From Verrucomicrobiia bacterium (GTDB lineage Bacteria; Verrucomicrobiota; Verrucomicrobiia; Limisphaerales; JAKPVM01), in NCBI GenBank assembly GCA_049968335.1, contig JBMFQZ010000020.1:3394-67393 (forward strand): 64,000 nt of DNA, given 5' to 3'. The translations under genes and the position numbers were made by a program. This document shows positions 1 through 64,000 of the stretch, one piece after another (within the stretch, counting starts at the first letter, position 1; each line of letters starts with the position of its first letter). The notes under the pieces were generated by a model, which searched no databases, was not told the origin of the DNA, and was given only the letters and a program-made list of their open reading frames with translations.

Positions 1-2
1 GC

Positions 3-149
3 GGCGCGCGTTATTACAAATGCGCTGCATTTGAATTGAGAAGCGCCGGGCGCGTTGGGTTTGAACTTGACGGTGAATTTGTTGGCGAACTGCCAATAAC
101 TGTAAAACTGCAACGTTACGGGATAGAGGTCATAAAGCCCGGAAGTTAA
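3..149 (+). CDS. Diacylglycerol/lipid kinase family (YegS/DAGK-like), C-terminal fragment
   Basis: My frame-3 translation ...VGFELDGEFVGELPITVKLQRYGIEVIKPGS* has the xDGE motif typical of the DAGK C-terminus; the 5' part is outside the window and it is not on the ORF track. Confidence 0.7.
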   Translation, partial: GARYYKCAAFELRSAGRVGFELDGEFVGELPITVKLQRYGIEVIKPGS

Positions 150-520
150 TCTATTTCAAGCGCTCTATCCAGTAATTGTTTCAGGTGCATCGTTATAGCG
201 GATTCGGATACTATCACATTTGCCCCGGCTTCGCGCGCGGTTGCTTCAAGCCTTGGATCGGATGAATCTGTAATGGCGATAATTGGTATGTGCGCGGTTT
301 CGGAGTCCTGTCGAATTTGTGAAATTATCGGGCAGACATCTTTCGTCTTTGTTGCGATATCGGCTATTATGATCAATGGCTTTAACGATTTTGCCAGTGT
401 GAATATTTCGTCTGAACTAACAGCGGAATGAACGCGATAGCCGAGCGATTCCAATTTCGTCGGCAATTGCGTTTTAGCATTTATTCTCTCACAAAATATT
501 AGCGCAAGCGGTTGCGTCAT
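146..520 (-). CDS. Single-domain response regulator receiver (atypical)
   Basis: Receiver pattern LESLGYRV...PLIIIAD...IPIIAIT...AREAGAN; lacks the N-terminal acidic pair and the conserved Lys-Pro. Confidence 0.75.
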   Translation of the reverse strand: MTQPLALIFCERINAKTQLPTKLESLGYRVHSAVSSDEIFTLAKSLKPLIIIADIATKTKDVCPIISQIRQDSETAHIPIIAITDSSDPRLEATAREAGANVIVSESAITMHLKQLLDRALEID

Positions 521-747
521 AGTAAAAATTTAAATCAATCAAAGATAAAAGCAAAAGATTTTAGTAAATTCAATTTAAGAAGAACAAGCGCGAGTCTTTA
601 CAATTTAACGGTCTGCAAATTTAACAAGAAAATATTTTTGGTTTTGCCCTGCGTTTGAATTTGTGTATTATTTCAATAGATTTAGCGGGTTGGGTGTCAA
701 ATTAATAACTGACGCGCGCAATTTATCAAAAACCTCTTTGCAATAGA

Positions 748-1500
748 ATGAGTGAGAAGGCGCTCATAGTAATACCGACATATAACGAACGGGAAAATAT
801 AGTTCCGCTTGTTGAGACTATCTTAAAACTGCCCGTCAAAGTGGATATTTTAATCGTGGACGACAATTCTCCGGATGGCACTGGAGAAATAGCGGATGAA
901 CTTTCCAAAAAATATCCGCAGGTTTATGTATTGCATCGGGCAGAAAAGAATGGATTGGGAAGGGCATATTGCGCTGGATTTTTATGGGCTCTTGAGCAGG
1001 ATTACGAATATATAATTGAGATGGACGGCGATTTTTCTCACAACCCCTCTGATATACCGGCATTTCTTCAGGCTGCAAAGAATGCTGACCTTGTAATTGG
1101 CTCGCGGTATTGCAATGGAATCAGGGTAATAAACTGGCCTTTAAAGCGGTTGATGTTGAGTATGGGGGCGGCAAAGTATGTGCAGTTAATCACTGGTATG
1201 CCAATAACAGACCCGACAGGCGGGTTCAAATGTTTCCGCCGCCATACGCTTCAGAAAATCAATTTAAACAGTATAAAGTCTAATGGCTATAGCTTTCAAA
1301 TTGAGATGTCTCATATCGTCTGGCGAAATGGAATGAAGATTGTTGAAGTGCCAATTATTTTTACCGACCGTTTTCAAGGTACGTCAAAGATGTCTAAAAA
1401 GATTGTCTGGGAGGCGATCTGGATGGTCTGGCGATTGCTAATTCAAAATGGATTACGTCGCCGTCCGCGACCGGGAAAAAACGCAAAATTAAAAGATTAG
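748..1500 (+). CDS. Polyprenol-phosphate mannose synthase (Ppm1/DPM1-like GT2)
   Basis: IPTYNE, VDDNSPDGTG, EMDGDFSH, GSRY and GYSFQIEM motifs. Confidence 0.9.
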   Translation: MSEKALIVIPTYNERENIVPLVETILKLPVKVDILIVDDNSPDGTGEIADELSKKYPQVYVLHRAEKNGLGRAYCAGFLWALEQDYEYIIEMDGDFSHNPSDIPAFLQAAKNADLVIGSRYCNGIRVINWPLKRLMLSMGAAKYVQLITGMPITDPTGGFKCFRRHTLQKINLNSIKSNGYSFQIEMSHIVWRNGMKIVEVPIIFTDRFQGTSKMSKKIVWEAIWMVWRLLIQNGLRRRPRPGKNAKLKD

Positions 1501-1514
1501 GAGAACCGAAACAC

Positions 1515-2657
1515 TCACACCCCGCGATAAATAAATTCCAGAGCTATCAGGGCATAAGTGGTTACAAGAATCGGGTCTTTTTCCATCCAGCGATTATTTT
1601 CATTTACCCACGACCCGTCTGGCTTTTGTAGATTTAAGAGTTTCATAGCAAGTTCTCTACGCCAGTTAACTTTTTTGCCGTCTTTGAGTTCAAGTTCATT
1701 AACTCCATAAGTAGCGAGGGCTTTTGCCATTGTGTGATAGTAGTAGAACAGGCCTTCCTGCCCCATTCCGGGATTTTCATCAAGCGTGTAGTGTTTCCTT
1801 AACCAGTCATAGACTGCAAGGACTCTCGGGTCGTCTTTTTTAAGATTCGCGTATATATAACTTAACAAACCCGCGTAACTAATGCTGCCATAAGAACGAA
1901 GCGAGACTTTGCCGGTGGCTTCGTTTGTCCTTCCGCCAGCCATACTTTGTCCCGGAAAATAAACAAATCCACCCCAGTCGTCTTCATATTCAGAGACCCA
2001 GCTGTTTGTGTTGAATTTTGGATGATTCTGGCAGTTTTGCAAAAAGTGGATTGCGGCTTCATAGTTAAGGTCTTTTTCACCGGGTTTGTCTTTTGCGAGT
2101 TGACGTGAATAATAGAGGGCTTCAAGCGCGAATTTTGTGTTGGACATATCGGAATGTTTATAGCGGTTTCCATAGCCGATTCCACCGTCAAGCGGGGTGT
2201 CAAGTTTGCCAGGTTCGCCAAAATCCGATTGCAGGCTAATCAAAAACTGTCTGGCTTTGCGAATGGTTGGTTCATATTCCGGTTTGTTTGCGGAAATAAG
2301 CGCCATCATAGAGATCGCGGTATTATAATTGGGGAGCATTTCTTTATATATTCCGCCGTCGGGCTTCACGTTTTTAAGTAAGTACTCATAACCTCGCTTT
2401 ATGAATTCGGGCTCTTTAACGCGATATTTTTGTTCCGGGTCTCCCTGAAACGCGATTAACGCAAGCGCGGTAATTGCCGGCAGGTCAGCATTTGACCAGT
2501 AGCCGTTTGTATTCTGGGTTTCTTTTAGATAATTGAAGCCTTTGTTAAGAGCAATTTGCAATTCATTGCGAAAAGAGAGATCGGCTGCGTTGAGCGCGAT
2601 CGCGATGTTCAACGCTGTTAATACTGAAAATACTTTTATCACTTGCGACTTATTCAT
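1515..2657 (-). CDS. Secreted prenyltransferase/squalene-oxidase repeat protein
   Basis: N-terminal signal peptide; QW-like repeats (TQNTNGYW, LQKPDGSW); GG.GY, D.SNT..ALEAL and YYY motifs. Confidence 0.8.
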   Translation of the reverse strand: MNKSQVIKVFSVLTALNIAIALNAADLSFRNELQIALNKGFNYLKETQNTNGYWSNADLPAITALALIAFQGDPEQKYRVKEPEFIKRGYEYLLKNVKPDGGIYKEMLPNYNTAISMMALISANKPEYEPTIRKARQFLISLQSDFGEPGKLDTPLDGGIGYGNRYKHSDMSNTKFALEALYYSRQLAKDKPGEKDLNYEAAIHFLQNCQNHPKFNTNSWVSEYEDDWGGFVYFPGQSMAGGRTNEATGKVSLRSYGSISYAGLLSYIYANLKKDDPRVLAVYDWLRKHYTLDENPGMGQEGLFYYYHTMAKALATYGVNELELKDGKKVNWRRELAMKLLNLQKPDGSWVNENNRWMEKDPILVTTYALIALEFIYRGV

Positions 2658-2690
2658 ATTAAACTCCTCAGTACTAATATTTACACCATT

Positions 2691-3356
2691 TTAATTAGAT
2701 TGTTTCAACTCAATTATTACCTCAACGGGCATACCGACAGATAAAGAAAAATTTGTATTCACAATCCAGTCGTTTTCATTTTCTTTGCAAGAGACCGGAT
2801 TGTTGAAAATTGCATCTATATCAGGTTTTATGGCGATGATTGAACGGTCTCGCTGGGCAATGAATGCGCCTTCAATAATTCGCGAGCCGTTGAAATTCCA
2901 GTTCCCTTTTATAAGCGTTTTTTTTCTGATTATATTGAAAATTAATTCTTCAGCCGCAACGGTTTTTTCGCCAGAATCGGTTTTCCATTTTAATTTTATT
3001 GAAACCGGTTCGCCGGGGATAGGATTTTCCGCATTCTTGTAATAAGAATCAGATGGAGTCGGTTTTGAATTTAAAAGCAACATTGCGACCTGAACGTGAT
3101 ATGGTTCGGCTTTTGTTTTTAACAGGCTTTCGTGGAGTTTGCCGGCAGTTGAAACAAGCAGATACTCAATCTGTCCTTCATTCATATTTACGGTTGCGGG
3201 GACCGTCACGGTTTTGTTTTTACTATCAAGCCGCACCAAACCGATTTCAAATAAATCTGGCGCGATTTGTTTAACAGGATTGTTTGTAACAGTTTGAGAA
3301 AAAATCGGTAAAGTTAACGCGGTTAAAACCGTTGTTAAAATGACTTTAAAATTCAT
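2691..3356 (-). CDS. Secreted YdjY-domain-like protein
   Basis: Start moved to MNFKVIL, which follows a GAGAGGA SD; signal peptide; IEYLLV...GKLHESLL and W.FNGS motifs. Confidence 0.65.
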   Translation of the reverse strand: MNFKVILTTVLTALTLPIFSQTVTNNPVKQIAPDLFEIGLVRLDSKNKTVTVPATVNMNEGQIEYLLVSTAGKLHESLLKTKAEPYHVQVAMLLLNSKPTPSDSYYKNAENPIPGEPVSIKLKWKTDSGEKTVAAEELIFNIIRKKTLIKGNWNFNGSRIIEGAFIAQRDRSIIAIKPDIDAIFNNPVSCKENENDWIVNTNFSLSVGMPVEVIIELKQSN

Positions 3357-3577
3357 ATTATTAATTCCTCTCATAAAAGCCGCCTCAACATTATAAAATA
3401 ATGCCATAAAAAATTTTAAAATCCATCTAAATTATTAGAATACCTTAATCGTCCGAATCATTAGCATTTCGGGCAAAGCGCGCTTTTCTCTAAAATTAAA
3501 ATGATTCAGGTTAATTTTACTCCATTGTTGAAAAAATGGTTTTTTGTCGTAAATTCATAGGAAAAAAGGGAATGCTT

Positions 3578-4729
3578 ATGAACAACTTTATATATCAAAA
3601 TCCTGTTAAGATTGTGTTTGGTAAAGGAGAAATTGCGCGCTTGGCTGAGTTAATACCGTCGGGCAAAAAGATATTGATGACTTATGGAGGGGGCTCAATA
3701 AAAAAGAACGGCATTTATGATCAGGTAAAGAAGGCGCTTGTCGGAAGGAGTATTCTTGAATTTGGCGGCATTGAACCGAATCCGCGATATGAGACTTTGA
3801 TGAAAGCCGTAGAGATATGCAGGAAGGAAAAGGTTGAATTTTTATTAAGCGTTGGCGGCGGTTCTGTGCTTGATGGGACAAAGTTCATTGCCATAGCGGC
3901 AAAATATGAAAAGGGAGACCCGTGGGATATATTATCAAAACACGCAACGGCTGAGTCTGCATTGCCGTTAGGTTGCGTTTTAACACTGCCTGCAACAGGT
4001 TCAGAGATGAATATGTTCTCCGTGGTTTCTCGCGAATCAACCAAAGAAAAACTGGCTTTTGCTAACCCGCTTGTATTTCCGCAGTTTTCAATTCTTGACC
4101 CCGAAACGACTTACACACTCTCCGCAGACCAGACGGCGAACGGAATAGTTGACGCGTTTGCGCACGTGATGGAGCAGTATATGACATATCCTGTTTATGC
4201 CCCGTTGCAGGACAGACAGGCTGAGGCAATTTTGATGACTCTCATTGAAGAGGCGCCAAAGGTGTTAAAGAATCCGCGGGATTACAATTCTCGCGCCGCA
4301 ATTATGTGGTGCGCCACACAGGCTTTGAACGGACTTATCGCTTGCGGCGTTCCGCAGGACTGGACTACACATATGATCGGTCATGAACTGACCGCCTTTT
4401 ACGGGCTTGACCATGCAAAAACCCTTGCGATTGTTATGCCGGCAGTGTTGCGTCACCAGTTGAAGAATAAAGAGCAAAAACTGATTCAATACGGCAACAG
4501 GGTTTGGGGAATTTCTTCAGAAAAGCCGGGCGCCGCGCTTGAAGCGATTGATAAAACGGAGCAATTTTTCCGATCAGTCGGGATGAAGACCAAACTGAGT
4601 GAAAACGGCATCGGCAAAGAACGTTTTCAAGAGATAGCTAACCGTTTCAAATCAAGAGGAATGAAATTAGGCGAACATCAGGCAATTGGTCCAGAACAGG
4701 TTATTGAGATTTTAAACCTTTGCCTGTGA
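3578..4729 (+). CDS. NADPH-dependent iron-type alcohol dehydrogenase (YqhD/BdhA-like)
   Basis: MNNF.Y.NP start, YGGGSIKKNG, GGGSVLDG, TLPATGSE, DAF.H..EQY and H.IGHELTA.YGLDH motifs. Confidence 0.92.
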   Translation: MNNFIYQNPVKIVFGKGEIARLAELIPSGKKILMTYGGGSIKKNGIYDQVKKALVGRSILEFGGIEPNPRYETLMKAVEICRKEKVEFLLSVGGGSVLDGTKFIAIAAKYEKGDPWDILSKHATAESALPLGCVLTLPATGSEMNMFSVVSRESTKEKLAFANPLVFPQFSILDPETTYTLSADQTANGIVDAFAHVMEQYMTYPVYAPLQDRQAEAILMTLIEEAPKVLKNPRDYNSRAAIMWCATQALNGLIACGVPQDWTTHMIGHELTAFYGLDHAKTLAIVMPAVLRHQLKNKEQKLIQYGNRVWGISSEKPGAALEAIDKTEQFFRSVGMKTKLSENGIGKERFQEIANRFKSRGMKLGEHQAIGPEQVIEILNLCL

Positions 4730-4900
4730 AAACTCATTTATAAGTTTTACAGAATTGTTTCCCTGGAATTATTAACGCAGAGGCAGATTTTCAGACGCAG
4801 TAAATAAATAACTATTCGCGGCGGCAGGAAGACGATTTTATTTGCCCCCGTCGAGGGGTAATTGGCAATTTTATTTTCTACGTTTTTATTTTACCTAAAA

Positions 4901-4950
4901 TCACAAAGCGGTGTCGCGACTTCCCGAATGTGGGACACCACAGTCTATAA
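4901..4950 (+). repeat. REP-like palindromic element, family A
   Basis: TCACAAAGCGGTGTCGCG...ACCACAGTC; homologous to copies at 17233, 34971, 48497, 52961 and 62581. Confidence 0.65.
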
Positions 4951-5180
4951 TGTTTATCCATTGCAGGCTCTATTCAAACAACTGCAGTATTTGTTATAAG
5001 AAAACTATCAGAAATTTAACCTCACCCAAAAATGGACTTTTTCCCAAAATACTCAAGGTTCAAGTAATATTTCATCCCTTTTTTTATAATTAAAAATCGG
5101 TTGCTCTGCTAACAAATTGAGGATTAATATTGGTTTCTACTGGATGATTTTTATTTATGTTTATAAAAAGTTAAATATTT

Positions 5181-5786
5181 ATGAGAAGTCCTAAGAAGAT
5201 CGGCGACAAACGGTTTTTAAAACCGCCCCGAAGATGGCGGAAGGAAATTGACTTTGTTCTGATATCGGAAAGGCAACTTTCCACTCGTATAAAACAGATT
5301 GCCGCCGTGTTGGAGTCCGATTACAAAGGGCGCGAACTCACTATTATCGCGCTGTTGAGCGGGACAGTTGTATTTCTTGCTGACTTGGTGCGACGGCTTA
5401 ATCTCCCTTTACAGATAGATTTCTTCGGGATTTCAAGTTATGGCGATGGCACGGTTTCAAAAGAACCGACTATTACAAAAGACCTTTCGCTTGAAGTGCG
5501 CGGGCGCGATGTGCTTATTCTTGACGACATCCTTGACACTGGAAAGACATTGAACCTAACACTTAAAAAAATCGCTTCTCTTGAGCCGAATAGCGTAAAA
5601 ACCTGCGTTTTGCTGGATAAACCTGCCCGGCGATTAATAAGTATCAACGCCGATTATACTGGATTTGTAATTCCGAATTATTTCGTTGTTGGATATGGAC
5701 TTGATTTTGCGGAACGATATAGAAATCTGCCTTTTATAGGTGTATTAAAAAAGGAGTTGTATCAAACGGCAGGATGTTGTTTGTAA
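5181..5786 (+). CDS. hpt: Hypoxanthine phosphoribosyltransferase
   Basis: PRPP loop VLILDDILDTGKTL; LLDKP.RR and FVVGYGLDF.E.YRNLP motifs. Confidence 0.95.
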   Translation: MRSPKKIGDKRFLKPPRRWRKEIDFVLISERQLSTRIKQIAAVLESDYKGRELTIIALLSGTVVFLADLVRRLNLPLQIDFFGISSYGDGTVSKEPTITKDLSLEVRGRDVLILDDILDTGKTLNLTLKKIASLEPNSVKTCVLLDKPARRLISINADYTGFVIPNYFVVGYGLDFAERYRNLPFIGVLKKELYQTAGCCL

Positions 5787-5819
5787 TTATAATTAGAGAA
5801 TTTCGTCAAACACATTTTT

Positions 5820-7424
5820 ATGAATTACAAAAAGATAAACAAGATAACAACTATTTGTTTGATCGCGGGAATTGTCATCCTTGGCTGGATATTCAGGTAT
5901 TCAATGAATACTGACGCCGTCGCGTATATAAGGCTGGCTGAATATTACGCCAGCGGGAATTTTGACCTTGCGATAAGCGGATACTGGGGACCTTTGATTT
6001 GCTGGATGATGGCGCTGTTTATCAAACTCGGGATACCGCCGCTTTTTTCGGCGCGAATTGTAATGGGTATTTCTGCAATTGTTTTTTATTTTGCCAGCGA
6101 TTACTTTTTCAAACGTTCAAATCTTCGCGAGGAATGGGGCGCTGCGGGGAGATTGACCGCAGGTTGCGCAAGCCTTGTCTGGTCTGTTCAGCAAATCACC
6201 CCAGACCTATTAATGGCAGGTTTGTTAACATTTGCAGCAGCAAAAATTATACCTCAAACAAACGGGAAAACAGATTATGACTGGTTATTGTCGGGCGTAT
6301 TATTTGGCATCGGGTATTTATGCAAACCGGTTGCCTTTCCGATTGCGATTCTAATGATAGGATTGTTTTTGCTGATTGTCTTTATATCCGAGAGACACAA
6401 ATTTTTTACAGCATTAAAAGCGGCTGTGAAAATCGGCGCTGTATTTTTAATTATTTCCGGCTTATGGATAACCGTGTTATCGGTCAAGTATCACCGCCTG
6501 ACAATTACCACAAGTGCGGCGATTGCCCATTCAATTGCGGCTCCCGGAGAAAAGCCGGAACTGCACCCGTTTTCCATCGGTTTTCACAATCCGCAACCGG
6601 GCAGGATAATCGATTGGGAAGACCCGAGCAGGCTGCCGTACAATTTCTGGTCTCCAATCTCCAGCATTTCAAACCTGCTCTATCAACTTAAAGTGATCGG
6701 TCTTAACACGCTATTAATCATTGGAATGTTGTTTGGGTTGCATCCTGTTTTATTCATATTATGCTTTGCCACACTGCGCTGGATATTTAAATGGGGCGAC
6801 ACAGGATATCTGAGTTCAATGAGCTGGTTCAGACTGCTTGCCCCTGTTTTTGTTATATGCGTGGTTTATCTGCCTGTTCGGGTTTCAATAAAAGATGTCC
6901 GGTATTTTTACCCGGTGCTGCCATTTGTATTTTCAAGCGTGGCTCTGTTTTTCAGTATGCGAGTTGAATCCTGGAAATTGAAACGTCCCGGCACTGTTCG
7001 TTTTCTGCCATTATTTCTTGCAGTTGGAACAGCGTTAGTCCCGATAATCCCCGGCGCTATACAAACAATTCATTCCTATCAAGCCGGTCTATGTTCTCAC
7101 AAAATTGCAGAAGGCATTAAGAATTTAAACATCAGTGGAAATATAGCCGGAAGCGGTTTAATACCCGGCGGACGCGTCGGTGTTTTCACTGCTTTTTTAC
7201 TGAACCGCCCGTGGAATGGCGATTCGTTGAATCCAAAAATCGAAGAGGTAAAAAATGCGAACGCCTCAATCTTTATTGCCGCGGTTAACAGCCCCCTCTA
7301 TCAGTTTTTTCAAAAAAACTCGCAAGATTTTGAAGATATTACCGAGAAAATATTTCAAGCCGTCGGTTCTTCAAGCAGTTGCTCCAGTTTTGTTAAGGTC
7401 TTTTTGCTTAAATCTAAAATGTGA
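5820..7424 (+). CDS. Polytopic membrane protein, GT-C (ArnT/PMT-like) glycosyltransferase
   Basis: D...Y...A motif after TM1, YW.PL, TPD, G.GYL.K and RYF.P motifs; many hydrophobic helices. Confidence 0.6.
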   Translation: MNYKKINKITTICLIAGIVILGWIFRYSMNTDAVAYIRLAEYYASGNFDLAISGYWGPLICWMMALFIKLGIPPLFSARIVMGISAIVFYFASDYFFKRSNLREEWGAAGRLTAGCASLVWSVQQITPDLLMAGLLTFAAAKIIPQTNGKTDYDWLLSGVLFGIGYLCKPVAFPIAILMIGLFLLIVFISERHKFFTALKAAVKIGAVFLIISGLWITVLSVKYHRLTITTSAAIAHSIAAPGEKPELHPFSIGFHNPQPGRIIDWEDPSRLPYNFWSPISSISNLLYQLKVIGLNTLLIIGMLFGLHPVLFILCFATLRWIFKWGDTGYLSSMSWFRLLAPVFVICVVYLPVRVSIKDVRYFYPVLPFVFSSVALFFSMRVESWKLKRPGTVRFLPLFLAVGTALVPIIPGAIQTIHSYQAGLCSHKIAEGIKNLNISGNIAGSGLIPGGRVGVFTAFLLNRPWNGDSLNPKIEEVKNANASIFIAAVNSPLYQFFQKNSQDFEDITEKIFQAVGSSSSCSSFVKVFLLKSKM

Positions 7425-7442
7425 ATAATTTAACGATTAAAT

Positions 7443-8093
7443 ATGTTTTACCGGGAATCAATCCGCAGTGATATGGAACGCAATTTAATGAACGACTCAG
7501 ACGCGCCCACGTTTTTTATTAAGCTGACGAATATTGTCCAGCGGCTTGATATAGACAAAATATTTCTTTTTAAAAAACCGCTTGAAGTTGAACTTGGCGC
7601 TGGGGATGGGACATTTATTGTTCAATGCGCTAAACTTAATCCCCAGCATAACTTTATCGCTGTGGAAAGGCTGCTGGGACGCGCGAGAAAAGTTGAAAAA
7701 AAAGCCCTTCGCGCCGGTCTTGAAAACATCCGCATAATCAGGATTGAAGCCGGATATTTTGTCCAATATTTGCTTCCGGAAAGATCGGTTTTTAAAATGC
7801 ATATTTATTTTCCCGACCCCTGGCCTAAACAGAAGCACGCAAAAAATCGCTTGATCCAGCCACCGTTTTTAGAAGCGCTTTCAAAAATAATGGCGCCAGA
7901 AGGGGAAATATATTTGAGAACCGATTCTCAAGCCTATTATGAACAGATGATAGAAGTCTTTGGAAATTCTCCAGACTTTAAAAAAATAGAGACACCGGAA
8001 AGTTTGAAGATGATAAAGACCGATTTTGAGCAAGAATTTCTCGCTCAGGGAATTAATACGCTTTACGCCGCCTATAGATACGCGTGTATGTAA
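7443..8093 (+). CDS. trmB: tRNA (guanine-N7)-methyltransferase
   Basis: ELGAGDG, FPDPWPK.KH.K.RL, RTD...Y and TDFE motifs; the true start may be 7488. Confidence 0.93.
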   Translation: MFYRESIRSDMERNLMNDSDAPTFFIKLTNIVQRLDIDKIFLFKKPLEVELGAGDGTFIVQCAKLNPQHNFIAVERLLGRARKVEKKALRAGLENIRIIRIEAGYFVQYLLPERSVFKMHIYFPDPWPKQKHAKNRLIQPPFLEALSKIMAPEGEIYLRTDSQAYYEQMIEVFGNSPDFKKIETPESLKMIKTDFEQEFLAQGINTLYAAYRYACM

Positions 8094-8261
8094 TAAATTG
8101 CCATTTTATTTGGGACTCACTAATAAATTGACTGATAATATTTAATGGAATCCAAAAGGATTGTTGACATTTTTGGTTTTGCTTTTTTGATTTATTTCAG
8201 ACACTCTGAATGTGTATATAAAATGTATAACAGTCAGAAACGATAAGCAGATAGTAATAAT

Positions 8262-9236
8262 ATGGGCAAACAAGTATTAGGCAAAGGATTAGGCGCGTTG
8301 CTTGGAGGCGTCAAGCAGGACAAAACGGCAACGCAGCCACAGCAGGTCGTTTCTCATAAACCCGAGCAAGCGACTGTTCAAATGCCCGAGCAGAAAATTG
8401 CCCTGCAACAGACAAAATCAGAAAAAACAGCCCGTAACGATGAACCGTTGCGCGTGCCGATTGACAAACTTAAACCCTCAGCATTCCAGCCGAGAAAAGA
8501 TTTTTCGCAAGAATCAATAGCCGAGCTTGCAGAATCAATAAAGCAACAAGGAATCTTGCAGCCGTTGATAGTCAGACGCGCAGGAGAATATTATGAAATC
8601 ATCGCCGGCGAACGGAGATATCGCGCCGCGCAGATTGCCGGACTGACCGAGGCGCCGGTAGTGATAAAAGAAGTTGATGACCGCGCGGCGTTAGAGATGT
8701 CGCTCATTGAAAACCTTCAGAGAGAGAACCTTAATCCGATAGAGGAAGCCGAAGGTTACGCGAACCTTATAAACACCTTTAATTTAACTCAGGAAGAAGC
8801 GGCTGAAAAGGTTGGCAAGAATCGCGCCACTGTTGCAAACGCTTTGAGACTCTTAAAACTGCCTCCTGAAATTAAATCGCTGCTTCGCACCGGCAACCTT
8901 TCAACAGGCCATGCCAAAGCAATACTGTCAATTGAAGACCCGGCGCTGCAAAAGTTAGCCTCTGAAAAGGTGATCAAGGAGGGACTGAACGTCAGGCAGA
9001 CTGAAGAACTCGTTAATTACCTTAAATCGCATACAGGAACAACTACATCTGTAAAGACAAAAAAACTTCACCCGCGCGATGCACATATTGTTGACCTTGA
9101 GAAGAAACTTATGCAAAAATTCGGGACTAAAGTGACGCTCCATTACCGGGATGGAAAAGGGGCGCTTGAAATTAAATATTTTTCAAACGACGAATTAGAA
9201 CGAATTTTAAATATTGTCGGAATTGAACTGGATTAG
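8262..9236 (+). CDS. parB: Chromosome partitioning protein ParB/Spo0J
   Basis: LGKGLGALL ParA-interacting N-terminus, QPRK.F, GERRYRA, ENLQRENLNP.EEA and an HTH. Confidence 0.95.
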   Translation: MGKQVLGKGLGALLGGVKQDKTATQPQQVVSHKPEQATVQMPEQKIALQQTKSEKTARNDEPLRVPIDKLKPSAFQPRKDFSQESIAELAESIKQQGILQPLIVRRAGEYYEIIAGERRYRAAQIAGLTEAPVVIKEVDDRAALEMSLIENLQRENLNPIEEAEGYANLINTFNLTQEEAAEKVGKNRATVANALRLLKLPPEIKSLLRTGNLSTGHAKAILSIEDPALQKLASEKVIKEGLNVRQTEELVNYLKSHTGTTTSVKTKKLHPRDAHIVDLEKKLMQKFGTKVTLHYRDGKGALEIKYFSNDELERILNIVGIELD

Positions 9237-9252
9237 GTAAACTAAATAAATT

Positions 9253-10389
9253 ATGGCTCCAATAAACAGCAATACTAAAGAATTGAGGGAAGCCTGCGCT
9301 GAAAAATTAAAGCAGGCGGAAAAACAGGTAAACACTATAAAGGCTTTTGTTGGTCTTGATGGATTTGTTGATGAAATAATTCATCTGGTAGATAAACGGT
9401 TCAGCATTGATTCATTCCAGAGAATTCCGACCATCAGCAAGTTTGCCGAGAGAATAGCGGCGGCAGCGGGACGCTCCACTAATATTGAACTTGTCCGCGT
9501 AATGATGAAACTTGGCGGAAACGGTCCTATTATGGCAAACAGCCTTGCGGCATTTGGATTAAAAGTTACCTATCTTGGGGCGCTCGGCTGGCCTAATATT
9601 GATCCGGTGTTTGATGAATTTACAAAACGCGCAGATGTCCATACTATCGCAAATCCGGGGCACACCGACGCATTTGAATTTGACGACGGGAAACTCCTTT
9701 TTGGCAAATTAACCCCGCTTAATGAAGTTAACTGGGAAAATATTGTCAAACGATACGGCAAAGAGAAGTTTGAAGAGAACTTTTCTAACGCCAATCTCGT
9801 TGGCTTCGTCAACTGGACAATGCTTCCATATATGAGCGATATCTGGAAAGTCCTGTTGAAAGATTTATGCCCGAAAATAACCGGGAAAAAACGGGTTCTT
9901 TTTGTTGACCTTGCCGACCCAGAGAAACGAAAGGCTGAAGACCTTGTAGAAGCCACCGAGCTAATTGTGAAGTTTAACCAATATTTTGATGTTATATTTG
10001 GATTAAACGAGAAAGAATCTTACGAGGTTGCTAAGGCGCTCGGGGTGCCTCTTAAGCCGCATACCGAAGAGGGAATTTGCGAACTTGCTGCCGAGTTAAA
10101 TAAACGATTGCCAGTCTCCACGCTGGTTATTCATCCTACAGCATACGCGGTTGCGGCAACCGCAGGAAAAACCACCCTCGTTAAAGGTCCTTATGCCAGC
10201 AAACCGCTCATCACTACCGGCGCAGGCGACCATTTCAATGCAGGCTTCTGTCTGGGCAAACTGCTCGGGCTTGATAATGCAATGAGTCTATTGTGCGGCG
10301 TTAGCACCAGCGGATTCTACGTTCGCACGGCAAAAAGTCCTTCAGTGCCAGACCTTGTTGATATTATGACAAACTGGCCATCTGAATAG
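9253..10389 (+). CDS. PfkB-family carbohydrate kinase
   Basis: GGNGP, NE.E and TTGAGDHFNAGF signatures. Confidence 0.85.
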   Translation: MAPINSNTKELREACAEKLKQAEKQVNTIKAFVGLDGFVDEIIHLVDKRFSIDSFQRIPTISKFAERIAAAAGRSTNIELVRVMMKLGGNGPIMANSLAAFGLKVTYLGALGWPNIDPVFDEFTKRADVHTIANPGHTDAFEFDDGKLLFGKLTPLNEVNWENIVKRYGKEKFEENFSNANLVGFVNWTMLPYMSDIWKVLLKDLCPKITGKKRVLFVDLADPEKRKAEDLVEATELIVKFNQYFDVIFGLNEKESYEVAKALGVPLKPHTEEGICELAAELNKRLPVSTLVIHPTAYAVAATAGKTTLVKGPYASKPLITTGAGDHFNAGFCLGKLLGLDNAMSLLCGVSTSGFYVRTAKSPSVPDLVDIMTNWPSE

Positions 10390-10485
10390 GGGCAAAATAA
10401 ATTTATCGCGTCCGGGCAATTTGTGGAAAAAATTGCCATCTATGGTATGTTTTTCTAAAAAACCATAGAACACAAAGCAAGAATA

Positions 10486-11073
10486 ATGGTATTAGAAATT
10501 GTTAAATACGGTGATCCGGTATTGAGAAAGCCGGGGGAAAAGATTGAAAAAATTACGGCTGAAATCAAACAGCTTATTGATGATATGTTTGAAACAATGG
10601 CTGCAAATAATGGCGTAGGACTTGCAGCCCAACAGGTAGGTTACGCGCTCCAATTGATGGTTCTTGATATTAGAGAGGTTAAAGATAGACCTTCTACAAT
10701 AGAGATTGACGGAAAACCAGTTCCCCCGGAAAGTTTGATGCCGCTTGCGCTAATGAATCCGCAGGTTGCACCCCAAGGCGAACCAGAAAGCGGACCAGAA
10801 GGATGCCTGAGTTTTCCAGGAATCTATGCAGATATTATAAGACCTTCAAAAATCTCGGTAACCGCGATTAATCAGGATGGGAAAACTGTAAATTTTAGCT
10901 GCAGCGGGCTGCTCGCAAGGGCTATTCAACACGAACTTGACCACTTAAAAGGGGTGCTTTTCATCGACCGTATGAGCGCCGACACATTAGAAGAATTATC
11001 GCCTGACATTGAGAAAATCAAAAAAGAAACGATTTCAAAACAAAATAAGAAAAAATTGACTCGGACAAGATAA
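10486..11073 (+). CDS. def: Peptide deformylase
   Basis: GVGLAAQQVG, EGCLS and QHELDHL motifs. Confidence 0.96.
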   Translation: MVLEIVKYGDPVLRKPGEKIEKITAEIKQLIDDMFETMAANNGVGLAAQQVGYALQLMVLDIREVKDRPSTIEIDGKPVPPESLMPLALMNPQVAPQGEPESGPEGCLSFPGIYADIIRPSKISVTAINQDGKTVNFSCSGLLARAIQHELDHLKGVLFIDRMSADTLEELSPDIEKIKKETISKQNKKKLTRTR

Positions 11074-11126
11074 AAATCCAAGTTTCAAAAAAACTCAGTC
11101 GCCGCTAAAACAGAACAGGGGAAGGA

Positions 11127-12341
11127 TTATCTTACATCATTCGCGCTATTAGTTTTGTAAATTCGCGCAAGTCCCCCTTTTGCCGTTTCCCGATATAATG
11201 CAGGCAAGGCGTTTCCTGTTTCTTTCATCGCTTCAACAGATTGATCAAACGAGACACGATGAAATCCATCGGATAATAGCGCAAGTTGCGAGCAACTCAA
11301 TGCCCGGGTTGCGGCGTGGGCGTTGCGTTCAATGCAAGGGATTTGAACAAGCCCGTTTACCGGGTCGCAAGTTAACCCGAGATGGTGTTCAATCCCCATC
11401 TCAGCAGCGTATTCAATTTGATGAATTGAACCGCCATACAGCTGCGTTGCCGCGGCAGAAGCCATAGCGCAGGCAGCGCCAATTTCTCCCTGACAACCTA
11501 CCTCGGCGCCAGAAATGGAGGCGTTAAATTTCACAAAATTGCCTACAATCCCGGCTGTGGCAAGGGCTCTTAAAATGTCTTTTGTATTGAGCGAGAGTTT
11601 TTTATGAAGATATTTAAGCGCTGCTGGCAATACGCCGCTTGAACCGCAAGTTGGCGCGGTGACAACTTCCCCGCCGGCTGCGTTTTGCTCGGCAACGGCA
11701 TAGGCGTAGATCGCAATTTGGGCGTTTGGCTCCAGATTTGCGCCAAGCAACGATGTCTTTTTAAAAAGCGCTCGCGCTTTGCGGGCAACTCCTAATCCGC
11801 CCGGTAAAACGCCTTCTGACTCTAATCCGCTCTGAATGCTTGCCAGCATTTTTTGCCAGACGACTTCTAAATAATCCCATATTTCTTTGCCTTCATATTG
11901 CTCAACAATTTCCCAGAAACTTTGTCCGGACTTCTCGCAAATCTGGAGCAACTCAGTCATAGATTTAAACGGATAACAGGAGTGTTTGTTTTGCGGCGCT
12001 CCGTCCCAGATGGCGCCACCTCCAATGCTATAAACATTCCAGGTCTCAATCGCATTGCCTTGATTGTCCAGCGCTTCAAACCTCATCCCGTTTGGATGCA
12101 ACGGGAGTTCCTTTTCAGGCAACCAGAGTATTTCAAGTTTGCGATTGCCAAAACATCTCTGAAGCGCGATATCAGTCAAATGCCCTTTTCCAGTTGCCGC
12201 AAGGCTTCCATATAAATAAACCCGATATGCATAACTCTCAGGATGCCTTTGAAGAAATATATTAGCAGCCCGTTGCGGACCTATGGTGTGGCTGCTTGAC
12301 GGCCCGTTGCCAATGCGGAAAAGTTCGCGAATTGAATCCAT
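11127..12341 (-). CDS. sdaA: Fe-S L-serine dehydratase, single chain
   Basis: IG.GPSSSHT.GP, SLAATGKGH.TD, TAPTCG, GCQGEIG and HHLGLTCDP..GLVQIPCIERN motifs; start placed at MDSIRELF. Confidence 0.93.
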   Translation of the reverse strand: MDSIRELFRIGNGPSSSHTIGPQRAANIFLQRHPESYAYRVYLYGSLAATGKGHLTDIALQRCFGNRKLEILWLPEKELPLHPNGMRFEALDNQGNAIETWNVYSIGGGAIWDGAPQNKHSCYPFKSMTELLQICEKSGQSFWEIVEQYEGKEIWDYLEVVWQKMLASIQSGLESEGVLPGGLGVARKARALFKKTSLLGANLEPNAQIAIYAYAVAEQNAAGGEVVTAPTCGSSGVLPAALKYLHKKLSLNTKDILRALATAGIVGNFVKFNASISGAEVGCQGEIGAACAMASAAATQLYGGSIHQIEYAAEMGIEHHLGLTCDPVNGLVQIPCIERNAHAATRALSCSQLALLSDGFHRVSFDQSVEAMKETGNALPALYRETAKGGLARIYKTNSANDVR

Positions 12342-12499
12342 TTTATAAAAAGTAAACCGTTTAATATAAAAAACAAGGGGGTTAGAGCCGCAAAACAAGC
12401 AATATGCAGGCGGTTAGACCTGAAATCCAAAAAATTAAAAATTATTCTTGAATATTAACCAGAATTTGAGAATCTAATAAAAGTAAACGTTTTAAAGCT

Positions 12500-13894
12500 A
12501 TGAATATGACAATGATTAACAGGCGTAATTTTATTCGTTATTCAACACTGGCTTCTGCGGGAATTATTGCCGCCCCGTTTATAGTCCACGGACAAAACCT
12601 CAATGAAAAAATCCGCGTTGCTTGCATAGGCGTCGGCGGAAAAGGAGATAGCGATTGCGATGATTCTGCCCGTTGTGGCGGCGAGATCGTTGCTATTTGC
12701 GATGTTGACGAAAATACATTAAATCGCAAGGCCCAAAAATATCCGAACGCGAAGAAATATCGCGACTTCCGCAAGATGCTGGAAGAGATGGACAAACAGA
12801 TTGACGCGGTTACGGTTTCAACACCCGACCATGTTCACGGTGTTGCCGCAGGTATGGCGATGAAGATGGGTAAACACGTTTACTGCCAGAAACCGCTTGT
12901 GCAGACCGTTTGGGAAGCTCGTGAATTGCGCCGGCTTGCTAAAGAGAAGAATCTTGCCACACAGATGGGCAATCAGGGCAGCGCTGGTAGCGGGTTGCGT
13001 CGCGCTGTAGAAGTTATTCAAGCGGGCGTAATCGGACCGGTGCGTGAACTGCACGTCTGGTCAAATCGTCCAATTTGGCCTCAGGGGTTGAATCGTCCGG
13101 AAGGCGAAGACCCGGTGCCGCCGACGCTTGATTGGGATTTATGGCTCGGACCGGCTCAATTCAGACCATATAAGAAAGGCGTTTATCATCCATTTAACTG
13201 GCGCGGCTGGTATGACTTTGGCACTGGCGCTCTTGGCGATATGGCTTGCCACACGGTTAATATGCCGTTCAGGGCTTTAAAGATGGGCTATCCAACGGTT
13301 ATAGAAGTTGAAGAGACCTCGCAATTATATCCTGAGACATTCCCGAAGACCAGTCGGATTCGTTTTGAATTCCCGGCTCGCGAAGGTATGCCGCCGCTAA
13401 AATTCTGGTGGTACGATGGGAATCCGGGAGATAAAGAGGTCAAGGCGCTGCGTCCAAATCCTGATTTGACTAAGGAAATCGTTGATATGCGCGGCTCCTT
13501 GCCGGGCAGCGGCTGTCTTTTGATCGGCGACAAAGGCAAGATTTTCTCGCCGGACGATTATGGTTCTCAATTCTACATTGTTCTCAAAGGCGAAGAGGGG
13601 TACAAGTCCGGGAACGACCATGAAGCCTGCAAAGCCGTTCCGCAGAGTATACCGCGTTCACCGGGGCATAATCAGGAATGGTTTGATATGATCAAAGACC
13701 GCAAGAAGGTTGCTTATTCAAACTTTGAAATCGCAGGCTATCTTACCGAGATCATTCTTCTTGGATGCGTGGCGTTGCGCGTCGGCGTCGGCAAAAAGAT
13801 GGAATGGGACGGACCAAAGATGCTGTCTCCGAACCAGAAAGCTGCGGCTCAATATGTAAAGCGCACCTACCGTTCTGGATGGTCACTATTATAA
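12500..13894 (+). CDS. Tat-exported Gfo/Idh/MocA oxidoreductase
   Basis: NRRNF Tat motif; STPDH.H, YCQKPL, TQMGNQ and GALGDM.CH motifs. Confidence 0.9.
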   Translation: MNMTMINRRNFIRYSTLASAGIIAAPFIVHGQNLNEKIRVACIGVGGKGDSDCDDSARCGGEIVAICDVDENTLNRKAQKYPNAKKYRDFRKMLEEMDKQIDAVTVSTPDHVHGVAAGMAMKMGKHVYCQKPLVQTVWEARELRRLAKEKNLATQMGNQGSAGSGLRRAVEVIQAGVIGPVRELHVWSNRPIWPQGLNRPEGEDPVPPTLDWDLWLGPAQFRPYKKGVYHPFNWRGWYDFGTGALGDMACHTVNMPFRALKMGYPTVIEVEETSQLYPETFPKTSRIRFEFPAREGMPPLKFWWYDGNPGDKEVKALRPNPDLTKEIVDMRGSLPGSGCLLIGDKGKIFSPDDYGSQFYIVLKGEEGYKSGNDHEACKAVPQSIPRSPGHNQEWFDMIKDRKKVAYSNFEIAGYLTEIILLGCVALRVGVGKKMEWDGPKMLSPNQKAAAQYVKRTYRSGWSLL

Positions 13895-13935
13895 TTGCTA
13901 TTATTAGCCGCTAAGGAATAAAAGGGTGGGTTTTT

Positions 13936-13967
13936 AAAATGGTCGGGCTTTTGCCCGACCATTTTTT
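13936..13967 (+). terminator. Intrinsic terminator
   Basis: AAAATGGTCGGGC-tttt-GCCCGACCATTTT followed by a T-run, just after the oxidoreductase. Confidence 0.8.
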
Positions 13968-13970
13968 ATA

Positions 13971-14009
13971 AAAACAAAAAGAAAACGGCGCGGTTTTTCG
14001 CGCCGTTTC
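13971..14009 (-). terminator. Intrinsic terminator for fba
   Basis: AAACGGCGCG/CGCGCCGTTT stem with an A-rich tract on its left (U-tract on the minus strand). Confidence 0.75.
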
Positions 14010-14029
14010 TGTGAATTATTTAAAAATGA

Positions 14030-14992
14030 TTAATCAAAAGCATGCCCGCCGCAGCCGAGCACGTCTCTGACCTTGTGTCTGACAAGTTCTTTAACTTTCA
14101 AACGAGCCGGACCGAGGTATTTGCGCGGGTCAAACTCTTCCGGTTTTTCAACAAAGACCTTTCTTATACCTGCTGTTAGCGCAAGCCGCAAGTCTGTGTC
14201 AATGTTAACCTTAGTTACGCCGTTACGACGGGCTTCCTGAATGTCTTCCTCTGGAACGCCTGCGGCATTAATGATTTTGCCGCCGTATTTATTGATTTCA
14301 GTAACAAGTTCGGCTGGCACGCTTGAAGCGCCATGAAGGACTAATGGATAATCGCCGAGCCCGGCATCCTTCAAAGCCTTCTTAATCTCTCGCAGTCTCT
14401 CCATATCCAGCCGTTGATTGCCCTTAAATTTGTAGGCGCCGTGCGAATTTCCAATCGCCACTGCCAGAGAATCAACACCGGACTCTTTCACAAACCTAAC
14501 TGCGTCTTGCGGGTCTGTATAGACGCCCTTTGCAGAGGTTTTGCCCCCCTCTTCACCGGCGTCAAATTGCGCTCCGACCAATTTCCCTAATTCGCCCTCC
14601 ACAACGCAGCCGTGTTTGTGCGCGTATTCCACAACTTTACGGCAAATCTCAACGTTTTTCTCAAATGGCTCATGACTTGCGTCAATCATTACACTTGTAA
14701 ATCCCTCATCGATACATTCTTTGCACAGTTCAAAACTATCGCCATGATCAAGATGGACTGCAATAGGAATGTTTGAGAGGCTGACAGCGGCTTCAATCAG
14801 TTTTTTCAGATAAACAGGATTGGCATACTGCCGCGCCCCCTTTGAAATCTGAAGTATCAACGGGGATTTTTCCTCTTCGCAGGCTTCAACGATTGCCTGC
14901 ACAAGCTCCATATTATTAACGTTAAATGCGCCAATGGCATACTTGCCTTTAAGCGCCTTGGCGAACAATTGTGTTGTTGTCGTTAATGGCAT
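14030..14992 (-). CDS. fba: Class II fructose-1,6-bisphosphate aldolase
   Basis: AFNVNN.E, HLDHG, SVMIDAS, AIGNSHGAYK, LVLHGASSV, K.NIDTD.R and FDPRKYL motifs. Confidence 0.95.
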   Translation of the reverse strand: MPLTTTTQLFAKALKGKYAIGAFNVNNMELVQAIVEACEEEKSPLILQISKGARQYANPVYLKKLIEAAVSLSNIPIAVHLDHGDSFELCKECIDEGFTSVMIDASHEPFEKNVEICRKVVEYAHKHGCVVEGELGKLVGAQFDAGEEGGKTSAKGVYTDPQDAVRFVKESGVDSLAVAIGNSHGAYKFKGNQRLDMERLREIKKALKDAGLGDYPLVLHGASSVPAELVTEINKYGGKIINAAGVPEEDIQEARRNGVTKVNIDTDLRLALTAGIRKVFVEKPEEFDPRKYLGPARLKVKELVRHKVRDVLGCGGHAFD

Positions 14993-15198
14993 ATTTCAAC
15001 CTCAAGTTTATGTTTTAATTTAACTAACTAACTAAAAGTTTATATAAAACTTCAAAAAGTTAAATAAAAATTTTCAAATAATTAACCCAAATCATTAGAC
15101 CGTGTTCCTTAACATTCTTATTGATAGGATGTTATAAATAAAGGATTCTTATATCCATATTAAATTAATGCAGCCAAATTAAATTTGAATCCTTTACA

Positions 15199-17139
15199 TC
15201 AATCCGCTACTCTCTGGTATAAATTTTCTTTCCAGCCGTCTGCAGGACGGCTAAATCCTTGTTGCTGAACCCATACGGTCTGTTTTGATCTTCCTCTGTT
15301 TGCGAGGGCGTAAAAGGGGATAGCAAAACAATTGCCACCGTCAGACTTTTTCCCGATCACAACCGCAACTCCGTTCAACAGATTTTCTCTAAAAGAGACC
15401 TCAAAGCCGGGTTCTTTTGCAAGCGTGATATTTGAGACCTCGCCCTGATTATCTATAGATTCAAACCCGTAAACCAGCGGTCCGCGCTGAATCGCAACCC
15501 GACCTTCATTATTTTTTACCTCAGGATGAGCCGCAATTCGCTCAACCGGCATAGGAAATTCAATTTCAACTCTATCACCCTGTTTTTTCCACTTGCGACT
15601 AATCCAGACATAGCCATCGCTGCGGCGGGTTTCCTTTAATAAATCTCCATTCAGTTTAAGGCTAAATGACCTTGTCCAGTCGGGGATTCTAAATTTTACA
15701 GTAAATTCTCCCTCCCTTTCTGGGGAGAAAACCAGATTTACTTTGCCGTTCCAGGGATACTCTGTGGTCTGGGTTACGACAACAGAGTTGTTTTTGATAT
15801 TTATTCGCGCCTTGCTTCCGATGTATAGATTTACATAAATTGAATCATAAGAATAAGCGTAGATATATTCCTGAAACCGCAGCAATGTTCTGGAAATGTT
15901 TGGCGGGCAGCATACCCAGCAATTATCGCGTAGATGGTTTTCATCCGTTAACGGATTAGTGTAATAAGAATTTGTTCCGTCAAGCGAAATTCCGTGCAAT
16001 AGAGCGTTATAGAGCGTTCGTTCAAGGATATCAATGGAGGATGAATTGCCATCCATTCTGAACATACTGAAGGCAAAATTCACGAGTCCGCACGCAGCGC
16101 ACGACTCTGCATAACCGTTTCTGTTTGGAAGAAAATAATCCGGACCAAATCCTTCGTCCTCTTTTTGCGAGCCAACGCCCCCTGTGATGTACATTTTCTT
16201 CTTTGTAGCGCTTGCAAATAGCCGCCTTGCGGTCTCTTTTAACCCTTCATCGTTCGTTTCAATGGCGGTATCGGCTATTCCGGTGGCGTAAAAGATAGCC
16301 CTAACGGCATGACCGGTAATTTCATTTAACTGGCGCGCCGGTAGATGGTCCATAAAATAACTGCGCGGGGTTGTGGAGCTGTATTTCCAGGGTTTGCCGC
16401 GCCGTTCAATCCAGTTCAATGAAAGGTCAAGATACCGTTTTTCGCCAGTTACCCGGTAAAGCCTGACGAGGGCAAGTTCAAGCTCGCTGTGTCCGCAAAC
16501 ACCTTCGTGGTTCTCTATTATGAAATAGTTGTAAATATGGTCGGCGAGTTTCCTTGCGATGTTGAGGAAGTTTGTTTTTCCAGTGCAAAGATAGTGCGCG
16601 ACTGCGGCTTCAATCAGATGCCCGGCAACATATCCATCGTGCTGCCCGTCAAGATTTGCCCAGGGGGTCATCTTTCTAACCGTGATTAACGCATTGACAT
16701 AGCCGTTTGGCTGCTGAGCGGCGCTGATAGCCGAGATTATATAATCAACCTTATCATTAAGAGCTGGATTGTTCTCTTGACCGAGGGAATAAGCGCAGGT
16801 TTCAAGAACTTTATGCAAATTTGCCTGATTCCACGGCGTATCTTTTCCGCGCGGTATATTTTTCCATCCTGCGGCGATCTCATTATCTTCAATCTCTTTT
16901 TGAACATATTGCCAGGAGTGCGGGATAGTTCGTTCACGATATACCTTTTGTTTTGGAGACCAGAAGTTATCGGTTATAGTTACATTGACGAACGGGACCG
17001 GTTTGCGTTCAGAGCGTGTTATTTCTGCCGGCGGTATCGCTCCCTCTGCTGTGAACAGATCGATCTTTTCAAAACCGATTGTTGCAAAGGCAATTACGGC
17101 TATGAACATTAAAGACCATCTTGATTTTATATAGCTCAT
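15199..17139 (-). CDS. GH127 beta-L-arabinofuranosidase-like protein, secreted
   Basis: GH.E.E.AL, GHAVRA.Y, YAESCAA, CCPPN and Y.W.G motifs; signal peptide. Confidence 0.88.
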   Translation of the reverse strand: MSYIKSRWSLMFIAVIAFATIGFEKIDLFTAEGAIPPAEITRSERKPVPFVNVTITDNFWSPKQKVYRERTIPHSWQYVQKEIEDNEIAAGWKNIPRGKDTPWNQANLHKVLETCAYSLGQENNPALNDKVDYIISAISAAQQPNGYVNALITVRKMTPWANLDGQHDGYVAGHLIEAAVAHYLCTGKTNFLNIARKLADHIYNYFIIENHEGVCGHSELELALVRLYRVTGEKRYLDLSLNWIERRGKPWKYSSTTPRSYFMDHLPARQLNEITGHAVRAIFYATGIADTAIETNDEGLKETARRLFASATKKKMYITGGVGSQKEDEGFGPDYFLPNRNGYAESCAACGLVNFAFSMFRMDGNSSSIDILERTLYNALLHGISLDGTNSYYTNPLTDENHLRDNCWVCCPPNISRTLLRFQEYIYAYSYDSIYVNLYIGSKARINIKNNSVVVTQTTEYPWNGKVNLVFSPEREGEFTVKFRIPDWTRSFSLKLNGDLLKETRRSDGYVWISRKWKKQGDRVEIEFPMPVERIAAHPEVKNNEGRVAIQRGPLVYGFESIDNQGEVSNITLAKEPGFEVSFRENLLNGVAVVIGKKSDGGNCFAIPFYALANRGRSKQTVWVQQQGFSRPADGWKENLYQRVAD

Positions 17140-17232
17140 TTTAGTTAGTCTATATATTGACAGACGGATTAATAGGGAAAAATATTTAATGCGGATTAAT
17201 AAATTCCATTTTCATAATTAGTTGTTCAACCT

Positions 17233-17285
17233 TCACAAAGCGGTGTTGCGACCGCGCGTGCGGTTTTACCACAGCAGTCCAAAAA
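17233..17285 (+). repeat. REP-like element, family A
   Basis: TCACAAAGCGGTGTTGCG...ACCACAGCAGTCCAAAAA. Confidence 0.7.
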
Positions 17286-17293
17286 TATTAGGT

Positions 17294-17330
17294 AAAAAAG
17301 CGCCGTCGGAAATGTTTTCCCGACGGCGCT
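17294..17330 (-). terminator. Intrinsic terminator after the sugar kinase
   Basis: AGCGCCGTCGG/CCGACGGCGCT stem with an A6 tract on its left. Confidence 0.8.
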
Positions 17331-17387
17331 ATTTAACAGCAGGGGCTAAATAATCTGTTAGCCGCCATTTAATTAGAGGTTCAACTT

Positions 17388-18473
17388 TTATCTCTGAATT
17401 CTTGCTGAACCGCCTTTTGCGAAAGATTGAACCTGTTCAAGTGTTGCCATTGTAGTATCGCCGGGGAATGTGGTTAGTAATGCTCCGTGAGCCCAGCCCA
17501 TCTTTACCGCCTCCATTTCATCTAAACCGCTCAAAAGTCCGTAGAAAAAGCCTGCGGCAAAACCGTCGCCGCCGCCTACGCGGTCATAGACGTCAAGTTC
17601 GCACGTTGGAGCCTGATAGGTTTTTCCATTTATCCAGGCAATAGCGCTCCAGCTGTGACGGTTAGTGGAGTGGACCTCTCTTAACGTTGTCGCCACTACC
17701 TTGACATTCGGGAACTGCTTGACGGTTGATTCAATCATCGCAATGAAAACCGTCGGGTCAAGTTTTGATTTGCCCGCAACGTCCGGACCGGGGATTCCGA
17801 GTCCTTTTTGCAAATCTTCCTCGTTTCCTACAAGCACATCCACATAACTGACGATCTTTCTTAATACAGATGTTGCCCGGTTAATGCCGCCGGAGACCTT
17901 CCAGAGTTTTTCCCGATAATTGAGGTCAAACGACGTTATCGCGCCAGCGGCTTTTGCCGCCTGCATTGCTTCAATAATGAGGTCTGCTGTTGTCTCAGAT
18001 AGCGCCGCAAATATGCCGCCGCTGTGGAACCACCGCACGCCTTCGGAGAAAATCTCTTTCCAGTTAAAATCGCCGGGTTTTAAGAAAGATGCGGCTTCGT
18101 TTGAACGATTGTAAAAGACTACCGGGGCTCTGGCGCCAAAGCCGCGGTCGCTATAGACTGTAGCCATATTCGGTCCGCGCACGCCATCGTGTTCAAAATA
18201 TTTGTAATACGGTTTTACTCCCATCGCTCTCACCCGTTCGGCGATAAGGTCGCCAATCGGATATTTAACCATTGCTGTTGCAATACCGGTCTTTAACCTG
18301 AAACAATCGGATAGATTTGCCGCAACATTGTATTCACCGCCGCTGACGTGGATAAGGCATTCGGTCGCCTTTCGGAACGGCACAATGCCGGGGTCTAACC
18401 GATGCACAAGCGCTCCGAGCGAAAGCAAATCTAATGAACCCTTCTCTAGAATGTTTAATCCGTATTTATTCAT
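17388..18473 (-). CDS. PfkB sugar kinase, 2-keto-3-deoxygluconate kinase-like
   Basis: GGEYNVA, HSGGIF.AL, SFDLNYR.KLW, GNEED and DRVGGGDGFA motifs. Confidence 0.85.
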   Translation of the reverse strand: MNKYGLNILEKGSLDLLSLGALVHRLDPGIVPFRKATECLIHVSGGEYNVAANLSDCFRLKTGIATAMVKYPIGDLIAERVRAMGVKPYYKYFEHDGVRGPNMATVYSDRGFGARAPVVFYNRSNEAASFLKPGDFNWKEIFSEGVRWFHSGGIFAALSETTADLIIEAMQAAKAAGAITSFDLNYREKLWKVSGGINRATSVLRKIVSYVDVLVGNEEDLQKGLGIPGPDVAGKSKLDPTVFIAMIESTVKQFPNVKVVATTLREVHSTNRHSWSAIAWINGKTYQAPTCELDVYDRVGGGDGFAAGFFYGLLSGLDEMEAVKMGWAHGALLTTFPGDTTMATLEQVQSFAKGGSARIQR

Positions 18474-18737
18474 AATCTCTATTCAGTTTTAATGTTTAAT
18501 TGATTATCTAATTTTTTCAGTTTAACCATATATAACAGCGATAAAGATTAAACAAGCATAAATCATTGAGAGAAAAATATGGTCAGGTTGCCCTGTAATG
18601 CGATGCCAGCGAAATCTTTTTCCTTATACTCTCAGGAATGCGAGCAACGCTATCGTCATTGCCAGTAATTCAATCTATATTCAGCAAAAAGAAAACCAGT
18701 TTGACCGACCAGGATTTATCGGGTAAAAAACAGTGGT

Positions 18738-19706
18738 ATGAAAATCAATCAAATAATCGCGCTTGGTTCTGCTTTAATTTTCTTAACAGGGATATTTTTT
18801 GTTACCGGGTGCAAACAAAATGAGGGTCAAAAATCTAAAAAGCCGAGAATTGCCTTGATAATGAAATCGCTTGCAAACGAGTTTTTTCAAACAATGGAAA
18901 ACGGGGCAAAAGAACATCAGCGGCAACATCAGGATGAATATGAATTAATAGCAAATGGAATAAAGGACGAACTTGATGTGAGCCGTCAGATTGACCTTGT
19001 TGAGCAAATGGTCTCGCAAAGGGTGGATGCCATTGTGATTGCGCCAGCAGATTCAAAGGCGTTAGTCCCTGTATGTAAAAAGGCGCAACAGGCGGGGATT
19101 GTGGTTATTAACATTGACAATAAGTTTGACGATGAGGTGCTTGCGCAGAACGGAGTAAAATTCCCGTTTGTCGGACCGAACAACAGAACAGGGGCGAAAA
19201 AAGTGGCTGAATATGCGGCTAAACGGCTTAAACCTGGAGACAATGTTGTAATTATTGAAGGGGCGCCTAATGCTTTTAATGCAATTCAAAGAAAACTCGG
19301 ATTTCAAGACGCTATCACTGAGGGAAAGTTAAACCTTGTCAGTTCACAATCCGGATACTGGGAAACTGATAAGGCGAATAAAGTGGCATCGGCAATCATC
19401 ACAGAACATCCAGATATCAAGGCTATTTTTTGCGCAAATGATAGTATGGCGATCGGGGTTGTTGCCGCCTTGCGCGACGCTGGAAAACTCGGCAAGGTAT
19501 TGGTTGCCGGATACGACAATATCTCGGCGGCGCAACAGCTGTTAAAAGAGGGGAAAATAATCGCCACAGCAGACCAGCACGCCGATAAACTCGCGGTCTA
19601 CGGCATTGAATACGCAATAAAAATTCTCAAGGAAAAAATTGTCCCTAACGATTTTGAAACCCCTGTGGATTTAATTACATCCGAAACTCTGGCAGGCGGA
19701 AAATAG
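18738..19706 (+). CDS. rbsB: Sugar (ribose-like) ABC transporter substrate-binding lipoprotein
   Basis: Lipobox VTGC; SLANEFF, R..GF, ANDSMA.G and GYD motifs; first gene of an operon ending in ribokinase. Confidence 0.8.
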   Translation: MKINQIIALGSALIFLTGIFFVTGCKQNEGQKSKKPRIALIMKSLANEFFQTMENGAKEHQRQHQDEYELIANGIKDELDVSRQIDLVEQMVSQRVDAIVIAPADSKALVPVCKKAQQAGIVVINIDNKFDDEVLAQNGVKFPFVGPNNRTGAKKVAEYAAKRLKPGDNVVIIEGAPNAFNAIQRKLGFQDAITEGKLNLVSSQSGYWETDKANKVASAIITEHPDIKAIFCANDSMAIGVVAALRDAGKLGKVLVAGYDNISAAQQLLKEGKIIATADQHADKLAVYGIEYAIKILKEKIVPNDFETPVDLITSETLAGGK

Positions 19707-21245
19707 ATGAGTGCTAACGGCAAAGTCCTGTTAAAGATTCAAAACATTTGCAAAAGTTATGCCGCGCCAGCGGTTTGCGATGTTTCGCTTGAGATTAAAA
19801 GAGGCGAGGTACACGCGATTGTTGGCGAAAACGGCGCGGGAAAAAGCACGCTCTGCCGCATAATCGCTGGCATTGTTAAACCTGATTCAGGAGAAATGTT
19901 TTTCAATAACTCGCCATATCAGCCTTTAAACAAACGGGATGCAGAACAGAAAGGCGTTAGGATGGTGATGCAAGAACTCAATGTTATTCCGACGTTAAAT
20001 GTCGCCGAAAATATATTTTTTACAGACCTGCCGCATAAATTCGGAATCATAAACTACAGATTGCTTCTGGAAAACTCAAAAAGACTGTTGCAACAGGTTG
20101 GGCTGGATAATATTACGCCGATAACGCCGGTTTCAAGCCTTTCGGTTGCCCAGCAACAACTTGTTGAAATTGCCGCAGGTCTATCTAAAAACTGCTCCCT
20201 GCTCATCCTTGACGAGCCGACAGCGGCGCTTACGGAGCGCGAAATAGAAAACCTTTTCAGACAGATAGGAAAACTCAAATCTGCGGGAACTTCCATTATT
20301 TACGTCTCACACAGGCTTGAAGAGGTGATGCGGATAAGTGACACAATAACGGTGTTACGAGATGGGAAACTCGTTTCAACAAAACCAGCAGTAGAATGCG
20401 CTCTTGATGAAATTATCCGCTTGATGGTTGGACGTGAATTGAAAGAAATGCCGCGCAAGAGGGGATGCGGTAACGAAAAAATATTAATGCGGGTTGAGAG
20501 TATAACCACAAAAAATGGGGTAAAGAACGTTTCATTTGAATTAAGAGAGGGGGAAATTCTCGGCTTTGCCGGGCTTATGGGATCAGGCAGAACAGAACTA
20601 ATCCGGGCTATTTTTGGCGCAGACCGTTGCGAATCGGGCAATATATTTTTGCGTGGTTCAGACAAACCTATCGCGATAAACACTCCACGGGACGCCGTCA
20701 AACACGGCATAGCAATGCTTCCCGAAAATCGCAAAGAACAGGGACTTTTCCTACCGCTTTCCGTAAAGTTAAATATCACGATAAATAATCTAAAGAGCCT
20801 TTGCAAAATGCCGTCGTTAATCAATTATGACGAAGAGATGAACATTGCCGCGATGTGGCGCGAAGCGCTGTCTATAAAATCCGCTTCGCTTGAACAGCCA
20901 GTGGTTGAATTGAGCGGTGGAAATCAGCAAAAAGTTTTGCTCGCGCGCTGGCTGCTTAAAAATTGCGACATATTGATAATGGACGAGCCGACGCGCGGCA
21001 TAGATGTGGGCGCAAAGTTTGACATATACAATCTTGTTGCCGAACTTGCCGGACAAGGGAAAGGGATAATCTTTGTTTCATCGGATTTAAAGGAATTGTT
21101 TACGGTATGCGACAGGATTGCCGTAATGTCGGCCGGGTCGCTTGCGGGAATTTTTTCAAAAGCAGAATGGTCGGAAGAGAAAATTATGTCAGCCGCCCTC
21201 AGCGGCTATTTGAAAGAACAGAAATGCCAGTCTCACAAGGGTTAA
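19707..21245 (+). CDS. rbsA: Sugar ABC transporter ATPase (two NBDs)
   Basis: GENGAGKST, LDEPT, LSGGNQQK and DEPTRGIDVGAK motifs. Confidence 0.88.
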   Translation: MSANGKVLLKIQNICKSYAAPAVCDVSLEIKRGEVHAIVGENGAGKSTLCRIIAGIVKPDSGEMFFNNSPYQPLNKRDAEQKGVRMVMQELNVIPTLNVAENIFFTDLPHKFGIINYRLLLENSKRLLQQVGLDNITPITPVSSLSVAQQQLVEIAAGLSKNCSLLILDEPTAALTEREIENLFRQIGKLKSAGTSIIYVSHRLEEVMRISDTITVLRDGKLVSTKPAVECALDEIIRLMVGRELKEMPRKRGCGNEKILMRVESITTKNGVKNVSFELREGEILGFAGLMGSGRTELIRAIFGADRCESGNIFLRGSDKPIAINTPRDAVKHGIAMLPENRKEQGLFLPLSVKLNITINNLKSLCKMPSLINYDEEMNIAAMWREALSIKSASLEQPVVELSGGNQQKVLLARWLLKNCDILIMDEPTRGIDVGAKFDIYNLVAELAGQGKGIIFVSSDLKELFTVCDRIAVMSAGSLAGIFSKAEWSEEKIMSAALSGYLKEQKCQSHKG

Positions 21246-21246
21246 T

Positions 21247-22200
21247 ATGAAGGTTAATATTAGAAAAGTTGCCATAGATTATTTAGGTTTAATTATTGCG
21301 ATAATCACGCTTATCGCAATTTTCAGTCTGCTTACGCGCTACTTTTTTAGCAAAACCACATTTTTAACTATTGCAAATCAAATTCCGTCTGCCGTGCTGA
21401 TTGCGACCGGGATGACCTATATATTAATTATTGCCGAGATTGATCTCTCTGTCGGATCGGTGCTTGGATTTTCAGGGGCTGTGCTGGGAGTTGCGATTGT
21501 TAATCTTAAATTGCCACCGTTTGCCGCGATATCTCTTGCGATTCTTGCCGGGGTATTGTGTGGATTTATCAATGGCGCAATCTCGTTAAGATGGAGGTTG
21601 CCATCGTTTATCGTGACGTTGGGAATGTTTGAAATGGCGCGCGGCGGCGCTCACGCCTTAACAGGGTCTCAGACTCAGTATCTTGGAGACAAACTTGATT
21701 TTGTCGCAGGAACATCGCTGTTTGGACTTTCGCTTCCTTTCATCATCGCGTTTGCAATTATGGCGCTGGCTCAATTTGTTTTATCAAAAACCGTGTTTGG
21801 CAGATATATGATTGCGATTGGAACGAATGAAGAAGCGGCGCGATTGAGCGGGATTGATCCGAAACCGATTAAACTTGCGGTGTTTGCGCTGTGCGGATTT
21901 CTTGTATCGCTTGCCGCAATAATTGACACATCAAGATTCAACTCGGCGAATCCTAACGCCGGGACAGGTTTTGAACTTCAGGCAATCGCCGCCGCAGTGA
22001 TTGGCGGAACAAGTCTTATGGGTGGTCGCGGCTCGGTGATAAGCTCATTTTTAGGAGTGCTTATAATCGCCGTTCTGAACTCCGGCCTTGCCGCCCTTGG
22101 TTTGCGCGATGAAATTAAAAGACTCATAACAGGCGCTGTGATAATAGCAGCCGTTATTGTTGACTATTACAGAATAAAATTCAAAACCGCTAAAAAATGA
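21247..22200 (+). CDS. rbsC: Sugar ABC transporter permease
   Basis: IDLSVGS, FIVTLG, G.NEEAARLSG and ELQAIAA.VIGGTSL.GG.G motifs. Confidence 0.88.
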   Translation: MKVNIRKVAIDYLGLIIAIITLIAIFSLLTRYFFSKTTFLTIANQIPSAVLIATGMTYILIIAEIDLSVGSVLGFSGAVLGVAIVNLKLPPFAAISLAILAGVLCGFINGAISLRWRLPSFIVTLGMFEMARGGAHALTGSQTQYLGDKLDFVAGTSLFGLSLPFIIAFAIMALAQFVLSKTVFGRYMIAIGTNEEAARLSGIDPKPIKLAVFALCGFLVSLAAIIDTSRFNSANPNAGTGFELQAIAAAVIGGTSLMGGRGSVISSFLGVLIIAVLNSGLAALGLRDEIKRLITGAVIIAAVIVDYYRIKFKTAKK

Positions 22201-23129
22201 AACCGAAAATCGTTGTTGTTGGCAGTTCAAACACAGATATGGTGGTAAAATCGCCGCGTCTGCCAAAAGCGGGCGAAACCGTGATTGGCGAAGACCTAAC
22301 GATCGCAGCCGGCGGCAAGGGCGCAAATCAAGCCGTAGCGGCTGCGCGATCAGGCGCAGATGTGCTGTTTATAACAAAAGTCGGCAAAGACCATTTTGGC
22401 AGACAGGCTATTGACGGTTTTAAAAAAGAGAAAATAGATACTGAATTTGTTTACATTGATAGTTTGGCTCCTTCAGGGGTTGCGTTGATTATGGTTGATG
22501 AACAGGGGCAAAATATAATCTCAGTTGCCCCGGGCGCAAATGCGCGGCTAACCCCTGCGGATGTCAGAAAGGCAAAATCAGTTATCAAATCGGCGCAGGT
22601 TCTGCTCGTTCAACTTGAAATCCCGATTGAAACCGCTGTTGAAGCCATAAAAATCGCGGCGGATTGCAATGTTAAAACAATCCTCAATCCCGCCCCGGCA
22701 AAACCGCTGCCGGATGATTTATTCAGAAAAATTTCAATTATCACTCCTAATGAAACCGAAGCGGAAATCCTGACAGGAATTAAAATTATTGACAAACAGA
22801 GCGCCTCCGTTGCGGCTCGTTCACTCTATGAAAAAGGAGTCAAAACGGTCATCATAACTCTCGGAGAAAAAGGGGTTCTTGTTTACGATGGCAAGAACTC
22901 CAATATTATTCCGCCACCAAGAGTAAAGCCTGTTGATACAACAGCCGCTGGCGATGTATTTAACGGAGCTATTGCGGTGGCTATTGCGGGAGGAAAATCA
23001 ACCATTGAAGCGATAAAATTCGCAAACGCCGCCGCCGCGTTTTCGGTAACTAAACTCGGCGCCCAGCCATCGGCGCCAAAAAGAAATCAAATCCTGAAAC
23101 TGATGAAATCAACATATAGAGCTGGATGA
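22197..23129 (+). CDS. rbsK: Ribokinase
   Basis: GSSNTD, GGKGANQAVA, QLEIP, NPAPA, PNETE and DTTAAGDVF motifs; ATGA overlap with the permease. Confidence 0.93.
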   Translation: MKPKIVVVGSSNTDMVVKSPRLPKAGETVIGEDLTIAAGGKGANQAVAAARSGADVLFITKVGKDHFGRQAIDGFKKEKIDTEFVYIDSLAPSGVALIMVDEQGQNIISVAPGANARLTPADVRKAKSVIKSAQVLLVQLEIPIETAVEAIKIAADCNVKTILNPAPAKPLPDDLFRKISIITPNETEAEILTGIKIIDKQSASVAARSLYEKGVKTVIITLGEKGVLVYDGKNSNIIPPPRVKPVDTTAAGDVFNGAIAVAIAGGKSTIEAIKFANAAAAFSVTKLGAQPSAPKRNQILKLMKSTYRAG

Positions 23130-23147
23130 TTGTGTGAGCGGTTTTTG

Positions 23148-24344
23148 TTAAGCAGTCGCTTTTTTCCAGATTTGTGTAAAATATTCGCCAGTTTCTGATA
23201 AAGAACCGTCCGGCTTAACCAGCCAGAAACCGCGCATCTGATTTGGGTCTTTTACCGGGAGTGTTATCTTTTCTTGAGAGGGTTTTATCTCGTTGCAATA
23301 CAACTCCCATTGAACCACATATTTCATCTCTGAAGCGAGAAAAACGCCCATCATTGAATCCCACCGTTCTTTTATATTTTTCGGTTGATCATTTTCAGGA
23401 ATGCCAATTTCGCCTATATAGACTGCGCCCTTTCCGAATAATGAACCTGTTCTTGCGCGGGATTTTATTTCCTGAATGCATTTCCACATTGTTAAAGGGT
23501 CTTTCATCCCGTCATAAGAACTGTATGAGACGAGGTCAACTTCAATATAAGGCAACACATCGCGAGTAACGGTTGGGATATCCTTCCAGATATCAACTAC
23601 GCGATTTACTTCTGTTGCGTGAGCAACAACGCACCTTGCTCCTTTTCCAAATTCGTTTCGCGCAGCGGTAACGCCTTCCTGACGGGCGCTGAGCCACCGC
23701 TGCATCCGTTTGCACAACTGTTGCCAATCGGCTGGGACTTCTTTCCACATCTCGCCGCCTCTGCCGCGCAACATCCAATCCCCTTCCCAGTGTTGAAGAA
23801 CTATCACTACATCTTTGTTGCGGCATTTTTCATATAAATATTTTGTGATGTTATAAAACTCGCGCGAGACTGATTTGTAAAATTCATCTGTCAAATTAGG
23901 TTTTCTCCAGTTTTCTTCAACCGGCGAATGCGCCTCAAAAATCAGAGTCTTAAATGGCATTTCAAGCAATTGAGTGTAGTATGGCGAGGCGATAAGTTCG
24001 GCAAGGTTATTATAGTTTCCCCAGTTGCTGTTGAATGAATAATCGCTTTTTACAGTTCGCAAGATCAGCCAGAACTTGCCGAGTTTTGTTCCTAAGGAAA
24101 GGAGTTTTTCAGCCCCTTCAACCAGGAAAGGTTTGGTTGTTAAATAATATTTCCCCGCAACGTGGGTTGAACCGATCCGCTGTGTTAATTCTTTTGAAAG
24201 CCGCTGTTGATTAGAAGGTCTGCTGGACTGGATTCTCGCAAGTATTTCGTCGTCCGGCAGGGCAGCGAAACTGGTTTTTCTAATTAATATAAAAGTGGCG
24301 CCAGATAGGCTTGTTATTAAAAATCTGCGACGGTTTAATTTCAT
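23148..24344 (-). CDS. Tat-exported hypothetical protein (possible glycoside-hydrolase-like TIM barrel)
   Basis: NRRRFL Tat motif; WEGDW, EVN, SYSSYD and IGE.G motifs suggest clan-A-like catalytic glutamates. Confidence 0.5.
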   Translation of the reverse strand: MKLNRRRFLITSLSGATFILIRKTSFAALPDDEILARIQSSRPSNQQRLSKELTQRIGSTHVAGKYYLTTKPFLVEGAEKLLSLGTKLGKFWLILRTVKSDYSFNSNWGNYNNLAELIASPYYTQLLEMPFKTLIFEAHSPVEENWRKPNLTDEFYKSVSREFYNITKYLYEKCRNKDVVIVLQHWEGDWMLRGRGGEMWKEVPADWQQLCKRMQRWLSARQEGVTAARNEFGKGARCVVAHATEVNRVVDIWKDIPTVTRDVLPYIEVDLVSYSSYDGMKDPLTMWKCIQEIKSRARTGSLFGKGAVYIGEIGIPENDQPKNIKERWDSMMGVFLASEMKYVVQWELYCNEIKPSQEKITLPVKDPNQMRGFWLVKPDGSLSETGEYFTQIWKKATA

Positions 24345-24350
24345 AGAGTT

Positions 24351-24911
24351 TTAATTCCACGAGAGGTCTTCTGGCGAGTCTGCAACGAGTTTGTATTTAA
24401 CACCTTTGCTGAGCATAATTCTTCGCCAGAGATTTTGCGGTTCTGGAGTAAAAATTAGATCAAGTGTTGCAGGGTGCGTTATCCAGGCTTTGCGCCGCAT
24501 TTCATCGTCAAGTTGTCCCGGACTCCACCCGGCGTAACCGGCAAATACCTTTAATTTTGCAGTGCCTGTTAGCGATTCTCCAATCTCAATCAGCTCGTCA
24601 AGCGAGTGTCCGAGGGACAAGTTCGGCATCACGTTTGCATCCGGCAAAAACTCGTCATAGTGAAGATAACTCAATGCCGCTGGTTGAACTGGTCCGCCAA
24701 GATAGATGGGCAAGTCTTTTACAGAATCGGACATTTTAGCAACTATGACATCGCCAACCCTTGCCTCCGCAACACGATTTAACACCAGACCAAACGCTCC
24801 ATCGGCGTCGTGATGGCATATTAGCACAACCGTTCTATGAAAATACGACCCGTATAGCATTCCACCATCAAGCAACAACTTTCCTTTTAATGATTTAAAT
24901 CCGCCAGCCAT
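24351..24911 (-). CDS. YqgE/AlgH family protein
   Basis: F.RTVVL...H, G.FGLVLNR, GGPV and GYAGW..GQL..E motifs. Confidence 0.92.
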   Translation of the reverse strand: MAGGFKSLKGKLLLDGGMLYGSYFHRTVVLICHHDADGAFGLVLNRVAEARVGDVIVAKMSDSVKDLPIYLGGPVQPAALSYLHYDEFLPDANVMPNLSLGHSLDELIEIGESLTGTAKLKVFAGYAGWSPGQLDDEMRRKAWITHPATLDLIFTPEPQNLWRRIMLSKGVKYKLVADSPEDLSWN

Positions 24912-24996
24912 ATTTTCCTCGTCTCAATTTTCCCGCTGTTCTAATATCAATTTGCTACATACTTGCCTAAATTACAACTTCATTTAAATTATTCTT

Positions 24997-25122
24997 ATGA
25001 AACGGTTTGTTTATATTCTTTTAATAATAATTGCGGTTGCAGCGATTTTTACAAGCGGTTGCAAGACATCTTCAGGCAGCAGAGAGTTCATTCCCGGCAA
25101 AGGATGGGTGCCAGTCAAATAG
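24997..25122 (+). CDS. Small lipoprotein (41 aa)
   Basis: MKRFVYILLIIIAVAAIFTSGCKTSSGSREFIPGKGWVPVK*: basic N-terminus, hydrophobic core and TSGC lipobox; below the ORF-track cutoff. Confidence 0.7.
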   Translation: MKRFVYILLIIIAVAAIFTSGCKTSSGSREFIPGKGWVPVK

Positions 25123-25308
25123 CGCTATTAAACATAGTATTGAATCCAGAGATAAGAGATAAAAATTGTGGCAAACCCTGAGCATTGAAATCATTGTTTA
25201 ATTTCGCAACCGGGTAAAACAAAACGAAGTTATTGAGAGAGTAGAGTTATGGTGAAGTTCACAAATCTTATTTCATCAGAAATTATGATTTCACGAGAGG
25301 GTAATTCT

Positions 25309-28300
25309 TTACGCAAACAGGACTTCAAATCGCTCGCCTTCTTTTATTTTAATTCTTTTTTCCAGTTTTATGATTGCTTTTGAGTCGCGCGCATCAAGGG
25401 TTGCGTTGATTTTTTGTCTGCTGTGAGTAACGGTAATTTGCGACGGTTTTATGTTTTGCGGAAGTCCGATTACGATTTGATTTAAATCTACTGAGCCGTA
25501 TTTGACTTCAATTATTGCGATTCCGCGGTCTTGCTCAAATTTCTGTGAATAGCTTCCCCATCCTTCGGCTGCGGTGAAGGCTGATTTAAAGTTTTGCGGG
25601 TTAAGCCGCGGTTTAAATTCCAGCCGTCCCTGCGGGCAGTGAGAGATAAATCCGCAGATGGAAAGAAAGACTCCGTAAGAAGCCATTGCGCGGGCATAGT
25701 GGTCGCCGCATTCAATTTCATTGTAGGGATTTCTTTTAGAAGGATGGTATCTATCGTGAATGGCGCGCGTGATAGCAAGACCTTCAAGGATGATGTCTTT
25801 TGAAATAGAATGCCAGGCAACCTGATATTCAAATCCGGTCATACATTCGTTGAAATAGCCTGCAGCCCAATCGGCGCCTTTGCCTTTTGCCATTGAGTAG
25901 TCCCATCCTTTTACCGGGAAGGTGCACATAATCAGTCCTGCCTCGCCGGGAAGCGCATACCAGCGACCGGGTTTGTTCACCTTTCTCCATACGCCAATCT
26001 CGGGGCAAAAATTGTATCGCCAGAGAGATTTAAGCGCGGATATGACTTTTGAATTGTCAAGAATCGGAGCAAATCCGAGTTGTTCAGCCCAGGCGTCTCC
26101 AAGCACCTGATCAATATGGCAGCCGAGCCCAGAGTTTATTGTGTCAAGTCGGTTTTTATCACATTTATTAATAAAATACTCGCCGTTGAAGAGGTCTTGT
26201 TCAATTCGTTGTTTGCCGCGTTCATAAATTTTTCCGCACAGCTGGGCAAACTCGCTGTCTCCCATTTCTTCAGCCATCAATTGAGCGGCGCGCAACGCCG
26301 AGACATACATTCCGCTCAACCATGCAATCTCCCCATACCAGTCGGTGTCTAATGTGTTGTGTTGCGGACCGTCAATAATTCCATCTTGATTAACATCGCG
26401 TTGTATAAGGAAATGAACGGCTTTTTTGCACCTGTTCCAGACTCGTTTTAGAAACTGGTTGTCGGCGCTCATCTGATGTTCTCTGTAAGTCCGCAAGACC
26501 ACGCCTGCTTGACCGTCCACAGCCCAGTGGTTGTTGTATTCGCCTCTGAATCGGATTCTTCCTGTTGATTCGTCAAATGCAACGCCATAGTCCACAAACT
26601 CCCGCAGATATCTTTCAAATTGCGGAAACAATCTTGCTACAGCTTGAGCGTAATGCCAGACGTGGGTGCAAGTGCCCTCGCAACAGCCGACCCCTTCATA
26701 AGCATAAAACCTGCCGTTGCCGAACCAGTAACAGGTATTGGTTGCAAGATGCGAAACTGTGGCAAATGTTCTATTTAAAAACCAGTATGGCAATGTTGAA
26801 TCGTACCAAGTGTCGCGCCAGAGTCGGGTTTGTTTTGTTAATCTATCAAGATTCTCTGCCACATAATTTGCAACCTCGCGCGCGGTCTTGAATCGTTTGC
26901 CGTAGTGGCGACCCTGTATGTTGGAGAGCCCGCTCATCTGAATGTTCGGGAAATACCATACAACGATAAAAACAACTTCTTCTGATCCAGACGGTTTTAT
27001 TTTAAACGATTCTGATAGCGAACCGACCAGTTTTTTCCCGAATGGCGATGAGGCTTCTTTTACTATTGAATCAAGTTTAAATACCGACGGGATGTTGGCT
27101 GGCGGCAATTGAGAGTTGCCTTCAAAGACAGCAGATTTTTTTCCGGACTTTATCAGAGCCAGTCCCATTGAACCGTAGTCGGGCAGTTTTTCAAACTCCG
27201 GCGCGCCTGTGGACGGGTTGTCTGTAAATACGATCCGGTCAACCCCGATATTTCCCCAACTTCCTTTTTCTATGTCAAGAATCTGGATTCGCGCTTTTTT
27301 CCCGAGATATTTTTTAACATTCCATACTGCAGGGCTCATTTTGTTGTCGTTTTTTCCGGTTGTAGAAAAGACCGTTGAGCCGTCCACCAAGAGGTTAACG
27401 CAGGTTCGCCCTTTATGCGCGCCGCCGCCGACAAAAAATGTTATGTAGTCCCGTTCAATCAAAAACTCCCGGCTAAGCAGCGAGCCTGTATGCGAGTCCT
27501 TTTCTTCCACATTATCGCCCGGCGCGCTGGCGTGGCTGTTGACCACATATTTTCCAGAACCTCCAACATCGCCCTGATAAGATGGAATCTTGTTTCGTTC
27601 AACAGGGGCGTTTCCAAAGGCAGTCCCGGTTACTTCCCATTTCTCATATTTTCCAGATTCAAAGTCCTCAAAAACAATATCCGCTTTTGTCTGTTTCTTT
27701 TCCCGATTTTGCTCCGCAACCGATTCAAGGAAGATATACCTGTTGTTTTCAAAAATCCGATTTTTTCTAACCCCGTCTATTTCTGCGGCGCTATTTATGC
27801 AAACCGCGTTCTCAAGCCAGCCGGCTAATTGAATATCAACTGTGGAGTTAGTTTTGTTTTTAATGGTAAACCGCATTATTGTTGCTGGGAGCGAAGAGTC
27901 TTCTGGATTTAGAGGAATAAATGGCGAAAAGGCTTCCAGAACAACATCCACAGGGGCTGAAGGGTCGCTATATTCAACGATGCCGATAGGGTATTCGCCG
28001 GTAAATTTGACTTTTTCCCATCCGCTATGATCAAGACTACGGGTTTGAACTCCGTTTGAAAATTTCATCAAGATTGCAAATCCCTGTTCAAGCGGAGATT
28101 GCGGTTTCATCGGGTTTGCGTAGTGAGGACCGCCTGTTCCTGAATTATACAATTTATTAAAAATGTCCCAGTGCCACAATTTTCCATCTCCGCCTAAATA
28201 CAACTGACCGGCGCAAATTCCTCCGATCGGCATCCCTATTTTTTCCGATTCATCCCAGTAATACGACTCCTGCGTTCCCCGTTCAAACAATGATTTAACC

Positions 28301-28488
28301 CAGTCCGGGGCGAGTTTTTTATCCGCTGGAATCAACTTGTCAAAATCTGGTTGCATGTCAAGCTCGCCCAGCAATGGATATATACCAATTACTACTCCGC
28401 TAAAACCTAAAGCTTTTAAAAACTCTCTACGGCGAATGAAACAATTGTTCAAATGGGAACTTAATTTATTTCTGTTTTCGGGATTCAT
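25309..28488 (-). CDS. Tat-exported GH116-family glycosidase with an inserted CBM-like domain
   Basis: RRREFL Tat motif; GMPIGGI..G, YEG.GCC.GTCTHVW.Y, HNTLD and NPYNEIECG.HYARAM motifs. Confidence 0.82.
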   Translation of the reverse strand: MNPENRNKLSSHLNNCFIRRREFLKALGFSGVVIGIYPLLGELDMQPDFDKLIPADKKLAPDWVKSLFERGTQESYYWDESEKIGMPIGGICAGQLYLGGDGKLWHWDIFNKLYNSGTGGPHYANPMKPQSPLEQGFAILMKFSNGVQTRSLDHSGWEKVKFTGEYPIGIVEYSDPSAPVDVVLEAFSPFIPLNPEDSSLPATIMRFTIKNKTNSTVDIQLAGWLENAVCINSAAEIDGVRKNRIFENNRYIFLESVAEQNREKKQTKADIVFEDFESGKYEKWEVTGTAFGNAPVERNKIPSYQGDVGGSGKYVVNSHASAPGDNVEEKDSHTGSLLSREFLIERDYITFFVGGGAHKGRTCVNLLVDGSTVFSTTGKNDNKMSPAVWNVKKYLGKKARIQILDIEKGSWGNIGVDRIVFTDNPSTGAPEFEKLPDYGSMGLALIKSGKKSAVFEGNSQLPPANIPSVFKLDSIVKEASSPFGKKLVGSLSESFKIKPSGSEEVVFIVVWYFPNIQMSGLSNIQGRHYGKRFKTAREVANYVAENLDRLTKQTRLWRDTWYDSTLPYWFLNRTFATVSHLATNTCYWFGNGRFYAYEGVGCCEGTCTHVWHYAQAVARLFPQFERYLREFVDYGVAFDESTGRIRFRGEYNNHWAVDGQAGVVLRTYREHQMSADNQFLKRVWNRCKKAVHFLIQRDVNQDGIIDGPQHNTLDTDWYGEIAWLSGMYVSALRAAQLMAEEMGDSEFAQLCGKIYERGKQRIEQDLFNGEYFINKCDKNRLDTINSGLGCHIDQVLGDAWAEQLGFAPILDNSKVISALKSLWRYNFCPEIGVWRKVNKPGRWYALPGEAGLIMCTFPVKGWDYSMAKGKGADWAAGYFNECMTGFEYQVAWHSISKDIILEGLAITRAIHDRYHPSKRNPYNEIECGDHYARAMASYGVFLSICGFISHCPQGRLEFKPRLNPQNFKSAFTAAEGWGSYSQKFEQDRGIAIIEVKYGSVDLNQIVIGLPQNIKPSQITVTHSRQKINATLDARDSKAIIKLEKRIKIKEGERFEVLFA

Positions 28489-28594
28489 AATAAAAATCTA
28501 CAAATTAAATGATTTAATTAAAGATAAATTTTTATCCCAAGTCCCGAATATTGAAATCATTTGTTTTCCTGCGGCGGGCGGGGTTTCAGGGGAT

Positions 28595-28630
28595 AAAAAA
28601 ACAGGCATAGTTGTGAAAACTATGCCTGTT
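28595..28630 (-). terminator. Intrinsic terminator after the chemoreceptor gene
   Basis: AACAGGCATAGTT/AACTATGCCTGTT 13-bp stem with an A-tract on its left. Confidence 0.85.
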
Positions 28631-28652
28631 GAATGGTGCGCTAATGATTATT

Positions 28653-30917
28653 TTACGCGGGAACTGCTTGTGGTTTTAATTCCACCTGTTCTGTTGATTT
28701 AATTTCGGTTTCAGCTGAATCAATCTTGAACTGGGCAACAATGGATTTTAATTCTCCTGAGAGTTTTGCAAGTTCTTCAACGGCTTTGAGACTTTCCGCG
28801 ATAGATTCTGTTGTTGTCTGCGCCGCCTGCGAAACTCCCGCGATGTTGTTGGCTATCTCTTTGCTGCCTTTAGCGGCTTCGGATGTGTTTCTGACAATCT
28901 CGTTCATAGTCACGGATTGCTCCTCAACAGCGCTGGCGATAACTGTTTGAATCTGGTCAATCTTTCTAATGATATCGCTAATTTCTTCAATTGCTTCCAC
29001 TGCTTTTTTGGCGTCGGTCTGAATAATTTCAACTTTGCCTGCTATTTCTTCGGTAGCTTTTGCTGTTTGTTTTGCAAGTTCTTTAACCTCGTTAGCAACA
29101 ACCGCAAAACCTTTGCCCGCCTCGCCTGCGCGCGCCGCTTCAATGGTAGCATTGAGCGCAAGCAGATTAGTCTGCTCGGCAATTGTTGTAATTACTTTAA
29201 CAACATCATTGATCTGAGCGCTGCTTGTGCCTAAACGGTTCATTGTCTTGCTGGCGTTGTCGGCGGCAACAGCGGCTTGATTCGCAACCTTTGCGGCATC
29301 CACCGCTTGTTTTGCGATCTCTTTTATGCTCGCGCCAATCTCTTCCGCCGCTGTGGCAACAGAAGAAACATTTTTACTAACCTGTTCGGCGGCGCTGGCA
29401 ACAACATTCGCCTGCGCGCTGGTTTCTTCAGCATTGGATGAAACCTGAGTATTCGCGCTGGAAAGTGTTTGCGCTTGATTATCAAGCGTATGCGCCATCT
29501 TCTGAATCTTTTTCAAAATATTCTTCAAATTGCTCCCCATAGAATTCATTGACGATGCAAGTTCGCCAGCCTCGTCCTTTTGATCTATTTTCAATTGTTT
29601 TGTGAAGTCGCCTTTTGCCATTGAATTGGCAAATTCGACCCCCATTTCAAGCGGCTTAACAATTTTATACGAGGCTAAATAGCCTAATATTATTGCAATT
29701 ACTACGACACATATTGCCACCACAATAGTGTATTTGAGCAGATTGGAAAACTTCTGTCCGATCGTTCCGCTTGTCTCCATAAGCATGGCGAGCGCCGCCT
29801 CAAGCGGTTTGCGCGCATCTAAATATTCCTCTTCATAACATCCGGCGTTAATTACCCAATCCCAGGGCTCGTAATAGACTAACGTTGCTACTTTAATCCT
29901 ATTTGTCTGTTCGCCAACGTTTCTCCAGCTATAAGAGTCAAACACCGGCTTGCCGTTAGCCTCAACTGCCTTTGTTACCGTTTCCTGAACGAACGGACGC
30001 CCGTTAGCGTCACGAACTTCCCAGATATTCTCGCCGTCCCGTTTTCCGTCTTTTGAAATTATGTAAACGCCTCTTTGAGAACCTTTTCCGCCTACTACCA
30101 CAACATTGCCGGTTTTGCCAACTTTCATTTTCTGAATGTTTTGAGCCAGTTCATAATTAACATCTTTTAAACCCACACCCACGTATAACATTCCGATTAC
30201 TTTTTTCTTCTCTTTGTCCCAGATAGGTTCATAGACCGCCTCGTGCCATTGGTCTACTACGAACGCCCGGCCCTTATAAACCTCGCCTTTTAAAACTGTT
30301 GCAATGACGGGGTTGTCAGTTCCATCCGGATTCTTTACTGGAATATATGTGCCTATTGCCCTGTCGCCATTTGTTTTAACTACACTTGTGCATACCCGTA
30401 TCATATCGCCGGCATCGTTCATCCTCTGGAAAACCGTGCAGAAATCACGGGTATGATTTTTTACAACGTCCACTAAAGGGACCGGAACGTTTGTAGTTGA
30501 AATTTGTCCAAGCCAGTTTGTCCCTAAATACATTTTAGGCAGTTTTATAGGTGTTTTTTCACCAGTAAGTTGATTTATAGCCTGCCAGTCCACAATATCG
30601 TCTGAAAATGAGAAACCGCCCATACTGTTGACTATCTCTTTTGCAACACTGAGAGAATGATTAAGCCTCCGTTTTGTGCGTTGGTCGGAAACTTCAATCA
30701 TCTGATATACTGTCATAACGCTTTTTTCCAGGTCATTTATCATCAACCTCCTGAGTTCGTCTTCTAATTTACCTTTTAACTCCTCAGTCGTGGTTTTTGA
30801 ATTTGCAATTCTTGTATTGATATCTCTGGACATTGAAATAATAACAAACACAAGAATAACCACAGTCAACGCAGACAGCGCCACATTCAACAAAATAATT
30901 TTGCCTTTCGTTTTCAT
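28653..30917 (-). CDS. Methyl-accepting chemotaxis protein with Cache sensor domains
   Basis: Two TM helices, Cache_3/Cache_2-like periplasmic region (T.FQRMN..GDM.R..T, G.RAIGT), HAMP and the [28 protein letters not shown] tip. Confidence 0.95.
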
Positions 30918-30955
30918 AACGATTTTTTACATATTTGGTTAAATTACTGGTTTAT

Positions 30956-30982
30956 TTATCGGAATTTAAAAAAACTGCTTTA
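30956..30982 (-). promoter_or_regulatory. Sigma28 (FliA)-type promoter
   Basis: Minus strand reads TAAA-N15-TCCGATAA against the consensus TAAA-N15-GCCGATAA, about 40 bp upstream of the MCP start. Confidence 0.75.
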
Positions 30983-31154
30983 GAAATTTTTTTGCGGAGC
31001 GGATTATCAGTGATTTGAAAACTGAAGAAATCGTATTTTCAGATGAAGTTAGAGGTGTAAAAGATTCTTGGGAAGCTATTGTTTTTTTAAATTTGGTTTC
31101 TAATTATCCCATATCACGGAAGAAATAGATTTTTTATAAAAATTCTTATACAAT

Positions 31155-31817
31155 TTAAGGTCCGGCAGCCCACCAATCAACACCGGGCGCCGTATAGGAA
31201 TATGTCATTTCTGATGGTGTCCAACGTTTATAAGTTCTGGCGTGAAAATCCGCAAACAAGATGTTCACGCTTTTGTTGTGAACCGGCGAGTCCTCAAAAA
31301 ACAGAGTTTCCTGAGAATAGTTATCCGGGTCTGCGTCATAATGAGCAAAGTTGGGATAATTGGCGTCGCCGGAGAGTATATATTTGTCCGGCAATTTGAT
31401 TTTATTGAAGTTAACGCTGTTATGGTTGGTGATTTCGGCATAGGCGGCGCGCGAACCCATAAAGTAACTCACGGCGATCTGGTTATAACACTGGCTCAGT
31501 TGTGGACATCTTAAAATATTTGTATTGCTATAATAATCCAGCATCGGCTTAGGCCAAGGCGGCGGATTGTCTGAACTCCAATCAACACTGCCGTGTGCCG
31601 CCGGCAACAATTGATTATTATCATCCCCATACATCATCATTGCGACGCCAAGTTGCTTGAGGTTGCTCAAACATCGCGTAGTCATCCCTTTCTCTTTTGC
31701 CCGGGCAAGCGCAGGCAACAACATAGAAACAAGTATAGAAATGCAGGCAATTACAACCAGCAATTCTATAAGTGTAAACCCGCTTTTATTCTTACCAGTT
31801 TTTACTCCGTATTTCAT
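31155..31817 (-). CDS. Prepilin-type N-terminal cleavage/methylation protein (H-X9-DG family)
   Basis: [28 protein letters not shown] and C-terminal [13 protein letters not shown]. Confidence 0.88.
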
Positions 31818-32058
31818 CGTTAGATAATTTCACAGAAAAGTTTTTTTAAACCGCATCAATTTGTTGTTTTATTAAATTGACGGCATAAGACGGGATTTAA
31901 TTCACTATATCCTGAAATCATTTTCATTTAACAAGGTCCAAATCATTGGTGTTGCAGGAAAAGTTATATCTTACCCTATTTCACTCAAAGTTCAGGATAA
32001 AAATTAAAATTATTTTTGCTGGATTTTTGTCTTAAATCTGGTATATAAAAAATTGCTT

Positions 32059-32355
32059 ATGACCCGTCATTGTTACAAATGCGGATGGGAATATAAATTG
32101 CACGGACAGCCAGGTCGCTCTGAAACCTGTCCTCAATGCGGCGCGGACTTAAAAGTCTGTCTGAATTGTGTTAGTTACGACCCCCGGGCGGCTTATCAAT
32201 GCAGGGATAGACGAGCAGAGCCGGTTCAAGAAAAACATCTGGCAAATTTCTGCGAATACTTTGAGTTCGCGAAAAGGACTTTTATTCCAAACACCGAAGA
32301 GATGAAGCGGGAACAAGCCGCGCGCGAGCAGTTGAGAAAATTGCTTGGCGATTAA
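32059..32355 (+). CDS. Cys-rich (zinc-binding) hypothetical protein
   Basis: Three CxxC motifs, further Cys, ANFCEYF and a C-terminal AREQLRKLL helix. Confidence 0.7.
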   Translation: MTRHCYKCGWEYKLHGQPGRSETCPQCGADLKVCLNCVSYDPRAAYQCRDRRAEPVQEKHLANFCEYFEFAKRTFIPNTEEMKREQAAREQLRKLLGD

Positions 32356-32382
32356 TTTTATTGCCAGAGTTATAAAATTATA

Positions 32383-33711
32383 ATGAAAAAGCCTTTAGCT
32401 TTGCATTGCTGGTTCGTGGCAATAGTCGGTTTATTATTACTAAATCAGACTGTTCTTTTTTCTGATGACTTTAAAATATCGGCAATAGACCGGAACGGTT
32501 TCATTTTCTGGCAGAACGGCTACACAGCCGGCGTTGTTACGGTTCAGTTTAAGGAAAAACTTTCGCATCAGTGGCAAAACGGAAAAAATTATTTTACCAC
32601 CGGCAACTCTGGCTCTGTTAGTTTTAATTTTACTTCTTCAAATAGTTTTTACAGACTTGCGATTGTTGATATATCAACAAATTCTCCATCGCATTTCACC
32701 AACCTTATATACTCCTACGGCTTGCTTGAAACCATTGCCGGCAAGTATACGCCAACAGGTGGTCAAGACCAGGTCAATTACTGGCGTCCAGAATTTGAAG
32801 GCAACTTTGCCACAAACGCGGTCCTGTCGCGTCCGCACATCTGTTTTCCCGACCCTTACAACAACATTATACTCGTGGATGAAGGCAGCGATTCGGTGTT
32901 AAAAATTACCACAAACGGAACCATTCACACATTTGCCGGCACTCACATTCGCGGATTTAACGGCGACGGACCGGCGCCCGCCACAAATTTGAACCTCTAT
33001 CTGCCCAACGGCGGCTGGATGATGAAAGACGGAACATTCTACATACTTGATAGATACAACAAAAAAGTCAGAAGAGTCGATACAAACGGAATAATGACAA
33101 CCGTGTTTACAACCACAGCGGCGATAAATCGCGGTTTGTGGGTTAAAAAAGATGAGTCTGAAATCTATTTTTCGGCATCAACAGCCGTTTATAAATGGTC
33201 GCCTGCGGACGGTGTCGTGCTTGTTAGAAGCGGTTTTTCAGACCTTGCAAATATTCTTGGAAACGACACAACCGGCGACCTTTACATTACTGATAGAAAT
33301 ACCCATCGGGTTTATAAACTGACGCCTGAAGGCAATCTATTCGTAATTGCGGGAAATGGCACCACATCCGGCGGAGGAGACGGATTCCCCGCTCTCTCAA
33401 CCGGTTTAAACAGACCGCGCGGAATATGGTTTTTGCCAAACAACGGCTTCTTAATTTGCGAACACGACCCGGGCAATAGAATCTGGTATGTTGACCCTGC
33501 CGGGATAATTCACCTCTGGCTAAATGGAGACCGTCAGAACTCGCCACCACGCGGCGATGGAGAATGGTTTTACAATCCCTTAATGCCAAAGGTTACCAAA
33601 ATCAGATGGGTCACACTTGATAAAGAAGGAAATATCATAATCGTTGAAAGCGATATCGGCTATGTGCGAAAAATCCATTTCAAACGGCTCGCCTTTCCGG
33701 AGAATATTTAG
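32383..33711 (+). CDS. Secreted NHL-repeat beta-propeller protein
   Basis: Signal peptide; repeated AG.G..G..GDG.PA....L..P motifs. Confidence 0.8.
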   Translation: MKKPLALHCWFVAIVGLLLLNQTVLFSDDFKISAIDRNGFIFWQNGYTAGVVTVQFKEKLSHQWQNGKNYFTTGNSGSVSFNFTSSNSFYRLAIVDISTNSPSHFTNLIYSYGLLETIAGKYTPTGGQDQVNYWRPEFEGNFATNAVLSRPHICFPDPYNNIILVDEGSDSVLKITTNGTIHTFAGTHIRGFNGDGPAPATNLNLYLPNGGWMMKDGTFYILDRYNKKVRRVDTNGIMTTVFTTTAAINRGLWVKKDESEIYFSASTAVYKWSPADGVVLVRSGFSDLANILGNDTTGDLYITDRNTHRVYKLTPEGNLFVIAGNGTTSGGGDGFPALSTGLNRPRGIWFLPNNGFLICEHDPGNRIWYVDPAGIIHLWLNGDRQNSPPRGDGEWFYNPLMPKVTKIRWVTLDKEGNIIIVESDIGYVRKIHFKRLAFPENI

Positions 33712-33826
33712 AGCAAACAAAAATATATTCCATTAGTATGCCCCTTTTCCAGCCATTCCACAATGATAATAATTTACGGTAAAAAAGAGATTTGAAAAAA
33801 ATCTAAATCCTTTAAACTGTTGCATT

Positions 33827-34831
33827 ATGAAAAAAAGCCATTCCAACTTTTTAACACGTCGCGATTTTTTGAAAGGGAGTGTCAGCGCTATGGCTGGCAC
33901 TGCTATTTTAAGTCAGGTCTCTTCAGCGGGAGAACCTGCTGGTCAAAGCCAGCCGCAACCAGTAGCGCAAGATGTCAAAGTGCCAACAGGAACACTCGGC
34001 AAGGCGAAAATCAGCCGTTTGATGCTTGGGGGCAATCTGGTCTCCGGCTATATGCATTGCCGCGATTTAAAATACGTCGGCGCTCTGTTCAGGGCTTATG
34101 TGACAGAAGAAAAATTAATGGAAACTTTCAAACTCGCTGAACAATACGGGATAAACACCGTATTTGAAACCGGCGCCGAATACGTTGCCAGATACAATAA
34201 AAAGTATAATGGCAAGATGCAAATCATCCCTCATATTGAAGTTAAAGAAGGTCAATCGGATTCCGAACTGCGCGAACACATCAAACGACAGGCAACTGAC
34301 ACAGGGGCAATTGCGCTCTACGTTTGGGGTGTTTCAAGTGATTTGCTTGTAAAAAATGGGAAAGTGGATTTGCTCAAAAAGGCTGTTGAAATGGCAAAAC
34401 AGGAAACCGATTTGCCGATTGGCGTTGGCGGACATTCGCTGCTTGTCCCGATGTCGTGCGAGAAAAACAACATTCCCTGCGACTTTTACGTAAAAACATT
34501 CCACAGCGACAACTATCCATCGGCAACGCCAAAGCATTTAAGAAAAGAGTTTGTCTGGCTTGATGGCGGAGAAGGATGGTATGACAATATGTGGTGCATT
34601 AACCCGGAAGAAACAATTCAATTTATGAAACAGGTCAAAAAACCCTGGATTGCATTCAAGATTCTGGCAGCCGGCGCCTTATATCCGCTTCAAGCCTTTC
34701 CATACGCCTTTTCAAACGGCGCAGATTTTATAGCCGTCGGAATGTTTGACTTTCAAATTAAAGAAAATGCCACACTTGCCGCTAAAGTGTTGCGCCAGAT
34801 TCAATCTCGCGAACGCCCTTGGTATGGGTGA
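33827..34831 (+). CDS. Tat-exported aldo/keto-reductase-like TIM-barrel protein
   Basis: TRRDFLK Tat motif; LG..KISRL.LGGN, KPWIAFK.LAAG and GADF..VGMFDFQ motifs. Confidence 0.65.
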   Translation: MKKSHSNFLTRRDFLKGSVSAMAGTAILSQVSSAGEPAGQSQPQPVAQDVKVPTGTLGKAKISRLMLGGNLVSGYMHCRDLKYVGALFRAYVTEEKLMETFKLAEQYGINTVFETGAEYVARYNKKYNGKMQIIPHIEVKEGQSDSELREHIKRQATDTGAIALYVWGVSSDLLVKNGKVDLLKKAVEMAKQETDLPIGVGGHSLLVPMSCEKNNIPCDFYVKTFHSDNYPSATPKHLRKEFVWLDGGEGWYDNMWCINPEETIQFMKQVKKPWIAFKILAAGALYPLQAFPYAFSNGADFIAVGMFDFQIKENATLAAKVLRQIQSRERPWYG

Positions 34832-34970
34832 ATAAATGTTTAGTTGGTTACAAAAATACCTTCACAAATTCAATTTTAAGAAATTGCGCTTTTGGATGAA
34901 ATGAAATTGGATAAAGCATTTTATAATCAAAATTTAATGTTTAGAAATTACACCGACAGGGGCAAATACT

Positions 34971-35020
34971 TTTGGACTGCGGGAAAAGATTGCATAGCAA
35001 TCGCGACAGCTCTTTGTGAT
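34971..35020 (-). repeat. REP-like element, family A
   Basis: TTTGGACTGCGG...CGCGACAGCTCTTTGTGA, the reverse orientation of the 4901/17233 unit. Confidence 0.6.
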
Positions 35021-35300
35021 TTCAGACGGCGCAAAATTAATGGAATAAAAATAGAACATTAAATTTAATTTAATTACGAATATGGTATTTTACCCTGAAT
35101 CAATTGGACTTGCAAAATTGACAAGTTAAGTCTTAGAAGCCCAAAAAATATTATTTACAATGGTCTCGCGTAGTAGGCAGATGCTCTGCCGCCAACACAC
35201 CAAAGTATTTCTCCCCTTTTTAAAATAGCATTATATATCACTCGGTTCCAAAATAATACTTTGAATTTAGTGATAATGATTTGGGGATGACACGGAATTA

Positions 35301-38300
35301 GCTTTGCCTTGATTCCAATTTAGGATGGTGTAGAATAATACATATCGCCAGTCTATTTTAGGTGTGGCTTTGCCTTGATTCCAATTTAGGATGGTGTAGA
35401 ATAAAAACTATACCGAGTATTGCGAATTACTCGCTTTGCCTTGATTCCAATTTAGGATGGTGTAGAATCTTTATTTATTCTTCTGATATGTTCGCAATGC
35501 TTTGCCTTGATTCCAATTTAGGATGGTGTAGAATAGAGCAGTCAAGACGAGGCTTGGGTGACTTGCTTTGCCTTGATTCCAATTTAGGATGGTGTAGAAT
35601 ATATTCTCTTACCCACACACCACACATATTGCTTTGCCTTGATTCCAATTTAGGATGGTGTAGAATTGATAACGTTCTCATATTGTTATTGTTATCGCTT
35701 TGCCTTGATTCCAATTTAGGATGGTGTAGAATCCATTGACCAGCAGAAATTTTGTCAATCTGGCTTTGCCTTGATTCCAATTTAGGATGGTGTAGAATAT
35801 ACCCACCATCATTCAGTTTTACGCGCATGCTTTGCCTTGATTCCAATTTAGGATGGTGTAGAATAAGCACAGGACGACCGTTTATGTTTAGTTTGCTTTG
35901 CCTTGATTCCAATTTAGGATGGTGTAGAATACTTTATACCTTACATAATATTTATACTTAGCTTTGCCTTGATTCCAATTTAGGATGGTGTAGAATAAAC
36001 TCTTTAAAAGTAAGAACTCCCTCCTCGCTTTGCCTTGATTCCAATTTAGGATGGTGTAGAATCAGATGAATTTGCAAGAGAAGCCTATTATGGCTTTGCC
36101 TTGATTCCAATTTAGGATGGTGTAGAATCAGTGGACAAGATCACGGCACAGAAACCGAGCTTTGCCTTGATTCCAATTTAGGATGGTGTAGAATGCCAAA
36201 TCAGGCGTCAAAGCCACAACCTTAGCTTTGCCTTGATTCCAATTTAGGATGGTGTAGAATGCCCCCCATGAATTCAAAAGTCGCTAGAATTGCTTTGCCT
36301 TGATTCCAATTTAGGATGGTGTAGAATATTCTCTTCGCCAATAAACAGACAATTGCAGCTTTGCCTTGATTCCAATTTAGGATGGTGTAGAATGGCAGTG
36401 ACACTGTAGCGCTACCAGCGCCAGCTTTGCCTTGATTCCAATTTAGGATGGTGTAGAATGTATTCTCTCACCCATACACCTCTACTATCAGCTTTGCCTT
36501 GATTCCAATTTAGGATGGTGTAGAATCGACCATAGCCACAATAGCGGCTATGGTCAGCTTTGCCTTGATTCCAATTTAGGATGGTGTAGAATGTCATTAT
36601 ATGGCTATATGAAGAACGGCTGGCTTTGCCTTGATTCCAATTTAGGATGGTGTAGAATGCGATTGGCGTTCCGTATTGGAAAAAATTAGCTTTGCCTTGA
36701 TTCCAATTTAGGATGGTGTAGAATCCAACTCAGAAAACTACCATCATCCATTACGCTTTGCCTTGATTCCAATTTAGGATGGTGTAGAATAAAATCATTA
36801 AATACATTGCATAATTTTGGGCTTTGCCTTGATTCCAATTTAGGATGGTGTAGAATCCTGCTCCAGGCACACCAACAATGAGCTTTGCTTTGCCTTGATT
36901 CCAATTTAGGATGGTGTAGAATGCCCAACTAGAAAAAAATGGAATTGATAAGCTTTGCCTTGATTCCAATTTAGGATGGTGTAGAATTCATTGGTCTGTC
37001 TATACAGGCTTTGCTTATGCTTTGCCTTGATTCCAATTTAGGATGGTGTAGAATCGGCTTCAGCAGCGGCGACGCATACACGAAGCTTTGCCTTGATTCC
37101 AATTTAGGATGGTGTAGAATCTTGCGTGCCTTCGGAGTTAACCGCTTAGGGCTTTGCCTTGATTCCAATTTAGGATGGTGTAGAATCCAAAAAATTTCAA
37201 ATAACTGAGATTTTTGCTTTGCCTTGATTCCAATTTAGGATGGTGTAGAATGCCCGCGATCTTAGCTGTGACATAAGCACCGCTTTGCCTTGATTCCAAT
37301 TTAGGATGGTGTAGAATGTGCTACGCACGGACGCATATCACGCTAACGCTTTGCCTTGATTCCAATTTAGGATGGTGTAGAATACCAGCGATTGAGCAAG
37401 TTCAACTGAATTTGCTTTGCCTTGATTCCAATTTAGGATGGTGTAGAATTGCCAACAATTTAGGCACTTTCGAAATGCCGCTTTGCCTTGATTCCAATTT
37501 AGGATGGTGTAGAATCATCAAAGTAATGAGTATATTGATTGGCAGGCTTTGCCTTGATTCCAATTTAGGATGGTGTAGAATGGTAGGAATAGTCAGGCGC
37601 GTCATACGTGGGCTTTGCCTTGATTCCAATTTAGGATGGTGTAGAATACCAACAAAACAAATACTACCGGCAAAAACGCTTTGCCTTGATTCCAATTTAG
37701 GATGGTGTAGAATGCTTAATATTAGCAACACTACGCACACCAGGCTTTGCCTTGATTCCAATTTAGGATGGTGTAGAATATACCTTATAGATACACACGG
37801 AAAGGTATGGCTTTGCCTTGATTCCAATTTAGGATGGTGTAGAATCACAAAACCAATTGATTGATATATGATTACGCTTTGCCTTGATTCCAATTTAGGA
37901 TGGTGTAGAATGTATCCAACAGCCCAAAGCACAACGGCACTGCTTTGCCTTGATTCCAATTTAGGATGGTGTAGAATCCAGCTCCAGGCACACCCACAAT
38001 GAGCTTGGCTTTGCCTTGATTCCAATTTAGGATGGTGTAGAATCTCTCTGCCGAAGCGAGAAACAAGCCCTGCTTTGCCTTGATTCCAATTTAGGATGGT
38101 GTAGAATTCAGAAGCATCATCGAATCGGATGATGATGCTTTGCCTTGATTCCAATTTAGGATGGTGTAGAATACCCCAATAACAACCCTTGTATTTTACG
38201 CCGCTTTGCCTTGATTCCAATTTAGGATGGTGTAGAATTCATTGCGAATAAACCAATCCGATTCGTACGCTTTGCCTTGATTCCAATTTAGGATGGTGTA

Positions 38301-39688
38301 GAATAAGGGTTAATAGAAATTTCTTGATTGGATAGCTTTGCCTTGATTCCAATTTAGGATGGTGTAGAATCTTTCTCAACATCGCAAGCTTGGCGACGAC
38401 GCTTTGCCTTGATTCCAATTTAGGATGGTGTAGAATAACCCGTCCACACTTATAATTCACGTCTATGCTTTGCCTTGATTCCAATTTAGGATGGTGTAGA
38501 ATTCAACGAATCGTCAAGATTCGCGATTAACGGCTTTGCCTTGATTCCAATTTAGGATGGTGTAGAATACTTGCGATATCTGGTCAATTTCCTGTTCGGC
38601 TTTGCCTTGATTCCAATTTAGGATGGTGTAGAATCGAAATTGTTTCTCTATCAGACCTACATGCGCTTTGCCTTGATTCCAATTTAGGATGGTGTAGAAT
38701 ACAATTTGGATAATCCAGAGATCAATGTTGGCTTTGCCTTGATTCCAATTTAGGATGGTGTAGAATACGCGTATTACGTTGGTGAAAACGCTGCTTGCTT
38801 TGCCTTGATTCCAATTTAGGATGGTGTAGAATCTGGTTTTGCAATTAACGACTACCCACGACGCTTTGCCTTGATTCCAATTTAGGATGGTGTAGAATCT
38901 GTATTTGTCAACTAATCGCTGCAAATGCGCTTTGCCTTGATTCCAATTTAGGATGGTGTAGAATTAGCGTAATATCCATAACCATAGGCGCGGTGCTTTG
39001 CCTTGATTCCAATTTAGGATGGTGTAGAATAAGTGAAATAGGAATATATATTTGTCTATCGCTTTGCCTTGATTCCAATTTAGGATGGTGTAGAATTCAA
39101 TTTATATCGCTGGTCCATTCAGAATGGCTTTGCCTTGATTCCAATTTAGGATGGTGTAGAATTGCCGCAATACCTGTATCCTCCAGGACTCTGCTTTGCC
39201 TTGATTCCAATTTAGGATGGTGTAGAATCATTTCCAGAATTTGCAAGTCGTCCAGGTCGCTTTGCCTTGATTCCAATTTAGGATGGTGTAGAATGACGCG
39301 CTGATTGCGAGCCAGGGCACGGGAGCTTTGCCTTGATTCCAATTTAGGATGGTGTAGAATCCTTGCTATTATTATCATTCTCCCCTTGAGGCTTTGCCTT
39401 GATTCCAATTTAGGATGGTGTAGAATCCTGCATTTCCTCGCCCCTCCATGTTCTAGCTTTGCCTTGATTCCAATTTAGGATGGTGTAGAATAGAACAACA
39501 AATAAACATGCCAGAGGTTCGGCTTTGCCTTGATTCCAATTTAGGATGGTGTAGAATAGAATAACTATAGTTATTCTCGGTTATACAGCTTTGCCTTGAT
39601 TCCAATTTAGGATGGTGTAGAATGATTATTTAGGCTTAATAGATTAAATAATGCTTTGCCTTGATTCCAATTTAGGATGGTGTAGAAT
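35301..39688 (+). CRISPR. Type II-C CRISPR array: 67 identical 36-bp repeats (GCTTTGCCTTGATTCCAATTTAGGATGGTGTAGAAT) and 66 spacers of 28-31 bp
   Basis: Counted unit by unit: 67x36 + 1976 spacer nt = 4388 bp. The + orientation is inferred from tracrRNA complementarity. Confidence 0.98.
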
Positions 39689-39726
39689 GGCAGTTGGTAA
39701 CCTACTGATAAACAGGGGGTTACCAA
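39689..39726. promoter_or_regulatory. Short CRISPR leader between the array and cas2
   Basis: Only 31 bp separate the last repeat from the cas2 stop; an inverted repeat TTGGTAACC/GGTTACCAA overlaps the stop codon. Confidence 0.6.
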
Positions 39727-40055
39727 AATTGTAATTGTTCGGGCAGTTTCTCCGGCTTAACAGGTTTAGCCGGTTTTCCGTAAACGATGAATGATCTTTC
39801 CCATTGGGCTTTTGTAATAAAAATTGCCCTTACAGTTCCTTCCGGAGGCAAATTTTTCTTCACCCTTTCGATGTGGGTATATTGTCTTGCGAATGAAACG
39901 CACGGTCGAATATAAACGCTCAGTTGGATCATTATGTAGCCATCGTCTATGAGGAATTTTCTAAAATTTGTTGCGGCTTTTCTTTGTTCGGGAGTCAATA
40001 CCGGCAGATCAAATGCGACAAGCAACCATCCCATCTTATAGTTCTCCGATGCCAT
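39720..40055 (-). CDS. cas2: CRISPR-associated Cas2
   Basis: MGWLLVAFDLP, FRK.L..DGY.M.Q.SVY.R, LPP.G.VR...IT..QW and QLQFW motifs; start moved to MASENYK. Confidence 0.95.
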   Translation of the reverse strand: MASENYKMGWLLVAFDLPVLTPEQRKAATNFRKFLIDDGYIMIQLSVYIRPCVSFARQYTHIERVKKNLPPEGTVRAIFITKAQWERSFIVYGKPAKPVKPEKLPEQLQFW

Positions 40056-40068
40056 TTTAGTTTTAAAA

Positions 40069-40986
40069 TTAAATCTCGTTGTCAGGGATCTTTTCTTTGT
40101 TGATATACCACGGGCGATAATATTTTGCTTGTTGCTCAATAATCGCCCTGCGGAATCCCCTTAAAACGCATTCAATACATCCTCTGATTTCCAGTTTTAG
40201 CGAAAAATATTCGACCCGTTCTATGACAAACCCGGTTACCCACTTTCTGAATTCTTTAGTCACTTCAATAGGGTTATTATTATTTATCCATTGGATAACT
40301 CGCCAGTCTACGCACGGTCTAAAAGGCTCCATTAAGTCATAAGCCAGCGGTACGCTTCGTTCGCGTGGCACGTGAGAAATACCGAATGTCGGGTCTAATC
40401 CGAGGGCAAACAATTTTTGCAAAATTGTGGATAACAAAACCGCATAACCGTAGTTCAATAGATTGTTCATCCCGCCACCTTCGCGCTCCCGTTTGAATTC
40501 GCTTGAATTTGTTGCCGTTCCGATTATTTGCCAGTATAACTTGGCGCAGGTGGCTTCTTTGCTTTGTATTCTGGATGTTGCTGTATCTTTCAATAAATGT
40601 AATTTCGGATGGTCTGGCGCAAACTTTTCGCATAACGCAAGCTGATTTTTGCATTTTGCGTCAATTGTCTTTCGCCACAACAGCGCTTTAAATTTTTCTG
40701 GTGTATTAATTAACGCGCGGGTAAGCAATGTATCGGTGGAGCGATTAGCTGGTAGTAGCAGGCTTACAGGCTTAAACGCTTCGCAAATTATAAGTGTTAC
40801 GCCATATTTTGCCGCTTCCAATATCAGGTTGCTATGAAGAACAGCAGAAAAGCTAGTGACGATGATTGATGCAACATCTTCCAGCGGAAGGGAGCGCACC
40901 TCATCTTGCGTTTTGCACACAAGTTGACCGTCTTTACAGGATATTGAGCATTGTGGCGCGTCAATATTTACTATGTGATAAGACAT
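40069..40986 (-). CDS. cas1: Type II Cas1
   Basis: PLEDVA, K..NQ, EA..A..YW, N.LLNYGYAVL, GI.H and L.YDLMEPFRP.VD motifs; overlaps the cas9 end by 16 bp. Confidence 0.96.
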   Translation of the reverse strand: MSYHIVNIDAPQCSISCKDGQLVCKTQDEVRSLPLEDVASIIVTSFSAVLHSNLILEAAKYGVTLIICEAFKPVSLLLPANRSTDTLLTRALINTPEKFKALLWRKTIDAKCKNQLALCEKFAPDHPKLHLLKDTATSRIQSKEATCAKLYWQIIGTATNSSEFKREREGGGMNNLLNYGYAVLLSTILQKLFALGLDPTFGISHVPRERSVPLAYDLMEPFRPCVDWRVIQWINNNNPIEVTKEFRKWVTGFVIERVEYFSLKLEIRGCIECVLRGFRRAIIEQQAKYYRPWYINKEKIPDNEI

Positions 40987-43900
40987 GCATTGATGCCTGT
41001 ATATGGAGTATTAAGAAGTTTTAAGCCATCCTTTATAAGTGTAGATAATAATACATTAATTTTATGCCCTTCCATTTTATTTTTTAATCGAACAGTATCA
41101 GAATAACCCATATCTAAAGAAAGTCCTGTTTCATTTTCTTTTAAAGAAAACACTTTCCAAACGCCTTTATATCTGCCCTTAGGGACAAAGATTAATTGTC
41201 CTTTTCTTAGAATTCTGGGAGGTTTTCCGTCGTTTGCTTTTCTTATTTCTTGAACTTGCTTGTAGATTTTTAATGCCCTTATTACCTGCGGTTTTGGGTC
41301 CAGCGCTAATCCCCAGTTTTCCCCTATTTTTTTAACTGCTTTTAATTTCTTTAATTTTCCGTCACCATTTTCAGGATATAACCCAATGACCTTTGATTTT
41401 TTGACTATTTCGTATTGCCACCAGAAAGTATTAGTTTCATGCAAAATCTTTGTTGGCGCTTGCGTTCCTTTGTCTTTACGAGTCCGAGATACTATCAAAA
41501 CTGAATCGGAGTCTGGACCTGGGACTTCGATATTCTTTGCTTTGCACCAGCGCAGTAATTTTCTGCCATACGGATTGTCTGTATTTTGTTCAACAACTCT
41601 CCAGGCTGTTTCCTCGCATTTGAGCCCGCTCATATCTTTGGATATATGCTGGACAACACGACGCTCAAGCAGTCGGTTAGATATTTGTTCTTTTATAAAT
41701 TCCGGTAAGTCTGAGATGTTGATTTTATTATCAACGCCGACTTGAACCAATGGGATTTTTTTTAGTTCATCTACCTCGCTGGAATTTAATTTATTTTTGA
41801 CTAATAATTCCCATAGTCGTCCGTTGTTTGGGAAAAGATGCGATGCAAGCGCAAGCACACAAGCATCTACAGCGTGGTGGAGATGTGTAATATTTCTGAT
41901 TTCATCTTTTGGACGCACTTCGCCGTTTTCATCGAGAATAGCCGGTACTGCCTTGCTCAAGCATCCAATAACTTTCCATGATTTTCTAAAAACGGCAGTA
42001 ACTGAGCCCGGCATACTGACAATTTTGGGTTCTTTTGAATCAACATATTTTTTGCGGATTACCTGCGCCGCCAAGCGCACTAATTGAGAGGTCTGTGTTA
42101 GGTCGCGTGGTAGAAATTCTTCTTGAACGTATTCTGGTAATAATAGCAATTTTTTCCGTTTTGATTGTGGTGATTTATTTCTATCAAATCCGGATTCTTT
42201 CAGATTCTCCACCCAATTTTTATAATTTTCTAAAGTCCTAATTTGTAAATTTGGTAAACCCTTAACTGTTTTTGTTTGTTCCTCTTTTACAAACTGAAAA
42301 GCTAATCTCTGAGCCTTAAATCTATTTACCTCGGGGAACGTTATGACAAGTGACTCAAGCGAATTTGAAGGTCTAATAGATTGCGGAATGATGTGGTCAA
42401 GGTCAACGCGTTTCTCAAGAAGGTCATAAATATCGTACTTTTGTCCAGTATAAGGACAAGTCCAATCTAAATCCATTGCAATCCTCGTCTTGCGAATCAA
42501 TGAAGCCGTAATTTTGTGTTTTGTCCCTTTAAGGTTTTCTTCTAAGTCCTGCACGGCTTTTCTATGGTCTGCAGTGATTTTTGTTAGTTCTGATGCTATT
42601 TCTTTGGCGGTTTTACCGGAAAATTCTCGTAAATCTCTATTAACTTCGATTGTTACCTGACCTATACGATTTTTGTCGTTATTTGCGTATTCCTTGACAA
42701 TATCGTCAAATAAGCGTTCAAGTATTAATAGACGATGACGAATTAAATGATTGTTTGTTTGTTCGGTTATTTTTCTATTTAATTCTTTAAGCCTGATTTC
42801 TTCAGAGCGAAACAGACAACCGCCTTTTTCTCTTGGATCGCGTCCCTGTAAAACTTCTTCATAAGCCTTTTTTAAGATTGTCTTACTGAAAGGCGCTCTT
42901 CCTTGCAGCGCTTTAAGTGGATTGTCGGGTATTTTGCTTTCCAGATAATTTTTTTCTTTTTTATTCATCTTCAAAAATTCTGCGACTGCAGAATCAAAAT
43001 CTTTAACCTTTTCGGGGAACAGTTTTTCAAGATAATCCCGTATTTCCTTCGGAGTTAATTGTTTCCCCCGACGAAACATACCGGCAAATTTTTTCTGTAA
43101 TCGCTCTGGCAGAATATTCCAAAAGACCTGCACTTTCTCTGAGTTTATTATTTTTTTGACAGGATAAAGTGTTAGGGCTTTTTCCATATCTTCAGTCAAA
43201 AACATTGCGGAAATATTAGTGAGAATTACAGGAATTCCGTTGTAATTCTCGTTTTTGAGTGTTTGCATTACTGCGTCGTTTACTGCTGTTCTTAATTCAT
43301 GTTTTGTAAAAAAGCCCTTCTTTTCCATGATTCCATTTATGTATTCCCTTTCATTAACATTAAGTGGACGCTCTTTAGAACCATTTACCTTTACGCGAAT
43401 ATTACAAAGAAGCATTGCCCATCTATATCGGTAAAATTCAACACATTCTTTCAATGTAAGCTTTTCGCCAGAAATCGGACATCTTGCAATATTTCGATTA
43501 TTAAACCGAGGCAAAAGTTGTCCAAATAGCAAACTGCCATAATACCTCTTAGGTAGATTTATAGAGGGGCATGGAATAGTTTTCCATGAATTTTCTTTAT
43601 CACCTGTAAGAGTCTCCACCAATTGTTCGGAAACCTGCGGCAATTTGCCAATATGTTTCTTCAGAATTTCTCTTACCTCTCTTACAACCACGTTGCGAGG
43701 AAAAGCGATATCTGTTCCTTTGTATCTTAAATGGGTCGACCTTTTATTGGTACTGTGAGGGTCAACTCCGAGCATCTTGCAGACTGTTTCTGCCATTGAA
43801 CCGCATTTATATTCTTGCATTAATTTCCGGGCGTTTTCTACCCGTTCACTTTCATCTTCTTCCCCTTCAGCTGGTATTTCGCTCCATAACCTGTTTTCAT

Positions 43901-44330
43901 CATAACCCCGATTATGGGCATACCATCTCAGGACATCCCATAATTCCTGCCAGCTCAAGAGACGTACGTTTTGCAAGACCTCTGCGGCGAGTTTCCATGG
44001 ACTTGAATTTCCCGGTTTATCAAGTTCGGTTTCAGTTAAAACCCCCAAATGAAGTAAAAGGGCTTTCATCCGTTTAATTCTCTGGCGAGTGGTGCGAATA
44101 TGGCGGCGTTGTCGTCTGTAATCACGTCTTTTTTTGGCGAGGCAAGTATCTGGTTCAAAAATCACCACACCACAACCAATTATTTCTGGATAAAAGTATT
44201 CAGCTACATTTTGGGATTCTTGGGAAGTTTTTCTGGATAATACTGCCCATCCGATAGAACTATGTCCCACGTCAAAGGCAACCTCCAGTTCCCTATTTTC
44301 CACCGTGTTTAGAAAATTTTCTACTTGCAT
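40971..44330 (-). CDS. cas9: Type II-C Cas9, 1119 aa
   Basis: RuvC-I FDVGHSSIGWA, Arg-rich bridge helix, RuvC-II IEVNR, HNH CPYTG...DHIIP...VN.FK and RuvC-III HHAVDA; no csn2 or cas4 in the operon. Confidence 0.97.
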   Translation of the reverse strand: MQVENFLNTVENRELEVAFDVGHSSIGWAVLSRKTSQESQNVAEYFYPEIIGCGVVIFEPDTCLAKKRRDYRRQRRHIRTTRQRIKRMKALLLHLGVLTETELDKPGNSSPWKLAAEVLQNVRLLSWQELWDVLRWYAHNRGYDENRLWSEIPAEGEEDESERVENARKLMQEYKCGSMAETVCKMLGVDPHSTNKRSTHLRYKGTDIAFPRNVVVREVREILKKHIGKLPQVSEQLVETLTGDKENSWKTIPCPSINLPKRYYGSLLFGQLLPRFNNRNIARCPISGEKLTLKECVEFYRYRWAMLLCNIRVKVNGSKERPLNVNEREYINGIMEKKGFFTKHELRTAVNDAVMQTLKNENYNGIPVILTNISAMFLTEDMEKALTLYPVKKIINSEKVQVFWNILPERLQKKFAGMFRRGKQLTPKEIRDYLEKLFPEKVKDFDSAVAEFLKMNKKEKNYLESKIPDNPLKALQGRAPFSKTILKKAYEEVLQGRDPREKGGCLFRSEEIRLKELNRKITEQTNNHLIRHRLLILERLFDDIVKEYANNDKNRIGQVTIEVNRDLREFSGKTAKEIASELTKITADHRKAVQDLEENLKGTKHKITASLIRKTRIAMDLDWTCPYTGQKYDIYDLLEKRVDLDHIIPQSIRPSNSLESLVITFPEVNRFKAQRLAFQFVKEEQTKTVKGLPNLQIRTLENYKNWVENLKESGFDRNKSPQSKRKKLLLLPEYVQEEFLPRDLTQTSQLVRLAAQVIRKKYVDSKEPKIVSMPGSVTAVFRKSWKVIGCLSKAVPAILDENGEVRPKDEIRNITHLHHAVDACVLALASHLFPNNGRLWELLVKNKLNSSEVDELKKIPLVQVGVDNKINISDLPEFIKEQISNRLLERRVVQHISKDMSGLKCEETAWRVVEQNTDNPYGRKLLRWCKAKNIEVPGPDSDSVLIVSRTRKDKGTQAPTKILHETNTFWWQYEIVKKSKVIGLYPENGDGKLKKLKAVKKIGENWGLALDPKPQVIRALKIYKQVQEIRKANDGKPPRILRKGQLIFVPKGRYKGVWKVFSLKENETGLSLDMGYSDTVRLKNKMEGHKINVLLSTLIKDGLKLLNTPYTGINACLIT

Positions 44331-44357
44331 GATTTAAAAATTTAATTAAGATTCTTT

Positions 44358-44479
44358 TTGGAATCAAGGCAAAGTTAGATAACGCAGACCGTGCCTCTAT
44401 TCCGCAAGGCGGATACGCCGGTTTGAAAAAAGCGTTATTTTAAAAAACCATCGGCGCCCTACCGATGGTTTTTATTTTT
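44358..44479 (+). ncRNA. tracrRNA
   Basis: TTGGAATCAAGGCAAAGT (44358-44375) is complementary to repeat nt 1-18 (17 WC + 1 G:U). It is followed by nested stems and the terminator AAAAACCATCGG/CCGATGGTTTTT. Confidence 0.88.
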
Positions 44480-44633
44480 CATCCTTAATTTCCTTTTCGC
44501 TGTAAATTCCAGTCAACAATAATTTACGGCTAAATTATGAATTTTGAGAATAGCATTCTAAATCCTTCGAATATTGAGGAATTATTACTTAATGACTAAT
44601 CGTGTTATGAAAAAGGATAAGGATTAAATATAA

Positions 44634-44676
44634 TCGCGCTGCGAGAGGGTGTTGCCTTATTAGACCCGCAGCGCGA
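44634..44676. repeat. GC-rich inverted repeat
   Basis: TCGCGCTGCG...CGCAGCGCGA 10-bp arms downstream of the esterase gene; no U-tract. Confidence 0.5.
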
Positions 44677-44709
44677 GCGACATTGCCGTTTCATTATAAT
44701 GATTAGCTT

Positions 44710-46791
<2,082 letters not shown>

Positions 46792-46932
46792 TTATTTTCT
46801 TAATTATATTAATTATGTCAACAGAAATTTTTTAAGAATTTTTACAGACTAAATTCCTTGCTTGAAAAGAGACCTTTTGGATAATTGATAAAAATCCCGT
46901 TGGTTATGGCGTATATTTTAATTACATAATCT

Positions 46933-48369
46933 ATGAAGAAAGATGTTAAAAATGTTTATTACGGAAGTAGAGCAACCACTAAATTCCGCGCTTGTATTCT
47001 CATCTTTGCCATATTTTTCATTCTGATAACTCTTGCAGGAATAAATAAATTGCAAGCAGGAGGTTCATACAATTTCGTGTTCATACTTGCTGACGATTTA
47101 GGCTGGACAGACCTTGGCTGTATGGGCTCGCCTGTTTATCAAACGCCCAACATAGACGCGCTTGCACGCGGCGGGATGCGGTTTACGCAGGCTTATTCTG
47201 CCTGCACAGTTTGCTCGCCGACGCGCGCGTCAATTCTCACTGGACAGTATTCGGCGCGGTTGCATTTAACCGACTGGATAAAGGGCCACGCGCGACCTTA
47301 TGCGAAACTTAAAATCCCGGACTGGACAATGTATCTTTCCACAAATGTGGTCAATATTGCAAAGGTTCTTAAATCCGCCGGTTATACCTGCGCGAGTATT
47401 GGAAAATGGCATCTGGGCGGCGAAGAGTATTATCCAGAAAAAGAGGGATTTGACATAAACATTGGCGGATGCGACAAGGGACAGCCACCGAGTTATTTTT
47501 CGCCTTATAAAATCCCGACCTTAACGGACGGGCCAAAAGGTGAATACCTCACAGACCGCGAGGCTCAGGAAGCGGTTAATTTCATCAAGAACAACAAGGA
47601 CAAACCATTTTTTCTCTATCTTGCGCATCACGCGGTGCACACGCCGCTTATGGCAAAGAGCAATCTCGTGGAAAAATACAAGGCAATCACAAAAACAAAT
47701 TCAGTCCATAAAAACGCCACTTACGCCGCAATGATTGAGTCTATGGACGCAAGCGTTGGCGCGGTTATGAAATGCCTGCGCGAACTTAACCTTGAAGAAA
47801 AAACTATCGTTATATTTACATCCGATAATGGTGGGCTGTTGAATGTAACAACGAACATCGGGCTTCGCGCTGGCAAAGGCTCCTCTTATGAGGGCGGGGT
47901 TCGCGTCCCGCTTATTGTTTATTGGAAAAATGTTGTTAAGCCCGGCTCAATTTGCGACGAGCCGGTAATCAGCGTTGATTATTTTCCGACAATTCTTGAA
48001 ATTGCCGGTTTGAAAGCGCCTCAAAATCATATCGTTGATGGCGAAAGCATAGTTCCTTTGTTAAAACAAACCGGAAAACTCCGTAGAGAAAACATATTCT
48101 GGCATTATCCGCACTATCATCCTGGCGGCGCCACGCCATACAGCGCGGTTCGCTCTGGCAATTTTAAACTCATAGAATTTTTTGAAGACTCGCGGTTAGA
48201 ACTTTACGACCTTGCCGCTGACCCGTCAGAAAAAAATAACATTGCGAACAAGAATCCGGAATTAACCAGAAAACTCCACGAGTTGTTAAAAGAATGGAGG
48301 AAAAAAGTTGGGGCGCAACTCCCAACACCGAATCCAGACTACGCTCCGGAAAAGGATAAAAAACGATAG
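46933..48369 (+). CDS. Formylglycine-dependent sulfatase
   Basis: ADDLG, CSPTR, GKWHLG, HAVHTP, SDNGG and YEGG.RVP motifs. Confidence 0.93.
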   Translation: MKKDVKNVYYGSRATTKFRACILIFAIFFILITLAGINKLQAGGSYNFVFILADDLGWTDLGCMGSPVYQTPNIDALARGGMRFTQAYSACTVCSPTRASILTGQYSARLHLTDWIKGHARPYAKLKIPDWTMYLSTNVVNIAKVLKSAGYTCASIGKWHLGGEEYYPEKEGFDINIGGCDKGQPPSYFSPYKIPTLTDGPKGEYLTDREAQEAVNFIKNNKDKPFFLYLAHHAVHTPLMAKSNLVEKYKAITKTNSVHKNATYAAMIESMDASVGAVMKCLRELNLEEKTIVIFTSDNGGLLNVTTNIGLRAGKGSSYEGGVRVPLIVYWKNVVKPGSICDEPVISVDYFPTILEIAGLKAPQNHIVDGESIVPLLKQTGKLRRENIFWHYPHYHPGGATPYSAVRSGNFKLIEFFEDSRLELYDLAADPSEKNNIANKNPELTRKLHELLKEWRKKVGAQLPTPNPDYAPEKDKKR

Positions 48370-48496
48370 TTTTCAAAAAGTATTTTATTTGCATTATGAA
48401 AGCGCTCAACAACTGGGACAAAAATTTCATATTAAACAATGCCTGATGCCGCGAATTATAATAAGCAAACCAGACAGCGAATTTGTCCTGCATATT

Positions 48497-48669
48497 TTTT
48501 GGACTGCGGTGGCAAGACTTCCCGCATGCGGACGGTAGCGACATCGCTTTGTGAGGTTGGATAAAACAATAACAAAGAAATTATACCAGAATTAAGAAAA
48601 TAAATTGATCCTGGATTTGGTATTTCATTTCAAGGTTAGTTGTCCAATAGCATCCACATAGCGGCGGCG
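48497..48669. repeat. Composite REP/REPIN-like element
   Basis: Family-A REP (48497-48554) plus a ~110-bp segment (48561-48669) that is nearly duplicated at 62466-62597. Confidence 0.7.
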
Positions 48670-48827
48670 TTGACGCAGATATTCCGCAATATCCCAACCC
48701 TCTCTAAAACAGCCTTTTATTTCACTCGGTTTTAAAATTAAGCATTGAGTTCAATCCAAAAATTTTTGTAAAATTATATATAATTAAAATATTTTTCAGG
48801 GTAAATCGGCTGGGATTTGAACAAAGA

Positions 48828-49550
48828 TTAATCAATATCCGCGTCGCTTTTCACAAATTTTCTTAATTCAGGCGATGAAAGTATGGTGATTTGTTTGCCT
48901 TTAACGTTTATTATTCCGAGCGTTTTGAATTTTGCGAAGCTTCGCGAAAGCGTCTCGCTTACTGTTCCGAGTTCTGCGGCAAGGACTCGTTTTGGGACTT
49001 CAAGTTGAATAATCACCGGCTCGTTTGATACGTTAGACGGTAGTCGTTTTAACAACCAGTTTGCAAGCCTGCCTTCAACTGTCTTTAACGATACTTCTTC
49101 AAGCTGTTCAACAAGGCTTCGCAAATGCAAACTCATAGCGACAAACATTCTAATGGCAAGTTCGGGTTGCGAGCGCAATAAATTCATAAATCCGCTTTTC
49201 TGAACAAGCAAGAGTTGAGATGATTCTTCGGCTCGCGCATCTGCAGGGTAACCAGTTTCCATCGTAAGCGACGCCTCAGCAAATGATTCGCCGTCTCTAA
49301 AGATGTGAATTACCTGTTCCCTGCCGAATTTGTTCACTCTGTGGACATTTATTGCCCCTTTCTGGACTATATAAAAACCGTGCGACGGCTCATTCTGACG
49401 AAACACGTAATCCCCTTTTTCAAATGTTTTTATCACGGTTATCCCGGCAATTTTTTCAATATCATCCTTTCCCAATCCGGTAAACAAGCGACAATGTCGC
49501 AATGTGGCTACAATTGCAGCTGTTTTTAATTCGCCAAACAGGTCTTTCAT
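48828..49550 (-). CDS. Crp/Fnr-family regulator (Dnr/HcpR-like)
   Basis: cNMP-binding fold (G..F.E, YPA.A.A); RLA.WLL; HTH LGT..ETLSR; no N-terminal Cys cluster. Confidence 0.9.
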   Translation of the reverse strand: MKDLFGELKTAAIVATLRHCRLFTGLGKDDIEKIAGITVIKTFEKGDYVFRQNEPSHGFYIVQKGAINVHRVNKFGREQVIHIFRDGESFAEASLTMETGYPADARAEESSQLLLVQKSGFMNLLRSQPELAIRMFVAMSLHLRSLVEQLEEVSLKTVEGRLANWLLKRLPSNVSNEPVIIQLEVPKRVLAAELGTVSETLSRSFAKFKTLGIINVKGKQITILSSPELRKFVKSDADID

Positions 49551-49664
49551 TTATGCAGGTTGTTGATAACTTTGTTTGCCTTTTATTCTTTTAATGAGTA
49601 ATTTTAATGCAGGTTTTTATAAGGTGCAAATTTATTCGGCATAACCAATCAGCCACAAAGCGAT

Positions 49665-50303
49665 ATGGCAGAAAGAATCAGACGTGTGGACGAAGACGGG
49701 GAACTCGTGCGCCGCGCAAAAGCCGGCGACCTTGAGGCATTTGAAAAACTAGCTGAAAAATACGAGTCAAAGATTTACTCAATCGCTATGCGAATTTTGC
49801 AAAACCCGCACGACGCCGAAGACATTACACAGCAGACTTTTTTGAGCGTAATTGAAAATTTAAAAGATTTTCGTGGAGACTCGTCTTTTGCCACCTGGAT
49901 AACAAAGATAGCCACTTATGCCGCGTTAAAGATTATCCGTAAGCGAAACGGGCTTGACACTGTTTCTTTAGAACAGGCAACCGAACCAAATAAAGAAGAC
50001 GGCGAGATTCCACATCCTGAATATATTGCGGATTGGAAGGAAAATCCTTCAGATATTTTAAATCGCAACGAGACTAACCGTCTGATAGAACAGGCGCTTT
50101 CGGAACTTGAAGAACCTTATCGTTTGATATTCATTCTCCGTGATGTTGAAGGGCTGTCAATAAAAGAGACGGCGGAGATTCTCGGGATAAGCGAAGCCAA
50201 TGTAAAAGTCCGCCTGTTGCGGGCGCGTTTGCAATTGAGGGAAAAACTGACCCGCCTGTTCGGAAACCCGCAAAAAGTGATACCCGCGCACAAGCATAGT
50301 TAG
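49665..50303 (+). CDS. ECF sigma-70 factor
   Basis: D.ELV.RA..GD..AF, DAED..Q.TF, F.TW...IA and EGLS..E.A.ILG.S...VK.RL.RAR motifs. Confidence 0.93.
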   Translation: MAERIRRVDEDGELVRRAKAGDLEAFEKLAEKYESKIYSIAMRILQNPHDAEDITQQTFLSVIENLKDFRGDSSFATWITKIATYAALKIIRKRNGLDTVSLEQATEPNKEDGEIPHPEYIADWKENPSDILNRNETNRLIEQALSELEEPYRLIFILRDVEGLSIKETAEILGISEANVKVRLLRARLQLREKLTRLFGNPQKVIPAHKHS

Positions 50304-50306
50304 CCT

Positions 50307-50777
50307 ATGAGAAGTCTGCCTTCTAAAAATACCCGCTATTCAAACTGGGTCTGGTCTCAATATTTTCTGATGTTCTCTGTCGGCGTTCTCGGCTATTTAG
50401 GTGCTGGAAAATCAAAATCTGATGTCTCAATTGTAATTGGAATTATTCTAATTCTAATTGGCGCCATAACAGGCATCGCCGGAGTTGCAGCCCTTGGAAA
50501 AAATAGAAAATCTTCTCCAGAACCACATCCGTCGTCTAAACCTGTTACTACCGGTATTTACTCGCTCGTGAGGCATCCGCTTTATCTTAGCGTTATTTTG
50601 CTTTGCGTTGGATATTCGTTTCTTTGGGTGAGCGTGGCGGCTATGATGGCAACGGTAGTTCTTGCCCTTTTTCTTGACAGAAAGGCGCGCCTTGAAGAGA
50701 AACTCCTTTGCGAACGGTTTCCTGAATTCGCGCAATATATTAAACGGACAAAACGTTTCATACCGTTGATTTACTGA
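50307..50777 (+). CDS. Isoprenylcysteine carboxyl methyltransferase family membrane protein
   Basis: TG.YS.VRHPLY and EE..L...F..Y.....RFIP motifs. Confidence 0.85.
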   Translation: MRSLPSKNTRYSNWVWSQYFLMFSVGVLGYLGAGKSKSDVSIVIGIILILIGAITGIAGVAALGKNRKSSPEPHPSSKPVTTGIYSLVRHPLYLSVILLCVGYSFLWVSVAAMMATVVLALFLDRKARLEEKLLCERFPEFAQYIKRTKRFIPLIY

Positions 50778-50855
50778 TAACGGACATTGTTAACACCGTC
50801 GGGTGATTTATTGAGTAGTATGATTTATCTCAACTGCGGTTTAAAATAATCAGGT

Positions 50856-51500
50856 TTAACCTTCTCGTTTATATCGCGTCAGCACCGCGCGGACGCCGGG
50901 CAACAGGTCGATTTGTTCAAATTGCAAAAACAGCCGAATGTTAGAATTGCTGCTTGTCTCAGATGTGGCGTTTGAAGAACCGAACAATTGATTATAATCC
51001 GAGCGCAGCCCGGCAAATCCGACAAGTCCGAGCCGTTCCCGATTCTGAAACAAATAAGCGGCTTGTTCAACGCAGGCTGTCTCTAAATCGTGCGGCAACG
51101 GCGTCTGACCGCTCTGGCAGGGCTCACCCGGCAGAACATAACCGCCGGTATAAGTCAGTTTTAACTGCTCAAGATAACTCCCTGCCGGTCTGCTTAGCGA
51201 AACCACACATTGCTGGCGAACAATATAATCTATGTCGTTCAACGACTCCCATCCGCTTTCTTCAGACCGTTTGATCTGGATGCTATTGATTGACTCAATT
51301 GGATACCTTGAAACAAGCAACTCCGTTTCATCAGCCGGAAATTCTTCGCCAAAATTTTCAACCCTTTTGAAGAACCGCCGACACTCTCTTTCAAACCGCT
51401 CCGATGTCATAGTGATAAAGTAATTAAGCAACCTGTCATAACGGGTTTCATACGCCGCTATTCCAAGCCGCTCCTTTAATAAACTTAATCTGGCGAGCAT
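50856..51500 (-). CDS. Phage gp6-like head-tail connector protein
   Basis: L..LK..LGI....D.LL...I...S..FE..C.R.F, YP, YTGGY, P.DL..AC....A..F.NR and V..VL.RY.R motifs. Confidence 0.7.
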   Translation of the reverse strand: MLARLSLLKERLGIAAYETRYDRLLNYFITMTSERFERECRRFFKRVENFGEEFPADETELLVSRYPIESINSIQIKRSEESGWESLNDIDYIVRQQCVVSLSRPAGSYLEQLKLTYTGGYVLPGEPCQSGQTPLPHDLETACVEQAAYLFQNRERLGLVGFAGLRSDYNQLFGSSNATSETSSNSNIRLFLQFEQIDLLPGVRAVLTRYKREG

Positions 51501-51512
51501 AATTTTCTCCTA

Positions 51513-52823
51513 TCAGTATATAGTTTGTATTGTTGACTGGTTTATGGTTAACGAGGCGTCAGAGCGACTGTGAATCGCAGTGACCGAAATTGTGTTGTCG
51601 CGTGTGGTGTCAATAAGGATTGTCTGATTTTGCGGATTTGTTGTCGTTGTGAATCCGTAAGTGAACGTCTGGCTGCCGAACTTTCCGCTTGCTATATAGG
51701 CGCCGTTTGTTCCGCTGCCGACGGATGTTAACTGATATTCAATGTAAACATATTTATTTGCCTGACTCGTGCTGTAACCGAAGGCGGGGGGCGAAAATAC
51801 CGAATCACCGATTTTGAATCGCAACGTAACAGTGGCGCTAACGCCCGGGCTTGAATAAATGCCGCTCATCCTGATATTGATGCTCTTGCCCGGAGTCAGG
51901 AAATTAGCTGGCAATGTTCGCGAGCCAATGCCTGCGGGAATAATGTCAGTTTCAGAAATGCTGTTTGTATAGGTGATTGTATTAGTAGATATAAAAATCG
52001 CCGTTTCAACTGCTTGAATCAGCCCAGATTGATAAAGCATTCTGCAGCGCTGGCTTGAATCATACCAGGTTTGGCCATCAAGGAGTTGAGACGGTTTTTC
52101 TGACGCTATTAAACGATAAGCCGGAGAAAACGATGGATTTTGAAGAAACATATTTGTGGCAGAACCATTTAGGTCGCGCACTCGTCTGTCCAGCTGCGAT
52201 TGCACCGGAGATTGAACACCGTCAAGAGAGTAGAATTCTTCTTCGCTTATAATTCCAGAGCCGATATCTTGCGGCAGGATTTGAGACCAGTAGCCGTTTG
52301 CGCGCAAAAAATAGTTTGTCTCGGCGCTTCCCCTGCCGAGCTGCCCTACTGGCACCCGCGCCGATTCATCAAGTTGAGCGTATCCATTTGTGGCGCCGCG
52401 CAATCGCTTTTCTTCATAAATAGGGGAATATGGAAAAGAGTAAGTTAAGCTGCCAGTGATAAGCGTCAGCCAGTCATTTGTTGAATCATCAGACGGAACC
52501 GATACAACAAAAGAATCCGCCGCATTTGTCCCGATAGAAGCGCGGTAATCCCCGGGCTCAAGCGATAGTGAAAACGAGCCGTTAGTATCCGTTTGAACAA
52601 CTATTGTTGTTGAATAGATTATTTTTTGACCGCTGACCGATGGGGTTGATAGCGGGACAAACGCGATGTTCGTCATTGCGGGTTTGCCTGTGGAATCCGC
52701 AATTTTCCCGGTAATAGTTGCGGAGAATGCATTGCAACAAGCAACAGCCGCAGCAGCAGCGCAACCTGCTATTGCCGCCGTTCTCTTTCTACTAAACTTC
52801 AAAATATCATATCTCATAGCCAA
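51513..52823 (-). CDS. Tail-fibre-like protein with a signal peptide
   Basis: Signal peptide (..CNAFS/ATITG); TD.NG.FS..L.PG.Y N-domain; G..NGYA.LD...RVP..QL, FLRANGYW and LDGV.S.VQ.QLD fibre motifs. Confidence 0.55.
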   Translation of the reverse strand: MAMRYDILKFSRKRTAAIAGCAAAAAVACCNAFSATITGKIADSTGKPAMTNIAFVPLSTPSVSGQKIIYSTTIVVQTDTNGSFSLSLEPGDYRASIGTNAADSFVVSVPSDDSTNDWLTLITGSLTYSFPYSPIYEEKRLRGATNGYAQLDESARVPVGQLGRGSAETNYFLRANGYWSQILPQDIGSGIISEEEFYSLDGVQSPVQSQLDRRVRDLNGSATNMFLQNPSFSPAYRLIASEKPSQLLDGQTWYDSSQRCRMLYQSGLIQAVETAIFISTNTITYTNSISETDIIPAGIGSRTLPANFLTPGKSINIRMSGIYSSPGVSATVTLRFKIGDSVFSPPAFGYSTSQANKYVYIEYQLTSVGSGTNGAYIASGKFGSQTFTYGFTTTTNPQNQTILIDTTRDNTISVTAIHSRSDASLTINQSTIQTIY

Positions 52824-52960
52824 ACTATGAATTGAAACGCTCCATCTTTCATTCTCACGGTGAGAAGTTTGAACGATTTTGTTGGGAGGATGACGGTCGG
52901 GTATTTGCGGCTGTTTTGAATGGGGAAAAAGCGGAGGGTTTTTATGATATTGGTGAATTT

Positions 52961-53003
52961 TTTGGGCTGCGGTGGCAAGACTGCGGGAGTAGTCGCGATA
53001 CCG
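52961..53003 (-). repeat. REP-like element, family A
   Basis: TTTGGGCTGCGGTGGCAAGACT...GCGATACCG, matching the 48497 copy. Confidence 0.65.
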
Positions 53004-53010
53004 AAGGGAT

Positions 53011-53085
53011 CAAACATAGTCGCCCTTCTTTGTGTTTCTCTGCGCCTTCTGTGGTGTAAAGAAAAACCACAGAGATAAACAGGGC
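53011..53085 (-). repeat. Repeat family B (ACCACAGAG/ACACAGAG-type)
   Basis: Its reverse complement aligns with 57005-57074. Confidence 0.55.
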
Positions 53086-53199
53086 AATTTTAGTTTCCAC
53101 ATTACAACGTTCATCTCAAAAAGAGCATTCTATTTTTTCCGGTTTTAAAATCATTCGCCGATTTGAATGACTGTGGCTTGAAAAATAACATATCTACGT

Positions 53200-53215
53200 A
53201 TCAAGATAACTTGAT
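53200..53215. promoter_or_regulatory. Palindromic operator candidate upstream of metH
   Basis: Perfect ATCAAG-N4-CTTGAT, 46 bp before the ATG. Confidence 0.5.
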
Positions 53216-53261
53216 TTTTTGGCTAATTAAGTGCAACTTAATCATAAGTTAATTAAGTCAA

Positions 53262-56200
53262 ATGAATAAGTATAGAGTAAGCGATGTAAATAACAGGCTA
53301 AAGGAAATATTGTCCCGCCGCATAATGATACTTGACGGCGCGATGGGGACGATGATTCAGGCGCTTGGGCTGGAAGAGAGCGATTACAGGGGGGAACGGT
53401 TCAAGAATTGGCATCGGGATTTAAAAGGAAACAATGATTTGCTGAATTTAACAAAACCGGAAGCGATTAAGCAGATTCATTTAAAATATTTAGATGCCGG
53501 GGCGGATATAATTGAGACGAACACTTTTAATTCAAATCCGATTTCGCTTGCCGATTATGATATGGCAGACCTTGCTTATGAATTGAGCAAGGCGGGGGCT
53601 CAAATTGCTAAAAGCGTGGCTCGGGAGTTTATGCTGAAAAACCCCGGGCGTCTCTGTTTTGTTGCCGGTTCTATCGGTCCGACGAATAAGATGTTGTCAA
53701 TGTCGCCGGATGTTCAAAATCCGGCATATCGCGCGATTACATTTGACGCGCTTGCAGAGGCGTATTATCAGCAGGTATGCGGGCTGGTTGAAGGCGGGGC
53801 GGATATTCTGCTTGTTGAAACTATTTTTGACACATTAAACGCGAAGGCGGCGCTTTATGCGATAGAGCGATATGGGGAAGAAAAAGGGGAGAGACCGCCG
53901 GTAATGGTTTCATTTACGATTAGCGATCGGAGCGGGCGGTTGCTATCCGGGCAAACGGTTGAGGCGTTCTGGAATTCAATCTCGCACGTTGAATTGTTAT
54001 CTGTCGGGATAAACTGCGGGTTAGGTCCGCGCCAGATGCGGCAGTATGTTGAAGAACTTTCAAAAATAGCCTCTGTTTATGTAAGTTGTCATCCAAACGC
54101 TGGATTGCCGAACGCGTTTGGCGGATTTGACGAGACGCCGGAGCAGATGTCAGGAGAGATGGAAGAATTTGCGGCATCCGGATGGTTAAACATTGCCGGC
54201 GGATGCTGCGGTACTACACCGGCGCATATAAACGCGATAGCGATCAAGGTTAAAAAATATCCTCCGAGAAAGCCGCCGGTGATTGAACCCTGCCTCAGGC
54301 TGAGCGGTCTTGAAGCGCTTAATATTAGAAAAGGGATGAATTTTATAAACATCGGCGAACGAACGAATGTGGCTGGTTCACCAAAATTCGCAAAGCATAT
54401 CCTTGCTGGAGAATTTGAGGCGGCTTTGACTATTGCGCGTCAGCAGGTGGAAAACGGCGCTCAGGTAATTGATGTGAATATGGATGATGCGATGCTTGAC
54501 GGCGTGAAGGCGATGACGCATTTTTTGAACCTTGTCGCTTCAGAACCGGATATTGCAAAAGTGCCGGTGATGATTGATTCATCCAGATGGGATGTTATAG
54601 AGACCGGGCTAAAATGTTTGCAGGGGAAAGGGATTGTAAATTCTATTTCATTAAAAGAAGGGGAAGAAAAATTCATCCAGCAAGCAAAAAAAATTCGCAG
54701 GCTTGGCGCCGCAATAATCGTGATGGCTTTTGATGAAGAGGGACAGGCAACAAGTTTTGAAAGAAAGATTCAGGTATGCAAGCGGGCTTATGATATTCTG
54801 GTTAATCGGGTTGGCATCCCGCCGCAGGAGATAATATTTGACCCTAATGTGTTGACAATCGCCACCGGATTTGAAGAGCACAATAACTATGCTGTGGATT
54901 TTATAAACGCCACAAGATGGATAAAAGAAAACCTGCCCGGTTGCTATGTTAGCGCGGGGGTCAGCAATATATCGTTTAGTTTCAGAGGAAACAATGTTGT
55001 TCGCGAGGCGATGCATAGCGTCTTTTTATATCATGCGATAAAAGCCGGACTTGATATGGGGATTGTGAACGCCGGTATGCTTGCGGTTTATGAAGAGATT
55101 CCTCTTGAACTGCGAGAATTGGTTGAGGATGTGATTTTGAACCGGCGACCAGACGCAACAGAAAGACTTTTAAAATACGCCGATAAGGTTAAACATAAAA
55201 AAGGGGAAGAAAATGAAGAACTTGAATGGCGAAAATTGCCGGTTGAGCAACGGCTTGAACACTCGCTGGTAAAAGGGATTGCCGATTTTGTTGAGCAAGA
55301 TGTAATTGAAGCGCTTCAAAAATACAAACGCCCGCTTGATGTCATTGAAGGACCGCTGATGTCGGGGATGCGAGTTGTTGGAGACCTTTTTGGTTCTGGC
55401 AAGATGTTCCTTCCGCAAGTGGTCAAATCTGCCCGCGTAATGAAAAAGGCAGTTGCGGTATTGACTCCGTATCTTGAATCTGAAAAGAAATCAAACGGAG
55501 GTACACAGGGAAAAATATTGTTAGCGACCGTAAAAGGGGATGTCCACGACATCGGGAAAAATATTGTAGGCTCCGTGCTCTCCTGCAACAATTACGAGGT
55601 TGTTGACCTTGGAGTGATGGTCCCTTGCGAGAAAATTTTAGATTCCGCGCTTGAACACAAGGTTGACGCGATCGGGCTAAGCGGATTGATAACTCCTTCG
55701 CTGGACGAGATGGTGCACGTTGCCAGAGAAATGGAAAAACGGGGCTTAAAATTGCCTCTGCTTATCGGCGGCGCCACAACAAGCAAAGTCCATACCGCGG
55801 TAAAAATCGCCCCGTCATACAGCAGCCCGGTTGTTTACGTTCCAGACGCTTCCCGAGCAGCCCCGGTTATGGGTAACCTGTTGAACCCGCAAGCCTGCAA
55901 GGCTTTTGCTGAACAAATCCGCGCCGACTATGAGAAACTCAGACAGCAATATCAGGCGGCTTCAATAAAATTAATCAGTATTGAAGAATCAAGGCGACGC
56001 AAACCGGCTCTTGATTTCTCAGATATCCCTGAGCCTGAATTTATTGGCATACGAAAATTATCCACAGACCCCACCGATGGAGAAAATGGCGCAATTATTA
56101 TTTCGCTGAAAGATCTAATCCCTTACATTGATTGGTCCCCGTTTTTCCATACATGGGAATTGCGCGGCAGATACCCGTCTATTTTTAAAAATGAAAAATA

Positions 56201-56978
56201 TGGAGAACAGGCGAAAAAATTATACGACGACGCCATTAAATATTTAGAAAAGATAGTAAATGAAAACCTGTTTGTCGCAAAAGGGGTATATGGACTGTTC
56301 CCGGCAAACTCTGTAGGGGACGACGTTGAGGTTTACAGCGATAAATCGCGTTCGCGGCTGTTGTGCAAATTTTGCTTTTTGCGTCAACAATCAGATAAAC
56401 CTGCTGGACAATTCAATCTCTGTCTTGCCGATTTTATAGCGCCAAAAGAGAGCGGATTGATTGACTACATTGGCGCGTTTGCGGTCACAAGCGGGCATAA
56501 GGTCAAAGAACTCGTCCAGCAGTTGCAAAAAGAGAATGAGGATTATCTTGCAATTATGACTGAGGCACTTGCCGATAGATTAGCCGAGGCGTTTGCCGAG
56601 TATTTGCATAAACGGGTTCGTGTTGAATGGGGGTATGGTAAGGATGAAAACCTGACATACGAGGAACTCATAGCCGAAAAATATCGCGGCATAAGACCTG
56701 CAGCCGGTTACCCGGCGTGTCCAGACCATTCAGAAAAACTAACCCTCTGGTCTTTGCTTGAAGCGGAGAAAAACGCCGGCATACGGCTTACATCCAGTTG
56801 CGCTATGATACCGGCGAGCAGCGTAAGCGGGCTTTATTTTGCGCATCCGCAGGCAAAATATTTTGCTGTTGGAAAGATAGGACGCGACCAGTTGCTTGAT
56901 TACCAGAAACGAAAAGGTCTGCCGCTGGCTGAAATTGAAAAATGGCTCGCGCCAGTTATAGCTAATGAAGAATCTTAA
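53262..56978 (+). CDS. metH: Cobalamin-dependent methionine synthase
   Basis: [23 protein letters not shown]12-binding motif [11 protein letters not shown]...SGL and the C-terminal activation domain ([11 protein letters not shown]). Confidence 0.97.
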
Positions 56979-57004
56979 AATAGCTAAACTGCTGTAGGGG
57001 TTTC

Positions 57005-57074
57005 AGTCTGTTTCTCTTTGATTTATTTAACCATAAAGGACACAGAAGAATACAGAGAAGGGTTACTATATTTG
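57005..57074 (+). repeat. Repeat family B copy
   Basis: ...TTAACCATAAAGGACACAGAAGAATACAGAGAAGGGTTACTATATTTG; inverted relative to 53011-53085. Confidence 0.55.
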
Positions 57075-57305
57075 CCATTTTCAGGGCCTCTTCTAACCAG
57101 TGAATTTTTGGATATAAAATACTTTCACAAATTCAACTTCACCTAAAAGCGCTTTTTTCCTGCAATGCCACTGGTTTGAAATGTTTTATAAATTCTATAA
57201 TTGTTTTTTAAATTCTTTCGTATAATATTATATTAATTGATAGTTTGATAAGTCGTTGAAAGAGCAAACCCGACTGCGTTGTGTTTGCGCGTTGGTTGAT
57301 GGGAA

Positions 57306-58151
57306 ATGACTGCTGTATTAACACCTGAAGAAGAGGCTCAGCTGCAAACGACCATAGAGATGTTTGAGGTCATTGTGCAGTCGCAGCCAAACGACTATCA
57401 ATCCTGGGAAATTTTAAAAGAGGCGTATTCCAAACTCGGCAGAGAAAAAGAAGCGCTTAACGCGTCAAAAAGAATTGCCGAAGCCTATATTCAACTGGGT
57501 CAATTTTCTTCTGCGATTCTTGAATATGAAACAATATTGCAACGGTATCCGGACGACCCGGATGTGAGAAAAGCGCTTGAGCAAATTGAACGGCGCGCCT
57601 CTTCAACGCTTGAGCAACTGCCGCAGCCAGCGATAAGTTCGGGCTATGTTGAAAAGACTCCGCCAGGAGTTAGCGGATTAACAGAAAAGGAAGTTCAATT
57701 AGATGACGGCAGACCGGCAATGTATAAGTTGTTTGTTGAATCCAAATTAATTTCGCCGGGCGATTTTGAACTATGCTGGCCTGTTGTGGATTTGCGGCAT
57801 CCGCCGCAATCGGTGAATGAGCCATTTATCCAGGCGCTTGCAGATAAAAATATTGCCCCTGTTGAAAAATCTCTCTCTGTGTTGTGCGAAAAAACTCGTT
57901 ATGCATATATCCCGCTTGAGCGATATGATGTTGATGTGGAACTCGCCCGTTCGTTTCCTAAAGAGACCTGCCTCCGTTGGTGTGTATTGCCGTTTGATAA
58001 AATGAGCAAGTCAGTTATGGTCGGGACCACAAATCCTTTTAACGCGCAGGCGTTAAGAGAATTATCAAACGCAACTTCTTGCCGGATTGTGTGGTATATC
58101 GCCCCGCCACAGGATTTGATAAAATTGATTAAGAAAATCTTTCGTGTTTAA
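57306..58151 (+). CDS. TPR + GspE/PilB N-terminal-like domain protein, no ATPase
   Basis: N-terminal TPR helices; C-terminal P.E.C.R..VLPFD......V...NPFN motif. Confidence 0.7.
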   Translation: MTAVLTPEEEAQLQTTIEMFEVIVQSQPNDYQSWEILKEAYSKLGREKEALNASKRIAEAYIQLGQFSSAILEYETILQRYPDDPDVRKALEQIERRASSTLEQLPQPAISSGYVEKTPPGVSGLTEKEVQLDDGRPAMYKLFVESKLISPGDFELCWPVVDLRHPPQSVNEPFIQALADKNIAPVEKSLSVLCEKTRYAYIPLERYDVDVELARSFPKETCLRWCVLPFDKMSKSVMVGTTNPFNAQALRELSNATSCRIVWYIAPPQDLIKLIKKIFRV

Positions 58152-58157
58152 CCAGAT

Positions 58158-59900
58158 ATGGCGCAAATAAAGTCATTCGGCGAACGCATAGCCGAAGCGA
58201 TGGTTGAGGACGGCTTGCTGACACAGTCGCAAGTTGAAGAGTTGATTCTTCTTCAGAAAAAAGAGAACAAACGGTTTCTGAATTTAGTTATAGAAAAGGC
58301 GCTTGTGACTGATGTTGACCTTGCCGTATCTATGGGAAGGGTGCTCAACACGCCGCCGGTGAATCTGGCAAAAATTGCAATTCCGCAAGAAGTCTCGTCA
58401 TTGCTCCCGAAAGAAATGGCTTTGAACCATAAAGTGCTGCCGGTTTCACGAATTGGAAATAAACTCTATTTAGCAATGGCTGACCCGCTGAATGTGCTTG
58501 CGCTCGACGATATAAAACGGGTCACAAAACTTGAAATCCAACCGATGATCGCCCCGGAAAAGGCGATTGTGGATAAGATAAACAATCTTGACGCCGGACC
58601 TGCAACTTCAATATCACAAATTATTGATGAAGCCGATAAAGCCGCGCGGGAGCAAAAGGCGGAAGAAGAAGAGATAGAGATCGCAAAGGAGACTCAAGAA
58701 GAGGTTAACCTTGATCAATTAATTGCCTCCGGAGAAGAAGCGCCTGTTATAAAACTCGCAAACGTTATTCTCGTTCAGGCTATCAAAGACAGAGCAAGCG
58801 ATATTCATATTGAGCCGTTTGAAAAAACGATGCGTCTGCGCTACCGCATTGATGGCGTCCTTGTTGATATGCCGCCCCCGCCAAAGAGTATGCAGGTCGC
58901 CCTTACTTCAAGAATAAAAATAATGGCTAACCTTGATATTGCCGAGAGAAGATTGCCCCAGGATGGCAGGATGCGGGTCAGAGTTGCCGGCAAAGATATT
59001 GACCTGCGCGTCTCATTCCTGCCTACCGTTCACGGCGAAAAATGCGTAATGCGTATCCTTGATAAAAGCAATCTTTCGGCAAGTTTAGACAAACTCGGAA
59101 TGGACCCCGACAGTTTTAAACGATTTAAAGCCGCGATTGACGCGCCGCACGGTCTCATCCTCGTCACCGGACCCACCGGTTCTGGAAAAACCACAACACT
59201 ATACTCCGCGCTGAATGAATTAAACAACCCGGAATACAACATTATCACAGTTGAAGACCCGGTGGAATTTCAAATCCCAGGGATTAATCAAGTCCCGGTT
59301 AGAAAAGAGATCGGGCTAACATTCGCGTCGGCGCTGCGCGCTATTTTGCGGCAGGACCCCGATATTATAATGATCGGAGAAATCCGCGACGAAGAGACCG
59401 CAGAAATCGCGGTTGAAGCGGCGCTAACCGGGCATCAAGTTCTCAGCACTATGCATTGCAACGACGCCCCCGGCGCGATCGCGCGGCTTGATGATATGGG
59501 AATTGCGCCATTCTTGATCTCTTCATCTGTCATACTTTCTTGCGCGCAACGATTGATGCGAAAAATCTGTCCCTCTTGCAAAGAGCCGGTCTCTTACCCT
59601 GCAAAAATGTATGAAGACCTTGATATTGACCCGAAGATGTTTGATGGAGTGACCCTTTATCGGGGACGCGGTTGCGAACGTTGCAAAAACACCGGTTATT
59701 CCGGACGCGTCGCTATAATTGAAATTATGACGGTTACCGATGAGATTCGCAAATTAGTCATCAAACGCGCCGGGTCAATGGAGATTGGCAAAGTCGCAAT
59801 AGAACAGGGAATGCGAACATTAAGAATGGTCGCCCTGGATAAAGCCCGCCAAGGCATCTCCACGCTTGAACAGGTCTTGATCGTTACACCATCGCATTAA
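58158..59900 (+). CDS. Type IV pilus/T2SS assembly ATPase (PilB/GspE family)
   Basis: ASDIHIEP, RYRIDG, RLPQDG, GPTGSGKTT, TVEDPVE, LRQDPD...GEIRD and a tetracysteine Zn motif. Confidence 0.93.
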   Translation: MAQIKSFGERIAEAMVEDGLLTQSQVEELILLQKKENKRFLNLVIEKALVTDVDLAVSMGRVLNTPPVNLAKIAIPQEVSSLLPKEMALNHKVLPVSRIGNKLYLAMADPLNVLALDDIKRVTKLEIQPMIAPEKAIVDKINNLDAGPATSISQIIDEADKAAREQKAEEEEIEIAKETQEEVNLDQLIASGEEAPVIKLANVILVQAIKDRASDIHIEPFEKTMRLRYRIDGVLVDMPPPPKSMQVALTSRIKIMANLDIAERRLPQDGRMRVRVAGKDIDLRVSFLPTVHGEKCVMRILDKSNLSASLDKLGMDPDSFKRFKAAIDAPHGLILVTGPTGSGKTTTLYSALNELNNPEYNIITVEDPVEFQIPGINQVPVRKEIGLTFASALRAILRQDPDIIMIGEIRDEETAEIAVEAALTGHQVLSTMHCNDAPGAIARLDDMGIAPFLISSSVILSCAQRLMRKICPSCKEPVSYPAKMYEDLDIDPKMFDGVTLYRGRGCERCKNTGYSGRVAIIEIMTVTDEIRKLVIKRAGSMEIGKVAIEQGMRTLRMVALDKARQGISTLEQVLIVTPSH

Positions 59901-59980
59901 TCTGGACTGTCAGTTTATAAATTGATTCTGGCTTATTAAGAATGTTCTCGCTGTATGTTTGGGTTAATCCAAAAATGTTT

Positions 59981-60418
59981 TCACTTTGCCTTTTCCCATT
60001 CTTCAATTCCCCCTTTTACAAGTTTAAAAATCGGATTTGGCTCAATGGTTGATGACGGACAATTAGAAATCTCGCGGAATTTGTTTATGTCTCGGATTTT
60101 GAGTTTTCTTTTTAGATGTTCAAATTCATATCTGATCTGACCGCCCGTGACCGTTATTAGCCCGACATCTTTTAACATAACAATCTTTTTTTCATCAAAA
60201 GAATAGCCGCGGCTAACCGCTTCTAAATAGACATAGGAAAGAAAACTGTTTATTGCTCTCAAAGGGTCTATGCTCTTTTTAAATCTGATCAGTTGAGGAT
60301 GGTTTCTATAACCGACGGTCTTCCCTTCAAGCGCCTTTTTTGCCAGAAGTCCTTCGCGCCACAGAGCGACAAGCCCTTTAGCGTCTAAATATTTCGGATT
60401 CAGCGACCAGAGTCTCAT
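59981..60418 (-). CDS. Pyrimidine-dimer DNA glycosylase (T4 DenV-like) family protein
   Basis: MRLWS..P.YLD.KGL.ALWRE.LLA, GY.NHPQL.RF and EA..RGY.F motifs. Confidence 0.85.
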   Translation of the reverse strand: MRLWSLNPKYLDAKGLVALWREGLLAKKALEGKTVGYRNHPQLIRFKKSIDPLRAINSFLSYVYLEAVSRGYSFDEKKIVMLKDVGLITVTGGQIRYEFEHLKRKLKIRDINKFREISNCPSSTIEPNPIFKLVKGGIEEWEKAK

Positions 60419-60457
60419 TGTTCAATTTTGCTCAGGCTTTATAACGTCGTTTCTATC

Positions 60458-62365
60458 TCACCCTGCATATTTAAAGTAGAGCGCGCTTAACGGGGGGAGC
60501 GTTATGAGGATTGAGTCTTTTTTAAAGTGCCACCCCATTGATTGAGTTGGAACGCCGCCAAAATTTCCGTGTCCACTGCCGCCATAGACCTGTCCATCGC
60601 TATTGAGGATTTCTCTCCACCACCCTGATGCAGGCGCGCCAATCCTGTAGTTGTAGCGCGGAACCGGAGTAAAATTAAACACCGCAAGTATGAGCTGAGA
60701 GCCATCGGCGCTTTTTCTTAAAAAACTGAGCGTGCTATTTTCCGAATCGTTGCAATCAATCCATTCAAAACCCTCTGGCGAGTTATCGGTTTCATAAAGC
60801 GCCGGTTCGGATTTGTAAAGTTTGTTCAGGTCAGCAACCCATTTCTGGAGACCGTCGTGAAAATTTCCGGGCTGGACTAAATGCCAGTCAAGTGATTTTT
60901 CGTGATTCCATTCGTCCCATTGACCAAACTCATTTCCCATAAACAACAATTTTTTCCCAGGCAACGCGAACTGGTAACCGTAGAGGGCGCGAAGGTTTGC
61001 GAATTTCTGCCAGTCATCTCCGGGCATTTTTCTAATCATTGAACCTTTTCCGTAAACCACTTCATCGTGCGAAAGAGAGAGGACAAAATTCTCGCTAAAA
61101 GCGTACATACCGCGAAAAGTCAAGTCGTTATGATGATATTTTCTAAAAATCGGGTCTTTTGAAAAATAGCGCAGAGTGTCGTGCATCCAGCCCATATCCC
61201 ATTTAAAACCGAAGCCAAGTCCGCCGATATAAGTTGGTCTTGAAACCATAGGCCAGGCGGTAGATTCTTCGGCAATCGTCTGGGTGTCTGGAAAGTGTTG
61301 ATAAACCGCCGTGTTGAACTGTCTTAAAAATTCAATCGCTTCAAGGTTCTCCCTTCCGCCATAGATATTTGGAATCCATTGTCCCGGGCGACGCGAGTAA
61401 TCAAGATAAAGCATAGAGGCGACCGCGTCCACTCGCAGACCGTCGATGTGATATTTATCCAGCCAGAAAAAGGCGCTGCTAATTAAGAAGCTTTTAACCT
61501 CGTATCTGCCGTAATTGAAAATATAACTGTTCCAGTCCGGGTGAAATCCCTTGCGCATATCCGCGTGTTCATAAAGGTGGGTGCCGTCAAAATAGACAAG
61601 ACCGTGTTCATCGCAGGGGAAGTGAGAGGGGACCCAGTCAATTATCACACCAATGCCGTTCTGGTGGAGGCAATCTATGAGATACATAAAATCTTGCGGG
61701 GTGCCATACCGGCTTGTCGGGGCAAAATATCCTGTGATTTGATATCCCCACGAACCGTAGAATGGATGCTCCATTACCGGCAAAAATTCCACGTGGGTAA
61801 AGCCCATCTTTTTAACATATTCAACCAATTTTTCGGCAAGCATTGCATAGCGCGGATATTTCGTTTCTCTTCCCTGTTCGCGCATCCACGAACCAAGATG
61901 AACCTCATAAATTGATATAGGTCTGTTGTGGCGGTTGTTCTCTTTTCTCTTCTCCATCCAGACCTTGTCGCCCCAGTTATAACTCAAATCCCAGACAATC
62001 GATGCTGTGGCTGGCGGGGTTTCCTGCAAAAAACCAAACGGGTCGGCTTTGTCAACAGAATAGTTATGGAACTTTGATTGAATGTGAAATTTATAACGAT
62101 TCCCGATCGCAACCCCCGGGATAAACCCTTCCCATATTCCGGAATGACCGCGCGGTTTTAGAGGGTTTTTATTCTTGTCCCAGTTGTTAAAATCTCCAAT
62201 GACACTTACCGATTTTGCGTTTGGCGCCCAGGTTGCAAAATAAACGCCGTGAACCCCCGATTTGTCAACGAGCGGATGCGCCCCGAGTTTATTATAAAGA
62301 TAATAATGCGTTCCCTCGTTGAACCAGTGCAAATCATCTGAACTTAATAATGTAATCTCACGCAT
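60458..62365 (-). CDS. glgB: 1,4-alpha-glucan branching enzyme (short form)
   Basis: [40 protein letters not shown] and SHDEVV motifs. Confidence 0.96.
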
Positions 62366-62465
62366 TATATAAATCGTGAACAAGATTGCGTAAGTTGCAA
62401 GAGTTTTATTTGATGAAAACCTGAATCCCTAACCATTAGGATTTTATGGAAATGCGCATTTTTAA

Positions 62466-62720
62466 ATAAAACAATAACAAAGAAATAATACCAGAAGTAA
62501 GAAAATAACTTGGTTCTGGATTAAGAAAGAAGATTCGTTTTGATTTGGTATCTATTTTCAAGGTTAGTTATCTAATAACATCCACATAGCGGCGGCGCCG
62601 TTGCTACGCAACTTTGCCGCTCGCACTCCATAAGAAATTCGCCACCGCATATCAACAGCCATTTTTTATTGTGCAGTAATCCCGCGTCGCAGGACGGCGG
62701 CGTTGTTGCGCACTCCAAAA
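62466..62720. repeat. Composite REP/REPIN-like element
   Basis: Near-duplicate of 48561-48669 with a ~22-bp insertion, followed by GCGGCG...GCACTCCA units. Confidence 0.65.
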
Positions 62721-62872
62721 ATGTTTACTCCTTTCAGGGGTTAATTTTTCCCGGAAGGATCAGCACTGAGGGTTTTAATATATGAAAATATGATTAAATT
62801 TGCATATATATGTCTTTATGTGCTATATTTTTCCGTTTTTAATTTTGGATATTTAGGTTAAATTATACGGAA

Positions 62873-63937
62873 ATGCATAATATCTTGTTGATAGTTTTAG
62901 GATTGAGCATTTTTGCGGCTGGCTGCAAAAAGGAAGAGGTAAAGGTTTACCAGATTCCGAAGGAATCAGCGCCTGTTGCAATGCCGCATCAAAGCGCCCC
63001 CGAGTGGAAAGTTACTGGAACAACTCCGTCAAACTGGGAGCAAAGGGCATCGTCTGGTATGCGCGTGGCGCAATACTGGGTAAAAGGAAAGGATGGCTCG
63101 CAGGGGGAGGTTGTTGTAATGCCAATGGCGGGGATGAAGGCTTCAAAGGATGAAATTCTTGCGATCTGGCGACAGCAGTTCGGTCCGAATGTTAAGGAAA
63201 GTTCGCAAAAGATTAAGATCGGCGGCGATGAGGGCGAACTGCATGATTTTTCAAGCGACCAGCCAAAGGGAAGCGATATTCCCGAGCGCATCCTTGTGGC
63301 TATGCTTTTCAAAGACAACGTTAACTGGTTTTTCCGTATTTCCGGCAGCAAGGCGCTTGTTGAGGAGTCCAAAAACGATTTCATAGCCTACTTAAACTCG
63401 GTTAAAATGGAGCAATCCGCTTCTGATAAACCGTCTGAAACTCAGGTTAATCCGCATCAAACTCAAAGTAACCCACATCAACAAATGCAGACGGCTCAAA
63501 ACGCGTCGCAACCACAGCCGATGCCTATTGAACTGCCTGTTCCTGGCGATTGGAAACAATTGCCGCCAACGCCAATGGCGCCTTTGAGATACGAGGTCGC
63601 AAGCGGCAACGCAACCGCTCTGGTTACAATCACGCGGCTTGATGGCGAGGGGGGCGGCGTTTTGCCGAACATTAACCGGTGGCGCGGACAGATTAAACTC
63701 CCGCCAGTTTCTCAGTCCGATCTTGATAAGCAAATCTCAAAAATAAAGACCACAATTGGCGAGGCGTTTGTGGTTGATTTCAGCGGTTCAAACGCGTCAA
63801 ATGAACCAACACGGATGGTTGGCATAATCGTCCCTGCAGGAAGTTATACATGGTTTTTTAAAATGACCGGACAGGACGGCGCGGTGAATGCGCATAAAGA
63901 TGGCTTAATCAAATTTGTTCAATCATTTAAATTCTAA
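62873..63937 (+). CDS. Lipoprotein with an internally duplicated domain
   Basis: Lipobox AAGC; two P..W...WFF(R/K)..G....V....F..S.K modules separated by an NPH/Gln-rich linker. Confidence 0.7.
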   Translation: MHNILLIVLGLSIFAAGCKKEEVKVYQIPKESAPVAMPHQSAPEWKVTGTTPSNWEQRASSGMRVAQYWVKGKDGSQGEVVVMPMAGMKASKDEILAIWRQQFGPNVKESSQKIKIGGDEGELHDFSSDQPKGSDIPERILVAMLFKDNVNWFFRISGSKALVEESKNDFIAYLNSVKMEQSASDKPSETQVNPHQTQSNPHQQMQTAQNASQPQPMPIELPVPGDWKQLPPTPMAPLRYEVASGNATALVTITRLDGEGGGVLPNINRWRGQIKLPPVSQSDLDKQISKIKTTIGEAFVVDFSGSNASNEPTRMVGIIVPAGSYTWFFKMTGQDGAVNAHKDGLIKFVQSFKF

Positions 63938-63948
63938 CGGGTAAGAAG

Positions 63949-64000
63949 ATGTTGCTTGATAAATTAATTAATTTTCTAACGTCAATACGGCTCACGGTCG
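63949..64000 (+). CDS. 5' fragment of a probable membrane protein (ResB/cytochrome c biogenesis-like N-terminus)
   Basis: MLLDKLINFLTSIRLTV runs off the window; the F.S.RLTV pattern resembles ResB-like N-termini. Confidence 0.4.
   Translation, partial: MLLDKLINFLTSIRLTV

Follow-up and report, generated by a model that had tools for sequence, protein, structure and literature searches.

Nine or more spacers in a type II-C CRISPR array of a Verrucomicrobiia bacterium probably derive from variants of a small filamentous phage

The closest described counterpart of the locus considered here is the type II-C CRISPR-Cas system of Neisseria meningitidis, which has the same set of cas9-cas1-cas2, tracrRNA, 36-nt repeats and 30-nt spacers. 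In the survey of Roux et al. (2019; PMC6813254), Neisseria was an outlier in its share of spacers directed against inoviruses, and Cas9 interference against phage MDA has been shown experimentally for the Neisseria type II-C system, with spacers of either sense being effective and interference depending on a PAM (PMC12477760). A large share of spacers against inoviruses is common to Neisseria and to the present array, whose repeat moreover ends in TAGAAT, a sequence that resembles a -10 box and may correspond to the repeat-embedded promoters of N. meningitidis II-C. The present system differs from that of Neisseria in the phylum of its host, Verrucomicrobiota, in its unrelated repeat sequence and in being known from sequence alone, and the units that it appears to target (~4.5-4.8 kb) are much smaller than the 8-kb Nf and MDA phages of Neisseria. 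Filamentous phages of the host phylum had been called little characterised in the earlier note on this DNA, a statement that needs qualifying, since four predicted inovirus species are already listed for Verrucomicrobia in supplementary file 5 of Roux et al. (2019; PMC6813254). These species are marked by pI/Zot and validated by integrated prophages, an example being an 11.8-kb Opitutaceae element (PMC6813254, supplementary file 4), and the rows listed in supplementary file 7 of the same paper include a Verrucomicrobia array with two type I-C spacers against a Thauera inovirus.

The window analysed here, a stretch of 64,000 nt, contains a CRISPR array flanked on one side by cas2, cas1 and cas9 and on the other by an AT-rich region (Table 1). 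Just upstream of cas9 lies a 17-nt anti-repeat that is perfectly complementary to bases 2-18 of the repeat, and its orientation places the crRNA sense of the array on the + strand. Neither csn2 nor cas4 adjoins cas9-cas1-cas2 among the neighboring ORFs checked; those flanking the cas locus encode an esterase, a sulfatase, an NHL protein and a 334-residue product without a Pfam family. By this gene content, together with the tracrRNA-like anti-repeat, the locus is a type II-C CRISPR-Cas system. By analogy with Neisseria type II-C (PMC12477760), the region at the cas-distal end of the array would be the leader, in which case spacer 1 would be the newest.

Table 1. Features of the CRISPR-Cas locus and spacers that encode inovirus-like peptides (positions in the window; for spacers, the strand is the one that encodes the peptide).
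Feature	Position	Strand	Description
Putative leader	34832..35300	+	AT-rich, non-coding, at array end distal to cas genes
CRISPR array	35301..39688	+	67 identical 36-nt repeats (GCTTTGCCTTGATTCCAATTTAGGATGGTGTAGAAT), 66 spacers of 28-31 nt
Spacer 5	35601..35630	-	NMCGVWVREY, rolling-circle Rep; 21/22 nt and 7/10 aa to L094
Spacer 9	35865..35894	-	KLNINGRPVL, N-terminus of small ORF after Zot; 7/10 L094:3984, 7/10 L097:3978
Spacer 18	36460..36490	-	DSRGVWVREY, Rep site shared with spacer 5; 7/10 aa identity to L094 Rep
Spacer 24	36857..36886	-	KLIVGVPGAG, assigned to Zot N-terminal Walker A; 7/10 to L094, L097, L098; 8/10 to P0122
Spacer 29	37187..37215	-	KNLSYLKFFG, L094 Zot residues 140-149; 9/10 aa, 21/29 nt
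Spacer 32	37384..37413	-	NSVELAQSLV, 53-residue coat-like ORF; 8/10 L094:918, 7/10 L097:914
Spacer 41	37978..38007	-	Zot Walker A site shared with spacer 24; 3 synonymous differences
Spacer 47	38371..38400	+	LSQHRKLGDD in forward frame, Zot signature motif
Spacer 51	38635..38664	-	HVGLIEKQFR, Zot motif six residues after spacer 47 motif
cas2	39720..40139	-	PF09827, 58.6 bits
cas1	40069..40986	-	PF01867, 120.9 bits
cas9	40971..44330	-	1119 aa; HNH_4 57.4 bits, RuvC_III 39.3 bits
Predicted tracrRNA	44358..44479	+	Anti-repeat 44358-44374; GC hairpin and T-run 44448-44479

At least nine of the 66 spacers encode, in frame, conserved inovirus peptides, and we consider it likely, with a probability of roughly 85%, that they were acquired, during repeated infections, from variant forms of a small filamentous phage. 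The closest relatives found are three IMG/VR contigs, L094, L097 and L098, to whose coding-strand genes all nine map in frame: spacers 24, 41, 47, 51 and 29 to Zot, 5 and 18 to Rep, 32 to a coat-like ORF and 9 to the ORF that follows Zot. The source genes would thus be those of a Zot/pI assembly ATPase, a rolling-circle Rep, a coat-like protein and the product of the post-Zot ORF. On L094, a contig of 4.5 kb, Rep, the small coat-like ORF, a large ORF and Zot follow one another on a single strand. Its Zot scores 69.9 bits against PF05707 (that of L070, another relative, 60.1 bits; cut-off 20.3) and matches phrog_1675, annotated as morphogenesis (protein I of M13), and its Rep scores 34.5 bits against PF23343, "ORF2/G2P", and matches phrog_3419. 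The targeted genes therefore come from the same families as pI and the gene II protein of the Ff phages (M13, f1, fd) of Escherichia coli, and the one-strand gene order of L094 is likewise shared with these phages, from which the L094 type differs in its very low sequence identity, its smaller genome unit and the absence of a secretin (pIV) gene among the L094 ORFs and their Pfam and PHROG matches. L094, a proxy for the source, carries the pI-like ATPase, the rolling-circle Rep and the small hydrophobic coat-like gene on one small replicon, and we infer that the true protospacers likewise share one.

A main line of evidence is spacer 47, whose peptide, LSQHRKLGDD, is a signature motif of the Zot/pI ATPase that occurs unchanged (10/10) in Verrucomicrobiota prophages and small metagenomic contigs. 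Of 120 Zot homologues, 36 contain it exactly, as do L094, L097 and L098, and on a profile built from these 120 homologues spacer 47 scores 14.7 bits, compared with a maximum of 2.2 over 100 shuffled spacer sets. Scanning with the back-translated peptide recovered 2 IMG/VR, 32 metagenome and 6 GTDB contigs. Every one of the 34 IMG/VR and metagenome contigs carries it within a Zot-type ORF, as part of the motif YLSQHRKLGDD..Q....DKxFR, and the same motif context is present in 6/6 of the GTDB contigs, five of which are titled Verrucomicrobiota MAGs. M13 pI has the same HxRKxGxD and QxxxxxDKQxR motifs. Spacer 51 encodes the second half of this block: its reverse complement reads HVGLIEKQF followed by CG (= R), as the earlier note had it, and the peptide is 8/10 identical both to L094 (HYQLIEKQFR) and to the homologue P0067 (HVGNVEKQFR). 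Spacers 47 and 51 occupy profile positions 135-144 and 151-160 and so cover the conserved SQHRKLGDD and Q....(D/E)KQFR block after the Walker B motif of Zot; spacers 51 and 29 match adjacent positions of the L094 Zot. Three further candidates, spacer 39 (VIIYQSIGFV, 7/10 to VCITQSIGNV of other Zots), spacer 57 (15 exact nucleotides and SEIGI in the C-terminus of the L094 Zot) and spacer 8 (MRVKLNDGGY, which resembles a C-terminal LSDGR motif), did not rise above shuffled levels and were set aside as Zot spacers.

Spacers 24 and 41, from which, together with spacer 51, the Zot reading was originally drawn, are related to each other exactly as had been described, down to their numbers and coordinates. 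They are identical at 27 of 30 positions in an ungapped alignment; in 30 shuffled spacer sets, the top pair of each reached only 16-19. In frame 2, the reverse complements of both encode KLIVGVPGA followed by GG (= G), and all three differences are synonymous third-position changes, namely GTT/GTG, GCA/GCT and one in the final base of the codon before the peptide. The peptide aligns with residues 3-12 of Zot, being 7/10 identical to L094 and 8/10 to P0122, a relative of the L094 Zot (69% identical) with the N-terminal sequence TLICGVPGAG (MITLICGVPGAGKS). The motif is generic, however, and we consider it possible, if unlikely, that this pair was taken from another P-loop gene, such as that of a helicase, a kinase or a plasmid ATPase, which would leave only spacers 47, 51 and 29 with a Zot origin. 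In the same order, Schlafen-type helicase ORFs (PF09848) contain FVTGVPGAGKT, spacer 41 has 17 exact bases in common with one such ORF (L039), and the Zot profile gives spacers 24 and 41 only 0.4 bits, below the 95th percentile of the shuffled-set maxima (0.6 bits), with spacer 51 at 0.8 bits. Because GVPGAGK also occurs in these helicases and because spacers 24, 41 and 51 score about as high as shuffled maxima, the original basis for the Zot reading was thin. Against a helicase or other P-loop source, KLIVGVPGAG fits the extreme N-terminus of L094-type Zot proteins, the 8/10 identity to P0122 including the hydrophobic run before the glycine; four other spacers fall within the first 150 residues of the same Zot protein; and no other gene for KLIVGVPGAG was found in the bacterium's own genome, in IMG/VR or in the GTDB species genomes. 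The Zot and filamentous-phage reading is thus upheld, chiefly through spacers that had not been used before, namely 47, 29 and those matching Rep, the coat-like gene and the post-Zot ORF.

A second related pair, absent from the earlier note, points to Rep. Spacers 5 and 18 are identical at 22 of 30 nucleotides, which exceeds the maxima of all 30 shuffled sets, and appear to have been taken from one Rep site in diverged variants, the variant behind spacer 18 probably being the more diverged. A scan with back-translated GVWVREY, the segment that these two peptides share, gave 19 stretches in IMG/VR, and only that in L094 lies in frame in Rep; the others have stop codons nearby and were taken as chance. 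Spacer 32 matches a 53-residue ORF whose size, hydrophobic core and basic tail suggest a coat role, and the match of spacer 9 is at the same gene position in L094 and L097. Two sites, the probable Zot Walker A (spacers 24 and 41) and the Rep site (spacers 5 and 18), thus appear each to have been sampled twice from diverged variants. The earlier proposal that the host met at least two phage variants and sampled the same site twice, made for the Walker A pair, is supported, and the re-acquisition of two sites is consistent with a lasting conflict between host and phage. The nine spacers lie at array positions 5 to 51, which suggests that the encounters were spread over time.

The genomic setting of the homologues bears on whether the source was a free filamentous virus. 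It could instead have been a defective or domesticated inovirus-derived element with Rep and Zot, such as an integrated remnant or a satellite- or plasmid-like replicon, which we regard as improbable. Zot ORFs, which 21 of 401 genomes from this order carry, do occur for this family on large chromosomal contigs of related genomes (for example G336:C2, of 3.26 Mb, and a 188-kb contig), L097 holds two tandem units at a spacing of ~4.8 kb whose identity is only 79-89%, and the evidence for the source consists of sequences, not virions. A domesticated element fits less well with the targeted set, in which replication, a coat-like gene, assembly and a downstream ORF reproduce the layout of a whole inovirus genome. 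Most homologues, moreover, are on contigs of ~4.4-8 kb, about as long as complete inovirus genomes, and two related contigs, L066 and L071, end in terminal direct repeats (127 and 45 nt, respectively), as assembled circular genomes do, and carry on one strand a G2P-type Rep, small ORFs, a large ORF and then Zot. The synonymous divergence of the duplicated spacers also indicates genes under purifying selection.

Identity between the spacers and their nearest relatives is only 57-77% at the nucleotide level, and the gene assignments therefore rest on 10-residue peptides. The best peptide identities to L094, L097 or L098 are 10/10 for spacer 47, 9/10 for spacer 29 and 8/10 for spacers 51 and 32, with spacers 5, 18, 24, 41 and 9 at 7/10. 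Over 100 shuffled spacer sets, matches of at least 8/10 averaged 0.03 per set and matches of 7/10 averaged 0.84, so that the last level is reached by chance about once per spacer set and spacers 24 and 41, 5 and 18, and 9 are individually weak. Reversed and triplet-shuffled decoy genomes yielded 0-3 spacers at 7/10 or better, compared with 11 on the real contigs, and 0-1 at 8/10 or better, compared with 4; the 11 include spacers 6 and 7, whose 7/10 matches lie on the non-coding strand and were taken as chance. That the matches as a whole arise by chance or from the composition of short AT-rich sequences, in favor of which one could cite this frequency of 7/10 matches and the ungapped nucleotide identities to L094-L098 (21-23/30), which are no higher than for shuffled spacers, has a negligible probability and is already contradicted by the profile, shuffled-set and decoy controls, by the identities of spacers 47 and 29, never reached in 100 shuffled sets, by the position of all nine matches in frame, in real ORFs and on one strand, and by the enrichment of nucleotide mismatches to L094 at third codon positions (49/91).

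The true protospacers were found in none of the collections searched. With the three variable bases of spacers 24 and 41 left open, no match was obtained in IMG/VR, the JGI metagenomes or 60 relatives with up to three mismatches, and exact spacers 47 and 51 had no match in IMG/VR. A back-translated scan for KLIVGVPGAG likewise gave none in IMG/VR or the GTDB genomes, zeros that stand because the degenerate pattern for spacer 47 did give matches in the same kind of scan. The whole array had only chance-level matches in 50,697 phage records, namely in four records that all show the same 29/32-nt match (E = 5) in Acinetobacter phage tail-fibre genes, which was taken as chance. When 400 genomes of the order were searched, 74 gave matches, apparently because related arrays have similar repeats. 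The bacterium's own genome holds no resident inovirus: it has no Zot gene, the best match being an AAA_22 protein at 13.6 bits (cut-off 20.3), and weak matches of spacers 45 (24/30), 9 (23/30) and 29 (22/29) on its contig C6 lie in host genes for a permease and an FMN reductase and were taken as chance.

If the phage reading is correct, crRNAs from the nine spacers would direct Cas9, as in Neisseria, to cleave matching phages in their double-stranded replicative form, and the host range of L094-type phages would include this genus. Known inoviruses package the coding strand as a single strand. Eight of the nine spacers (6/7 sites) yield crRNAs that would pair with the coding strand, and it could be speculated that the II-C Cas9 has been selected to meet the phage as ssDNA or as transcript, not only as the dsDNA replicative form, and that the array is the first to assign a host, a Verrucomicrobiia genus, to a clade of inoviruses of unusually small size (~4.5-4.8 kb units; L094, L097 and L098); we consider this combined proposal improbable. 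A candidate PAM, NNNAT, in the 3′ flanks of the proxy sites was present at 4 of 7 sites on L094 and at only 2 of 6 on L097 and L098, and no PAM is claimed.

Published work already covers inoviruses of Verrucomicrobia as well as CRISPR spacers directed at inoviruses, in particular those of Neisseria type II-C; among the rows listed in the supplementary files of Roux et al. (PMC6813254), none connects a type II-C array with an L094-type phage. The array is likely a real but ordinary phage-host record, which does not change the understanding of how such systems work. Its value lies in tying very small, uncultivated inovirus-like contigs to a Verrucomicrobiia host despite the lack of a nucleotide-level spacer match in the searched collections, and in indicating that the heavy investment of a type II-C system against filamentous phages known from Neisseria, here at least 9 of 66 spacers, occurs in a distant phylum too. 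As a method, comparing spacers as peptides with family profiles, alongside shuffled controls, allows spacers without a database match to be assigned to a virus family. Three other spacers of the array match contig C14 of the bacterium's own genome, in an element that is distinct and not of the Zot type; the only exact spacer-length match in the 400-genome search is on this contig.

At least nine of the 66 spacers in the array (sp5, sp9, sp18, sp24, sp29, sp32, sp41, sp47 and sp51) were, judging from the peptides that they encode, likely taken from filamentous phages (inoviruses) of the type of L094, a contig that stood out with L097 and L098 among 44 Zot loci in a profile-guided scan of IMG/VR. 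When spacer peptides were compared with six-frame translations of these three contigs, the nine fell on replication, coat-like and assembly genes and one downstream gene. Across 100 shuffled spacer sets, matches of at least 8/10 averaged 0.03 per set and 7/10 matches 0.84 per set, and none reached 9/10. Decoy genomes, reversed or triplet-shuffled, gave 0 to 3 spacers at 7/10 or better, versus 11 for the real contigs; two of these, sp6 and sp7, lie on the noncoding strand and were counted as the chance share. Against L094, 49 of the nine spacers' 91 nucleotide mismatches are at third codon positions. That the nine are scattered through the array suggests that such phages were met repeatedly.

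The earlier note had recognized Zot/pI, the inovirus assembly ATPase (PF05707), in sp24, sp41 and sp51, a reading that is carried instead by sp47. The forward frame of sp47, LSQHRKLGDD, is identical at 10 of 10 residues to the Zot motif of ORFs from the same order (Limisphaerales), which begin M-x-[IV]-x-F-I-x-G-x-P-G-x-G-K-[ST] and contain FYLSQHRKLGDD..TQ....VDKQFR. On a Zot profile built from 120 homologues, the best score per shuffled set (100 sets) had a median of -1.8, a 95th percentile of 0.6 and a maximum of 2.2 bits, so that sp47, at 14.7 bits, is decisive alone, whereas sp24/41 and sp51 are borderline. A borderline score is expected of the spacers first flagged, GVPGAGK being a generic motif that Schlafen-type helicases (PF09848) of the order also contain, in the form FVTGVPGAGKT. 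ORFs of 665 to 698 residues with this Walker A (L035, L038, L039, L041, L043, L047 and L051, from genomes of the order) just exceed the Pfam Zot cut-off; the one that was scanned, L039, proved to be a helicase of Schlafen group 3 (PF09848, 263 bits), and low-scoring Zot matches in genome scans therefore need checking. Of 401 genomes from the order, 21 have a Pfam Zot match above cut-off; the genus's other 2 genomes have none. A back-translated scan with the sp47 peptide found 2 IMG/VR, 32 metagenome and 6 GTDB contigs, with the peptide in Zot motif context in all 34 IMG/VR and metagenome contigs and in all 6 from GTDB. By title, five of these six come from Verrucomicrobiota MAGs. The sixth, L135 (DATKFW010000121.1), was assigned to a Candidatus Baltobacteraceae MAG and has a Verrucomicrobiota-type Zot motif; the bin may be wrong, or the host range may be wider.

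The array also holds related spacers. sp24 and sp41 agree at 27 of 30 positions, whereas the closest pair within a shuffled spacer set reached only 16 to 19 (30 sets); their reverse complements both read KLIVGVPGAG, and the three differences are synonymous changes, all at third codon positions. These readings, that of the sp51 reverse complement (HVGLIEKQFR) and all spacer coordinates were exact in the earlier note. A second pair, which it had missed, is sp5 and sp18 (22/30, 73% identical), with the common reading GVWVREY and the differing residues outside it. Two sites were each sampled twice from diverged variants, which supports the claim that this host met at least two inovirus variants.

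The real invader is absent from every collection searched. With variable bases left open, sp24/41 had no match in IMG/VR or JGI metagenomes, nor, at up to three mismatches, in 60 relatives; exact searches with sp47 and sp51 found nothing in IMG/VR. The whole array matched 50,697 phage records at chance level only, and 400 genomes of the order only in ways resembling repeat similarity. The flagged spacers were thus without a match at the nucleotide level, and their link to L094, L097 and L098 lies in the peptides; the Pfam Zot model, proposed as a check in the earlier note, recognizes the L094 Zot. The Zot gene is absent from the host's own genome, where the best match (13.6 bits, cut-off 20.3) is an AAA_22 protein. 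Over the spacers, the nearest relatives are only 57 to 77% identical in nucleotide sequence, and sp5 matches L094 at 21 of 22 nt. The motif NNNAT occurs at 4/7 proxy sites on L094 but only 2/6 on L097/L098, and no PAM was derivable.

L094 has 4489 nt (GC 0.35), with every sizeable ORF on one strand; its Zot reads MITLVCGVPGAGKS ... YLSQHRKLGDDVIAISQHYQLIEKQFRQLVQESIFLKNLSYIKFFG. Two related contigs, L066 of 11.2 kb and L071 of 8.6 kb, bear direct repeats at their ends and have their genes, among them a G2P-type Rep and a Zot, in the order found in L094. L097 carries two tandem, partly overlapping units (140-1046 and 4953-5867) about 4.8 kb apart and only 79 to 89% identical, which could be co-assembled or tandem small-inovirus variants rather than exact terminal redundancy.

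Coordinates of the CRISPR-Cas locus, L094 genes and spacer matches
Feature	Position	Strand	Details
Likely leader	34832-35300		469 nt, AT-rich, noncoding; array end distal to cas genes
CRISPR array	35301-39688	+ (crRNA sense)	67 identical 36-nt repeats, 66 spacers of 28-31 nt
cas2	39720-40139	-	PF09827
cas1	40069-40986	-	PF01867
cas9	40971-44330	-	1119 residues; HNH_4, RuvC_III
Predicted tracrRNA	44358-44479	+	between cas9 and esterase gene
Anti-repeat	44358-44374	+	exact 17-nt complement of repeat bases 2-18
GC hairpin, T-run	44448-44479	+	3' of anti-repeat
L094 Rep	350-829		PF23343, 34.5 bits; phrog_3419
L094 53-residue ORF	891-1052		putatively coat-like; hydrophobic core, basic tail
L094 532-residue ORF	1024-2622		no identification
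L094 111-residue ORF	2574-2909		no identification
L094 Zot	2912-4042		PF05707, 69.9 bits; phrog_1675, 'protein I of M13'
L094 97-residue ORF	3975-4268		no identification
sp47	Zot; profile 135-144		best identity 10/10; 14.7 bits
sp29	Zot residues 140-149		best identity 9/10
sp51	Zot residues 121-130; profile 151-160		best identity 8/10; 0.8 bits
sp32	coat-like ORF		best identity 8/10
sp24, sp41	Zot residues 3-12; profile 5-13		7/10; 8/10 to P0122 (Zot homologue, 69% identical to L094 Zot); 0.4 bits
sp5, sp18	Rep, just before H-x-H motif		best identity 7/10
sp9	start of post-Zot ORF, in two contigs		best identity 7/10
sp14	36195-36224		contig C14, 23/30, 22 contiguous bases
sp40	37912-37941		contig C14, 29/30
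sp52	38701-38730		contig C14, 27/30

The array adjoins three minus-strand genes, cas2, cas1 and cas9, and because neither csn2 nor cas4 is among the ORFs at the locus, the gene set is type II-C. Esterase and sulfatase ORFs flank the cas genes on one side; the other flank of the locus has an NHL protein and a 334-residue ORF without a Pfam family. The predicted tracrRNA, just upstream of cas9, would run opposite to it; by its anti-repeat, crRNA sense in the array is the plus strand, which is also the direction of the tracrRNA. By analogy with Neisseria (PMC12477760), the AT-rich stretch is probably the leader, which would make spacer 1 the most recent acquisition. Arrays with repeats 64 to 78% identical to this one over repeat-spacer units occur in many genomes of the order (including G008, G121, G114, G109 and G150; loci L008-L026), and by this similarity the repeat family appears widespread there.

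In known inoviruses, the strand that is packaged is the coding strand, and single-stranded DNA is a substrate of some II-C Cas9 enzymes. Here, Cas9 with crRNA would cut the phage replicative form, a step with precedent in the reported block of the filamentous phage MDA by Neisseria II-C, which required a PAM (PMC12477760). Of the nine spacers, eight (at six of the seven sites) have antisense orientation relative to the coding strand, which is suggestive at most; in the Neisseria experiment, spacers of either sense worked (PMC12477760). Roux et al. 2019 report 10,295 inovirus-like sequences and 1,150 inovirus-matching spacers that belong to three CRISPR types and come from 42 families of bacteria and one of archaea, with Neisseria an outlier in its share of such spacers and four prophage-validated inovirus species in Verrucomicrobia (PMC6813254). 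Among the papers listed by a literature search on inoviruses, Verrucomicrobia and spacers, none was on topic by title or abstract. The present assignment links very small inovirus-like contigs, as a clade, to a host, and it offers a worked case of how spacers can be assigned at the peptide level.

Three further spacers, sp14, sp40 and sp52, imperfectly match one 4-kb stretch of another contig of the same genome (C14:83456-87235). A second, different invader probably has a resident relative in this stretch, which mismatches or a missing PAM would allow the host to tolerate; the stretch is without Zot or Rep and has no match in phage records. Small same-strand ORFs without family follow one another from just after a BamB-like gene up to the end of the contig, which truncates a ParB_N gene. 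One of these, of 248 residues, is similar to N-terminal domains that phage primase-helicases have in the Atlas, which we take as a lead only.
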